DNA of 64,000 bases from assembly GCF_963676685.1 (NCBI RefSeq), contig NC_092353.1, positions 54,932,001 through 54,996,000 of the forward strand, in the 5' to 3' direction. The translations under genes were made by a program, and so were the position numbers. Of the stretch, positions 1 through 64,000 are shown piece after piece. This DNA comes from Mytilus edulis. Taxonomy: Eukaryota. The notes beneath the pieces were generated by a model that was not told where the DNA came from, did no database searches, and worked only from the letters and a program-made list of their open reading frames with translations. How positions within the stretch are numbered: position 1 is the first letter of the stretch; every line of letters begins with the position of its first letter.

Positions 1-1145
1 AAATGACAGAAGTTAGCAACTATAAATCAGTATATGGCCTTCAACAATGATCAACACCCATATGATATAAAGCAACAAATGACAACCACTGAATTATAGG
101 TTCCTGACTTGGGACAGACACATACAGAAATATTGTTTTAGATAGAGGAACATGTGGTATGAGTGCCAATGAGATAACTCTCCATTGTTTGTTTTATATG
201 GTTATAATTAAATTAGATGTATGTTTCATTATAATACGTTATTCTGATTGGCTACACTGCAATCTTGAGTTATTCCTTAATCAACTTCATTACACAATCA
301 AATTTATCATTCATGATGACATGAGGTCTCACAATAAAGTGCACATGTAAATTAAATAAAAGTTGATAAAAATCATGTTTTCATGATCCTAGCTAAAAAA
401 TGTAATTATAAGTATTGAATGCTTCTTTTTGTAACCTCATAGGGTTGTAAAAGAGTTGACTAAGTGCACATTTTTAGAATGAAGCGCTTATGTGCTTCAT
501 ACAAAATGTACTTCGGTCAACGCTTTTACACTTCAATGAAGTTACAAAAAGAAGCATTCAATTCTAAATTACAACATGTTTCTATACAGTTTATTGCAGC
601 TATGTTGAGGAAACAGTAAAGCTTTGTATAAAAAAACTAACCATGCAAGAGAAGATCTGAAATATCTTGCCATCTTGGGGAATAAAAGAACCATGGAACC
701 CATGCTTAAATGTTTGTAAAGTTTGACCAACCATCTCCAGCCTTTTCAACAGACTCTTTGATAATATTTAGCAATGTCATTGACCATAAAATACTAATTG
801 AATTTTCCTAACCAATTGAAATGGCACTTGACCATTAAATACTGGTTGAATTTTCCTAACCAATTGAAATGGCACTTGACTATATAGTATACTATAGATT
901 TTTAACATTTTTTTTGAAATGGCAATGAATATTTTAGGTGCATCTTTGATAAACAAGATACACTCATAGTAACAAAATTAAAAAAATCTTCAAAAATCAG
1001 TACCCATGGAAAAAGAAAGAGAGTTTTTTCATATGTACAAGAATAAAAAAATTATTTGCCCCCATTTTTCAAAACAGTTGAGAAATATTTTATAAAAGCA
1101 TTATCTGTTATATTATTAATTCATCCTCATTTTTCCTTTTTTCAG

Positions 1146-1304
1146 GTAGACACAGGAGATTTTATGGACAGAATAGTTGGGCATAAGTTGGGACATAAAA
1201 CAGTGCAGCGTGTCCGTGTGTTAAAAATAAAAACAAAGAAAACAAGGAAAGGGAAGACCAAAGTTATTTGTAGAGTTTGGACCAGTCCATTTACAATTAA
1301 ATAA
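1146..1304 (+). CDS. MTRES1: Terminal coding exon of mitochondrial transcription rescue factor 1 (C6orf203-like, S4-domain C-terminus)
   Basis: Polypyrimidine tract + CAG acceptor ending at 1145; encodes VDTGDFMDRIVGHKLGHKTVQRVRVLKIKTKKTRKGKTKVICRVWTSPFTIK*, which aligns by eye to the recalled vertebrate C-terminus (VKVGDTLDLLIG...TVMRI...KT...KYRVVLRRWKS). Upstream exons lie outside the window. Confidence 0.75.
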   Translation, partial: VDTGDFMDRIVGHKLGHKTVQRVRVLKIKTKKTRKGKTKVICRVWTSPFTIK

Positions 1305-1414
1305 CCATTATTTTTACAAAGATAAACTGGACTATGCTATCTCTGTCTTATTGACAATTATGTTAGTGTTATTTTAATTAGAAATCTTTGAAATGTGTCT
1401 AAATTATCGATTAA

Positions 1415-2154
1415 AGGGACACTAGCTACGAGATATGAAAAAATTAGAATATGATTTTGTTTGGTTCAATCATGTTTTAAAAAAGTGAAATAATGAAATA
1501 ATAATTTGTTTAAAGAAGCCAATTTGGTTCAATTTTGTCAAAATGAGCTAAGAAATATTGCTGATGAATTATTCCCCTTGCAAGTGAACAATTCAACCTC
1601 ATTTATTCTGTATTCATATGACTGTCAATTTAACCAATCAGCTAGAGATTGGTTACACATGCATAAGTCTTGTTCATCCATTAAAAGGAAAAGAATGTCA
1701 ATATTGAAAGGTGAACCATTTCATTGACTGATTCGATCCACAAAAAATTCTTATCCAGGTAAAAATATTAATTAACTTATTTTTTAAACCATAACGTGAA
1801 ATCAAACGGACCTTTAAAAATCCAATTGCATGAGGACAAAATCTATTTATATCTATGTTTATGTTTATATGGGGTTATATGACCATATGCAGTAATCAGA
1901 AGTCATCTCAATAGTTAATTACATGGGGTCTAGACTGAAATACACATGAAATTCTAATATATATTATTGAATATTATGCTTTGTTAACTGTTTACTTCAG
2001 ACTTATTGCAATTTGGATATACGTTTTAGTATGTTATAAATGAAATATGAGAACTTGAGTCAAATTGGTGAACTTGAGTCAAATTGGTGAACTTGAGTCA
2101 AATTGGTGAACTTGAGTCAAATTGGTGAACTTGAATTTGACAGCTAGTGCCCCT
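1415..2154. mobile_element. Kolobok-like MITE with internal 19-bp tandem repeat
   Basis: TTAA|AGGGACACTAGCT ... AGCTAGTGCCCCT|GTAA (purine-starting TIR, TTAA TSD with one mismatch); GAACTTGAGTCAAATTGGT repeated 4+ times at 2051-2134. Confidence 0.7.
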
Positions 2155-2275
2155 GTAAGGACTGAATATTTTAGTACTCTTAAGGTGGTCAGTATTTTTT
2201 CAGTACATTTTTCTGATTTTTTACTTTAAGACACCCTGTTTTGAAAAGTTGTTTATTAGTTTGACTTCTGAATGA

Positions 2276-3222
2276 TTTTTAACCGGATTTTTGTGACAAA
2301 AATGTCGGTTATTGATTTGGGGATGTACGGCGGGCGGCCGGGCGGGGGGTCGGGCTGTCGGGCGGGCGGGCGGGCGGCAATCAAATGTTGTCCGTGCATT
2401 AACTCATGAACCGTTCAACCAAAGCTTTTAAAATTTTTATATGTTATTCCTGACAACTATACGAAGGTCAAGTTCAATAATGGCGATTTTGACTTTTACC
2501 GTTCAGGAGTTATGGTTCTTGAAAGATTGAAAAATGGAGTTGTCCGTGCATTTACGCATGAACTGTTCTACCAAAGCTTCCCAAATTTTAATATGTTGTT
2601 ACTAATGAAAGAATGGAGGTCAAGTTCAATAATGACGAATTTGACTTTTACCGTTCAGGAGTTATGGTTCTTGAAAGATTGAAAAATGGAGTTTCCAGTC
2701 GTGTCCGTGCATTTATGCATTAACTGTTCTACCAAAGCTTCCGAAATTTTAATATGCTGTTACTGATGACAAAATGGAGGTCAAGTTCAATAATGACGAT
2801 TTTGACTTTTACCGTTCAGGAGTTATGGTTCTTGAAAGATTGAAAAATGGTTTTTCCCGTCGTGTCCGTGCATTTTCTCATGAACCATTCAACCAAAGCT
2901 TTTGAAATTTTAATATGTTGTTACTGATGACAAAATAGAGGTCAAGTTCAATAATGACGATTTTGACTTTTACCGTTCAGGAGTTATGGTTCTTGAAAGA
3001 TCGTAAAATGGCGTTTCCATTCAGGTTGTTGCATTTACTCATGAACCATTCAATCTATGCTTTTCAAATTTTAATATGTTGATACTGATGACAAAATGGA
3101 GGTCAAATTTGATATTGACTATTTTTACTTTCACCATTCATCAGTAATGGTTCTTGTGATATTGCCAGAACACAAATAAATGTTAATAAATCCGGTTTGC
3201 TGTCGTTGTGACAGCCTCTTGT
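2276..3222 (+). mobile_element. Non-autonomous Helentron-type (HINE/DINE-1/pearl-like) element with ~160-bp internal satellite
   Basis: T-run + subTIR AACCGGATTT (2281) / AAATCCGGTT (3188), (GGGC)n microsatellite, about 5 tandem 152-161 bp units, 3' hairpin GCTGTC-gttgt-GACAGC then CTCTTGT. Confidence 0.8.
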
Positions 3223-4255
3223 AATTTAAATTAAGTAACAAATTACTCGATGAGACCCCTAAGAGAAATTATGTACTCAGATATACATGAACTCTTTGAA
3301 ACTTGGCACAGTGATAGAATGTTTAATTTTTCTTGAGAAATTAAGTGTGGTTAATTTACAATTGTATTTTAAATATACCTCTGCCGTATATATCACCACA
3401 CACAGTAAAAGTATCATTTCTTTGTTTTTGTTGATTAATATTGTCCTGCAATATTTATTTGTCAATTAGTCCTGAGACTATAATTATACAAGTATAATTG
3501 TCCCAGATTAGTCACATATTAGGCTATAATTTTTGGTTAAAGTAGTTTATCACAAATCTGTGAATATTTTGTTATTCAAGAAATATCAAAATAACTTTGG
3601 GTTAGAATGATAGCAAATTACAGAGCTATCTCCCCTTATTTTGATTATTTGTGCGTTTCAACCAAATCATTTCTTAAAATATCAAAACAGGAAAAAGCAA
3701 CAAATGTTATATTCGTTCACCATTTCACATTCTAAACTCAAAATTAATGTTAAGTTACGAAGGTTTTTGTTTGTCAGATTGACTCTCGAAATAAAATCTC
3801 ACACTTTTGTTGATTGTTGAACAATCATAACAATAAATTCAAACAAAAATTTCAGAAATTTTCAGAATATCAAGAGAACAATGTTTGTATTATTGTTCTT
3901 CCTATTGACATTTTGGAAAATGAATAAAAATAATTCAGAATTCAGGTCGCTGATACTCTTCACATCCTTGACAGCTGTTTTTTATCTTTATTTTTTTAAA
4001 GTAATTTTGTTCCTTTTATATGTAAAATGTTAATGGTTGGGAGGCATGTTGGAATACCAAGAAGCAGAATTTTTGAGCTATATGTATACATGTGATTGTG
4101 TTAATGATAAAAAAAATGATGTACAGACTCTGTTATATATGCCTACTTATCAGTATATTTAAATAAATATTTACCTTATATATTATAATATCCTAATCTA
4201 AGAGTTAGTTGTTTTTAGTGGCATTTAGAAAGTATTGTGTTGATGCCTTGATGAC

Positions 4256-4400
4256 AGAGTTTTTATGGTCTTTTATATTAAGAGTTTTTATGGTCTTTTA
4301 TATTAAGAGTTTTTTATGGTCTTTTATATTAAAAGTTTTTATGGTCTGTTTTTATGGTCTTAGAGTTTTTATGGTCTGTTTTAATGGTCTTTTATATTAT
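4256..4400. repeat. ~25-bp minisatellite (GAGTTTTTATGGTCTTTTATATTAA-like)
   Basis: Several direct copies visible, degenerating rightwards. Confidence 0.8.
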
Positions 4401-5515
4401 ATAAGACCCTTTTTTTGCAGAAACTATAATAGATAGAGAGAAACAAAACAGAAAGAATGTTTAACAAAATACGGTCTACAAATAAGCTATCTTTTTGTTG
4501 CAGAAACTATAATAGATAGAGAGAAATAATAACAGCAAGAATGTTCAGCAAAATATGGTCTACAAATAAGGTAACAAGACGAATAAGCCTTGTAAGATAC
4601 TTTTTATCATTTTTCATAAGCCTGCGACTTTTGTTGCAGGAAGCTTGACATGGATAGTGATCTGACAACGACATGCATGGCTATGGTGACATTAACTAAC
4701 TACTTAAAAGCATAATATTTTAGAAGGTAGAAGACCTGCATGGATACTTCATACATGTATATAGCAGTTTTCGTCCGTCATCATTTTCATGGTTCAGTGT
4801 AAAGGGTTAAGATCTTGTAATGCTAATTATTTATTCTCTTATTATTAGTAAAGGATAACTATATATGATACATGCATACCTTGAAGTCTTCATGCCACTT
4901 GACCTTGACCTCATAATATGGATTGGTGAATAAGGTTTTTGTGGTCAAGTCCATATCTTGGATACTATAACCCATAGGTCTACTATATTTTCACGGTTTG
5001 TTGCTCAATGATAAGTTTGAATGTTTTGGTCTTGCCTCTGTTGTTCTTAAACTGTAAGCAAAAGGTCAACTATGTTGAATGTATGGAATGGTTGAAATGT
5101 TTATATATATAATAGAAAAACATAAAGCAGAGGAACAGCACTTTCATTGCAATTCTTCTTCTCAAAGTTAGTGAGGCCTTCAACCCGGAGCAAAAAAAAC
5201 TCACCTTACTGCAAGTTTGTCTGTCGGGTATCATCTGACCTTGACTTCTTTTGCATGGTTCATTGGTCAATGTTACGATTTCTTGGTTAAGTTAGTTTCT
5301 TTGATACTATATCTGATACATCAACTATATTTGATTCATAGTATGATTGTAAAGAGTACAATATGTCAAATCTGGCAGAGTTCATCTTACCTTGAACTCA
5401 TATTCATAGTTCATAGTTCATTGGTCATTATTTAGTTTTCATGGTTTCTTTTATACCTCATAAGCAATTTTCTAGTATCATGATTAGTTACAGTGACACT
5501 TAAAGTAAAACTTAA

Positions 5516-7189
5516 GGGGGCTCCTGGGTATAAATGATTTTTTTTTTCTAATATAGGATTTCGCTATATTTTTTCATAAATGAACTTTATCCTATACTTA
5601 AAAGAAAAATGAAATAAAAAAATGGGGTCACCGTTTGTTTAAGCTAAAATCTGCCTCTGGAAGAAGCATACATTTTTGTTAATGTCCTTTTTTTCTGTTG
5701 AACTAATAGGAGAAAAACAGGAAATATTGAAATAAAAAAATAACCTAATATAAGAAATCGCTTAAATTTTACAATTATTTAGTTTATGTACAGCTTATTT
5801 GAAAACAATAATAAAAAATGTAGGTCACCGAAGAGTTAAAAAAGATATTTCAAATTTAAGGCCAAAAAATGGCATTTTGCATCAAAGGGAGATAATTTGG
5901 AGCATTTTCAATTTTTAAAGTCATCTGGGGCCAAACCAAATCATTTTTGTCGAGCCTGCAACTTTTGTTGCAGAAAGCTCGACATAGGGATAGTGATCCG
6001 GCGGCGGCTACGGCGGCGGCAACGGCGGCGGCTACGGCGGCGGCGTTAGCTCACTTCTTAAAAGCTTTATATTTTAGAAGGTGGAAGACCTGGATGCTTC
6101 ATACTTTGTATATAGATGCTTCATGTTACGAAGTTTCCGTCAGTCACATGTCCAATGTCCTTGACCTCATTTTCATGGTTCAGTGACCACTTGAAAAAAA
6201 AGTTCAAATTTTTTGTAATGTTGAATTCTCTCTTATTATAAGTAATAGGATAACTATATTTGATGTGTGCGTACCTTGCAAGGTCCTCATGCCCGTCAGA
6301 CAGTTTTCACTTGACCTCGACCTCATGTCATGGATCAGTGAACAAGGTTAAGTTTTGGTGGTCAAGTCCATATCTCAGATACTATAAGCAATAGGGCTAG
6401 TATATTCGGTGTATGGAAGGACTGTAAGGTGTACATGTCCAACTGGCAGGTGTCATCTGACCTTGACCTCATTTTCATGGTTCAGTGGTTATAGTTAAAT
6501 TTTTGTGTTTTGGTCTGTTTTTCTCATACCATATGCAATAGGTCTACTATATTTGTTGTATGGAATGATTGTTAAGTGTACATGTCTAGCGGGCAGATGT
6601 CATGTGACCTTGACCTCATTTTCATGGTTCAGTGGTCAAAGTTAAGTTTTTGAGTTTTGGTCTTTTTATCTAATGCTATATGCCATAGGTCAACTATATT
6701 TGGTGTATGGAAATATTTTATGATCTTTATGTCAGTCGAGCAGGTTTTATTTAACCGTGACCTCATTTTCACGGTTCATTGCACAGTGTTAAGTTTTTGT
6801 GTTTTGGTCTATTTTTCTTAAACTATAAGTAATGTGTCAACTATATATGTTGTATAGAAGCATTGTTAGCTGTACCTGTCTGCCTGGCATGGTTCATCTG
6901 ACCTGGACCTCTTTTTCAAGGTTCATTGGTCTTTGTTTAGTTATCTTGGTTAATGTAAAGTTTATGTGACAGTTGTAATAAAGCTTAGATTTATACTTAA
7001 GACTATCAACATAATATCAATGATTAGTATAGAAGGCAAGACATTTCAGCGTGTGCACTCTTGTATTTTATTTTGGATTGTTTTTTGTACCATATCATAA
7101 AGTAACAACTAATAGTGTAATAAATAAAATTTGTAATGAAAAAATAAAGGTTTAATTTTTTGCTAAAATTTTTGTACCCACGAGCCACC
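5516..7189. mobile_element. Kolobok-like MITE (TTAA TSD), split by a Helentron-type insertion
   Basis: TTAA|GGGGGCTCCTGGGTA ... TACCCACGAGCCACC|TTAA; 15-bp TIR with 2 mismatches. Confidence 0.7.
5944..7064 (+). mobile_element. Young non-autonomous Helentron-type element with ~147-bp internal tandem repeats
   Basis: TTTTTGTCGAGCCT head with 5' hairpin, (GGC)n-type microsatellite, recurring GACCTCATTTTCATGGTTCAGTG about every 147 bp, 3' AGGCAAGACA...GTGCACTCTTGT. Confidence 0.8.
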
Positions 7190-8285
7190 TTAATAGAACT
7201 TTCAACAATTACATAAAATCAATAATGATAAAGCAGCTTGGACATTTCAACTTGTGCACTCTTGCTTCATAAATGCAATAAAAGTATAAACAGACTAAAA
7301 TACATCGGGAGCACATCTTTTAGTTTTATGGACATTTTTACCTATTACTTCTGCTTTTTGCTTGTTTTATTCACACATTGTTGTCAATGTTATAAATGGA
7401 ATTTTATATGACTGTCATACAAGTGAGAGGTTGAATTAGCTATAAAACTAGGTTTAATCCACCATTTTCTACATAAGAAAACATAAGAAAATGTCTGAAC
7501 CCAGTCAGGAATATGACGGTTCAACTTATATCCATTCGTTTGTTGTGTTTGAGCTTTTGATTTTGCCATTTGATTGAGGACCCTCTGTTTTGAATTTTCC
7601 TTGGAGTTTGGTATTTTTGTTATTTTACATTTTATAGCATTCATCTGTTGTAGGGGAGATGAGGGGCCGTAGAGGGGGAAGCAACTTATTTTTTATTAAG
7701 TTTTGTTTTCACTGAAAATTCACTAACATTTGGTTTAAAAAAACTGGGAACAGTATGTCAATATATATGTTCCTGAAAAAGTACTTATGTATGTTTTTTG
7801 AAAAAAAAGTTTCTAATTAGGTTCAAGTTGAAAAAATATGTTTGTAGCTAGCTAGGTCTTTATAATTATAAAAAAATGTTTGTCCAAGAATACCATCCAT
7901 CTAGCACACGATGAATGGTAGTAGCCAAAGTTATTCTGCAAAAATTCAGCAAAATTCTTTTGAGTTTTCTTCTTATATAGTAACAGAGACATATATACAC
8001 AGAGATTGGCAACTCCGTGAAATCCCGTAAAACATCGCGGCCCGGGATGAGATTCTCGTCGATAAATATTAGAACATGTAATCAAGTCAGGGATGAATAA
8101 CCTCGATAGATTATCAAGAAAAGCAATGGGAAAATGATATCATAATTTTTCCCCAAAAAAATACTTGAATATTATATTTATATATAAGTATTTATTGAGA
8201 AAAATATATTTTCTGCATTTCATAATTAAAAATTCAAATCTGGTAATTTGCCGGGGGTGAAATTCTAAATGGATTAACATTAAAC

Positions 8286-8349
8286 CAGAGACATATATAC
8301 CAAGGATTTGTATAATACAAATCCTTGTATATACGTATATATGTCTCTG
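8286..8349. mobile_element. TIR-only P-family mini-element/footprint containing a second 27-bp TIR-only footprint
   Basis: Same 15-bp TIRs (8286-8300, 8335-8349) with TSD ATTAAAC (8279-8285, 8350-8356); inner palindrome CAAGGATTTGTAT-A-ATACAAATCCTTG (8301-8327) flanked by TATATAC on both sides. Confidence 0.88.
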
Positions 8350-9084
8350 ATTAAACAAATGCAAACATATTAATTGAACCCTGATCTGAACTTTATTTGA
8401 ACAGAAGTACGTATATATTATTAAAACGTGAAAACAAAATTAGTAAATTAACATGTCTAAAAGGGAAAGAAAACTCCTTGTTCTTAAATAAAAAATATGA
8501 TTCGTGGATTTTTTTTTATGTTCCGATTTTATTTCTTTGAAAATTGATTTCCGTGACTTTACATTTCAATATCTGTATGGTGTTTCAGACTTTATAAAGG
8601 AGATTAGCATGCACAATTGAAGTTACTTTTGTGGGGTTCCGGGATTTGTGACCCCCCTTTTTAACCTTAAATGTTTTTGAATTGGGATATAAGATATATC
8701 ACTTTTAAAAATGGCTATTTCCGCTGCTGGATTTGGTCTTCAATCCCATGGAAGATATCTATTTACATTAATTAATGATAATTATTAATTAAATACATCT
8801 TTGTTGGAGCAGTAAAAGACATTACAGCACCGACGATGTATATATAAGGAAATGAGTGAAGCTCTGAGCTTGGGTGGTTACTGATTTGTGATGAGTTAAT
8901 TAATGAACATATTATCAAGCTTGGATGCTTGCGAATATATCAAAAGTTAAAGTTTAAATAAACGTAAATTGAGAAAAAATGTATTCCTTTTTCGGCATTG
9001 TTAATTAATTCAAATTAAAATTTGGCAATGAAAATAACTTCATTTCTATGCAAAACTTTGCACATTACACATGCAAGTGAAATT

Positions 9085-9322
9085 ATGTCGAAATCAGATT
9101 TTTTATCATGGGATGACGATTTAGACGACTTTGAACTAGCATATCTTCTTGGTGATTATACGGACACTGATACTAATGCTGACTCAGTCTCTGCATGCAA
9201 GAAGCCAAAAAAGGACATTCAGTGTTCAGGATATATGTGTCCCGATTGCAAAAAAGTGTTAAAAACAATCTCTGGCTTTCGTGGTCATACAGCAAAACAA
9301 CACGGAAAGAGCAATTTGAAAG
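9085..9322 (+). CDS. Exon 1 of transposon-borne gene: acidic N-terminus + C2H2 zinc finger
   Basis: MSKSDFLSWDDDLDDFELAYLL...YMCPDCKKVLKTISGFRGHTAKQH (C-x2-C-x12-H-x4-H); phase-1 donor AAAG|GTTTGT; alternative in-frame ATG at 9028. Confidence 0.75.
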
Positions 9323-9397
9323 GTTTGTAATATTTTTGTATTGTTTGTCCCAAATATATATATTCCCATATTTCATGAACACTTTTTGTTAAGATAT

Positions 9398-9775
9398 AAA
9401 AAAGGAGATGTGGTATGATTGCCAATGAGACAACTATCCACAAAAGACCAAAATGACACAGACATTAACAACTATAGGTCACCGTACGGCCTTCAACAAT
9501 GAGCAAAGCCCATACCGCATAGTCAGCTATAACAGACCCCGATAAGACAATGTAAAACAATTCAAACGAGAAAACTAACTGCCTTATTTATGTAAAAAAA
9601 TGAACGAAAAACAAATATGTAACACATAAACAAACGACAACCACTGAATTACAGGCTCCCGACTTGGAACAGGCACATACATAAATAATGTGGCGGGTGT
9701 TAAACATGTTAGTGGAATCCCAACCCTCCTAGTGCCCCCTAACCTGGGACAGTGGTATAACAGTACAACATAAGA
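9398..9775. repeat. High-copy interspersed repeat (SINE- or Helitron-like non-autonomous family)
   Basis: GATGTGGTATGATTGCCAATGAGACAACT...GGCCTTCAACAATGAGCAAAGCCCATA...CCACTGAATTACAGGCTC; related fragments near 20-180, 10075-10360, 21125-21280, 33240-33440, 50915-51050. Confidence 0.75.
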
Positions 9776-11696
9776 GCCAAGTTACCTCAAGAAATAATTT
9801 GTTTTTATTATATAGGACATCGAATACATTCTGCAATAGGGACTCAATATATCCTAAAGTAATACTGAAATCCTTTATTATCTCCACTTTGCTTTTTGTC
9901 TTCTTGAGATCTTAACATGACTTATCCAATATCACACAAATGACAAATCCTTTACCACTAACAGAATGAAAACTACATTGAATTAAAAATGTGCCGACCT
10001 AATGGTGTAGAATTACTTACTGTCAATATTTTTTCAAGGCTGAATAACAACAATTTCTATCTCTTCAAAATAAGGAGATGTGGAAAATGAGAATACTATC
10101 CAACTTGAATTTATAAGCAATTATAGATCTCTGTGCATCCTTTAACAATAAGCAAAACCCATTTCTTTAGATATACAAAAGATGTGATATGATTGCCAAT
10201 GAGACAACTCTCCACAAGACCAAATGACACAGAAATTAACAACTATAGGTAAGCGTGTGGCCTTCAACAATGAGCAAAGCCCATATCCCAATTTCAGCTA
10301 TAAAAGGCCACAAAATGACAAATGTAAAATAATTCAAACGACAAAAGTACAGCCTAATTTTTTCTGAAGTCTGGGTGTGTCAGATTTACTCATAACCTTG
10401 AATTCTATATCTTTTTAGTTGATTTGTTTTGCTCACTCTTCAATTTTCTGTGTAGTGCCTTGATGACTGTTATTGTCTTTTTATTGATATTTTTAAATTT
10501 CTGTGTCAATTGCTTTCCTGTAAATATTTGTCTAATTGGCAATCATACCACATCTTGTTTTTATACATAGATGTGTGTTCCTTTTTAGGAGGTTGTTGTC
10601 TCATTGCTTCAACTTATTCATTTTTCTTGTACGATATATATAGACAAATAAGTACAAATATCAGCTTTAAAATTTATTGCTTCTTGACACAATTCCATAT
10701 GGCATTTGTCATCATGATTTATATACAAATAACAAAATATATACATAGATCAAATACATATGATAAAAGAACCCAAAACTAGATATAGGACAATGTTACA
10801 CTACAAGTTCTACACAGTATTATAAAATTTTGAAATAGGATGCCAAAAAAAATCATACAATATAGAACATGCTGACATTCAAAATTGGTCAGGGAAACAC
10901 ACCCGTATCCGCCAATGGGGTTTTGGGGCATATCCCCCCCCCTCCACCCAAGAAAATTTTGAAATTTTAGATGCAAAAATCCCAAAATCTGTGCATACCT
11001 TTTGACATTTTAGGGGTTCAACATATTTTGAAATTTAAACAAGTAATAGGGACAAATTATTTATTTATTTACTGAAAAAGGACTTTCTTGACGGGATATT
11101 AGTAACTGAAATGTCACTTTTCCGGGAAACGGGAAATGGTAACCTTTATGCCCTAGCATGAATAACAGTCTAATATATTATTTAAATTCTAGAAATTATT
11201 ACGAGTGAAAACCCCTTAAAATTCTCAAAGTTGAGTACACATATGTTTATGAATAATAATTTCACCCGATTGGCATTTATTTTTGAATCAAATTAATTGT
11301 GCAAGTTGGAGCACTTAAAATATCCCATGATGGAAGTTTGTTAATATGTAGAATTGACCAAAAAAATCAAACAACAAAGTCTATGTCCATAAAACTGAAC
11401 CATATATTTAAACAATATTGTCATGACATTCCCTAGTAGTCTATGTACATCATGTAAGTTACTCATACATCTTTAATGAAAAAATATCACACAAAAAAAT
11501 ATTTGGTTCGTCAAGCACTCAACAAAAAATACCCAATAAATAAACTAAAAAATGTATACAAATTTCCATTGTTTAACACTTAAAATAATAAAATAAATCC
11601 TCAATACAGTTATTTTTATACATATCATGTTATTTGTTTTTAATTATTTGAATTCATTCTTTCACATGAGAATTATATGATTTTTTTTCATTACAG

Positions 11697-12739
11697 CTTT
11701 TCAACACAGAATCCAAAATGGTGAGGTCCTTCAAGACCAAATAACTACTCCTCAATCAGATAAGAGTCAACAATCTACAATGACAGCAGTCACACTGGAC
11801 TCGATCTTCCAATCTGCATACAACAATACTCTCATATGTATTGAAGAGGACCCTATGTACAATATTTTTGGCGAGTCCACAATAGTTCAAATTGCTAAAA
11901 GCATTTCTGATAGCGTTGAGGTAAAGACATTTTTCTATGACCTGTTCAGGGAGATATTTAACTCAAATCCTAACTTAAGTTTGAATCATGACAGGGAGTT
12001 ATTTTTTACAAAGTTTCATGCTTTAAGACTCAGTTCATCAATTGACAAAGGATACACCGATCACTTCAGTCAAAATGGTTTTACACCTCTGGACAATAAA
12101 AATTTCATTCAAATAGTTATGTTGGAATTAATTAACCAATTGCTTTCTCAACAAACAATCCAAGAACAGAAATCATCCGATATAAATCACTCAGAGCTCA
12201 GCGAGAATGATCAAAATATCTTGTATTACATCTGTGGTTATATCATTCGTGCATGTGAAAAACGCTATTCCAAGCTTAAAGGTGACCTTCGGTCAATGAA
12301 GATCAACTGCATTGAGCAAGTTAAGTCGACATCAACTACTAATTCCTTTGTAAGCAAATACAACAAATGGACAGAGAAGAACGACAGAGGTGGTTTGATA
12401 ATGCCCTCTGACAACTTTTATTTGTTGACCAGGGAATTTGAAACTGTTGTAAGGAAGCACCTAGGAGACCAAGAACTAAATGCTAAATCCCTGCTACATG
12501 ATAAATTGAAAGAACTTATTATGGAATCATTCATGGTAAAATATTACTCTGAGCAGATTTTTGTGGGTATTGACTATGACGACTACGTTTTAATCTTGGA
12601 GGACATCATTCACCTATTTCTGACAATCCGTGGATTTTCTACTGCCAAAGTGATTAGAAACAAAATGATAAAAGACAAGGTCACATCAAAGAAGTCTTTG
12701 AGCCTAAGACAAGTTTTGAAGGAAAAACATAACAATTAA
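11697..12739 (+). CDS. Exon 2 of transposon-borne gene: P-element/THAP9 transposase C-terminal-domain-like protein (spliced product ~426 aa)
   Basis: TTTTTTTTCATTACAG acceptor, phase 1 matching the 9322 donor; stop-free 1043 nt; motifs LSENDQNILYYICGYIIR, DRGGLIMPSD, EFETVVRKH, LFLTIRGF and a basic tail. Confidence 0.82.
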
Positions 12740-13050
12740 CTGTACCATTTGTATACATGTGAAATGTTAAAAACATCAGTTACATTTATCTCAGTGCTTA
12801 GTCTTATTTATTGACTTTTCATAATTATATGTTCATAAACTTTGTTGTTATCATACATTTGCAATGTTCATGTACATGATATGTATATAATTATGAGTTG
12901 ACATTTAAAAAAAATGCAATTTCAGACACATAGACTTACAATTAAAGTTTATCTTAAGCATAACAAATGTTGTCTTTCTTCATTTCTTCATTTTACATTT
13001 ACACATTATAGCATTTACTTAATCTCTACTGGCTTTCAGATAATCAGTAT

Positions 13051-13935
13051 TTATCGTTTTCGTTGTAGTTTCGTGTTGTCGATAACATTTTCATTATTGT
13101 TAACATTTGTTATATTTCCACGCTTGGGATTCAATGCTTGAGCTCCAACAGCACGTAACTGTGTCATGGTATTTCTTACTTCATAAACGCTGGGGTTGTT
13201 ATTGGCTCCTCCCTTGTGTCTATAGTGACCGAAATGTTGTTCTAGGGGGTCTTGGTTGAAGTTGTAAGTTAGTACGAAATCTGCTCCTTGGTCCAACATA
13301 AATTTCACACATTCTGTTATAGAATTTATACTGATTTTCACCCCAGCTATAGTTTGTGCGCTTAGTTGCATAGATAATTTCTGTGAAGGTGTCAGGTTTG
13401 GTCTTTGCATGACTGACTGCTTCCATTCCTTTAAATAGTCCAAAAATGTTGATTTTAACCAAGTAAGTCGAGGATCATCACCACCTGTGAAGGGTTCTAA
13501 ATCAGGATTCCTTTTATTACGTCCTTCAAACAAATTTCTCACATTCAGGCAATCGAAAAATTTATTGAAGTTTCGAATAAACAAAACAGTTTCTGACACA
13601 CTGTCATCATACAAATGTTCCAAGGCATTGGCCACACTACCACTTAAAATTTGAGCAGCCAAATTTACCTTCATATACGTGAATGCTGCCAGGTCAATGT
13701 GGCTCCTTGTCAACTTTGGACAGGGACTATATAGTTGCAACTCACAGTGTTCCTCAAACAGTCTCACCATGTGCATCCAAGAGATGTCTTTTCCATTTTT
13801 CCATAGTCGTCTGGTGTTTTTATGGGAGAATGAGTTGCTAAAACAGTTTCTGGCAGTCTTAATTAAATGGGGGACATCTGAGATAAAATACAAATTTCTG
13901 CTGTTGTCATGTGGGTTGATGGTGAAATAAACGGG
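13051..13935 (-). pseudogene. 5'-deleted P-element/THAP9-type transposase (294 aa remnant, stop-free)
   Basis: LYFISDVPHLIKTARNC (D/CxxH motif), KLTRSHI...MKVNLAAQILS (GTP-binding insertion), FNQDPLEQHFG...GGANNNP (catalytic Glu). The N-terminal region and first two catalytic Asp are absent; homology runs directly into the TIR. Confidence 0.92.
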
Positions 13936-14004
13936 TATATATGTCTCTGATAGTAACACTATATAAATCCTTGATTTATCATGTTTTGATCTGATGTACA
14001 CTAT

Positions 14005-14117
14005 GGAAGGTCGGTGGTTCCCTCCATGCATTGCAGCTTCCTCCAGCAAAAAAAAAACTGACACAAAATAGCACAATAGTATTGAAATTGTAACACCAAT
14101 CTATCAATCAATCAATC
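14005..14117 (+). mobile_element. 3' fragment of V-domain-like SINE
   Basis: GAAGGTCGGTGGTT...CTTCCTCCA...AAAACTGAC and (ATCA)n tail, same family as 29523-29783. Confidence 0.6.
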
Positions 14118-14253
14118 TGCTGTAAATTATCTTATTACTAAGGTTATACACTTCATATGGAGGTGTTCCTACGTAAAAGAGGCTGATACACAGAAGAAGC
14201 TTCTTAGCACATTATCAGTCGTTTCTCTCCCTGTCGTTATATTCCCCTTGTTT

Positions 14254-14753
14254 ATGATGGAAAAAAGAAAACTGTCATCATCAGAAGAGTCCCAATACGA
14301 CCACAAGCTGTCATCTTTAGAAAGCAAACGACAAAAATCCTCGAACTTCAGAACAGAAGACTTGACGGACATAGGGGTATTTTTTGCAGACAATCCGATT
14401 ACTGTGTTAGAAGTAAAAGAAAAACTTCAACTTGCATTGGAAATAGTTCCACAAAATAACAGAAGAAGTTGCAGGAATCTGAGAAGAAACACAGTAGAAA
14501 TTCCCACCTGTATTGAGTCCCTGTCCAAGTTTACAAAAGAGCATGTGACTTTTACCTTGGAGGAAGTTGACTGGAATAAGAAAGTGTCATTAGCACCAAA
14601 ATTTCGAAATGAACTTCTAGAAATTGAAAGAGAAGCAATTATAGACCTCCTGAAGGCAAAAACTGATCTAATGGATTTTTCGGAAGAATTTCTGAATGAC
14701 GAGACAAACAAGTTTAGCTTGTTTACTGACAAGCATGACAGGCTTGGCAAAAG
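14254..14753 (+). CDS. Uncharacterised PD-(D/E)xK nuclease-like gene, exon 1
   Basis: ATG ATG GAA start, 500-nt open frame, phase-2 donor AAAG|GTAGAC. The frame is open without ATG back to 14086, so an upstream exon is not excluded. Confidence 0.72.
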
Positions 14754-16345
14754 GTAGACCGCTTGTTCCACTTCTTGGGGAGAATAGGAGGGGTCCTATA
14801 ATCACGAAATCCCGGGCTTTAAAACATAAAATCCTGAGTTCTGAATTTAAATAAGTTTAAATCCCGACTTCCCAAATTTAAATAAGTTTACATCCCGACA
14901 TCCCAAAATTAAAATAACATGAATAAAGAAATCCCGGATCCCGAAAGTGTCAATCCAGAAATTCCGAGCTTAAAAACACCTAATCCTGGAGTCCAGATAA
15001 ATGCCTATCCCCCCTCACTTTGTTATTTTAATATTTTAATGTACATGTATATTTCATTATAATGATGTAGCGTTGTCATTTTTTGTAACACAATATCACT
15101 CTCAAGTCTTCTAGCTTACTTTCTCCACTCTATATTCGGTCTCTCTGATCTCTCTGGCATCCCCTTATAAACATACATGTACTTACAGGCATCCTGACGG
15201 TTTCAAAGATAGGGTACTGGGCGGTTCTAAAGATGGGCTACCGGGCGGTAACCTGACAGTTTCAATGATGGGGAACTAGACGGTACCCGACGGTTCCAAA
15301 GATGGGGTACCGGTGGTTCTAAAGATAGCGGGCGGTGCCTTATAGAAATGTAATTTAACCCAAATGTATTAATAAAAAGATATGTTACATAATAATAAAT
15401 TATACTGTCAAACTAAAATCGCTACATAAGTTATTTTGATTGACTTTCAGCAATCTCATGTCATTCTGAAATCAACCTTCATTTCAAAATGAATGTAACG
15501 TACAATTTCATGATGACAAGAGCTTCCACAAAAAAGTCCACAGGTAAATAAGAAAGACTTGATTAAAATCATGTTTTCATGAATTGAACAATTCTTTTAG
15601 AAATTTTATAGGTTTGTATAACATGTATAAGCGTTGACAGTGAGCACATTTTTAAAATGAAGCGCTGAGTCTGCCCTTCATACAAAATGTACTTCAGTCA
15701 ACGAATTTACAGCTAAATAAATTTAACAGAAAGAAGCTTTCAATTCTCATGATTCTTAAATACATAATAAAATTGAAAATGGTAATGGGGAATGTGTCAA
15801 AGAGACAAACAACCTGACCAAAGAGTGAAAAACAGCCAAAGACCACCAATAGTTCTTCATCCCAGCAAGAAAATCCTGCATCTGGAGGCACACTGCAACA
15901 TGACTTACTTAGTCTAACACATTAAAACTCAGTTTAAAAGAAGTCTGAGCCTGATGTACACAAGTGGGTAGCTCCCACAATCACAAAGATTAAAACTATT
16001 TATTTCCTAAACATAGTAACATACATGTAGCTGTATTTTGTATAATGTCTATAGCTATTTCATCATGGAACACTTTCTCCACAGTCAGGGGTCAATTAAG
16101 AGATGAAAATAATTTTGACATTTGTGTTACAATTTAAAAAGCTATCAATGTATTAATTTCAGTTGCAGTATAAAAAAAATATTAGGTCAATGTCATAAAA
16201 ATATAAACTTTTTTGTTCTCGCGCAAAAATGGGGAAGGGCTCGGTAGAACCTCACCCTTCCCCAGTTTCTCAGTCTCATACAAAAAAGTTTATATTTTCC
16301 AGACATTGACCTAATATTGTATATATGTGTCAGTGGCATACTTAA

Positions 16346-17022
16346 GGGCATATGATACAGTTACAGGGGAGGTAATGAAGTTGCTCACGTAAAATGTTAT
16401 TTTCGCGACGTCAAACTGTGACATATCGGGAAAAGATGCATTTTTCGACTGATTTTTACCATTCAAACTGATTTAATTTGAAAACGAGTGCATGGACCCC
16501 TATTTTTTAAAACGACATTTTGTTTCATTTTGCAGGGAGATTATGTGGCTCAAATTTTATAAAACTGTAAATAGTGCAATTTTTTTTAATTTTGATAAAT
16601 ATACAGCAAAAAATGACATTTTTCTTCTCAATTCATGACCATTTGATAAATATGAGTTATTTCTGAAAAAAATGCATATTTTTTTAGGATACTTATAAAA
16701 TACAGAAATAACAAATTATTTAACAAAAAACAATTTGTGTTTATCTTTTAAAACAAAAAAGTTTTGACTTTCTTTCGAAAGAAAAAATACGGCCACAAAT
16801 CCGAATTTTAAGCAAATATACAAAATTTCGACCTCATTTTACTCAAAAAGTATAGCACATGAAGGTATATTTTTTAATATTATTAATTCGTATATTTTAA
16901 CAAATTTGATTCGTTTAGGGATAGTCACATGTTAAACTGTATTTTCGAAGGTAGAGAGAAAACGGCGGATAGAAAAAAGCCAAAATACATATTGACCGGG
17001 ATCAAAACTGTATCGTATGCCC
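16346..17022. mobile_element. Kolobok-like MITE
   Basis: TTAA|GGGCATATGATACAGTT ... AACTGTATCGTATGCCC|TTAA (17-bp TIR, 1 mismatch). Confidence 0.8.
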
Positions 17023-17896
17023 TTAACATGTTATAAATACATATATACATTCAGTCTAAAATTTACCAGATTAAGTCATATTTCTCCTGATCATTCATTT
17101 TAATTTTTTAATCTGTTTCAGATGATGTACATCTTTTTTTCTCAAGAATGCATGTTCTGAAACTTAGCTGTATGAATTCAGTACTAAGTAAAAATGACAT
17201 GTACATTTGTATCTCTAAGTAAGGTTGTCTTAAATATCAATAGAAATAAATAATACATTCCTGTGATATCTATAGTGGTTCTATGGTTTTCATTGAATTT
17301 TAGGGAATTTTTCAGGAAATAAGTGTACCATTCATTATCACTGAACTATATTTGGTTAGCGGCCAGCTGAAGGACTCCTCCGGGTGCGGGAATTTCTCGC
17401 TACATTGAAGACATGTTGGTGACCTTCTGCTGCTGTTTTTTTCTATGGTCGGGTTGTTGTCTCTTAGGCACACTCCCCATTTCCATTCTCAATTTTATTC
17501 AGTTTCAATTAAAGATTTTGGTAATGGTTATTACTGCTCCAATATCTCCCTTTGACAGCATGCATACAATATACATGTAGGATTAAACACTTTTTAAAGG
17601 AATTTATTGGTGTAAACTCAACCAATCCACTCACAAACAAATTAAAGTCGGAAGGACTTTTATGATATGTTAAAAAAAAAGGGGATTAGGAATTTAACTT
17701 CCCTGCTCCTAACCTGCATAACACAGGAATTGTATATTTGTGTCATTGAGTTGGCCTGGCACATTAATTATTTTTTTGGTTAACACAACAAAAAATGTAC
17801 AGTATGAAATTTGCTATCTGAAAAAAAATGTCAAATTAATGTTATTTGTTTATTATTGAATTCAACCATGAATGTGCAGAAAAATTGAATATTTAA

Positions 17897-19164
17897 ACCT
17901 GGCCTTTCATATCACTTGGCGTCCATCATCGTCTGTCGTCGTTAACTTTTTACAAAAATCTCCTCTGAAACTACTGGGCCAAATTTAATCAAACTTTTCC
18001 GTAATCATCATAGAGGTATCTAGTTTAAAAAATGTGTCCAGTGATCTGGCCAACCAACCAAGATGGCTGCCATGTCTAAAAATAGAACATAGGGGTAAAA
18101 TGTATATTTTGGCCTATAACTCTGAAACCAAAGCATTTAGAGCAAATCTGACATGGGGTTAAATTATTTATCAAGTCAACATATATCTGCCCTGAAATTT
18201 TCAGATGAATCGGACAACCAGTTGTTGGGTTGCTGCCCCTGAATTTGTAATTTTAAAGAAATTTTGCCATTATGGTTATTATCTTGAATATTATTATAGA
18301 TAGAGATAAACTGTAATCAGCAATAATGTTCAGCAAAGTAAGGTCTACAAATAAGTCAAATGACCAAAATGGTCAGTTAACCCCTTAAGGAGTTATTGCC
18401 CTTTATAGTCATTTTTTTCCCCCCAATTATTCGTCAATTTTTGTAATCTTCAAAAATCTTCTCCTCTGAAATTACTAGGCCAAATTTAGTCAAAATTAGC
18501 CACAATCATTATTAGGGTATCTATTTAAAAAAATGTGTCCTGTGACCCGGCCAACCAACCAAGATGGCCGCCATGGCTAAAAATAGAACATAGGGCTAAC
18601 ATGTAGATTTTGGCTTATAACTCTGAAACCAAAGCATTTAGAGCAAATCTGATGGGGTAAAATTGTTTATCAAATCAAGATCTATCTGCCCTAAAATTTT
18701 CAGATGAATTGGACAACTGGTTGTTGGGTTGCTGCCCCCACAATTGGTAATTTTTAAAGAAATTTTGCCATTTTTGGTTATTATCTTGAATACTATTATA
18801 GATAGAGATAAACTGTAAACAGCAATAATGTTTAACAAAGTAAGATCTACAAATAAGTCTGCATGACCAAAATGGTCAGTTGATCCCTTAAGGAGTTATA
18901 TTGTCCTTTATAGTCAATTTTTAACAATTTTCATTAATTTTGTAAATTTTTGTAAATTTTTACAAAATATTTACCTCTGTAAGGAAAGGGCCAAGTTTAT
19001 TATAGATAGAGAAAATTGTAAGTAGCAAGAATGTTCAGTCAAGTAAGATAAACAAACACATCACCAAATCACAATTTTGTCATGAATCCATCTGTGTAAT
19101 TTGGTTAATATGCACATACATGTATACCAAGGTGAGCGACACAGGCTCTTAAGAGCCTCTAGTT
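17897..19164 (+). mobile_element. Non-autonomous Helentron-type element with two ~500-bp tandem units
   Basis: (CGT/CGTC)-type microsatellite head; duplicated AAAATCT(T)CTCCTCTGAAA...CCAACCAACCAAGATGG block; 3' AGGTGAGCGA + hairpin AGGCTCTT-AAGAGCCT + CTAGTTT. Confidence 0.75.
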
Positions 19165-19324
19165 TACATTGGTTACAAAAAGTAGTTCAGTCAACGTTGT
19201 CTATCAAAAATAAACAAAATAAAAGTTGAGAGCCAATACCGAAAGCCTTCTCCACCAATCATATAAACGTATTCCCTAAAATGCAAATCATATAAGAATC
19301 ATTTTTATTTTTACTTTTTTGCAG

Positions 19325-19516
19325 AATGTTTTTGGACTGGTCCACCAATACATCCAGATTTCTTGCTGAGATAAAGAAAGTACTCGAAAAGTTAAGTTCA
19401 CCACTGGAAGTACCACCTGAACCGATCAGAGATAAACTTGAAGATGTTATTTTAAGGGAAGGTGTTTTCACAAGTTTGTTCATGAAGTTTGCAGAAATCT
19501 TTTTTCTTCAACCAGA
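19325..19516 (+). CDS. PD-(D/E)xK nuclease-like gene, exon 2
   Basis: TTTTTTGCAG acceptor; phase 2/2; (R)MFLDWSTN...LREGVFTSLFMKFAEIFFLQP. Confidence 0.78.
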
Positions 19517-20550
19517 GTAGGTTACATGTAATTCTGAGAGTTCCATAGCAGTTATTGCTATAGCTACCACTCATCATCTTTTGTCCCTGCATCTAAGACA
19601 TATAGGATCACCTTAGACACCTTCCATTAAGTTGCAATCACTTTGTGTCTGACTGTCCTACAAAAATGTCCATTTTCGTTATATTTTTAGATCACTACCT
19701 TGACAAAAATGAAATAAAATCATCATCATTTGTTAATGTAAAGTTTTCAAATATCTTCTCTGTTTCCACTAGGCAATTCTGAGAAACATGGCAACAATCA
19801 CCTTTGATGTGTCTAATTAAAATAAAAATATCTACTATAGATGCCTGCCACGTATAACAACATGGCTGAAGTAGAACATTGGGACAAAGACTTTTATAGC
19901 AAGACAAATCCTTGCTTGGGTCAATATATTTTCAGCTAATCGGACCGAAAAGTCCATGCATGTTAATGCCGTCATTTAGCATCCATTATGATGTCTCTTC
20001 ATCCATCTAGTGGGCCAAATGTTACCAAATTAACATTATCAATAAAGTATGACTGCAAGATAAAAAAAAATATTAACAATTATGCCTGCAGCATAACAAA
20101 ACATGGCCACCATGACTGGAATAAAACATTGAGATCAATAAGTTTTTGATAGTGTTGAGGCATTATGTTTTCCAGTATGTGCGTCACTTTACATGTTCAT
20201 TCTTCTGTTCTGTTTCAGGTTAAATTAATGATCAAGAGAAGCTTGGACTCTTGGCGAAACTTGTAACAAGCAAGATTAGATGAATAAATATTATTATGTT
20301 GTTAAAAAAAAAAAAAAAATTAATGATCAAGGTAGTTTGTAATGAAATTGAAGTCACATTAACTTGCGACTTAGTACACATGTTCATTTTATGTGAACTT
20401 TTAAGATTTACTGTCAATTAACAAATTTCTCTTTCACTATAAGCATGATAAACTAGATAAGGAAAATTGATACTAAAGCTAGCAGCAAGCGTGTCATGGT
20501 GTTCTGTGGATTCATATACTTGTTTTGATTGATTTGGTTACAAGTGCTAA

Positions 20551-20842
20551 GGCAGCAACCATTTGATTTTCTGGGGGGGGGGGGGGGCTATGGTTTTTTT
20601 TTGGAAAAAAAAAGTTTGTTTCCAGTTTTTGGAGAAAAAAATAATTTGTTTTTGATTCTGAGAAAAAAAAATTGTTTGTTTCACCCTCAGCTGCCACTAT
20701 ATGTAATGCTAAAATTGAAAGAAAAAAATTGTTTTCGACTTGTCGCAAAAAAAATAGATTGTTTTTCGCCGCAGGCGAAAAAAAAAAGTTTGTACAGAAA
20801 AAAAAACCATAGCCCCCCCCAGAAAATCAAATGGTTGCTGCC
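20551..20842. mobile_element. PIF/Harbinger (Tourist-like) MITE
   Basis: TAA|GGCAGCAACCATTTGATTTTCTGGGGGGG ... CCCCCCCAGAAAATCAAATGGTTGCTGCC|TAA. Confidence 0.85.
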
Positions 20843-20936
20843 TAATTAATATTTTTTTACCTATTATAACCTGAAACTTAATCTGTCTTGTGGGCATCTA
20901 TCAAGCCATCATTTTATTTTATCTTCTTTATTTTAG

Positions 20937-21066
20937 TTTTGGAGAACACAAAACTATTTCTTTAAAGATAAGAAATAAGTATGTTGGATGTATTCCTGAT
21001 GTTAGATATAATCAACGTGTACAGAAATCTGAAGGCAGATCCTGTTTATTGCTTATGCTGGCCGAG
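20937..21066 (+). CDS. PD-(D/E)xK nuclease-like gene, exon 3
   Basis: TTTTAG acceptor, GAG|GTGAGT donor; (D)FGEHK...CIPDVRY...LLLMLAE. Confidence 0.8.
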
Positions 21067-21771
21067 GTGAGTAGAGGAATACTTTCAACAAAACATTAGT
21101 TCTATCTTAGATTTGATACATATAAAAATAAGGAGGTTTGGTATTATTGCCAATGCAACAACTATCCACCAAAGTTCAAATGAAGTGGCAGTAAGCAATA
21201 ATAGACAACTGTAACTTACAGTGTAAGGCCTTCAACAATGAGAAAAACTCATATTGTGTTGTCGGCTATGAAAGTCCCTGATGCCTTGATTTGACTGTTT
21301 CATTTTCAGTGTTTGAATTCGTTTTTAGCTGACTTGGCTCAAAGGTATGTCATCAAACTACAATGTGTTAAAGTTTTTAAAGTAATCTAAATAGTTTTTA
21401 ATACTAGTGACTTTCTTGGTGAGTAATAAAATAATCATATTTGGTATATAGGATCCTTGCAAAGTCCGCCTGCTACTGACCTTGACCTCATTTCATGAAT
21501 CAAAGATCTAGGTTTAGTTTTTGTCGTCGAGTCCATATCTCAAGCACTATAAGCAATAGGTCAACTATATTCCCACAGGCAAAATTGACCTTAGATGAAT
21601 TTGACTATTATTTAAGGGCCTGTTTGGGCAAAAAGCTCCTGGCATTTTTATGTATTTATACATTTTTTGTTTTCAAATATTTTGTTTTGAGTGTTCCTGA
21701 TGAAGGTAAATCTAGATTGTAGTTTCGACACACAGAATTTATAGTGTGTTATTTTTGTCTATAAGCAATTA

Positions 21772-22076
21772 GGGAGCTACCATTTGATTTTTATGGGGGG
21801 GGGGGGGGGGGGGGGGGGGGCTAGGATGAAATTTGAAAAAAATAGGCAGGACAGGAGTTTTGAGTAAAAAAAAAAAGCAGGATGAGACACTTTGCAAAAA
21901 AAAAAAGGCAGGATGACAATTTAGGTAAAAAAAAGTCAGGATAAACTAATAAAATAAAAGGCAGGACCGAATAGAGTGAAAAATAAAAAGGCAGGACAGA
22001 GATTACAACTAAAAAAAAAATGCAGGACAAAATTTTTCATCCTAGCCCCCCCCATAAAAATCAAATGGTAGCTCCC
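21772..22076. mobile_element. PIF/Harbinger (Tourist-like) MITE
   Basis: TTA|GGGAGCTACCATTTGATTTTTATGGGG ... CCCCATAAAAATCAAATGGTAGCTCCC|TTA; internal GCAGGA repeats. Confidence 0.85.
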
Positions 22077-22519
22077 TTAGTCAACATTGGTTACAAGAAA
22101 CTGACTTGATACACAGTTCTTCACAACACAGTAAATAAGTTTACTTTTATGTCAAAAAAACCATGTATGATCATCACAGCTCGTATTAGGAAAAAAAAAT
22201 TGGAGTGCACCTATACAGTTTTGATAACAAATATTTATAATTTTTAATTTAAAATTTTTGGATTTTAATGTTTCTGAAGAAGGTAATACCAGAAAAGCCC
22301 ATGCAGACACACCAAATTCACTAAATGTTATTTTTGTTTATCATTATGAACTAACAGTTAAAACTCGGTAAATAAAAATAAAAATTGTTTCTTATGCAAC
22401 ATCTTTAAAAGTTCTTTAAAATAAATTTGGATTTTTTGAAATTATTTCCTAGTGAGTAATTCATGCTCCTTGGAGCCTCTAGTTACTATTTGAATCACAA
22501 TAATGTTTTATGTTATAAG

Positions 22520-22693
22520 GTGAAAAAAGATGTATTAAAGGTGCCAGATGATGATGATGACTCCAAAACCCCCTGGATAGAAAAAAAATTGAAAAAGCAG
22601 GTACTGGGACAGATTGGATCACAGCTATTATTAGAATGTTGGCACTCTGTGTTTGTTCCAAAGAGTCTAGGGATTGTTTGCATAGGGACTGAG
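22520..22693 (+). CDS. PD-(D/E)xK nuclease-like gene, exon 4
   Basis: Phase 0/0, 174 nt, GAG|GTAAG donor; VKKDVLK...VLGQIGSQLLLEC...LGIVCIGTE. Confidence 0.8.
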
Positions 22694-23518
22694 GTAAGAT
22701 AGTCAAGTCTAAGCTGGGTTCAAAGTTCAAAACCTGTTAATAGAATGGCAATGTTTAGCTGGTGAATGGGCAGTCATGGAAAAATGGGTCCCTTTTTGTG
22801 TAATCAGCCTCTCCAGTTTTCGACCAAGAACCCTGAAACTTCACAAGAAGTTTGCACTCATATTGAAGTTGTGCACCTGCTTTCACTAAGACCTAGAAAA
22901 AAAAGTATGTGTTTCTGGTAACCCAACAGACCCTAGTTTGTTCCCCCGACTCTATTTTTTTTTATGGTGTCGGCAAAAAAATAATTCTTTAAAATCGAAT
23001 TTCTGTGTCACTGATTTGCATTTTATTTCATCGCTAAAATCGCTGAAAAAAACCTAAAAAAAACCCTACCTACCCTAATTTTGAAAAGGGTGTTACTGGA
23101 CACACATATTTTTTTTTATAGTTTTTTAGGCCTAATTGTGTAAGGATATTTTACCTCATTTCAATCACCTTTGAGTGTATGATCCTGACTAAATTAGGGT
23201 ACATGTATCTTGTATAAAGTATGATCCCTTCTAGAGTTATTTAATACCCTTAAACCCCGAAAATCTTTAGTCCGGACTGAATTTGTATGATCTGTAACAG
23301 CTTCAGTATGTTATCATCTTGTGACAGATTTAACTGCTGAACAGTTTAGGTTGTGGTTTCACATCTGATAACAGTTAACTGAGAAAAGACAATATGACCT
23401 TAGTTTAAAACTAAGGTCATATTGTCTTTTCGACCAAGAACCCTAAACTGTTTTAGAGAAAAGAAGTTTTATTATCAAAATACATATGCACTGGATATAA
23501 TGATTTATTTTTGTTACA

Positions 23519-23760
23519 TCATTCCCACTGATGTCCAATGTATGGAATGTCTTTAGGATTAGGATATTTGGATCTAGCTAAATCCAAACTCTCAGAGTCA
23601 AAACTAGGTTTTGGCATAAATAATTTCTGTGATAAACTACCCATTCACCACCTCCTATATTTTTCTTTCTGTCCAAGTACTCCTCAGTATACCATACCCC
23701 TTAATTGTCCATTATCTTCCAAAACCGTTTATGAATTTCCTTTCTAATTCCTGAATTTTG
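23519..23760 (-). pseudogene. Degenerate remnant of a transposon-associated KolX/P2X7-C-terminus-like ORF
   Basis: Minus strand gives IRKEIHKRFWKIMDN*GVWYTEEYLDRK, then after a frameshift MPK...LDLARSKYPNPKDIPYIGHQWE*. Confidence 0.45.
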
Positions 23761-24338
23761 TTAAACCACAGCGTTACAACCTGTCATGAATTTTTATTAC
23801 AAATCAACATGATCAATTGAAATGAAGTGACATGTAAAGATATGGAAACATTAAAAATTGTAAAACACTTTATATTTTGACCTTCATTATACATTCTTTA
23901 CCTAATGACATTTCAAGTAATTGTAACAAAAGTATAACTAGGCTAGGCATCTGTAATTCATCAGCTTCTTGTCAAATATATGGTCATAAATTCATAGATA
24001 GAGAAACCATACAGTGACTTTCTTCATCACCAAACTGATCAAAAAGCGGTGTACTTCAGGGTTTAAGTTAATGATGATTTTTTTTCCAAATTTTTGTGAG
24101 AACAATGTTACAAGGAGAAAAACTTTGAAAGGCATAATAAGAAAGTAAGATAATTGATAAACAGCAAAAATATTCATCTACACAAAAAGTCCTATTGAGC
24201 CATTAAGACTTTAAGAAGCCTCTTAGTTATGATACAATATAAAGATTAGATACAGATAAGGTTTATGTACGGTGAGATGAAGCAATTTAGGACAAACTTA
24301 CATAAATGTTGTTATTTTCCTTGTTTTTTTCATTTTAG

Positions 24339-24542
24339 ATAATTTTTCTGTACATGGACACAGAGTTTGACCATTACGAAGCTTTGATGGCAAACAACAT
24401 CACAGATAGTCATAGATCAACAATACATTACACAAAATCATTTGATATCATGAAAATGGAGGACAGAAATGAGTTAGTTGACTTTTTATTCTGGTTGGGA
24501 TGTTTACAGATACAAGACTTTAACGAATACTTTTGTTGTTGA
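24339..24542 (+). CDS. PD-(D/E)xK nuclease-like gene, exon 5 (terminal)
   Basis: CATTTTAG acceptor, phase 0; IIFLYMD...YTKSFDIMKMEDRNELVDFLFWLGCLQ...FCC*. The five exons sum to 1200 nt = 399 aa + stop. Confidence 0.8.
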   Translation: MIFLYMDTEFDHYEALMANNITDSHRSTIHYTKSFDIMKMEDRNELVDFLFWLGCLQIQDFNEYFCC

Positions 24543-25066
24543 GCTTATTAGTATTGATAGAAATATGTTCCTGGCCAATCCTGGCAATAGCATATTGCAG
24601 TTGTTAAATAATGGCAATATTAATGCAGCCGACCAATGTGTTGCAGTAAGATGTGGAAAAGGCAGTCATGTTTACATTAACCTTGGTGTATGATGATTTT
24701 TGTAAAAATGTATGATAACTTAGGCTTGATTAACACCAACACAACTCCTTGTTTAATTACACATCAAATAGAGCTGTTTATATTGGAAGACCTATAAAAT
24801 ACAGTTTAGCAGTCTACCACTACTTAGCACTTAATAATTAAAATGAACTACACCTCGATACATGTATATAATTCACATGTCTGTGGACCCGCATAGTACC
24901 CTTTGTACCACCAACCCCAAAATTAAAGGTGTTCCTCCTTGTGTGTAGCTTTTATGAATTTAAGGCTAAAAGAGGCCTATGTGGGAAAACCACAAAGCAA
25001 CAATATATTTTAAGAAGTTGTATTATAACCTAAACCTTTGACATGGAACAATTGAATTCATATGGG

Positions 25067-25263
25067 AGGGGGGATAGGACCTTTATCGGGACTCCGGGAT
25101 CGGGTGTTTTTAAGCTCTGGATTTCGGGATTGACCCTTTCAGGATCCGGGAATTTTTTTTTTGGATTTCGTGATGTAAAGATTTACTTTATTTAAATTCG
25201 GGACGGCGGGATGTCGTGTTTTTAAGCCCGGGATTTCGGGATCGGGACCCTCCTATCCCCCTT
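25067..25263. mobile_element. MITE family with AGGGGGGATAGG termini and ~8-bp TSD
   Basis: CATATGGG flanks both ends; related copies at about 14776-15016, 44779-45005 and 45091-45290. Confidence 0.65.
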
Positions 25264-28200
25264 CATATGGGATGAAATACAACTTTTGTCAATCAAAATC
25301 TTTGGTTAAGAATTCTCTTTTAGGTCCTGCTGCTGTTTGTTGTTGTTGTCTTATTTATAAACCTATTATACTGTAAATTCAGATATTTTTGTAATATGTT
25401 TATGATTTCGAAAGTTGTGACTGGATAGGTTTTCATTTAAAATATTGATGGCATTATTTGTAATTCATAAAATGATAAAAATCAATCTTACATTTTTGAA
25501 CAATGTAATTGCAATAGTAAATGCGCTCTAAAATCTTTGAATTTATAAAATCCACTGGATTTTTTTCATGAGTAGACTCCAGTCTTCATCTCACATTTTT
25601 TTAGTTGTCTCCCCCTTGTATTGTTTACTGAATTTAAGATAAATATTTATTCAGCTCATCTGACCAAAAATGTCATTCATGCTAATGCCATCACTTAGGG
25701 CCCATCATGGCTTCTGTTCGTTGAAATTTGGTCATTTTAATCTTTTAAAAATATTGTGAATTCATTACTATTTGTAGGATATACCAATTTTCATGGATTT
25801 CTTGGGTATGGTTAAACCACCAATTTTTTACTAGGTATAAATTTTCTATAGGCTTATATGGAGACTTTGGCAAAACCAAAAATCAAATACATTGTATCTA
25901 TGAGTTAATATGTTAATGTTAATGAATCCACATTACTTGACTGTACTATGGTACAAGAAGGCTTCAGATAAAACTCAAAAGTTACGTAAAAATTTTATTG
26001 ATTGTACAGCAAATGCATTTTTATACATTATGTAATTTTGTACTGCGAGTCTCATTGGGGTCTATAAAGCGTGTTGTAGGATTGGCCGTCTTTTTTTATG
26101 TGCATGACACATGGAAATCAAATTATTTTGCATGAAAATAGGAAACGAAGTTGAGCAGGACAAGTGAAATTATTAGCAGGATACTGGATTCTGACAAAAC
26201 AGTTTTAGCAAAATTTGAGATCAGACCAAACCTCCCAATGAGACCCCATGTACACAGGTACAATTACTATCCTCACAACACCATGACATTGATAGATATA
26301 TGTAATACATGACAGCAATAAGACTAGAATGTTAGTAATCTCAGACTTATCTATATAAGGATACCTATATATGGTTCCAATGAGATTTATGTTTTTGTGT
26401 TATTTTTTTTAAATTGATGAACAATAATCAGTGTATATTTGTGTTATTTTTATATTTACAAGAGACGCCTAATAAATGTCTTATGAAAAATAGTTAGTTT
26501 GAAATATTGAAATATATGGTTAAGACTTACAACCAATTTAGCTGCCTTACTGTTGACCTGCTAGTGATCACACTAGATATACTTCTTCGACATAAGGCTA
26601 ACGGAACCCCAACAAACCATTACATAAAAGCTGTGTAAGAAAATTTTGTGACAATATATAAGTTATGTATAAAAGCAGTGAGATGTATAAGAAATATTAA
26701 AAGACATTAAGTGTAGCAGATTATTTATGCTAGTGTTTCAGAAAACAAATCAAAGCGACAAATAAAGAAGAAAAAAAATGATTCATAAAGTATACTGTTA
26801 TATAATTTAATTTTGGATGTAACGCGTCTTCTGATTGGCTGACGTTATTTTGTTATGAGCCCATATATATAATTTAGTCATGTATAAGTGACGTAATCAA
26901 CGTTTCTTCATGGTTTTCTACTGTAATATTTTTTCTGTCTATTCGAAATAACATAAAAAATGTGGTGCACACTGTTAAATAACCCGCTACGCGCGTTATT
27001 TAGTGTGCACCAATTTTTTTATGTTATTTCTTCATAGACAGAAAAAATATTACAGTTATTCCTTAAATATTGCACCCTTTCTTAAGTATACAATAATAAG
27101 CATATGAATAAAAGTAAGAATATGAAATAGGGATAAAAATAGATTAAAAAGCTCAAAATATCACTTTATATAGATGTTGGTCTTGAATAAAATAATTACT
27201 GTACTTTCTCTTTACAAACTTTCTATGATTATTCTAAATATAGAAATGGTAAAATAAATGTTTATTCTATTGAAAACTCCAACAAAATTCATGAATCAGA
27301 TAATAAAAATCAAGAAAGAATGTCTGTGCTTTTACAAGTAAAATATAGTGTTATAAAATCTTGATGAACTGGATTAAATAGAGAATAGAGAAAAGTGACC
27401 TAAATAATTTAAAGAATACAGAATTTAAGCCTACCCTCTTTCTCATCCTGTCCCATTGTAGATGAGGGATGCAATGCACATATTTTAATATAGAAATCAA
27501 AAGATTATGCTAATAGAATAATAAAGTTGATGTACATGTGGATATTACAAATTAGTGAAAGAATTTAAATTATGAAGTGATTTGCTACCACAACCTTCAA
27601 AATCTTTCTATTAAATATTATAATTGGAATGGTCAATAGCATTAACTGGAATTCATTCAATGCTTTAGAAAATAACGTATGTAATGGATACCTTTCCATC
27701 ATTTAGAAAAAACACAACCATTGTTTTTGAATACGGAAGCCAAAAATATCATTGAGATCAGATGTACAGGCCAAATGTGTATATAACCCATTAAAGCACA
27801 TACTTTCTCCTTATATATCATCACCAAACTTAAAATGTCACATAAATAAGTAATATTTACAATTCATTTAGACTTTTCAAATATCAAAATTCTCATATAA
27901 TACTGTAAATTCAGAAATTATTATGATGTTTTAATTATTGCAAAAATTTAAAGTATGAATCCAACAGGATTTTTCTCAAAATCACAAAAAATTTAAATCA
28001 CAACATACATGTAGTCGTTATTGATAAAATCACAATAATAAATGTATGCATGCAATAATATCTGAATTTACAGTAGTGTCTATGAAGCCCCAATGTAAGT
28101 TTTATATATAAAAAAAAACCATGCATTTGATCATAATCACCAACAACATTATGCACAACACATTCTTAATTCTTTTCAAACATGCACATTTAAATTCAAA

Positions 28201-28991
28201 ACAAAGCCTATAAACATTGTCATCAGCAGGAATACTAATATGAGTATTTAATCAAATAAAGTACTCATTACCGAAGGTATTTATACATATAAAATTGAAT
28301 TCAGAAGAATTTCATCAAGAACATGATTTTTTTCATCAGATCGTTCTGAATAAATAGAAAATAATCATCCATGCAATGGTGTACAAAATTAACTAAGAAT
28401 ATTTTATCATTTTTGTACGCTAAATACATACATGTATTAAGAAGTCAGAAATAAAAGTTTTTTATTTCGAAACAAGTACACACAAATAAATAAATACTGA
28501 GACTGAAGTATTAACATTTTCTGACTTAAATACATCAACAAAATGAACAAAATAATCAGATAATTTTGTAAAATAAAAAAACAAGACATTCTTCCTAAAA
28601 TATAAAAATTGTTGAAAAAAATAATGAAACGTTTCGTCATTCTGCATATTACGAAATGTATTCTTTTAATTATATTGGTATGTACAAAATGACTAGACAT
28701 ATCAAATGCTTCTATTTATGGAATACTTTATTGGTTTTACCTGTTTTACATTTTGATAAATAAAAATCGTACAGTCACAGCTACTATCGAAATAAGTAGA
28801 AATTCTTAGCATGAAAGAGGCAAACTAAAATTCTTTGAGCTATGTACACACTCAAATAATCATATGCACTGTGAATGTAAATAATAAACTTAAAAAAACA
28901 AGAGATCAACAAATAGAAGCTGTGATGATGCAACAATAAATGTAAGTAAAAATATCAATCTGCATAGAATATATCTCCTCTGCGATGAAGT

Positions 28992-29029
28992 CTATTTTGC
29001 TTTCTTCTTTTTAGCTTTGGATGCACCAT
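28992..29029 (-). CDS. HGD: HGD exon 15 (putative; lysine-rich tail)
   Basis: TTTTTAG acceptor, phase 1; (D)[11 protein letters not shown]. Confidence 0.65.
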
Positions 29030-32000
29030 CTAAAAATAAAATAATAAGCACCATTAAAAGATACAAAACTTAAATCTGTTGAACAAATAACAGTTTTGAT
29101 TTATGTTTGATAAAATTGAGTTCCTAGCTGACTTAGTAAACTGGTAAGTGTTTACAAAAAAAATTATTCTCCAGATATGCCATATGGCATGTACTTGTTT
29201 ATCATAAAGGGTATATTTCAATTTTATAAGAGAAATAAAAAAAAATTATTTCTGCAAATAATTCAAATGAAAATAAGCTTATAATATTAGCTGCAGACAA
29301 TACACATGTCATTTACTGAAATAGCTAAAGATTGCAATACTATATCTTTAAGATTTGCATATTTATTTAAGAAAAAGAATGAATCTTGTGTCCTTAGGAC
29401 AAGACCCTATTTCTTATCCTAATTCAGGATGGACAAACAGACTCGAAAACATAATGGCCCCAACCATGGTAGAAGGGCCATAACAATATTAACTGCAACA
29501 CATAAAAATAACTTGTACATCGATTGATTGATTGATTGGTGTATAACACCACTTTCAACACTATACATGTACTGCTATTTGATGGCAGTCAGTTTTTATT
29601 GGTGGAGGAAGCTGTAGCGGCTGGTGAGAACCACCGACCTTCAGTAGGAAAGCTGGCAATCCTTTTCAATTAAGGTTGGAATTTAATGAACCTGTGACGT
29701 GCAGGATTTGAACTCACAGCCTCAGTGTTGACAGGCTAGTGATACAGTAGTTTGAATACTTAGACCACTCAGTCTCTGAGGCCTCTAAATAAATTACTGG
29801 TACAACAGAATTTTTTATTTTTTTTACTGAAACACAAAGAGGTAGTGCAATAATTCAAAACTAGCAAAAGGTCAATTGAAAATTTTAATTGTAAAAGGGC
29901 TGTTTTAGAGGAACACAACAGCTTATATCATTAATTGTATTAAATAAGGAAAACAGAAATGAATAAATATAACATTAAATGTGAGCAGCATGAGATAAAT
30001 ATTTGTACAAAATGACTTAACAATATTTTATCTGAATAATAAACATGAATATAACACCGGCAATGCTTTTTAACCAACAAGAATAGCATTAAATTCAAAT
30101 TCCAAATATTTTCTCCTTTCTACATTGAAGTCCTGGATTTAGTTTACCACTATAATAGATACTAGTAGTCCAGTCCATCTATATATATTCTCCCTTTCAA
30201 AAATTATTCCTTATAAGTAAACCTACCACTCAACCTGTATTTTAAGTGTGACAGTTGTCATTTTGTTCTAAAGTTAAAGATTTCACTTAAGTTGGTACAT
30301 GGCACTTCAGGGAGATAACTATGTAAAAGTAAATATTTTGTCAAAAAAAGGTACAGACAAACAATGATGTCAAGTGGTGGAGGTGGCAATCTCTAAAAAA
30401 TAAAACACTATGGGCCAATTGACCTATAAAGTATGAACTCATTGAACTGAATAAACAATATTAAACAAATAGTTTAGCATTAAAAAAGCATACCTGAATT
30501 TGTATCATTTTCTGCTATCATAAAATGTTTTTTCAATGGCTGCCAGCATTCATAATATTTCTCATCTACTTTGGTCTTATTTCCCCACTCAGTCACAGCC
30601 ATACTTAATGATGACTCGAACATGAAAGCCTGAAAAATAAAAATAAATTATTGCCATGTTTTCAATATTGCGAAAAATGCAACTGGTTTTTAATCGCAAT
30701 AATTTAAACTCTTATTATGAATTATTTTATATGTCAGAATTAAATAGAATTTTTCTCAATATTACAAAAAATAAAATAGCATTTTAGTCTAAATGACAAA
30801 ATAGCAATAATAAGTGCATGCAATAATTTTTGAATTTACAATAACTATTAATTTTACAAATAAATCTTGTCTGAAAATATAGCTTTTACCAAACATTTAG
30901 AACCCTTGCAACAACTCTTCTGAGGGGTGTGTAAAGGGATATAAATCTCGAATAACAAGGTCTTTCAAGGAATTAATGCTATTGTTAAATACTCATGCCC
31001 AGTGGGTCTGTGGGGGATTCAGAGGGAGGGTTCAGAGACGCTGAAACCCCCTTTTATTGATGATTAATGCTTTTGAATGGGAACATATGGTTGGAACACC
31101 CCTTTATCCTGCTTTGGAACACCCTTTTTAAAAATGGCTGGATTAGCCCCTGAAATCTTTCTTCTGGATTTCGTATGAGTATGGCTGCTGAGGTATGAAG
31201 AACAAACTATAACTATTAATTTTTGTTGTATGATTCAGATCTCATTGACTTATAAACCTCATACCAATCAGAGTTCTCCAAAAGTGGTGGTCTATAGGTT
31301 TTGACCATTAACATAAAAATTACATTTTATTAAAGACTGACACAGTTTTGGTTATGTGCAACAGAAATTATTAAACAGATTAGGGACTTAGTAGCAGATT
31401 TTCTAACAGGACCACCAGGGAAAAAAAAAGGTTTTACTTTAAAAGACACATACAATTGAATTTAAACATAACGTTCTATGTTTTAATCATACCATAGTTC
31501 CATCTGCTACTCGTTGAGGTTTTAAATCAGCATTGGATGCATTCTCAAAACACTCAGCATCAGGACCATGTGGTGTCATCATACTGTGTAACGTAGCACC
31601 TCCAGGACTAAATCCTTCCTCCTACAAAATAATCATGTCATTTTCTAAAGCATTGTCACTAATGTATGCAAGAACATCCCATTGGTTTTGTAAATAAAAA
31701 GAAATGCATATTTGTCACATTGCTGCTTATAAAATATGGAAGCAAGGAGATAATCTTAAAACCAATAAATAGCAGATAATAAAATTGAGAATGGAAATGG
31801 AGAATGTGCCAAAGAGAAAACAACCCGTCCATAGAGCAGACAACAGCAGAAGGTCATCAACAGGTCTTCAATGCAACGAGAATTCCCGCACCCGGAGGCG
31901 TCCTTCAGCTGGCCCCTAAACAAATATATACAGAGTTTGTTTGCAGTCAACATGCTTGTAACAAAAGTAAGGCTAACAATGGATATGCAGTCTGAATGTT

Positions 32001-35000
32001 ACTCATTGTTGAAGATTGTTCACATACCTATAGTGTGTTATTTGGTATCTTGGAGAGTTGTCTCATTGGCAATCATACCACATCTTATCATTTCTATATA
32101 CAGATACATATCGAAGAGTTTAAAATACCTTAAGGTGGTACCCACCACTTTAACAAAAATTAATTTGGCTCGTTTAATTTTCTTAAAATTTTGACAAATT
32201 ATTTACTTTGACCCTTTTACAAAAATATAAAAATTTCAAAAAATTTGAACCAACCGTTTTATCGGAAAAATTACACTGGTTATATAGCAGTTTGACAAAC
32301 ACTTATTTTGATCATTGAAAAGCTTAATATTCCCTTAACAACACAACGTAATTAAAACGTTTAGCTGATTTTACAGAGTTATCTCCCGGTAGTGTTAGGT
32401 ACCACCTTAAATAATTTGTAGTCATCAAAAATATTGTCTATTATTGTTTGATCGTCCTGAACATGCAGACAAAAAGCAACCAACAACCAATCAAACTTTT
32501 GATGGGATTGTTGAGAGAGTATCAAAGTTAAAATCTATAAGTTTTTAACACGATATACATTCTTTGAACTGAATTTTAATGTGTGTATTGTTATGCGTTT
32601 ACTTTTCTACATTGGCAGAGGTATAGGGGGAGGGTTGAGATCTCATAAGCATGTTTAACCACACCACATTTTTGTGCCTGTTCCAAGTCAGGAGCCTCTG
32701 GCCTTTGTTAGTCTTGTATTATTTTTAATTTTAGTTTCTTGTGTATAATTTAGAGTTTAGTGTGGCGTTCATTATGACTGAACTAGTATATATATTTGTT
32801 TAGGGGCCACCAGCTGAAGTACGCCTCCGTGTGCGGGAATTTCTCGCTGCATTGAAGACCTATTGGTGACCTTCTGCTGTTGTCTGTTCTATGGTCGAGT
32901 TGTTGTCTCTTTGATGCATTCCCTATTTCCATTCTCAATTTTATTTGTTTGCTAATAACATACCTTTGCTTCATATTTACCAAGTATAAGTCCCATAAAC
33001 TCACTCATACAGTTTCCTGAAAGAAAATTATACAAAATCTACAAAAAGTTCAAAATTTCCACAACATATCTACATTTTAAATTTTATTCATGATATGATC
33101 AAATATTGAAGCACAAAATGGTACTATAAGCTTTTACAAAAACATTTTGCTTTCTTAGTGCCTTATAATACTCATACGTCATGTATTGAAAAAATAGCTC
33201 TGTCAAATATCTGCTTCTTTAAACTATACCATATAAATAATAAGGAGATGTGTTATGATTGATTGCAAATGAGACAAGTCCACCAAAGTTGAAATGTTTA
33301 TCAGATGCTTTTTTCTATGAGAACTGAAAATCTCTTATCAAATGGCAAAATCAAAAACTCAAAACACATCAAACTAATGGAAAACAACTGGCATATGTCT
33401 GACTTGGTACAGGCATTTACCTATGTAGAAATGATGGATTTAAGAGACATTTCTCAATAAAACTTGAAAACTTAAAACAATGAAAATTGTTTATACTACT
33501 TACTATGGTAATAGGGTGGTCTAAATGTGTTCTGTGCTACACTCCATCTTGGAGGGAAAATCACAAAGTCTGCTATAGCAGTCCCTGGTTTTAATGACTG
33601 GCATGTTAAAACTGTAAATACTGAAGGGTCCTGAAAAAAAAGTGATATTGTCTATATTTACATGTAATAACAAACATCTGTATAATAATTAAACTAACAT
33701 TTCATTTACTTCAAATTCAGAAATTATTGAAATGTTTTCATTACTGCAAAAAATGCAACAGGGTTAAAATCGCAATAATTTAATCTCGCATTTTGAAATT
33801 TTTATTAAATTGAACAGGATTTTCTCAATATCACAAAAATTAAAATAGCTTAAAAGTCATTTTAGTCCAAAATGACAAAATCAAAATAATAAATGTGAGC
33901 AATAGTTTATGATTTTAAAGTATATTGAAAAGTAAAAATGACTATTGTTAATCTTGGGTGTTTTAACTTTGCAAATGAATGCATAGACTCGAAACTTGTA
34001 GTAAATATGTACTGTAAAAGCACAAATTTTCGTGGGGGATTTAATTTCGTTTATTTCGTGGATAAGAAGTATCCACGAAATTAAAACCCCAACGAAAATT
34101 TAACTGTAGATTTACATTATTTTATGATCTGACTAAATCTTATTGACATTATATAATTGATGAACATAAATGCAGACAATTAAATAAATAGGTTAATTGA
34201 TTAGACATCGATATTCAAAGGTTTTCTTTAAGTCAGATGATAATCCTAATCCTTTGTTTGTACAGTAATTAATAATGATCAAGAACTGTCAATCAATGTC
34301 ATTTAACAGTCTAATGTGTCTGTAATGCCCTCAAGTCGTAATACATTTATCACACAATCATTGTCCTTGAATAAAACATCAAAGGTGTGTAACAGCCAAT
34401 TAGCGTATGCAGGTTACAACACTTGATTAGTGCTCACTGTTACTATGAAATGCAATTATTGATTTTTCCCAACGGCAAAAGTTCACATCAGTTTTATTGA
34501 GTATTGTCAATTATAAAGTGACATTTGTATAATTTTTTTCTAAACTTAAAAACCACGAAAATTAATCCCCGCGAACTTACTTTTGGATACAAAACCATGA
34601 AATTTTAACCCCACGAAAATTAATGTTTATACAGTATTTCATTGAACTTTAAATTTATGGTTTACTGATACCATTGAAATCAAAAACAAAATACTGTAAA
34701 TTCAGAAATTATTGCGTTGTTTTTATCAATGCGAAAAATGCGACTGGGGTATAACTGCATAATTTAAACTCGCATTTTGAAATTTTTAATATGATTTAAA
34801 TAGAATTTTTCTTCATATTGCAAAAATCAAAATTGCATTTTTGTCTAAATTAGGATTTTTCTTCATATTGCAAAAATCAAAATTGCATTTTTCTCTAAAT
34901 TGACAAAAACGCAATAATAAATGCATGCAATAATTTCTGAATTTACAGTAGGTATTTCAATAATACTACAATGTTTCAATACTAATGAAGCCACAATGGC

Positions 35001-38000
35001 CAAGAAGTGTTTTGGAAAAAGGAAATCTGAATTGTCTCCCCTTCCAATATATCATTTTTATTCTGGTATCACCTAAGTTGGACAAAGGTATACAGAAAAA
35101 CACATTAGTTTACATTACATTGCATATATGTACATTTGTTGAGGAAGCATTAAATATGAGTTTTTTTACAACGATATGATCAGTATAGCCGACAGGTTAA
35201 CATCAGAGAGAATCCAGTTTGTCATTTATAATTCTAATAAATTGGCACAATTTTCAAAGTTTAGATTTCTGTTTTTGGTTCATAATAGCATTAAATTTTA
35301 AAGCATTACAGTTCGTTAGATATTTCTTATCAATAAGTAGTGTTCTATCTGTCAAGAGACTGCCGCATTCCATTACATAGTGGTATTCGTCACCTATAGC
35401 AACTCTGCACAACGGACACTTTCTTTGTTCTCGGGGAATGTTTTGCCATCTACCATTTTCAATCGGCAGTTTATGGTTCATTGTCCTAAACCGTGACATT
35501 GTTATTACATCTTTATCATCAAGTACGTTAAGTTAGTGTTCAAAATTGTGTGATGTCTTGTATAGGCGATAATTCAGGGCTTTAGGCGAATCGTTTACCT
35601 TTCCTGACCATGACTGTGTAAACTGATCTTCTAGTCTTTGTTTAATTATCGATTTAATGTTAGGTAATGTGTTTTGGAATGACCATAAGTAAGAGAATCC
35701 ACTATTGTCTAGAATACTTTTCATCTTGTCTAACGACCGCGATCGAAATGTGGTTTCTTGTGCTAACTTGAAAAGGTATCTAAACATTACAGCAGCGAGC
35801 TTACTTTCTTTACCGGTAATTAACTTTGTCCAATAAGATACAATTCTAGTTTTTATATCTATTTCTAGGGGATACCGACCCAGTTCTCCATAAATGAAGT
35901 GGTTTTGAGTAGATGGCTTAAGATGTAAAAGTAGCTTAAAAAATTTAGTTTGAAGTCTTTCTAGTATATCTAGGTTTTCGTAACCCCATATTTCACATCC
36001 ATATAGCAGAATAGGTGTTCAAGATAAGTATTTGTTTCTAAGGTAACAAAAACTTACCACATGGTCAAATGACACTGTATTCATAGTACAGAAATTATCC
36101 AGATTGTATTTATATGGTGCATAGTTTCCATGCCAGGCTACAACATCAAATGGAGAATGGCCCTGAAAAACGAGAAGAAAAAATACATTAAAAGCTTACA
36201 ATAACAAGACATTTCCTAAAGAAAATCTTAGTGTAATCAAAAAACTTCTTTTTTTATAAAATTAAATTGTGAAAAAATGATACAGTCAGCATTAAGCAAT
36301 GGTTTACAGTAACAAAGATCAAAGCAAGTTCATTTTTTAATAGATGGGTTCAAGCTACAATGAGAAGAATTTGACTACAGGAATCAAATTTCCATCAGGT
36401 ATATTGACTCTAGGGTCACTTTCCAGGGGTCAAAAATAACATATGACAATGACACTGTAAAATATGAGAAGTTTTTTCCAACATCTTAAAATACTTAGGA
36501 TATGATACCACTTTATTATTTCATTAAACTATGTCTAGAAGTTGAGTTTTATTTATGTTGACAATAAAAAAATAGTATATCCAAATTATTCTGTAAGTTA
36601 GCAAGATAATATTTAGATGGTCTTAATGCCAATATTTTTATAAATGGCCGATGTTATTGTCTAGCTAGCCAATGGTTGCCTCACCTGTTTTGCTGAGAAA
36701 AGGTGACCTTGAAATTTACTAGTAACTGTATAATCACAATCTTTGTCTTCATAGCAGGCTGTGGGTGTCAAAAAATCTCTAGGATTGGCTAAGCCATTGG
36801 CACCTATTAACAAAAAAACAAGTATGGGCAAGGCAACAAACAACATCCATTGTATTACGGACTCCTGACTTGGGGCAGGCACTTAAAGAATGTGGCACAG
36901 TTAAACATGTTTGCTGCTGCCAAACTTTTCCTTAATCTAGGACAGTGTAACAGCACAACATAAGAACAAACTATAAAAATCAATTGTAAAAAATCACAGT
37001 TGATATAAATAAAAATATATATATATATCACAAAATTAGATTAGTTAAATTGTTGATCAAGTTTGGTTTATCTATTCTTTCAAAGCCTCTTCCTAATCTA
37101 TTTCCTCCTATTGTTTTAATCTACTGACTGGTTTAATTTCATTTACAATAATTTTATAATCAACATATAAAAAAATGTTATAGAATGAGTAAATATCAAC
37201 ACTGACATCTATTTGCAATTTTTAAAGTAATTTTCCTTGAAGTATATTTACAATTTTGTTAACAAGATCACATTTTCGATTGTCCTTAAAGATTTACCTA
37301 TTGGTCCTAGATTAGGAAGTGTAAAATGTCCATCAAATACTTCCATCATATAGCCTCTTGTTTCTCCTGACACTGAAACACTAAACCTTATTCCTTGCTG
37401 AAAAACATGTAAAACATGTTACCTTATTCCTTGCAGAATGTGTAAACAATTACAATACATGTTGCTAAAATCATATAAAACTACTATTTCAACAATTTAC
37501 AAATTATTTCTCACTTAACTAAGGATGTTTTCTTCTCTCTTTTTTTTCTCATTTTTATCAGATATTCTGAATACTCTGTTTTATACATTTTAAATAGAGT
37601 TGATCTATATGCCTGTATTTTTTTTATTTGAAAAATATCGTTATAAAAATTTTAAAAAATGTGACAAAGATTTTACAATTTAAAAAAAATGACATTGAAT
37701 TGAAATGATATTTTTCAAACATACCTGAATAACACAAATTTCATTTGGATCAACTTGCATTTTTCCAAACTCTGTTGTAATCAAAAGTCCTCCTTGTTGT
37801 GGTACTGAAAAATAGAAATAGGTTAGACCATCAAAATATCATAACCATGTATTTCAATAGCTGAACGTGATACACAAATTATTATTTATAATACACTCGT
37901 TCTATTTGAATGTATATTTCTATGTCATATACAGTCACTGATCTGACACCACTTTCCCTCGTAAGTATTTAAATTGTAGAGCCGGAACTCTATTTAAATA

Positions 38001-41000
38001 TTCATGAGGACCCCTTTCAACCTGTAGCATGGAACAACTCAAACTTATTTCTTTAACAACTGTTGGAAAAAAATATTTCTTTTGTTAATATTTTTTTTTT
38101 AAACCGATAAATGATTATGTTTTATGCTGATTGTTGATATTTTAGTCTATACTCAAATTCAACATCAATTGATTTTAACAGGTAATGTACATTTCATTGT
38201 GCATGTTGTGTTGTATATTTCTCAGCAAGATTTGAGGCCTTTTTAAAGGGGGATTTTTCCCAATATTTAAATCATATAAATAACAAATAACACATAATTT
38301 ATCAACAACAATTGAAAAGGTTTTTTCTAGATTGCAGTATAAAGACAATAATAGTGTATTGATTTGACATACTAACTATATAAGGATTCGGCATGAAAGG
38401 GGAAAATGCAAAAACTTGTCACACGGTCACCAAGGTCACAGTTTAAATATCAGGGTGATAAACATACCTATCAGAAGATCTCCATCTGAACTGTAGAAAC
38501 ACCTAAAAATTAAATGAGTTCATTCATTTACAATCAAATCTTTATCTTAGATAACATTTATTAGAATTACGTTACAGGTACTTAATAAAACATTTCTTTA
38601 AAAGAGTTATACATACATCATGTCTTATCTACATTGTTTCTTACCCAGCATATATTCACAATTTACTTGTTTTTGGTTATGGGTCGCCTTTTGTTCATAA
38701 AATGACAATTAAATATTGAAGTGGAAGACATACTTTATCAAAACAAACTTTTTACGGACTGCAGAGTAAAACAATTTCCAAGCTGTTATGGCAAAATTAG
38801 ATGTGGAGAGGACTGTGAGAACAGCTATATGGAAAGTTTCAGTTGTATCCATCAGGTACATGTCATACTGTGATTTATTAATTATTCGTTGGACACTAAT
38901 TATCATGGATTTTGTTGGTAAAGGAAACCAAGAACTTAAATCTTTAACGAGTCATAAATGTTCCATAGAAATATCTGCTGACTAGAGCAAAATCACAAAA
39001 AATCTAATCTCTTGTCAAATTTGCAAGTTGACCCCATTTCACGATTAATAGTACCTATGAAAATAAATGAATCCTCTGTATTAAAACCTTAGTTTTTGTT
39101 AGTAACAATTAACTATAGCGGAAAAGTTAATTAAGTAGTTTTGTCTTACAATAGAATTACGGTCTTGCATTAATATTGAGATAACTATTAATAAGCATTA
39201 GACATAAGATTCTCATATCTGACACCTTAGCCCTCTGAGGATAAGAGACAATTACATCTGAATTTACATAGAAGTAATAAATAATATTCTATCCTTTCTC
39301 TTGTTCTAAAAAGAGCAATTAGCTTTGATAAAACAGGAAAAGTGTCATTATGTCAAATTTCCTGACGCAGTAACCCTTTCAAAGGATGTATTTTTGTTAT
39401 GGATTTTGGAATGAAATCTTAATTTCATCAGGTTTTTTTTCTGCATCAAATTGTTATCATATCACTGCTTTTGTATGACCATATGAATAGCTGAACTATC
39501 ATCGTCTTTTTTTTTTACGTAAATGCCAATACTTGAATATTTTTCTGATAACTGATAATACTTCTATGTAAATGGATTCACTGTAGTAAATTCGATTTTC
39601 ATCATTCAAATCAATTTATTCATGGTGAATGGAATGTAAATTAGAGGGTATGTAAATTTTTCATTTCATTTATATGTTGTGGGAGTTTAGTATGACGTTC
39701 ATGTTCTCTGAACCAGTTCACATTTTTATTTAGGAGCCAGCTGAAGCCTGACTTCCGGTATGGGATTTTCTCACTATCTTGAAGACACATTGGTTGACTT
39801 TCGCTGTTATCTGGTCAGGTTATTGTCTCTTTAACATCTTCCCCATTTCCTTTCTCAATTTTATTACTTACTTATTTTCCATTGATGTGTTACAGGTGTA
39901 GATATATATGCCCAGTCCATGTCTTCCTCTGGTGTCTCCGGCTCCACAAATTGTAGCCATACCCTGTAAACAGATCATTGATAGATGAGGGTAGTAATGG
40001 GGGTACCTTTATGACGAATAACAGTAAAAATTCTTGCCAAATGACGTTAACGGTCATTTTTGGTGCATGACGATAAAATGTGACATTAAACTAATCTACT
40101 GATTTTGACAAATCCAGTTATTTTTTTCTCCAAAAATGACCAGAATGATAGTTATTTGAGACATCTGATGAATCATAATAAGGATATTTTGACAAATCAC
40201 GGTAAAATTTTAACTAATTTGACGCTAACGGTAGCCGAAAATGACCGTTTGACACCTGACAGTAAAGGGCATTACTACTCTCATAGATGATGATGATAGG
40301 TTAAAAGAGGGTAGTAATGGGTGTATCTCTATGACACATAACAATAAATACTTGCCAAATGACGTAAACAGTAATTTTGGGTGCATGACGATAAAATGTA
40401 CAATTTCTTATAGATGATTAAAAAATGGCTGATTTTGATAATTCACATTAAATTTTTTCCAATAATAACGGTAACGATACTTGTTTGAGACCTCTTACTT
40501 TTAATAAATTTGACGCTAACAGAGCGGAAAAATGATGCCTGACAGTAATGGGCAATACTTCCCTCTTATAACTTATTCCATTATTAAAAACATAACACAC
40601 ACCAAAGAAGGGATTATACAAATTGCATCTAACGCTCTAAAATTTCAATCTATAATAAAAGCTTCTATAGCAAATCAATTGTCTAGTTCATAACATTACT
40701 TTAGTTGGTGGTACATGTACTGTTATATTTTTAAGTAAAATCATCATTTAGACAGTTTAAGATGGTACATAACAATACAGGGAGATAACTCTGTAAAAAT
40801 AATTTTATTTTAAATAATTGGTTAATAGTATTAAACTTCTCAATTATTTCATTGAGCTGATTTCAGATCTTTACTATAAATGCTTTGTTATTTGTTTAGT
40901 GTTGGATTCAATAATCCAGTTTTCTTAACTCATAAATGTAATTTTCTTGCGAATAATAAGATAACGTAAAAAAATAATTTGCAAAGGTTTAATACCAACC

Positions 41001-44000
41001 TGAACAAAATCCACTTTCTTCTGGCTTGCTTTTGTTATATCGAATGGTTTCCATCTCATCTGAAATAGTTTTATAAGTAACTGGATTAGAATGAAAATAT
41101 ACAATTGTTTCACTTCTTCAGAAAAATATTTTATGTATGAAGATTGATTGATTGTTTGTGTTTTTTTATGCTATTTTAAGGTGGTAGACCTTTGTTCAGA
41201 GAGACAACTCTTTAAATCAGTTATGTGTTTGTTAAAGTCAAGTTTCATCAATGTTTTTTTAAGCATTTACCTGAAACAGATTGGAAATAATCTATGTAAC
41301 CTAGAAGCTTAGAATATATTTATGAAAATGGTTGACACAAACGTACTGATGATTTTAAGAGTTATCTCCCTGAACAAAGGTCTACCACCTCAAAATCAAC
41401 TTTTAGGCTATTTTGTGGCAGCCAGTTTTTATTGGTAGAGGAAGTGGGAGTGCCATGGGAAAACCACCAACCTTCAATAGGAAAACTGACAATCCTAGTC
41501 AATTAAGATTGGAGTCTAATATATGAAAACATGAGAATTCCATTATTGCATTAAAATAATTGATAATCATTATGAGCCAAACTTTTACTTAACACTTGAA
41601 CCAGAAAAAAGTGAATATTTTATCAACACAAGCATGGGGAAAACAATAGGAGATATTAATCATAGTAATTACAGGAAACAAACAACCTCGAAATATGCTG
41701 TCAAAATATAAATGTGATTCTTTATTTTTTGCAAAACCTATCCAGAGCAATTTTTAAATCATGAAAATGTTGCAAAATTTTGAAAATTTACAGTGTTTTA
41801 AAGACATCATATGAGAATCTTCTTAATCATTAGCATGTTAAACCAGTAAAACAAATACTTGACAATCTAATTAAAATTAAATCCTTGTTCTGATATGTGG
41901 CGCATCACTGGGCGCATCCATTTTCCAATATTTCCATTCGAGTTCGCTCAGATTCTATAGATTACAACCGGAAAAGTCGAAAGAACTAAAAATGCCAAAG
42001 ATATTGGGAGACAATTTCTGATTGGTTGGCTCGAAAGGTCACCAGATTTGACCTGTCTATCGAGTTTCGTTAGATCCTTGATGCGCGACATATCAGAACA
42101 GGAGCAATTAAAGGATTTAATTTTAATTAGATTGGCTACTTGAAAGTATCAAACCAAACTTTACTTGACTGTTGGCCATTGCTTTTACAGTCTTTTTGAA
42201 TGTCTATTGAAGCTACAATATGCTTAAACCATTAACTCACACGATGAGCTCAATGTTTACGCTTGGTTGCTGTGAAAGCATACAAAAGTGAGCAAGCGCA
42301 GAGTTTTAATTTCAATTACATTGGTAGAATCTAAGAAGATTTTTTAACTTACCTGGTTTGGGTTTGGTTTAACTTTGTCCCAATCATTAGTAAACAGACC
42401 ATTATCAATTGGTTTGAATGGATTATGTTTCACAGAAGGTCTGATACGGTAAAGCCAGCTCCTTTCATTACTTTCCCTTGGTGCAGTGAAGGCAGTACCA
42501 GATAGCTGTTCAGCATACAGTCCATATTTACATTTCTGTGGGTTATTCTGAAAAATATACAATTAAAATAAGATATATATATTAATTAAGTCTCTGATGA
42601 AATTTGACTGCAAGTTAACTATAGTTAAAATTTGGCAAAGCTGATACTGATTCCATTTTCGGCATCTCTCAATGAAAATTCAAATTTGGCAAATCTAATG
42701 CTGATTTCACTGTCTGCATCTCACAATTTTCAATAGGTTGGTACTTATTAAAATGTTTAAACGCATTTGTTTGCACCTGTCCTTAGTCAGGTTTTTGATG
42801 TTCAGTAGATGTTTATGGATGTGCTTCATAACTGTTTCTGTTTTTTATATAGATTAAACCGTTGGTTTTCCATTTTGAATGGTTTGACACATACCAGTAG
42901 TAATTTTTTTGGGGCCTTTATAGCTTGGTATGAGCCGAGACTCCATGTTGAAGACTATACTTTCACCTATAATGGTTTTTCTTTTACAAAGTGTGACTAG
43001 GATTAAAGAGTTGTCTCATTGGCACTCATACCGCATGCCCAGGTGAAAAAATTTCCAAGGTGATACATTCCTCTGACCTATTGAAATACATTGTACATGT
43101 AGCTCCATCAAAAATTCAAACTTATAGTCACTGACCAGTAGTCCAGCATACAACAACCAATACAATACCTGTCCTTGTGGTAGAGCACCTAGACATCTGG
43201 GATCTTCACTGGTAAATTCATTACCAAATCCTGACATATACTGTAACTTATCCTACAACACAAAGATCAACAATCAGCCGAAGTAAGAATTATAATGAAG
43301 TGAATTCAATATTTTAAAGAGATAAGGTTCATACCAAGTCAGGAATATGACAGTTGTTATCCATTAGTTTGATGTGTTTGAGCTTTTGATTTTTCTATTT
43401 GATCAGGGACTTTTTCCAAGGACTTCAGTATTTTTGTGATTTTACTTTTTTCAAATACAAACATAATTACTGCTATATTATAAATCATAACAATGATTCC
43501 TATATTGTGGATTAATATATTTTCTGGGCATAGGACACCTTTTTTCTTTTATTGAGAAAAAGTTTCATTTTTGTGGACAATTAATTATGGCAAAGTCTAA
43601 ATACATTCCATTAGAACATTTGTAAGACATTGAACATTTAAATTTGTGGTTCCCCAGTACCCACTAAAACCTTAGTTTAAACATATTTAATTATAGTGGA
43701 TTGGGAAACAAGTTTTGCAACTTATATTGATTCCTTTCCACTTTGCGGGTGCGAGTGCTGCCTTGTAGCGGCATTAGCCTGCTCTTTTTCGAAATCTACA
43801 AGGGTGTCTTTAACGTGCAACGTGTAATGGCTCTCTCTTAACACAGGTCAGCCATTTATGGTCCCCTTCTGACAGACTATCATCGTTTCCTCAAGACCAT
43901 ACTCACAAATGGTGTCAAGGGAGCGCCGAAAATCCTTGCATTGGTATCCAATGAATAATAATAAAGCCACAATAACTAATTGTAACAATGATCCCTATAA

Positions 44001-47000
44001 TAAATCCATTTGAAAACATGCTGTTTTACTAATTTTCTTAACATGCTTGTAATTCCAAAAAACAATCCTGTGTTACAGTTTAGCTTTCAAAGATCTGCCT
44101 GCCATCCAATTACATGTAATTAATGTAGACTTACAAAAACACATGACACAGAGTTCTTATGAGGGTACCTTCATGAAGAATAACAGTTAAAAATCTGGAC
44201 AAATGAAGTTAACAGTAACTTTAAGTGGATGATTAAACATATAGTTTTTTTATAGAATGATAAAAAATGTCCACTGATTTTGACTTATCATTGTTAAATT
44301 TTTCCAAAAATAACAGTAATGGACAATTATTTGAGAGCTCTGATGAATCACACTTAGGTTTTTTTGACAAGTAGTGATATGGTTAAAACAATGTGACACT
44401 AACTATAGCTGAAAAATGACGTTTTGATGTCCGACGGAAAAGACTGTAACATGTATAAAGAGGGTAGCAATTACCTTTATCATCAGCCTTGTAACAGTCA
44501 TTTTCTGCGACTGTTAGCATCAAATTGGTTAAAAGTTACCATGATTTGTCAAAATATCCTAATCGTGATTCATTAGAGGTTTCAAATAAATATTGTTACC
44601 AATATTTACGGAAAATATTTAACCTGATTTGTCAAAATCAGTAAAAAAAAATTATAATCTAAGAGATGTGTACATTTTTTTGAAACAAACTTAAAATTAC
44701 CGTTAATGCATTTGACAAGAAATTCTATCTTTGTTCGGCAATACCACCCTCTGTAAATTTAAGGCTTAATTTCTACTGAGGGGGGAGGACAGAGTTGTCC
44801 TGATCCGGAAATCCTGGGCTTAAAAACATGATCCTGAGGTCCCAAATGAAAAAAAATAAAAAAATCCTGACATCCCAAAATTCAGAAGAAAAAAAATCCC
44901 AGATCTCGAAAGGACCAATCTCGAAATCCTGAGCTTAAATAGTTATCACAGGTACCAGGATTATAAACACCCGATCCCGACGTCCAGAAAAAAGTCCTGC
45001 CCCTCTCTACTGTAATGACATGAGGGTGCTATAAACAGTTTTGTATAAAAGACCAGAAGCTTGGAAGATGTTATTCCCCAACTAAAATAGAGGGGGGATA
45101 GGAGGGGTCCTGATCCCGAAATCCAGGGCTTAAAAACACGAAATCCTGAGGTCCCGAAGTTTAATTAAAGTAAATACGGACATCTCGAAATCCGAAAAAA
45201 AGAATTCCTGGATCCCGAAAGGGTCAATCCCAAAATCCAGAGCTTAAAAACACCTGATTGCGGTGTCCCGATAAAAGTCCTATCCCCCCTTAAAATAATC
45301 ATGGAAGGAAACCCTTGTTTATTTACTCAATTGATGAAAAAGTATCATGTTTTTTGTATAATTGATTGTAAAAATAAGTTAATTAGCTTTAAATTAAAAC
45401 AGGTTGAATGATAGAAATAATTCAAAAAATTATATTAAATATACATGTTTTGAGGGGAGACAACACTGTAAACATCCTGTTTTTTTAGCAGTGAAAATTG
45501 AAAACTTATTTGCTTATACACAAAATTTGAATGTTCTGTCTTATTAGACAACAAAGAGACAGAATGGTTTGCAGTGGACTCCGGGGTAAGACAAGGATGC
45601 ATCATCTCTCCTATCCTATTCCTAGTTGCAATCGATTGGGTAATGAGAAAAACCACAAATGACGAGAAAAGAGGAATAACATGGTCTATGTTTACAACAC
45701 TGGAAGACCTAGATTTTGCAGATGATATTGCCTTATTATCATCTCGGCATGATCATATGCAAGAAAAGACCAACAGACTCAGCCATTTCGCAAGCCAAAC
45801 CGGACTCCAACTCAACACACAGAAAACAGAGGAAATGAGATTAAACACCTCATCTCAAAGAAAACTAGAGGTTGATGGAAATGAAATTCAAAAAGTTGAT
45901 AAATTTATTTATTTGGGCACAGTCATCAGCACTAAAGATTCTACACAAAAGGACATCAAAAACAGATTGGCAAAAGCAAGAACATCATTTCAAAAACTAA
46001 GGAACATCTGGAGATCAAAGCAATACAGCCGAAAAACAAAAATCAAATTATACAATAGCAACGTAAAACCTGTTCTTTTGTATGGAAGTGAATGTTGGAG
46101 AGTTACGAAAGCAGATATGAGGGCACTTTCTTCATTTCACCACAGCTGCCTCCGACAAATCTGCAGAATATTTTGGCCTAATACCATCTCGAACACCAAC
46201 CTACTAAAAATGACAGAGTCGTCATGTATAATCGACGAGATAACACAGAAGCGCTTCCGGTGGCTTGGACATGTTTTGAGAAAGGAAAACTCAAGCATAA
46301 CAAAAACAGCCCTTAGATGGACACCACAGGGAAAGAGACCAAGAGGACGTCCCAAAACAACATGGCGGAGGACAATAGAGAATGAATTAAAAGACCTAAA
46401 GATGACATGGGGAGAGGCAGAAACAATGGCAAAGAACAGAACAGAGTGGCGAGGACTTGTGTTGACCTTATGCTCAGATCGGAGCAAAGAGGATAAGTAA
46501 GTAAGTAAGTAAGTATTTGCAGCCGACTGTAGCTCTTTCGGAGCAGAAGACCATATCCTGAAACAAGATTTTTTTTAAAGGCTGAGGTAAAAACCTACAA
46601 ATTTCATACAGTTTTGATTATGTAAAATGTGCATGGATCATGTCTTCATGGGTGTGCACATGACCTGGTTTCAAGTTTTTTTATGTTCAAATTAGACCTT
46701 TTTTCCCCCATGTTCATTGAAAGGATTTTTTTTAATATATTAAAAGTACACATTTTTTTTATTTCATTATAAACTAGAGAATCTCATAAACATGTTTAAC
46801 CCCACTGCAATTTTGCACCAGTCCCAAGTCAGGAGCCTCTGGCCTTTGTTAGTCTTGTATAATTTTTAATTTTAGTTTCTTGTGTATAATTCGGAGTTTA
46901 TAATGACGTCCATTATCACTGTACTAGTATACATATTTTTTAAGGGGCCAGCTGAAGGACACCTACGGGTGAAGGAGTTTCTCACTACATTGAAGACACA

Positions 47001-48124
47001 TTGGTGGCCTTCAGCTGTTGTCTGCTCTATGGTTGGGTTGTTGTCGCTTTGACACATTTCCCATTTCCTTTCTCAATTTTAACATTCTGATTCCAGTGAT
47101 ATCTAGTTTTATACAAGTATCTTTATTAATCAGTCCACAACTAAGGGTCAATTATGCATGGTCCCTCAGAGTGGGTCTCATTGAGGTCTAAGCATGACGC
47201 AGGATTGCATATTTTTTGTAAGCGTGACAAGTGAAAGTCGAATTATTGTGTTGTGAAAATGTGAAATGATGTCTAGTGGGCCACGAATTGAAAAAAAAAA
47301 TGAGAATACATACATGAAACATCTAAGACTAGCTTCTTTAGATAGTAATTTAATAATGGCTGTCTCAAAACAATATACAAATAATGCTGTAGCAACGTAA
47401 CGTATAATAATAAGAGTTGCGGATGTGTATGATGTGAGTTCCCGGGTTAATCTGGATACTACAATACATAGTATAAGCAGGATATGGGAATCTGACAAAA
47501 CAGTACCGTAAGAAGGATCCGGGATCAGAACCCCCAATGAGACCCCCCCTCAGACTGTGAGGTCATAGAAAAAACTATAGATTGATTGCACCCTGAAGAT
47601 GTTTTTTTGTTTTAACCTAGTTTTGGTTGCCGTCTCTATAATAAATTTCATATTTTTCAAATCATCCATAAAAAAGCATAAGTAAATTTCTAGTTTTAGT
47701 AGTACTAAGCACATGTTCAGAAGATGAATGCAAAACTGATGACCAATCAAAATGTTGTGTGTGACACACCCACATTTAGCAGCTAGAACTGTTGGTTGGG
47801 AATCACTATTTCTAAACTTTAATCTATATCACAAAGATTGTTTTGCTTTGATAAAACAAATTCTGGTTTCCTAAGATAAAGATTCATTTAAAAATTCGTG
47901 TTTAAAACCTTTTTTTACAAGTTATTGACAAATATGTCAAGGTCACCACGTATGAAGGTGTTTATGTCGTTTATTACAAATAACAGCAATGACAGCTTAT
48001 AAGTGTCATTTTTACTAATTCAAAACACTTGCAATACACATGATACACCGTGTCGACAAATAATTCGAGTAAAATTTCGTGTAATTTTACAAATTACAGT
48101 CTTGTTTACCTTTTGCAGGCTCAT
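28992..48124 (-). CDS. HGD: Homogentisate 1,2-dioxygenase, complete 15-exon gene (1356 nt, 451 aa)
   Basis: Exons (minus): 48124-48110, 43240-43169, 42547-42353, 41059-41000, 39963-39872, 38502-38468, 37804-37725, 37397-37298, 36803-36685, 36162-36058, 33630-33504, 33016-32964, 31621-31493, 30629-30494, 29029-28992. All GT-AG, phases consistent; Fe ligands intact (YYHRNCMSE, TPHGPD). Confidence 0.97.
29523..29783 (-). mobile_element. tRNA-derived SINE with V-domain-like body
   Basis: Minus strand GGCCTCAGAGACTGAGTGGTCTAAG head, B box GTTCAAATCC, GGTGGTTCTC...CTTCCTCCACCAATAAAAACTGAC body, (ATCA)n tail. Confidence 0.75.
30494..30629 (-). CDS. HGD: HGD exon 14
   Basis: [16 protein letters not shown]...[12 protein letters not shown]...NS. 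Confidence 0.93.
31493..31621 (-). CDS. HGD: HGD exon 13
   Basis: [26 protein letters not shown]...VADGTM. Confidence 0.96.
32134..32406. mobile_element. Kolobok-like MITE
   Basis: TTAA|GGTGGTACC ... GGTACCACC|TTAA. Confidence 0.8.
32560..32944. repeat. High-copy interspersed repeat (second module)
   Basis: CCAAGTCAGGAGCCTCTGGCCTTTG...GGGAATTTCTCGCTGCATTGAAGACC...CCATTCTCAATTTTAT; related copies near 15768-15890, 17330-17498, 31778-31930, 39685-39864, 46775-47081, 59340-59510. Confidence 0.75.
32964..33016 (-). CDS. HGD: HGD exon 12
   Basis: (R)[17 protein letters not shown]. Confidence 0.95.
33504..33630 (-). CDS. HGD: HGD exon 11
   Basis: [10 protein letters not shown]...[10 protein letters not shown]...FRPPYYH. 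Confidence 0.96.
34012..34633. mobile_element. TA-flanked (Tc1/mariner-like) MITE
   Basis: TA|CTGTAAAAGCACAAATTTTCGTGGGG ... CCCCACGAAAATTAATGTTTATACAG|TA; shorter TACTGTAAATTCAGA-type relatives at 27901-28074, 34692-34950, 62837-62914. Confidence 0.7.
35110..36018 (-). mobile_element. 5'-truncated non-LTR retrotransposon (RTEX-like), 3' part of ORF2
   Basis: [11 protein letters not shown]...YGELGRYPL...[16 protein letters not shown]...CPLC...DEYHYVMEC (CCHC knuckle); in-frame stop present; (AATGT)n-like tail. Confidence 0.85.
36058..36162 (-). CDS. HGD: HGD exon 10
   Basis: [21 protein letters not shown]...SFDHV. Confidence 0.96.
36685..36803 (-). CDS. HGD: HGD exon 9
   Basis: (G)[13 protein letters not shown]...[11 protein letters not shown]. 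Confidence 0.96.
37298..37397 (-). CDS. HGD: HGD exon 8
   Basis: QGIRFSV...[21 protein letters not shown]. Confidence 0.96.
37725..37804 (-). CDS. HGD: HGD exon 7
   Basis: (V)[26 protein letters not shown]. Confidence 0.96.
38468..38502 (-). CDS. HGD: HGD exon 6
   Basis: [11 protein letters not shown], 35 nt. Confidence 0.94.
39872..39963 (-). CDS. HGD: HGD exon 5
   Basis: [10 protein letters not shown]...[10 protein letters not shown]. Confidence 0.95.
41000..41059 (-). CDS. HGD: HGD exon 4
   Basis: [20 protein letters not shown]. Confidence 0.95.
41180..41389. mobile_element. Kolobok-like MITE inserted in a SINE fragment
   Basis: TTAA|GGTGGTAGACCTTTGTTCAG ... CTGAACAAAGGTCTACCACC|TCAA; V-SINE-like sequence on both sides. 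Confidence 0.75.
41865..42133. mobile_element. Unclassified MITE-like element with long inverted arms
   Basis: AATCTAATTAAAATTAAATCCTT+TGTTCTGATATGTGGCGCATCA mirrored by TGATGCGCGACATATCAGAACA...AAGGATTTAATTTTAATTAGATT. Confidence 0.65.
42353..42547 (-). CDS. HGD: HGD exon 3
   Basis: [24 protein letters not shown]...WLYRIRPSV...PNPNQ. Confidence 0.97.
43169..43240 (-). CDS. HGD: HGD exon 2
   Basis: [24 protein letters not shown]; alternative in-frame acceptor would start the exon at 43252. Confidence 0.93.
43675..43935 (-). mobile_element. SINE fragment (Meta-domain-like)
   Basis: Minus strand contains TTGCACGTTAAAGACACCCTTG...AAAGAGCAGGCTAATGCCGC; no tRNA head seen. Confidence 0.45.
45514..46513 (+). 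mobile_element. 5'-truncated RTE-clade LINE, 1.0 kb, uninterrupted RT C-terminal ORF (45514-46500)
   Basis: [50 protein letters not shown]; (TAAG)n tail; TSD TATTTGC (45507-45513, 46514-46520). Confidence 0.95.
48110..48124 (-). CDS. HGD: HGD exon 1 (MSLQK)
   Basis: CAAC-ATG AGC CTG CAA AAG|GTAAAC; 15-nt coding exon, same size as the recalled human exon 1 (MAELK). Confidence 0.75.
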
Positions 48125-49008
48125 GTTGAAAGATCTTGATCTTTTAAATGCTTCCTTTGCAAAATTACCTTTCGTCAAACGTTTTATTGAATTAATTCGA
48201 TATCATTTCGAATATACTCTAGACTTACCGTTTTTTATAATGTTAAAGTCAGAGAAATTTAAATTATCTTCATGACCTTCACCTTTAAGTTTCTTGGGCT
48301 GAAACAATTTTAGTTACTGAAGAAAAATGCTACTTTTACTAAAGAAGCATCCACTGGTGATCAAATAACAGCTGTCTTGACAACAGTTTTATTATTGTCT
48401 TCAACTGAATCAGGTAAATTTTTATGATTGCATGCTCAATATTGGAAAAATAACGTGCATTGTCTGGGTCTATGCACTACATGTAAAATATATGATGTAT
48501 AGACAACAATGATAAGAGATCTATGCATTCCAATTTTCTGAACTAATAGCTTTGGAAGTCGTTGCTACAAACCATCATGACAGTAATATGATATACAGAA
48601 GACAAGATGTATAAGCACAAAAGTAAAGGAATCAATCACCAATAATGGCAATATGGAATATACATATATTCAATCTTGTACACCTTATTGCTTTTCCTGG
48701 CTGACCCAAGAATCTATCTTGTTTGAATTATTGACGTCATACAACAATCATTTTTGCATTTTGGATTCAAATATTTTGAATAATGATGTCAAATTTTTAT
48801 GGGAACTTGTGTGATGTCCAGTAATGGTGTACTAATAGCAATAAGGTGAATCGCTATTTCAGAATCTGCAACATTTAAACTATTTGCATCAAACAACAAT
48901 GCCTTTTGCAACGCTGTGTCAATGACTTCAAAATTTTTGGCGGAATGTTTTTTTTTTGGCCAATATTATTGTACAAATTTTGTTTGTTGCTCGCTGAGTG
49001 TCCAGGAG

Positions 49009-49366
49009 GTTCTTCTTCTTCTTTAGTTACGGAATACCATCAACTTTTTGAGGATTACTTTCCGGCGCATGCCTGTATGAGGTCGCTTTAAGTTAATTTC
49101 ATTTTTTTTTTATTACTTTTATTTATTTATGAAATTTACAATTTTATTAGTTTCAATTTTTACATTTTTTATATATATTTTTTTTTATAACTATAAGATA
49201 AAAACAATAAGCACATTTAGTTCAGATGAGAGTATGTTTTAAGGAGCACCTCATGAGTGAGTGCATCCTTAAAGTTGTCTGTAGTGGTTTGGTTTGAGAT
49301 ATCGGGTGGTAATTTGTTCCAATTTTTGATTGTTTGGCTGAAAAAAGAAAATTTAAAGGTGTCTTT
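49009..49366 (-). mobile_element. 3' end of CR1-like LINE
   Basis: Minus strand KDTFKFSFFSQTIKNWNKLPPDI...FKDAL, followed by a 3' UTR and (AAG)n tail. Confidence 0.65.
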
Positions 49367-51751
49367 ATTCTACCCTAGTTCTTGACTTCTTCCAATATAA
49401 TAACAGACTTACCCTTGTCCTAGCACTCCCTTTGTGTTGAGGTGGATATTGTTCTTTAAATATTGTTTTACATACATTAGTGACACATCTTCATTAAAGC
49501 TCATGATTTGGGGAGGAGGCGTGGTGGCTCATCACAATTCACAGAAAATAAATTTCCATGATCACGGATCACGAAAATATATATATAAAAAATACTGTAG
49601 AAAAAAAGATCAGGATAGCAAAAATACACCGATCACGAAGAACGAAAATAACCCAGGTTACTAAGTTGCACAGATTCCATTGTACTCTCACAGATCTCTA
49701 ACCAAACAGATAAGAGAGGAATTTAACAAAACAAACATACAAATAGAGATATTTAAGGTGTATATTCTGTTTTGCACAAAAAATGTTGGGGTTTATCCCC
49801 TAAATGGGTCAACATTAACAGAGCCAGGGGTGCTCTATGGTTTTGAACACCCTTCCCCCTTTTTTAAAAATTATAGTTTTTGTCGGGTTTTTTTCTAAAA
49901 GATCTGAACATTTTATGGTGTTCTTTTGATTGAAACCTCCCTTTTTCAAAATGTAGCCTGGAAAAATAATAATACTCCTGTCCAAATGGGATTTAATTTT
50001 GCTGTCTCCCAAAAAAGTATTTTTGGATTTACATGTACTAATATACATGTATAAAGAGTAAATGTAAGTAAAAATGTATAATCAGTGTTCTCTCCAGATA
50101 TTTTATTTAGCATCCTGGTAAACAGGGGAAATTGAAATACCATCTTGTTTATAAAAATTATAGCATCACATCCATAATATAATCTATTAAGACAATTTCA
50201 AATAGCATCACATTTAAGATTAAAGCATCACATTACCATGATGCTAAAAGGCTCTGGGGAGAACACTGATATAATGTGTAGTTTTTACATCTTTAAGTTA
50301 GCAAAATTTTTGAATATCCAATTGTTTGTTAATTTCATCCCTTGAATATGCTGATTTTCAGAGGGATCAATCTAGAAACTTGTTAACTTCTGGAAAACTA
50401 AGTTACCAAAAATTGCTACTGTTGAGATTCACAAATGCACTTTTAAATAGTTCTGCTAAATCCCAAAATTCTGATTATTTTGCCCTGAAAAATAATTAAA
50501 ATTCATATTTCCCTTATTTTGAAAGTTTCTCAGGTGAATAAATCTAGCAACTAATTTATTTTATTGGAAAGTTCATTTGGATATCGAAAGCAAGGTGACC
50601 AAAAGGAGAAAAACCAATATCCCTGTCTTTCACATTGTTCTGGGTCTATTTTTGTGCAAAGGGTATCTGAATTTTAAGTTATTGCCCCTGAATTGATGAA
50701 TATAAGGAAATTTTGCAGTTTTCAGTTATATTATTATAGATATTCAATATTATATTGAAAAGCAAAAATAATCATTGATGAAGTATTTAAGCAAAATAAA
50801 ACAGGTGAGCAATTCAGGCTCGTGAGAACCTCTTCTTCCTGTTGGAGCTTCACTTCTCCCTGAAGTTTCCATGTTGGGTCTTAATCCTATTTCGCCATGT
50901 TTGTCTTGATATATAAGAAGATGTGGTATAAGTGCCAATGAGACAACTCTCCATCCAAATCACAATTTGTAAAAGTAAACCATTATAGGACAAAGTACGT
51001 TCTTCAACAGAGAGTCTTGGCTTACACCTAACAGCAAGCTATAAAGGGCCCTAAGGCTGGCTGCCTACAAGAAGTTACATTTCCCTATAATTCCTAAGTG
51101 TGATAACCCTTGTGTATCTGTACATGCTTCAGTATTCTCACCACATACATGTATGATAATAAGATGTATATTTTTGCATTTGCAATTGTCAACCAGGAAT
51201 TTTAAAATTGATTATTTTTAATTATAGCATAACATCTTTAACAAAATCTGCAAAAAAAAAGTCATTTTAGAAATTATCAAATACATGAAATACTCATGAT
51301 GCTAAATGGCTTTGAGCAAATGTTGAGAAAAAACATGTATCCAAATGTATCTTGTTCCAATTTATTCCATAATATTCTATAAATATGTACAGCTGTATGC
51401 ATCATATTTCATGTAATTCTAGTATATTTACATGTAGGTTTACAGAATTAGATCTTCACTTCTTTTAATCTAATAAAAAAGCTAGAATTACTTTTACCAT
51501 CATAGATATATATTGCTTGTGATAAATGTGCAATTATCTTTTCCATTCAGTTGATAAAATTCATTGACTAATATATACCAAGGCTTATAATCTTCATGAT
51601 CATGCTATATCTATTGTGCATGTTCATAAATTATTCAGGTGATGTTTGAACTGGTGCAGATCTAATTAGACAAGCTTCTAAAACGCTATAATCTATATTT
51701 TGTTACATTTTCATATGTATATGTACATGTAACAGAGTACATGTAATTGGA

Positions 51752-52157
51752 ATATCTAAATTTAGAAAATTTCATTTTATTGTTATCAAAACATCAAATA
51801 AAAAAAAAAAAAAAGCTGCATAGAACAATCCTGTACATGAAACTTTTACATACTAAATTAGTATGTAAAAGTTTCATGTACAGGATTGTTCTATGCAGAA
51901 TACTTTTTTTTTTTTCAATTTGATGTTTTGATAACAATGAAATGAAATTTTCTAAATGTAATGACAAACTAAAGAGAATATTGGATTACTGGGTATATCT
52001 AAATTTAGAAAATTTCATTTTATTGTTATCAAAACATCAAATTAAAAAAAAAAAAAAAGCTGCGTAGAACAATCCTGTACATGAAACTTTTACATACAAA
52101 TCACAAACTAAAGAGAATATTGGATTATATCTAAATTTAGAAAATTTCATTTTATTG
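51752..52157. repeat. Duplication-inversion-duplication structure with ~98-bp-arm hairpin
   Basis: Arms 51760-51856 and 51858-51957 around a 1-nt loop; direct copies at 51995-52097 and partial at about 52104-52157. Confidence 0.85.
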
Positions 52158-54759
52158 AAATCAAAACTAATTAAAATCAAAAATTAATGCTGTATAGTCA
52201 TGTTACATTGTAGTATTTCTCTTGAACCGGGTACATAAAAAATAAAAAGTTCAAGTCCAGTAGCTGTTGTTTGACTTGTACCTGTCAGACAACCAAAAAA
52301 GACATGTACATGTATCAACATATATTTGATTGTTTTTGGAGTTTTATGCCCAAGCATCGTTAAAAGGCTATAAAATGGTAGTATACATGAAATAGTTTGT
52401 ATGAAAATGAATTGAAAAGTGGTCTAAATTGGACATTAAAAGGGGATCAAAATAAAAGGTCAATATTTCAAAGGTCACAGTCAAAACAGCAATTGATAAA
52501 GTAACAACTTTAAAAAAAGGGGGGGGGGGGGGTTCCTTTACAAATATTGTTATCCCCAATTTAATGAAAAAAAAATATTTGTGGCCATGCAGATAACTCT
52601 AAAAAATATGGAGATCCAGATTTTCTACATACATGTAGCTTACAGTGTTAAAATTTTGAAGAAAAAAATTTCATTGATAGTCATGATAGTGACGAAAAAC
52701 TAAATAAGGCCAACCTTAAAAATATGTTTGTTTGAAGTTTTCCGACTGTACCTTCAGACTAAAGGGTCGGTAGGTAGGAAAAATATTTTATTTTATCAGC
52801 CAAAATACAGTTTAAACAAGCAGTTACACTAAACCAAGTTTCTTGTGAAGAAAAAAACCCATTTTATAACCGTGACAACAAACACTGGACATGCTGAAAA
52901 CCAACATCAAATGAACAGGCATTTTCAGATAAAAAAAACTTTTTAACCAAAACTGAAACTTTAACATAGTGTCATTATCCAATTTATGACATAAAATATG
53001 GTATAATTATTAAATACTGGAACACTTATAAACAAGGAATGTCATTATGACTAGAACTGTTTTAAAGAAATATATTCAGACATGTATGCTTCTTGACTAG
53101 AATGTTTTCAAGAGTAGAGTATTTTCATCAGAAAAATGTAGATATTAAAGATTTAATTGAAAAAAAGGCAACTTGAAAAAAGTATTAAAACATTCGACTG
53201 TTTTCATATTTCTAACAATATTTAATTATATGTGACAAGGTTATATTTTTGCCAGACTTTAATGAAAACCAAAGAAATCTAAATATGGGGTGAAATCCAT
53301 AGCACCCCATTAAAAGTAAATGGTCTGTACTGAAATGTTTTTAATGCATAAAAAAAATTGGCAGCATAGCTCCTAAGGACATGTTTTAATTGAATTCACA
53401 CAGGCCACACAGTTTGGGTTCATTTAATATTGTAAGAAAGAGAATAATTGCAATGAGTGGGGCAGCCCCGCTTATCCTAAAGGAGCATACTCATTGCAAT
53501 CGATTTAATATAGAGAGAGTATATTTATTTTTCAAGCTAACCATTCATTTTCTCTACATCTTTGTGTAGTTAGGGTTGCTTCTTATTGATTTGGCATGAT
53601 CTATATCCATTAACATTTCAAATGAGCCCTTCCTCCGCACAGGCGTGTTTACAGATATCCATGAAGATTTAAGTCACGGAGGAATGGTTTCATCTTTGTC
53701 GTCTTCACAACGATTTGTAGAAAATATGCCATACTTCAAGCTGCTGTCGAATTATTTAACCACTGAAATTGGTTCCATAAAGTCAGGCTCCACAGATTCT
53801 GTACCCGATTTGTTTGAGACAGAATGGTTATTGTGTCAGTTATGAATATCCGCTGCATCATCGTCAATGATATCATCACACATCATTACATGTGCCTGAA
53901 TCTGTATAAACAGTTTACTAATAAACTTTTTTGTTTGTTATTTGTCTTAAAATTGACACGAGATGACAGCGTAAAGTACTCCTCCGTGTCTCAATGGATA
54001 CCTGTAAACAATTTCCACGTGCTTTATCATTAAATGGTCACATGAACGCTTGACGGGAAGCTAAAAAAAAAAACGAACTTGAAATGCGTAATTGACCCAG
54101 ACTTTAAATCATTTCCGAAAAGGACCCAAAGTTCCGGATCGCGTCAATAGAAATATTAAAAAAAAAAATCTTCAAATTTAAGCAATAAAATTTTCACAGT
54201 CGGGAGGATTTTCAAGGGTCGGTCGGTAAACTGCAAACAAACAATATTTTAATTTAAGCCTAAAATTGTTCACACTGTGTGCAAAAAAAAATTGTCTGAC
54301 TCAGACAAAAAAAACGTACCCCTTTGAAGTTCAATGGTTGTTCCCTTTTTTTGGGGGAGGGGGGCTACTTTTTTTATCAGTTTATCCTGACTTTTTTTAC
54401 ATAAATTGTCATCCTGCCTTATTTTTTTACTCAAAACTCCTGTCCTGCTGTTTTTTCAAGTTTCATCCTAGTTTAAACTGGTAGAAACATAAGCATCGAA
54501 CATTAATACAATGTATTTATAGGCCTCTATCTCTTGTAGTACTAGTTGTCTGCCATAACTTTTTAAACCCACTACTACTACTACTACTACTACTTCTGAT
54601 CACTTCTAGTTAATTGTTGTAGGACCTGAAATGTTTTATTTTTGCAAAGTCTGAAGTAAAATATATTCCTACATGTATAAAATTGTTTTACTTTTAATTA
54701 AAACAGTTCAGAGTTGAGGAAAATGGATAACATGAGCAAATAGAACTTTCTATAATTAA

Positions 54760-55159
54760 GAGGCTGTCCATGGAAAAACCAGGCAGTGGATGGCACATGA
54801 CATATTTTGTTTTCATTTTTTTTTTTATCTATTTCATATCACAAATTCATTCTTTCTCAAAGTTAAATTTTGTGTTTTTATTAACTGCAACAAATAAAGA
54901 GAAAAAAAAATACATAAAAAGCACTGAAAATTCATTGAAAAGGGGAGATAACTCTTCATTTTGTACAAAATTTTGTTGCATTGTAAGTGAACTTAAAATC
55001 ATTTTTTGAGCCATCCACTGTTGATTCAAAAATATCTTTGACACATACATCCTTTGTATGATATAAACATGGCATTGGAACCAAAAATTAAGTGGGAAAA
55101 AAATTAAATGTGTGCCACCCATATCATAGGATTTGCCTGATATTTACTTGGACAGCCTC
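54760..55159. mobile_element. Kolobok-like MITE
   Basis: TTAA|GAGGCTGTCCA ... TGGACAGCCTC|TTAA. Confidence 0.7.
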
Positions 55160-56274
55160 TTAAGAACATGCAGTCTAGATACATCATGTTTGATGTGATG
55201 TTCAATTATCTATAAGCACACATGATGTTGGGTTAACCAATATACTGATAACACCTTAAGATTTAATGACAGAGTGCTAGATTTGGATGCTTTTAACAAA
55301 AGACTACTGTTGACTGCAAACAACATGTGACATGATAGATTCTTGCATAGGTTGGAGTTGTGTCCCTTTATCATGTTCTTAATTTTAAACCTATATCTAA
55401 TTACTACATAGAAATTCCAAGAAATGTCTTATTAATGGGAGGGCAATATTCAATATTAAATAGACTTGAAATAGATTGTTTGTGAAGATGGGAAATAAAG
55501 ATTTGAAGATGTTACATACATGTAACAGGTAGGGAATTTTTAATCTCTTTTCCTAAGAATACAAAATGAATAATTATCTAATTTAACTTGACACCCTAAG
55601 AAGATACACTGCAGATAACTATAAAGTAAACAATGTGTTTTTTTCTTGCAAAGTTTGTTTACTTTATCGACCAGCTGCGACTGATGTTGAGTTTAAATCA
55701 TTTTGTTTACATTTCTGACACCACGACTGTATTTATCGATCATGGAATCATGTTGATGTTTTAGGATCATGTTTATGTTTTAATAAGGACAATGACATTT
55801 GGCATAATTGTAACAATTGGTAATAGATTCTGCATTGACATTCATTAGCGTCTTTTGTGTTACATAAACATATTTATATTGTTGTTGTTGATATAATAAC
55901 CTCAAAGAACAATTGTTTTCATGCACTTTAAAAATCACAATATAGGTTATATATATATATACTAGAATGTGTGCATTCAGTTGGAACTAGACATTGTAGT
56001 TATAAACAGTGAAGTTAAGATTGCGATCATATTTCTTTTATTTTTTCAAAGTTGTGGTTAAATGACCCAAAGATTTTGTCAACCCAATTACATTGCACTA
56101 ATGATGGCAAAAATTCAAATATAGTATAGAGGTTCATTTGTACGTGTAGTACATGACCTTGCATATACATGTATATACATGATATATGCATATTCTGTTT
56201 TTAAAAAATTGTAAGGTTTTCCTTTAAGGGTACATTGTCTTTTTTAAATCTTTTATCAATGATTATGAGGATTA

Positions 56275-56510
56275 GGCCAAATAAAAATATATGTGTGGTT
56301 CCAGTAACCCTACCTTCCATACTTTTTCGCCTCAAAAATAGCCTACCCGAAAGATTTTATTGTCTTTTTTCAATAAGCACTGTTAAAGTTAGAATGTTGC
56401 TCCCATAGACTCAATGTAAACAAAACCCATAAAATTAAAAAAAAACCTACCTACCTACCCTAACTTTTTTTCAGATGTAACTGGAACCACACATACTTTT
56501 ATATTTGGCC
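56275..56510. mobile_element. PIF/Harbinger-like MITE
   Basis: TTA|GGCCAAATA...ATGTGTGGTTCCAGT ... ACTGGAACCACACAT...TATTTGGCC|TTA; relatives near 22888-23134 and 52708-54262. Confidence 0.75.
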
Positions 56511-57658
56511 TTACAAATATTTTGATTAACATACATGTATTCAAAAAAAGATTGACAAAACGTTCATCAGACAGTGCCAGTGATTGGTCAATGAGTTTTG
56601 AAAAGGGGCTCATCAAGCATGTTTGCCTCAAAAGCGGGAGGTGACTTCAAAATCAGATAAAAAATTGTACCAAAAAAATGTTAACCAAAAAATCACTGAA
56701 TTAAAATTATGGGCTTTAACTTTAAGGAGCTTTTCCAATCCCCTCCCCTTTACTGATCTTCCTGCTGTCTTCAACATGTAAGATAGATGAAGTTATACAT
56801 GCAATAAAACAACCAAACAACTCAAAAGACTCCAAAGACATTTAAAGTACAAGACAAATGTTATAGTAATGTAACATTTTGAATGAATATCAAACATAAA
56901 CATGATTTCAGCTCTTTGGTAAGGTTGTTGTCTGACACATTCCCCATTTCATTATTCTCAATCTTATACATGTTATAAAGGAGGTGGATCTAGGAAGTTG
57001 ACATTTCAATAGATAAAAGAGGTGCTATGGTCACAATGGTGTTAATGAATTGTCTAAATCACACCTTAATGTCATTCATCTTGAAGTCTTTATCGACCAA
57101 CTTTAAAGATAAAGTTCTGTTGAAACATAATAAGCACTCATATCTTCACGATCTTTAAGTTAATTGGAATCAAAATATCTTATGAGGTAGGTTTCCCCGT
57201 TTTTTATGTTCTCTGAATGTTGAAAGTAAGATGGTACTGGAAATTGCATGTTTTTATTGTTCTTTATTATGTTTATGTAAGTTACTGTTTGTGTATTTTT
57301 GTGAACTTGTATACATAGTATAAATAGGTCAATTTTCGCAGTTTGGGAATAGAACTAAAAAATAATACTTTAAGTCGAAATGTACTTTTTTGAAGTCATA
57401 CATATTTCATTAGGAAAAAGCAATTTTTACCTTCAGTTTATAAGAAGTAAACAACAAAAATATTGAAAATAGGAAAATTCAAAACAGAAAGACCCTAAAC
57501 AAATGGCAAGTTCAAAGCTCAAACACATCTAATGAATGGATATAACAACTGCCATATTACTGACTTGGTACACACATTTTCTTATGTAAAAAAATGATGG
57601 ATTAAACCTGGTTTTATAGCTGGCTAAACCTCTCACTATTATATTAAATTTCAGGAAG

Positions 57659-57801
57659 ATGAAAGTAGTTTGTGTGCTTGACAGCTGGGGTAAAACCACA
57701 CCCAATGTGGATAGACAGTCTGTAACAGCTACAACAAACCTAGGGGCAATCGATTCCCCAAGAAGGGCAGCCTTATGTGTCTTAGAAAAGGTTTGCAAAA
57801 G
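57659..57801 (+). CDS. MAP3K15: ASK-family MAP kinase kinase kinase (MAP3K5/MAP3K15-like), first coding exon
   Basis: TTTCAG acceptor (exon starts 57655), MKVVCVLD...RRAALCVLEKVCK, phase-2 donor AAAG|GTAAGT matching the next exon. Likely co-orthologue of vertebrate MAP3K5/6/15. Confidence 0.8.
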
Positions 57802-58245
57802 GTAAGTGTATAATTAACATCTAATATGTAATATAGGGGAGGGAAGGAGGGTAAACCATTCTGCATGGCTGTTAGTCATAAAACTTAACTCAGTGTTTGG
57901 GAATACATTCATGTGACATTGTACAATCAAGTTTTGGCTTGAAACACTAAATCCAGTATTTTGATTGGTTGAATTCTGAGTCTGAGTATGATAATTGTAC
58001 TCCAAATGTTTATGTCTGCAGGGCGAACACAATACAAGAAAGTCATTTAGATTACCGATATGTAGGTAAATACTCTATACTTCAACAGAAATGTATCGAT
58101 TTTAATAAAAGAAAATCCATAAATTTTTTATAAGGTAGGCATAAAATTTAGAATATGTAGGAAACAGATCACAAGAATTGTTTGGCCTCCTTAGAAATAC
58201 CAACGTTTATACCAATTCTAGTCCTTATAATGCTTTATATTCCAG

Positions 58246-58468
58246 TGTTGAAGCTAGCTTAGAGCATGTTCCATTTAAGAAGTTAGATTTTGGCAGTACC
58301 TCAGTGTTAGAAGAGTTTTACAATGCTGATGTTGTGGTCGTGGATATGACGATACCAGTGCAACAGTCAGCTTTATTTTATCATATTGGTGTACGACAGA
58401 GTATGGGCATGAAACACAACATTGTCCTATTTTATGACACTGATGTGGAACAGTCTTTATCACTTAAG
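58246..58468 (+). CDS. MAP3K15: ASK-family MAP3K, second coding exon (thioredoxin-binding domain)
   Basis: LEHVPFKKLDFGSTSVLEEFYNADVVVVDM...LFYHIGVRQSMGMKHNIVLFYDT matches recalled ASK1 LHFGKLDFGETTVLDRFYNADIAVVEM...LFYHLGVRES; AAG|GTGAGT donor; the gene continues beyond the window. Confidence 0.93.
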
Positions 58469-61119
58469 GTGAGTTTCAGAAGTGGTTGTGTCCAAACTGT
58501 AGAATTTTCTTTCGAGTTGAATGTCATTAAAATTTGAGATACAAGCCAGAGTTAGGAGTACTTGACATGTAATTTTGACCCTTTATGCACACATCATTTC
58601 CTGTAGCATGTGTAGTATGAGAGAATTTATCAGATTTTTTGTTTGTTTTTTGGTTTCAACATGTCCAAGCAGGTGAGACATCATGAACATATCCCAGTTT
58701 GAAAGGGTTTATTGAAAGTAAGTTAGTATAGCACTCTTTTTGAGTTTTTCGTAAGTCAGGATACCGTAATTCAGTGGTTCTAATTGGTTGCTGTTTGTCA
58801 TATACATGTTTCTTTTTTGTTTTTAGCAATGATCAGGCAGTTTGTTTTTTCATTTAATTGTAGATTGTTCACATTTTGTCATGCATTTTTACAGCTAACT
58901 GTATGGCCATGGTATACCTTTTGCTTATTGTTGAGGACCATGCAGTTAACTAAACTGTCTGGTACCAATATTGTTTGCTCATTGTTGAAGATCATGCAGT
59001 ATCCTGTTGTTGTTGACATCCTTGCTCTTCGGTCTGATGGATTGTTCATTTACATATAACATCCCTGTATTTTCATACCAGTATAATGTTTTTCTTAAAG
59101 CATGAATATGTTGTATAAAAATATGTTGTATCGAGCACGACAGATCATTGTAAGATAAATTTAAAAGGTTTCACCCTTTCACTTAATCATTGTTAATGAT
59201 TTACTCTGACGTTCATTTTTTCACTTGGAAAAAAAATATGCTTATCTTGAAAATGAAATAAAGGTAGCACTTTTGTCATAATTTTAAAATTGAAGCAACT
59301 CTCAGCTTAGGATTGAAAGATTAAAACATTTCCATTTCCATTTCCACTGAACTAGTACACCTTTTTGTTTAGGGGCTAGCTGGGGCTTGCCTATGGTTGC
59401 AGGATTTTCACGCTCTGTTGAAGAGCTATTGGTTGCCTTCTGGTATTTTCTGCTCTTTGGTCGGGTTGATGTCTCTTGACACATTCTCAATTTCCATTTT
59501 CAATTTTATTGAAATATATTTGATCAATTCAAACAAATTATGAAATTACAAACCGTTTCTAAGAATTTGGATAGCCTGCTAAATTTTATGTAATTAAGAT
59601 TATAAAGAGGATTAATGAGAGGTCTTTTCTATGTATGTGATAATCATATTTTAACAGTACATTTACATTTTCGCAAAGAAGACATTTATTTCAAGGATTT
59701 TCATAAATTTAGTAACCACATACAGTCTGGCAATGATTTTTACACTATTTGTTTGTAGGGATTCATGGGAGATGCCAGACAAAAGGTGCATTAGATATTG
59801 TTGTAAACCTGTTTGATTATTAACCATGTTGTTTCCATAGCTTCATATAACAATATAATCACATTGACCATTCCAATTTGTCACCAATTTATACATCCAT
59901 GTCTTTCCCTGTGAAGTAGTTGTCATGTAAATGCTTTAAATCATTCCATGGAAGATCTTAATGCCCCAGCAGTAGCAGAGGGGGCATTAAGTTTTATAAT
60001 TACTCTTGTCCTTCCTTCAGTCCTTATGCAAGTATGTACGTTCCAAAATTGCAGTGTTTCACGCTGAACTGCTAAATCTACAGGCCCGCAGCTCAATTTT
60101 TGAAAATTTTTAGTTAGATTCTGTTGGCCTGTATGTCTAATTTTTACAGGCCCGAGAGCAATTTTACCAGCCTGGGCTGCCTGGGCTGCCACTTGGCGTG
60201 AAGACTGAAATTGGTTTCAGTTCTCAAACTTTAGTTTGTCTCAACCAAATGTTATACACAATGCTTATAACCACAAAACACAGATCAAGTTTGAATTTTG
60301 GTGGCGTCACTTTAATTGTTCTAGAGTAATGTCCATTACAAATGGGAAAAATTGCTGATATTTTCGTTTCCGTTCTCTAACTTTAGTTTGCCTCAACCAA
60401 ATATTATGAAAGTTATACACAATGCTTATAATCAGAAAACACAGATCAAGCACAAATTTGGGTAGCCTCATTTTTACCATTGCTCAGTGATAACTTTATA
60501 TTATATGCAAGAGAGGGCATTATCTTTGTCCCATGGTCACATTTCCTATTTATTTGTTTATGAATCGTGCAATCCCCCTATATGTATCCATATATTAAAG
60601 TTTTGTCCAATCATTTAAGGTTTTTGTAGTATAGAAATTAGAAAAAAATAGCACATGCCAGTCTATTTGCATGAATTTGATGCAATGATTTCAAGTTATG
60701 TGATAAAATAACTCAAGAACACAATATCTAAGGGAAACGAATGTTAAGTTTGCCACTGAAAAAGGTGGATTCAAGGAATTAAAGTTTTTGTTTCTGTTAC
60801 ATCAAGGTTTAAATAGATTATAGGTTTATACTCTAAACTGGAGAAAATGACTGTGGAACAAAATGATAACCAAATTATCTGAAGTGTTGCTTTTTGACAA
60901 CACAGTTACATGTACGTTTGTGTTTATGAATATAAGGGAATTTGGGTAAACATCTTAGAGTGGTATTATCAGACTTTTTAGGCACAATAAGAAATACTAG
61001 CTGTTTCTACTTGTAATGATTCTAAACTCCATTTGCACATAAATCTCAACGTCATAAGTAGCGTGACGCTACAATACATACCTAGCGGTACCGCGAACTT
61101 CTAATGAACAGTCCTGAAC

Positions 61120-62075
61120 ACATGTCATTTAGAAAAATGTCATTGAGGCAGTATGTCATTGAGACTTATGACATTGAGGAGGTAGGTCATTGAAACAGTG
61201 TGTCATTTAGATAGAATTCCATTGAGACAGTATATTATTGATATAGTGTGTCATTGAGATAATATGTAATTGAGAAGTTGTCATTGAGAGTGTGTCATTG
61301 AGACTGTGCCATTGAGCTGAATGTCATTGAGACAGTGTGTCATTGAGACTTTGTCATTGAGAGTGTGCCATTGAGACTGTGCCATTGAGACTGTATACCA
61401 TTGAGCTGAATGTCATTGAGACTTTGTCATTGAGAGTGTGTCATTGAGACTGTGCCATTGAGACTGTATACCATTGAGCTGAATATAATTGAGACTTTGT
61501 CATTGAGAGTGTGTCATTGAGAGTGTGTCATTGAGACTGTGCCATTGAGACTGTATACCATTGAGCTGAATGTCATTGAGACAGTGTGTCATTGAGACTT
61601 TGTCATTGAGACTGTGCCATTGAGACTGTATACCATTGAGCTGAATGTCATTGAGACAATGTGTCATTGAGACTTTGTCATTGAGAGTGTGTCATTGAGA
61701 CTGTGCCATTGAGACTGTATACCATTGAGCTGAATGTCATTGAGACAGTGTGTCATTGAGACTTTGTCATTGAGACTGTGCCATTGAGACTGTATACCAT
61801 TGAGCTGAATGTCATTGAGACAATGTGTCATTGAGACTTTGTCATTGAGAGTGTGTCATTGAGACTGTGCCATTGAGACTGTATACCATTGAGCTGAATG
61901 TCATTGAGACAGTGTGTCATTGAGACTTTGTCATTGAGACTGTGCCATTGAGACTGTATACCATTGAGCTGAATGTCATTGAGACAATGTGTCATTGAGA
62001 CTTTGTCATTGAGAGTGTGTCATTGAGACTGTGCCATTGAGACTGTATACCATTGAGCTGAATGTCACAATGAGA
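61120..62075. repeat. Minisatellite (TGTCATTGAGA core, 14-16 bp monomers) with 164-bp higher-order repeat
   Basis: 164-bp units start at 61571, 61735 and 61899; degenerate monomers on the left edge. Confidence 0.92.
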
Positions 62076-63199
62076 CAATGTAAAAAGAACTAATGTAAAT
62101 GTCATTCTTCTGTAAATATGGAAAATCATTCACTTTGTAAAAAATATTAAAAAAAGAACAAATGTAAATGTCATTCTTCTGGAAATAATTCACTTTGTAA
62201 AAAAAATGCTAATTGCGTCAGAAGTTTTAGTGATGCATTATAAAGAAAGAAATCCTGATTTAAAAAACAAGTGATTGATTTCTTTTGGCATTTATTTATT
62301 TTGGATTATTGAAGATTTTACATATTTTAAGGAAGTTAAATAATGAAAAATTAAGGGAAATAAAAATGAACAATTTAAGGAAGTTTGAAACACGGAATGT
62401 AAAAAATTCAAGGAAGCTTAAAATTGAAAATTGAAATACCAGTTTATAAATCATTTGTTAAAATGTCAGTTAATTATGAGTATTGTCATGATTGTGTTAC
62501 TAAGCATAAAAATCTAGGTGTGTCAACTCATTTTATAATTTTTCTGGCTGTTGGATACCAACTTACATGAAATTCATGGTAATAGACTAAACAAACTTAA
62601 ATCTGCAATGAAAAATAAGTTTTCTTTAGAAATGTATGCAAAGTTTGGCAAAATCATGCAATAAAATATCAACAAAAGTTTTCTCAATCTATAAAAACTG
62701 CTACCCACAAAAATAAATTAATTGGTTGTGAATGGAAAGAACTTTATTATTGGGTAGACCTGACTGTCTGTAGTAAAAAGATACTGAAGGCTAAATTTAT
62801 GCAACATTTTAATTAAAAATGAGGCATTAGAGAAACTACTGTAAATTCAGAAATTATGCCTGTCACATATTTTGCAATAATAAAAACCTGGCAAATATAT
62901 CTGAATTTACAGTATACATGTATATACTTTTACAAATTGTGACTTGGATGGAGATTTGTCTCATTGGCACTCAAACCACACAGGAGCTGATCCAGCCATT
63001 TTTTTAAATATGGAGGGGGGAGGGGGTCCCACTATATGTCTCTAACTATATGCCCCAATTCAAATGCATTGATGGTCCCAAAAAATGGGGGTTCCAAAAC
63101 CCCAGAAACCCCATCACCCGCTCTGGATCCGCCACTACCACATCTTTTATATGTTATCATTTGACATGGATCCCCTAAATCCTATTTATATACAACTGC

Positions 63200-64000
63200 A
63201 AAATTTTTGTGTTCGTATATTGGTATCACATCGTCGCCGGCGTCGGCTTCGTTGTCAGCGTCGTCCGAAGACGGATGGTTTCCAGATAATAACTTTAGTA
63301 TAAGTAAATAGAAATCAATAAAATATTAACATAATGTTTATAACCACAAAAGGAAGCTTGGGATTGATTTTGGGGTTATGGTCCCTAAGGTTTAGGAATT
63401 AATGGCCCAAAGGGCCCAAAACAAGCATATATCTAGTGTCAGGACCATAAGTTGTGTATAAGTATTTCAATTGTTCTGAAATTGTACCACAATGTTCAAT
63501 ACCATAAGTAGAAGGTTGGAATATATTTTAAGGGTTATGGGGCAAACAGTCTAGGAATAAAAGGTCAAAAACAAGCATTTTTGTAGTTTCAAGACAATAA
63601 ATTTGAGTTATCTTTCTTTGTCCAGAATGGTTGTTGAATCACCTAATACCAATATTTTATGAAATATTCTTTGAAAATTGGAGTTATCTTTCTTTGTCCA
63701 GAATAGTAGTTGAATCAACTTAAATCAATGCTATATACAATATACAATGCACTTTTACTACCAACTGATGAATTAAAACAATCTTTACCATTCAGTGATT
63801 ACAAGCACTTTGATTACCATTCTAGGGTTATGCCCATTTACAAGTGGAAGAATTGAAGAATTTTTTCGTTTCTGTTCTCTTAACCTAAGTTTGTCTCAAC
63901 TAAATTTAATAAAATGTGTATATAATGCTTATTACCTCTAAACTCAGTTTAAGTTCAATTTTTGGCAGCTTCACTTTTACAGTTCTTGAGTTATGTCCCT
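63200..64000 (+). mobile_element. Helentron-type non-autonomous element(s), partial
   Basis: (CGT/CGG) microsatellite head followed by ~150-bp degenerate units; the distal part resembles the element at 59955-60550. Confidence 0.5.

What the first reader, a model, noticed from the sequence alone, without database searches (positions are those of the whole stretch)
7984..13949. Apparently bipartite (split-transposase) P element: catalytic core and C-terminal domain on two convergent genes inside one TIR pair
Seen: perfect 15-bp TIRs and a 7-bp TSD enclose (i) a minus-strand P/THAP9-type transposase that ends with its own stop shortly after the QDPLE catalytic motif (...KRGN...NTKLQRKR*), and (ii) a plus-strand spliced gene whose C-terminal half carries YYICGYIIR...DRGGLIMPSD...EFETVVRKH...FLTIRG. 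The stops are 311 bp apart. Established: in Drosophila P transposase and THAP9, a C-terminal domain with similar Y-I-A-G-Y and G-L-x-x-P-S motifs follows the RNase H domain on the same polypeptide, and P elements are considered single-gene, unlike PIF/Harbinger, CACTA, MuDR or Kolobok. Inference: this lineage has fissioned its transposase and supplies the C-terminal domain in trans as an accessory subunit or regulator. I know of no formal description of this, but cannot check the literature.
Basis: partly seen in the sequence, partly recalled or inferred. Interest (0 to 1): 0.9.

Follow-up and report, generated by a model that had tools for sequence, protein, structure and literature searches.

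The report
Two-gene P-type transposon, deleted copy
This is a broken copy of a mussel jumping gene of the P-element kind whose lineage, unlike the fruit-fly P element, encodes the tail region of its transposase as a separate neighbouring gene; many molluscs share this design and I found no description of it.

Summary
The TIRs, 7-bp TSD, spliced plus-strand gene, minus-strand P-type ORF and 311-bp gap are all real. One correction: the minus-strand ORF is not a catalytic core. It holds only the GTP-binding insertion domain and the C-terminal piece of RNase H, and it abuts the right TIR. This copy is therefore an internally deleted, non-autonomous element.

- **Short transposase end.** A full-length transposase of the same family (928 aa) and 85 homologs from several phyla all stop 57-85 residues after NQDPLE, without a CTD.
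- **Linked second gene.** It lies beside transposase homologs at 16 loci in this genome, and apparently next to them in Haliotis, Batillaria and M. galloprovincialis. The two proteins co-diverge (Mantel r 0.96).
- **Homology to the CTD.** The second protein's profile matches the C-terminal region that two distant transposases carry in cis (E 1e-17). Its model's single best match among 48,161 PDB representatives is the Drosophila P transposase CTD (Z 10.5).

Whether the protein is a required subunit or a regulator is untested. I found no published description, though Repbase was not searchable. I class it as a new variant of a known kind.

The parts
7977..7983 (.). Left target-site duplication, ATAGTAA
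   Evidence: Identical 7-mer at 13950-13956.
7984..7998 (+). Left terminal inverted repeat, CAGAGACATATATAC. It extends to about 18 nt (…ACA) when compared with the C13 copy.
7999..9084 (+). Left subterminal region, the presumed promoter and 5' UTR of the second gene. It contains the nested footprints.
   Evidence: No convincing repeated binding motif was found.
8279..8356 (.). Nested TIR-only remnants. A 15+15-nt remnant of this family (8286-8349, TSD ATTAAAC) encloses a 14+13-nt remnant of the CAAGGATTTGTATAG family (8301-8327, TSD TATATAC). I read both as P-type excision footprints.
   Evidence: The site is empty in the C13 copy.
9085..9322 (+). Second gene, exon 1: an acidic/aromatic N-terminal peptide (SDFLSWDDDLD) and one C2H2-type zinc finger.
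   Evidence: Weak C2H2 Pfam hits. Collinear with intronless relatives. Equals P0016 residues 1-79.
9323..11696 (+). Intron (GT...AG, phase 1), filled with unrelated MITE-like repeats.
11697..12739 (+). Second gene, exon 2, including the stop: a helical region followed by a P/THAP9-CTD-like domain carrying YYICGYIIR, DRGGLIMPSD and FLTIRG.
   Evidence: Pfam Tnp_P_element_C E 1.9e-4, 22.4 bits against a cut-off of 22.6. Structure match to 6p5a_B, Z 10.5. Profile match to cis-fused relatives.
12740..13050 (.). 311-bp spacer between the two convergent stop codons.
13051..13934 (-). 3' remnant of the transposase gene: GTP-binding insertion domain, the C-terminal part of RNase H with NQDPLE, a 60-aa tail and the stop. 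About 630 N-terminal codons are deleted.
   Evidence: Pfam. L004 and P0039 continue upstream of the breakpoint.
13935..13949 (-). Right TIR. Only 14-15 nt are retained, and the deletion junction lies at 13934/13935.
13950..13956 (.). Right target-site duplication, ATAGTAA

Best explanation
Window 7984-13949 is an internally deleted, non-autonomous copy of a recently mobile P-superfamily DNA transposon of Mytilus.

Its lineage is a two-gene variant of the P element. One gene encodes a transposase with the HTH, the split RNase H and the GTP-binding insertion domain. That transposase stops about 65 residues after the catalytic glutamate and has neither a Pfam-detectable THAP domain nor a CTD. The other gene lies inside the same TIRs. 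It encodes a protein of about 410-430 aa made of an acidic peptide, one C2H2 finger and a helical region of about 310 aa. The last 160 residues of that region correspond to the P/THAP9 C-terminal domain.

The most economical history is a fission of the ancestral transposase within the disordered linker between RNase H and the CTD.

Inferred mechanism: the second protein joins the transposase on the transposon ends and supplies in trans the DNA contacts that the CTD makes in the Drosophila complex. There the CTD already sits against the GBD of the other subunit. Its zinc finger may contribute to end recognition.

My odds:
- two-gene architecture and homology of the second protein to the CTD region: 0.85-0.9
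- fission rather than fusion: 0.75
- the protein acts physically with the transposase or the transposon ends: 0.7
- within that, required cofactor and modulator/inhibitor are about equally likely.

In this copy only the second gene is intact, so the element could move only with transposase supplied from elsewhere.
For: SHOWN
- TIRs and TSD in four independent insertions.
- The window ORF holds only GBD + RNaseH_C. L004 and P0039 extend past the breakpoint.
- Full-length relatives carry RNaseH_N + GBD + RNaseH_C and no CTD. D466, D574 and E825 are invariant or nearly invariant in 48 sequences.
- The tail after NQDPLE is 57-85 aa in 85 homologs.
- Second-gene homologs lie within about 6 kb of transposase homologs at 16 loci. 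Fourteen pairs are convergent. Two, in the 54% clade, are divergent.
- Consecutive accession numbers for the two proteins in Haliotis cracherodii (three pairs), M. galloprovincialis and Batillaria.
- Distances of the two proteins correlate across 9 linked pairs: Mantel r 0.96, p 2e-4.
- dN/dS of the second gene is 0.05-0.48 among copies of one family.
- The second-protein profile finds 2389 cluster representatives. The best 150 are all stand-alone proteins under 500 aa.
- The same profile matches residues 769-1104 of P0117 and 709-977 of P0126, downstream of their RNaseH_C.
- The AF2 model (mean pLDDT 72; about 80-89 over most of the helical part) has 6p5a_B residues 617-734 as its top hit among 48,161 chains. 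Z is 10.5 and the next hit scores 7.8.
- Most family members carry a precomputed THAP9_C (PF22824) hit.

FROM THE LITERATURE
- The Drosophila CTD is joined by a disordered linker and lies between RNase H and the GBD of the other subunit (PMC7776569).
Against:
- Sequence links to the canonical CTD are borderline. Pfam PF12596 scores 22.4 bits against a cut-off of 22.6, and lower in relatives. A profile search of PDB sequences did not find TNP.
- Only two cis-fused relatives were found. One has no known taxon and the other is a sponge gene model. The tree is unrooted, so the polarity rests on the outgroup state in Drosophila P and THAP9.
- A 2026 preprint reports that CTD-deleted DmTNP and hTHAP9 still excise and integrate (10.64898/2026.08.31.747927). 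That weakens the 'required subunit' reading.
- Adjacency in other species is inferred from accession order and contig lengths, not from coordinates.
- No full-length copy of the window's own family exists in this assembly. The one known transposase of that family (P0039) carries K in place of the catalytic E.
Confidence: 0.8

Rival explanations
1. Same two-gene architecture, but the second protein is mainly a negative regulator. It would be a trans-acting version of an auto-inhibitory CTD, comparable in effect to the KP or 66-kDa repressors of the Drosophila P element, and not a subunit needed for transposition.
For: - The preprint 10.64898/2026.08.31.747927 reports that CTD-deleted DmTNP and hTHAP9 remain active, and that hTHAP9 without its CTD integrates more.
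- Several non-autonomous derivatives keep an intact second gene while losing the transposase: the window copy, the C13 copy, L045 and L046-L048. dN/dS is below 1.
Against: - The tight co-divergence with the transposase and the loss of a detectable THAP domain in this clade fit an integral partner at least as well.
- Derivatives that retain the second gene can also arise from one-sided gap repair starting at the end next to that gene.
Confidence: 0.35
2. The polarity is reversed. The two-gene state is ancestral, and the single-gene P/THAP9 transposases, like P0117 and P0126, arose by gene fusion.
For: - The tree is unrooted.
- Two-gene forms are numerous and span several phyla.
Against: - Drosophila P, THAP9 and the sponge-associated clade all carry the region in cis. 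That would require several independent fusions at the same junction.
- The C2H2 N-terminal addition is absent from the cis forms. The profile match starts at position 98-140.
Confidence: 0.15
3. The second gene is an unrelated captured host gene or a generic helical protein, and its likeness to the CTD is convergence or chance.
For: - Helical proteins can reach middling Z scores by chance, as the notes to say.
- The Pfam hits lie at or below the cut-off.
Against: - It is the single top hit of 48,161 chains. All 118 target residues align at 20% identity.
- E 1e-17 profile matches to the C-termini of true transposase homologs.
- Co-divergence with the transposase.
- It lies inside the TIRs in several families.
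Confidence: 0.04
4. The arrangement is a local rearrangement of this copy, such as an inversion of the CTD-coding part of an ordinary single-gene P element.
For: The copy is rearranged, since it carries an internal deletion.
Against: - The same arrangement occurs at 16 loci, in families 54-66% identical and in other species.
- The second gene has its own start, zinc finger and intron.
Confidence: 0.01

Closest known systems
Drosophila P element and vertebrate THAP9 / Pdre-type P-like elements (P superfamily)
   Same: [quoted passage not shown]
- Short TIRs and a 7-8-bp TSD.
- Internal-deletion derivatives.
- TIR remnants of 11-15 nt per end, which fit the long staggered cut of P transposase.
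- A helical CTD of the same fold.
   Different: - The CTD region is encoded by a separate gene that also carries a C2H2 finger.
- The transposase has no Pfam-detectable THAP domain.
- The TSD is 7 bp, not 8.
- The TIR is only about 15-18 nt.
ProtoRAG / RAG-like transposons (Transib-derived; convergent RAG1L and RAG2L inside TIRs)
   Same: Two convergent genes inside one TIR pair: a DDE-type catalytic protein and a second protein that travels with it. Such elements are found in the same kinds of marine invertebrates (PMC7204232, listed).
   Different: RAG2L is a kelch-repeat protein unrelated to any part of RAG1. Here the second protein is homologous to a region that relatives carry on the transposase itself.
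PIF/Harbinger (transposase plus a Myb-like DNA-binding protein)
   Same: A two-protein system in which a small DNA-binding protein encoded in the element partners the DDE transposase.
   Different: Different superfamily, a 3-bp TSD, and the Myb-like protein is not a detached transposase domain.
KP and 66-kDa repressors of the Drosophila P element
   Same: Element-encoded non-catalytic proteins that act in trans on transposition. Deleted elements that keep such a coding capacity can spread.
   Different: KP and the 66-kDa protein are N-terminal fragments (THAP plus dimerisation) of the one transposase gene. Here the trans-acting protein corresponds to the C-terminal region and is a dedicated, conserved gene.

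Membership tests
P superfamily of DNA transposons (the element) | Transposase with an RNase H fold interrupted by the TNP-like GTP-binding insertion domain. | tested here: met
   Full-length relatives and P0027 have RNaseH_N + GBD + RNaseH_C, all above the Pfam cut-offs. The window remnant keeps GBD (75.6 bits) and RNaseH_C (32.5 bits) only.
P superfamily of DNA transposons (the element) | Conserved D, D, E catalytic triad. | tested here: met
   D466 (nearly invariant), D574 and E825 (both invariant) in a 48-sequence alignment. The window copy retains only the E (NQDPLE), because the two Asp residues are deleted.
P superfamily of DNA transposons (the element) | Short TIRs and a 7-8-bp target-site duplication. 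| tested here: met
   7-bp TSDs at four insertions and at three footprints. That the superfamily range is 7-8 bp is from my own knowledge.
P superfamily of DNA transposons (the element) | Long (17-nt) staggered cleavage at the ends. | tested here: inconclusive
   TIR-only remnants of 11+11, 15+15 and 14+13 nt, and deletion derivatives that keep 12-18 nt of the right TIR, fit a cut of 17 nt or less (PMC7776569). They are not a biochemical test.
P superfamily of DNA transposons (the element) | GTP dependence of transposition. | not testable with these tools
   Only the presence of the GBD is shown.
Canonical P element / THAP9 transposase architecture | [quoted passage not shown] | tested here: not met
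   No THAP hit in the 930-aa and 855-aa frames or in P0027. Of the 120 listed homologs, only the Hydra protein P0131 has one.
Canonical P element / THAP9 transposase architecture | C-terminal domain on the same polypeptide as RNase H. | tested here: not met
   The stop falls 57-85 aa after NQDPLE in 85 homologs. The second-protein profile hits only 2 of the 120 transposase homologs.
P/THAP9 C-terminal domain (Pfam Tnp_P_element_C PF12596, THAP9_C PF22824): the second protein | Pfam model hit above the gathering score. | tested here: inconclusive
   PF12596 scores 22.4 bits against a cut-off of 22.6 for the window protein, and 13.9-14.7 bits or no hit in relatives. PF22824 is listed as a precomputed hit for most family members, but the scan of the local Pfam copy did not return it. 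A genome search with the PF22824 model also gave nothing, and its controls were silent.
P/THAP9 C-terminal domain (Pfam Tnp_P_element_C PF12596, THAP9_C PF22824): the second protein | Same fold as the solved Drosophila TNP CTD. | tested here: met
   6p5a_B residues 617-734: Z 10.5, rmsd 2.9 A, 118/118 aligned, 20% identity. It ranks 1 of 48,161, and the next hit scores Z 7.8. Foldseek probability 0.87.
P/THAP9 C-terminal domain (Pfam Tnp_P_element_C PF12596, THAP9_C PF22824): the second protein | Sequence homology to the C-terminal region of bona fide P-type transposases. | tested here: met
   hmmsearch E 1.4e-17 (P0117, residues 769-1104) and 2.8e-16 (P0126, residues 709-977). hhalign gives 96.7% over 236 columns, including the L-Y-x-x-G-Y, RGGL and IRGF motifs.

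The most novel reading that the evidence does not exclude
A large, old, multi-phylum branch of the P superfamily (molluscs, and probably annelids, hemichordates and echinoderms) is an obligate two-component transposase. The catalytic protein has lost its THAP domain. Recognition of the transposon ends has moved to a detached C2H2-plus-CTD subunit, so both proteins are needed for transposition. Deleted elements that keep only the second gene would then act as KP-like modulators. This would be a P-superfamily counterpart of RAG1/RAG2, and a natural experiment on what the P/THAP9 CTD does.
Probability: 0.3. Interest if true: 0.8.

Novelty: new variant of a known kind. Interest (0 to 1): 0.64.

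Why it matters
P elements are the textbook single-gene eukaryotic DNA transposon, and the role of their C-terminal domain is only now being examined. A 2026 preprint states that the fold occurs only in TNP and THAP9 homologs, and finds it dispensable or inhibitory.

A widespread natural lineage in which this region is a separate, conserved, co-evolving gene offers several things:
- a ready-made system to ask what the CTD does, whether cofactor, end-recognition module or brake
- an example of transposase gene fission at a disordered linker
- an explanation for thousands of 'uncharacterized C2H2-type domain-containing' proteins annotated in mollusc and other invertebrate genomes
- better TE annotation for bivalve genomes.

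The family also looks recently active, judging from 98-99% identical copies, footprints and a transposase seen in another M. edulis assembly but not in this one. That makes experiments realistic.

Tried and rejected
- Complex prediction on the cognate M. coruscus pair (transposase 340-889 with second protein 100-411): no verdict, score 0.00, and the alignments were not used. This is not evidence either way.
Adjacency there rests on consecutive accession numbers and locus tags.
The right end of the full-length 66% relative (L039 family) was placed only indirectly through the inverted copy L034. The element would be about 12 kb, and this is not verified.
- A profile search of PDB sequences found only zinc-finger chains, not TNP.
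- Genome searches with PF22824 and PF12596 returned nothing, and the controls were silent too. These are uninformative.
- The search for homologous proteins on the C-terminal region of P0117 found only P0117 itself.
- In the 54% family (L041/L042) the shared right boundary is not a matching TIR and shows no TSD. Whether both genes lie inside one TIR pair there is unproven.
- No repeated subterminal motif that could serve as a binding site stood out at 7984-9084.
- KolobokP (PMC9587614) was checked as a possible identity and rejected: it is a different superfamily with a different second protein.
- I never joined the two exons myself. The database protein P0016 stood in for the spliced product.


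Full report
**1. What is in the window**

The element is bounded by CAGAGACATATATAC at 7984-7998 and its perfect reverse complement at 13935-13949. It is flanked by the 7-bp duplication ATAGTAA at 7977-7983 and 13950-13956. The 12-nt TIR core gives four perfect matches in the window, plus one with a mismatch, against 0.38 expected. Two of the four are the element ends. The other two belong to a nested remnant at 8286-8349.

The genome is a 1.37-Gb Mytilus assembly. Protein names point to M. edulis. It holds a second copy on another chromosome (G000:C13:50176760-50182633, 98% identical) with its own 7-bp duplication, GTCTAAT. The element has therefore transposed recently.

**2. The plus-strand gene**

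Exon 1 (9085-9322) ends at a GT. Exon 2 (11697-12739) follows an AG, and the phases fit. The annotated 426-aa M. galloprovincialis protein P0016 equals exon 1, one junction Ala and exon 2, apart from a single residue. Related families in this genome encode the same protein without an intron, collinear from MSDFLSWD... to ...SLRQALKEK.

The protein has an acidic/aromatic N-terminal peptide and one C2H2-type finger, for which the Pfam hits are weak. It continues with an all-helical region of about 310 aa.

**3. The minus-strand ORF is a remnant, not a catalytic core**

Translation of 13054-13950 matches only TNP-like_GBD (E 5.5e-21) and TNP-like_RNaseH_C (E 8.4e-8). There is no RNaseH_N. The P-type sequence begins directly at the right TIR.

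A 93-96% identical degraded copy (L004) continues past the window's breakpoint (…acggg|) into sequence encoding …FDEIKI…CDGASANRRFF…, which is the RNase H N-terminal half. The database protein P0039 (M. edulis, 928 aa) is 98% identical to the remnant over 292 residues. It extends 630 residues further N-terminally and ends at the same stop.

The window copy is therefore an internal-deletion derivative that keeps only 14-15 nt of its right TIR. The C13 copy has a different junction and keeps 17-18 nt, so the two deletions are independent. A deleted member of a sister family (L046) keeps 12-13 nt. These lengths, all 18 nt or less, fit joining to the long single-stranded TIR overhang that P transposase leaves (17 nt in Drosophila, PMC7776569). 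So do the TIR-only remnants of 15+15 and 14+13 nt in the window and of 11+11 nt in the C13 copy. This reading is an inference.

**4. The short transposase end is a property of the lineage**

Full-length relatives in this genome, at 66% identity (766-aa ORF in a 930-codon open frame) and at 54% (789 aa), end at the homologous …IDNxxLPKR…. They carry RNaseH_N + GBD + RNaseH_C and no CTD.

Among the 120 listed database homologs, 85 have a recognisable NQDPLE motif. In those the tail after the motif is 57-85 residues, mostly 60-70. They come from Mytilus, scallops, oysters, clams, abalone, limpets, periwinkles, hemichordates and echinoderms; more distant homologs in the same list come from cnidarians and sponges. 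The catalytic D, D and E are invariant or nearly so in a 48-sequence alignment. No THAP domain is detected, except in a Hydra protein.

**5. The second gene travels with the transposase**

In this genome, homologs of the two proteins lie within about 6 kb of each other at 16 loci. Fourteen pairs are convergent, as in the window. In the 54% family the two genes are divergent. Linkage has therefore survived a rearrangement of gene order.

The two proteins have consecutive accession numbers or locus tags in other molluscs:
- Haliotis cracherodii: XP_071101730/31, XP_071101734/35 and XP_071086041/42
- M. galloprovincialis: LOC143055246/47
- Batillaria attramentaria: BaRGS_00015958/59

I take this as adjacency, but I could not read the coordinates.

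Across nine linked pairs, the distances of the two proteins correlate with Mantel r = 0.96 and p = 2e-4. Within one family the second gene shows dN/dS of 0.05-0.48. The gene is thus an integral, selected part of these elements.

Its profile finds 2389 cluster representatives at E <= 0.001. The best 150 are all stand-alone proteins of 92-493 aa. Sampled taxa also include an annelid (Owenia) and a hemichordate (Ptychodera).

**6. Homology to the P/THAP9 C-terminal region**

There are three lines of evidence.
- *Pfam.* Tnp_P_element_C hits the YYICGYIIR region at E 1.9e-4, but at 22.4 bits against a cut-off of 22.6. Most family members carry a precomputed THAP9_C hit. On its own this is borderline.
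- *Profile against transposases.* The second-protein profile, searched against the 120 transposase homologs, hits exactly two. P0117 (1109 aa) matches at residues 769-1104 with E 1.4e-17. P0126 (the sponge Ephydatia, 977 aa) matches at residues 709-977 with E 2.8e-16. Both matches lie downstream of RNaseH_C. hhalign gives 96.7% over 236 columns, with the L-Y-x-x-G-Y, RGGL and IRGF motifs aligned. Some relatives therefore carry the whole helical region in cis.
- *Structure.* The AF2 model (mean pLDDT 72; about 80-89 over most of the helical part) was compared with 48,161 PDB representatives without a Foldseek prefilter. Its single hit at Z >= 8 is the Drosophila P transposase CTD, 6p5a_B residues 617-734. 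The match has Z 10.5, rmsd 2.9 A, all 118 residues aligned and 20% identity. The next hit scores Z 7.8.

A profile search of PDB sequences did not find TNP, so the link to Drosophila itself is structural, not sequence-based.

**7. History and mechanism**

In the Drosophila complex the CTD hangs on a disordered linker. It packs between RNase H and the GBD of the other subunit, and it contacts transposon and target DNA (PMC7776569). A break in that linker would leave a domain that already works 'in trans' within the dimer. The transposases here stop about where that linker would begin.

In a quick, unrooted tree the two cis-fused proteins group with a sponge sequence, outside the mollusc/deuterostome two-gene clade. 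This agrees with fission but does not prove the polarity.

What the protein does is not shown. It could be a required or stimulating subunit. In that case its finger might replace the lost THAP domain in end recognition. It could instead be a brake. A 2026 preprint reports that CTD-deleted DmTNP and hTHAP9 still excise and integrate, and that hTHAP9 without its CTD integrates more (10.64898/2026.08.31.747927). In addition, several deleted elements retain an intact second gene, which recalls KP elements. I give about equal odds to the two roles.

**8. Novelty**

Seven full-text searches found no description of a two-gene or split P-type element. The 2026 preprint states that the CTD fold occurs only in TNP and THAP9 homologs. 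Repbase and Dfam could not be searched, so a prior note there cannot be excluded.

The scan's own notes already list the accessory protein (s1-832521) and the nested footprints (s1-832595) on this same window. I checked both here.

**9. Limits**

The complex prediction gave no verdict.

Noticed in passing
window 8279-8356: Nested TIR-only remnants. A 30-bp remnant (15+15 nt) of this family has TSD ATTAAAC. Inside it sits a 27-bp remnant (14+13 nt) of the sister family with TIR CAAGGATTTGTATAG and TSD TATATAC. The site is empty in the C13 copy. They look like P-type excision footprints, and the scan already noted them as s1-832595.
   Followed up: partly
L002:1834-1855 (G000:C13, about 50177093): A 22-bp insertion, CAGAGACATAT|ATATGTCTCTG, flanked by the duplication CCTGATC and absent from the window copy. 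It is another 11+11-nt footprint of the same family inside a sister copy.
   Followed up: partly
window 13934/13935; L002:7377-7393; L046 right end: Three deletion derivatives keep only 12-18 nt of the right TIR, joined directly to internal sequence. This is what one-sided gap repair joined to a 17-nt overhang would leave.
   Followed up: partly
window 13958-13974 and 7762-7775: Isolated terminal sequences of two sister P-type families lie just outside the element. CTATATAAATCCTTG lies 8 nt beyond the right TSD, and the reverse complement of CAGGAACATATATA lies 209 nt before the left TIR. The second could be chance: 6 of 100 shuffles gave a match.
   Followed up: partly
window 9399-9792 and 10156-10606 (inside the intron): Copies of an abundant MITE-like repeat (AAGGAGATGTGGTATGATTGCCAATGAGACAAC…) fill the intron. 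The first-look genome search with the whole element (so not this repeat alone) gave 11,297 candidates, and dozens of 93-96% identical 370-400-bp copies of the repeat were scored.
   Followed up: no
L034 (G000:C10:60629000-60638999) against L039 (G000:C10:60585000-60594999): The same 2.1-kb flank, 99.95% identical, abuts the second-gene end of the element in L039 and the transposase end in L034. The two loci are 44 kb apart. This could be an inverted segmental duplication, a TIR-mediated inversion or an assembly artefact.
   Followed up: no
P0039 residues 858-864: The only full-length transposase found for the window's own family reads KQDPLK where the window remnant reads NQDPLE. The catalytic Glu is replaced by Lys, so that copy is probably inactive too.
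   Followed up: no
Alignment A4, P0027 positions 189-258: The transposase N-terminal region has invariant Cys at 189, 242, 251 and 254 (…VCxGN…CxLL…RCxxC…) with no Pfam match. It may be a zinc module that takes the place of THAP.
   Followed up: no
L046, L047, L048, L045: 2.4-4.7-kb derivatives of two sister families retain an intact second gene (open frames of 433 or 360 codons) and no transposase. L046 has TSD TGTTGAT and L045 has TSD GTACAGG.
   Followed up: partly
L041 / L042 (G000:C8:80882654-80892318; C9): In the 54% family the two genes are divergent, not convergent. The left end is CAGGAACATATATATTAACGG. The shared right boundary has no matching TIR and no TSD.
   Followed up: partly

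Follow-up and report, generated by a model that had tools for sequence, protein, structure and literature searches.

The window analysed here, 64,000 nucleotides of the Mytilus edulis genome (NC_092353.1, positions 54,932,001 to 54,996,000), holds a gene whose product joins an acidic-aromatic peptide and a single C2H2 finger to a helical region and a domain like the CTD of P-element transposases. Such a protein, encoded within a transposon, raises the question of whether it binds DNA in place of a missing THAP domain, regulates the transposase, serves the host or forms part of the transposase itself. The last of these is considered probable: the predicted models point to a split transposase, the putative tail subunit of which is given in trans. 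The features on which the argument draws are collected in Table 1.

Table 1. Features of the gene, of the element that carries it and of related second frames in distant families
Feature	Position	Strand	Remarks
Left TSD, ATAGTAA	7977..7983	+	same 7-mer at 13950-13956
Left TIR, 31 bp	7984..8014	+	31-bp TIRs in the copy with both ends whole
64-bp remnant: two 15-bp TIR stubs with own 7-bp TSD	8286..8349	.	putative nested excision footprints
27-bp remnant of a second family, own 7-bp TSD	8301..8327	.	inside 8286..8349
Exon 1, coding part	9085..9322	+	acidic W-D peptide, basic patch, C2H2 finger; donor AAAG/GT, same place in four families
Acidic-aromatic peptide, residues 6-26	9100..9162	+	W9 in 30/37 and D10 in 32/35 aligned rows; low pLDDT
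Single C2H2 finger, residues 52-73	9238..9303	+	C52, C55 invariant in 19 full-length homologues; pLDDT >90
Intron, phase-1 GT-AG	9323..11696	+	holds common genomic repeats; missing from intronless paralogue families
Exon 2, coding part including stop codon	11697..12739	+	acceptor TTACAG/CT
All-helical domain, residues 109-244	11783..12190	+	best Z 7.5, within background
Predicted P-transposase CTD homologue (THAP9_C), residues 245-406	12191..12676	+	6p5a_B
Basic tail with conserved SLR motif	12677..12736	+	R417 in 98/101 rows
Transposase gene, 3' third	13051..13934	-	PF21788 and PF21789; GTP-binding insertion, last RNase H part, own stop
Right end, outer 15 bp of TIR only	13935..13949	-	abuts mid-transposase sequence
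Right TSD, 7 bp	13950..13956	+	identical to left 7-mer
PIF1-type second frame	L132:657-4001	-	Pfam
PIF1-type second frame	L135:5100-8372	+	Pfam
PIF1-type second frame	L137:5397-8816	+	Pfam
PIF1-type second frame	L139:2504-4711	-	Pfam
PIF1-type second frame	L142:5617-7581	+	Pfam

Gene structure and transcript data

Spliced in phase 1, the two exons give an open frame of 426 amino acids, or 445 if an alternative in-frame ATG at 9028 is used. The 426-aa product is 100% identical to M. edulis record CAG2220533.1 (P0013), differs at one residue from M. galloprovincialis record P0001 and shows 92-99% identity with records from M. galloprovincialis, M. trossulus and M. coruscus. A reading made from the sequence alone had proposed a two-exon protein of about this length with a phase-1 GT-AG intron, which the open frame and the identical record bear out; it listed the second open reading frame as 11780-12739, but exon 2 starts at 11697 and 11780 is an internal ATG. 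The donor and a phase-1 acceptor recur at the equivalent place in four diverged families of the M. edulis genome, and in two further families the gene is intronless with peptide, finger and body in a single frame. At the level of sequence, homology and gene models support the splice and confirm that the two-exon reading frame is real.

Spliced reads had been proposed as a check, and none across the 9322/11697 joint was among the joints listed in eight runs (three raw and five contig). Exon 1 had zero coverage in the three raw runs, 6-18% of which was read, and in the five contig runs. The acceptor at 11696 was crossed unspliced by contigs of four runs, for which the run type RNA is a guess. 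A caveat that applies to these figures is that the runs were ranked by shared words over a mostly intronic stretch, which biases them toward unspliced sources. Differences in the contigs at 10867, 10934 and 11391 are also present in a copy of the element on C13, and the contigs therefore need not derive from the 9085-12739 locus. Three contigs end at 10661-10667, near a minus-strand AATAAA at 10678-10673, and might represent a transposase read-through transcript; there are nine such hexamers in 2.65 kb, so no weight is given to this. An open frame of 223 codons at 14086-14757 (+), just outside the element, has no Pfam match.

The surrounding transposon

The gene lies in an element of 5966 bp (7984-13949) with a 7-bp duplication on both sides. 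Its 31-bp TIRs and 7-bp TSD agree with the short TIRs and 7-8 bp TSD of the P superfamily, in which the TSD may be 7 bp, and the first 26 bases of the TIR were found at 68 places in the genome with at most one mismatch (control 0). The 5' part of the transposase has been deleted from this copy; the product of what is left has 277 of 281 residues equal to the full-length transposase P0186, known from other Mytilus records. Over 5524 bp the C13 copy, on a different chromosome, shows 99.2% identity, and it has its own TSD and its own breakpoint; the family is therefore young, and the copies were cut individually once they had inserted. Among the best transposase matches in the assembly there was no complete copy of the family. 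A one-sided TIR stub of 13-19 bp is found in this copy and six others (seven one-sided deletions), and four of six distinct short TIR-stub pairs have TSDs. The stub lengths would fit repair after the 17-nt staggered cut made by P. The copy in the window is probably immobile by now, and could still provide a subunit if expressed.

Domestication as a host gene, or passive carriage without a role in transposition, is very improbable for this gene. The frame is intact beside a cut transposase and host annotations treat it as an ordinary gene. The near-identical C13 copy at another site with its own TSD means, however, that this intactness reflects youth; the gene stands between TIR and TSD, and it co-diverges with the transposase. 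It is thus neither single copy, nor free of TIR and TSD, nor at a fixed locus, and the earlier suggestion of a candidate for domestication is largely refuted.

Smaller remnants were also seen. In addition to those in Table 1, which come from two P-like families, the C13 copy (about G000:C13:50177093-50177114) has an independent 22-bp remnant in the corresponding part of the element, at a distance of some 30 bp, and such neighbouring remnants hint at hot spots for insertion within the left arm of the element itself. Directly outside the right TSD, 13957-13973 is a 17-bp end of a second (CAAGGA-type) TIR, for which no partner end was found in the window. Elsewhere in the window there are a LINE reverse-transcriptase fragment (45502-46500, +) and an exon of an ASK/MAP3K-type kinase gene (58145-58537, +).

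Two genes on opposite strands

The layout was surveyed in 33 regions of the M. edulis genome, 24 of which contained transposase sequence, 13 of these 24 having been picked via the second gene. A CTD match was present in a separate opposite-strand frame in 19 of the 24 and in the transposase frame in none. Six of the 11 regions picked by transposase alone had the CTD match and two more align; the remaining three are a broken copy of the same family, a copy cut by a LINE and a copy with a candidate second frame. Over seven families the identities of the two genes covary (rho 0.90; 18 of 21 pairs, the pairs being non-independent). A comparison of dN/dS among paralogues, another of the checks proposed, gave non-neutral values of 0.07-0.28 for exon 1 between families, with dS near saturation and within-family counts too small to weigh, and 0.07-0.37 for the body among five copies of one intronless family. 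By these ratios, purifying selection acts on both exons.

Homologues that have both the peptide and the finger come from Mya, Pecten, Haliotis, Littorina, Owenia and Ptychodera; conservation of the finger and W-D peptide thus spans molluscs, an annelid and a hemichordate. In three cases a second-gene record and a transposase record lie on contigs of equal length, all under 400 kb (47,830; 158,827; 369,864), which suggests linkage in other genomes as well. In the sponge Ephydatia muelleri a 1222-aa model (KAL5471612.1, P0285) carries the helical domain and CTD in one chain with the transposase, after it, and there is a second 1222-aa sponge record on another contig; the fusion comes from a gene model and may reflect the merging of two genes. 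No longer fused homologues were found in a search that was weak by the tool's own note.

In distant families of M. edulis the second frame reaches about 1100 aa and consists of a PIF1 helicase, the helical domain and the CTD followed by a PHD finger. The helical-plus-CTD core of these PIF1-type partners is homologous to that of the present protein (HHalign 98.5%, E 3e-15), and the second protein thus has a constant core with ends that vary between families. One PIF1-type family has at least 10 equal-score transposase matches in the genome. On C465 (L143-L144) a P-like transposase faces an opposite-strand frame of 677 aa; this frame contains a Y-x-Y-G-W motif, has a basic end and may be another kind of second gene. 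The P-like transposase at C1:22.53M (L069-L070) begins with a Cys-rich segment, which may resemble the N-terminal zinc motif of RAG1, and no finger exon was detected in this C1:22.5M family.

Other arrangements were also encountered. At C8:80.88M (L057-L058) and C9:18.79M (L059-L060) the transposase is nested on the opposite strand in the intron of the second gene, standing between its finger exon and its body exon. Intact two-gene elements occur in large inverted duplications at C10:60.58-60.64M (L053-L054) and C1:42.98M (L133-L134).

Predicted fold of the second protein

An AlphaFold2 model built on 116 sequences had a mean pLDDT of 85.5 and a pTM of 0.82. Residues 245-406 of this model matched chain B of 6P5A (the CTD, 617-734) with Z 10.8 and rmsd 2.4 over 118 of 118 residues, this being the sole chain at Z >=8 among 48,161; for a helical domain such a Z lies within the tool's range of caution. 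The same chain ranked first in Foldseek (prob 1.00, E 0.18) and topped a sequence-profile search of the PDB (E 0.0043). Of 12 close homologues, 11 have a precomputed PF22824 (THAP9_C) match, a direct genome search with PF22824 gave zero matches, controls included, and PF12596 scored 22.4 bits against a cut-off of 22.6. These signals are individually modest, and a CTD is predicted from the naming of one chain by three methods. The domain has the YxxGY and RGGLxxPS motifs and, in the predicted model, the helical fold and basic end of a CTD; among the homologues G260 is kept in 109/109, R310 in 108/110 and L313 in 109/109. The P-CTD-like domain of the sequence-only reading was therefore recovered by structure and by profile.

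The charge runs from acidic to basic along the protein, with 11 D/E and one K/R in residues 1-35 and 11 K/R and two D/E in residues 386-426, the latter in keeping with the basic tail noted earlier. The claim that only one Cys is kept where THAP9-type CTDs have CxxC fared less well: the stretch holds three Cys (259, 266 and 284), none of them conserved, and CxxC is missing there in 107 of 109 homologues. Its loss was consequently rejected as a special trait, absence being the norm of the family. The helical domain at 109-244, which is common to the one-piece sponge model and the PIF1-type partners, showed no evident solved relative in the structure comparison and had no usable match in the protein atlas, where the whole protein found merely finger look-alikes below 0.9.

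The partner transposase

A model of the cognate transposase (325-824) matched 6p5a_A (128-566) with Z 37.3 and a Foldseek E of 1.5e-23. P0186 scored above cut-off for PF21787, PF21788 and PF21789, and thus has an RNase H domain split by a GTP-binding insertion. The motif of the last Glu could be scored in 110 of 120 transposase relatives, and 106 of these 110 end at most 90 residues beyond it (median 65). A CTD in the same chain was found in only one of the 120, the sponge model.

Whether the partner has a THAP domain had been raised as a check, and it is without one. Two of the 120 relatives had a Pfam THAP match, and a scan of the five closest full-length relatives gave none; PF05485 was absent in a Pfam scan of P0186, P0212 and two intact in-genome frames, and no credible THAP motif was seen in the six frames of the 33 regions. 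The transposases are annotated as THAP9. At the front of the transposase there is a domain with RWD-like rows at Z 5.5-6.7, in which no solved fold stands out, and a four-Cys module (C163, C215, C224 and C227, all invariant) with conserved arginines ahead of a coiled coil. With the transposase lacking a CTD as well as a THAP domain, a split enzyme is the simplest reading.

Finger and W-D peptide

The absence of THAP from the transposases favours the proposal that the finger is a sequence-specific end reader replacing THAP, so that the protein would supply end recognition as well as the CTD. The finger is present in 15 of the 17 homologues that have peptide and body, its helix has R at +5 in 27/31, and GATTGG, at about positions 21-28, is common to the two TIR types. 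C2H2 fingers read bases through helix positions -1, 3 and 6. Here these are T/S (31/31), G (31/31) and G (27/31), which by the usual C2H2 code would be poor base readers, in a set of fingers from a search query that favours similar fingers, and the helix is unchanged across families with different TIRs. A near-invariant helix of small residues where the termini differ, together with the four-Cys module of the transposase, makes a substitute for THAP less likely; moreover the C1:22.5M family is without a detected finger exon, and a PHD finger takes its place in the PIF1-type partners. The end-reader proposal is accordingly weakened and we regard it as unlikely, a docking role for the finger being likelier. 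The description of the finger as canonical holds for its pattern (C52-x2-C55-x12-H68-x4-H73) and its well-modelled fold, but its PF00096 score of 18 bits lies below the cut-off of 25.2.

In the peptide, W9, D10 and a spaced LLG-E/D-Y/F motif are retained from one phylum to another. It had been called activation-domain-like, and is indeed acidic, but conservation by position across phyla weakens an activation role and, from sequence, the peptide would appear to be a docking motif more than an activation domain.

A split transposase

Ends, TSD, two opposite-strand genes and a transposase ending about 65 residues past the last catalytic Glu are established for the element. A predicted P-CTD fold in the second gene, together with a facing transposase that has no CTD, makes it likely that the second protein is the second subunit of a split transposase. 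The two products would complement each other along the Drosophila enzyme (128-566 for the transposase and 617-734 for the second protein), with the split falling in its disordered linker. The tail subunit would dock between the RNase H and GTP-binding domains and present its basic helix to the DNA of the transposon end and of the target. In docking or in regulation, the lost covalent linker might perhaps be replaced by the helical domain, finger and W-D peptide. A complex prediction with P0186 (325-851) and P0013, in which alignments were unused, scored 0.00 and has no bearing either way.

The protein is also rather unlikely to be a negative regulator that damps the transposase, whether through the freed CTD or through DNA mimicry by the acidic peptide. 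P elements do encode repressors, such as the 66-kDa and KP proteins of Drosophila P, but those described in the relevant part of PMC7776569 are N-terminal THAP pieces and not CTDs. Copies at C13, C10:7.03M, C1:113.5M and C8:10.1M have an open second-gene frame with the transposase partly or wholly lost, and the many deleted copies that retain the second gene without transposase fit a regulator too; these were mostly found by second-gene search, so that the retention is ascertained through the gene itself. The opposite-strand layout permits antisense control. Against regulation, the transposases here are without a CTD of their own, yet the family moved recently.

If the transposase is split, a wider and more tentative proposal is that there is a large animal P-element clade whose transposase has two subunits. 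In this clade the detached tail, which binds the target, would be a modular platform carrying either C2H2 and W-D peptide or PIF1 and PHD, and the second gene would set the time and place of integration, much as RAG2 does for RAG1; this is possible, though doubtful at present. The textbook cut-and-paste system with a single gene is the P element, and a natural split would test which steps (end pairing, cleavage, target capture) need the tail. It would also yield a transposase in two parts that could be controlled separately, with the N-terminus free on the subunit that contacts the target. Many mollusc, annelid and hemichordate gene models named 'C2H2-type domain-containing' or uncharacterised are likely to be transposon genes.

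Comparison with known systems

The two-gene layout is a real variant within the P superfamily, present here in a damaged copy. No two-gene P element was seen in full-text literature searches or in term look-ups in individual papers; supplements and Repbase may already list the layout. Added here are the form that has finger and peptide but no THAP, with the range over which it occurs, the test of the finger as end reader, the one-chain sponge model and the antisense-nested family. Further two-gene DNA transposons are Harbinger, CACTA and RAG-like elements.

The mussel element resembles the Drosophila P element and its 87-kDa transposase (6P5A/6PE2) in the 31-bp TIR, in the RNase H domain with GTP-binding insertion and in the predicted all-helical CTD with YxxGY and GGLxxPS motifs and a basic end. 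According to the part of PMC7776569 that describes the Drosophila enzyme, its CTD hangs on a disordered linker and touches transposon and target DNA, and it makes a 17-nt staggered cut, with which the short TIR stubs at deleted mussel ends would be compatible, and an 8-bp TSD, in contrast to 7 bp in the mussel. The mussel element has two opposite-strand genes where P has one, is without THAP, has a transposase front with RWD-like and four-Cys parts and adds a helical domain, finger and acidic peptide to the CTD protein. Neither trait of one-gene P and THAP9 proteins, a THAP domain or CTD and core in one chain, was found in the cognate mussel transposase. The sponge model shares the transposase clade and the order of helical domain and CTD, but is a gene model fused behind a low-complexity linker in which finger and W-D peptide were not detected.

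A THAP9_C-type domain, as in vertebrate THAP9 and zebrafish P-like elements, is precomputed on the mussel family. THAP9 is one polypeptide with THAP and CTD in the portion of PMC10824691 that deals with it, which calls the function of its tail uncharacterised, whereas the predicted mussel CTD is a separate, mobile, multicopy gene. Kolobok0 with KolX is alike in having a transposase and a second conserved gene inside one TIR pair. Kinship with KolX was rejected by its fold as described in the corresponding part of PMC9587614: KolX has a cytoplasmic-ballast fold unrelated to its transposase, whereas the mussel gene would be a detached piece of the transposase itself.
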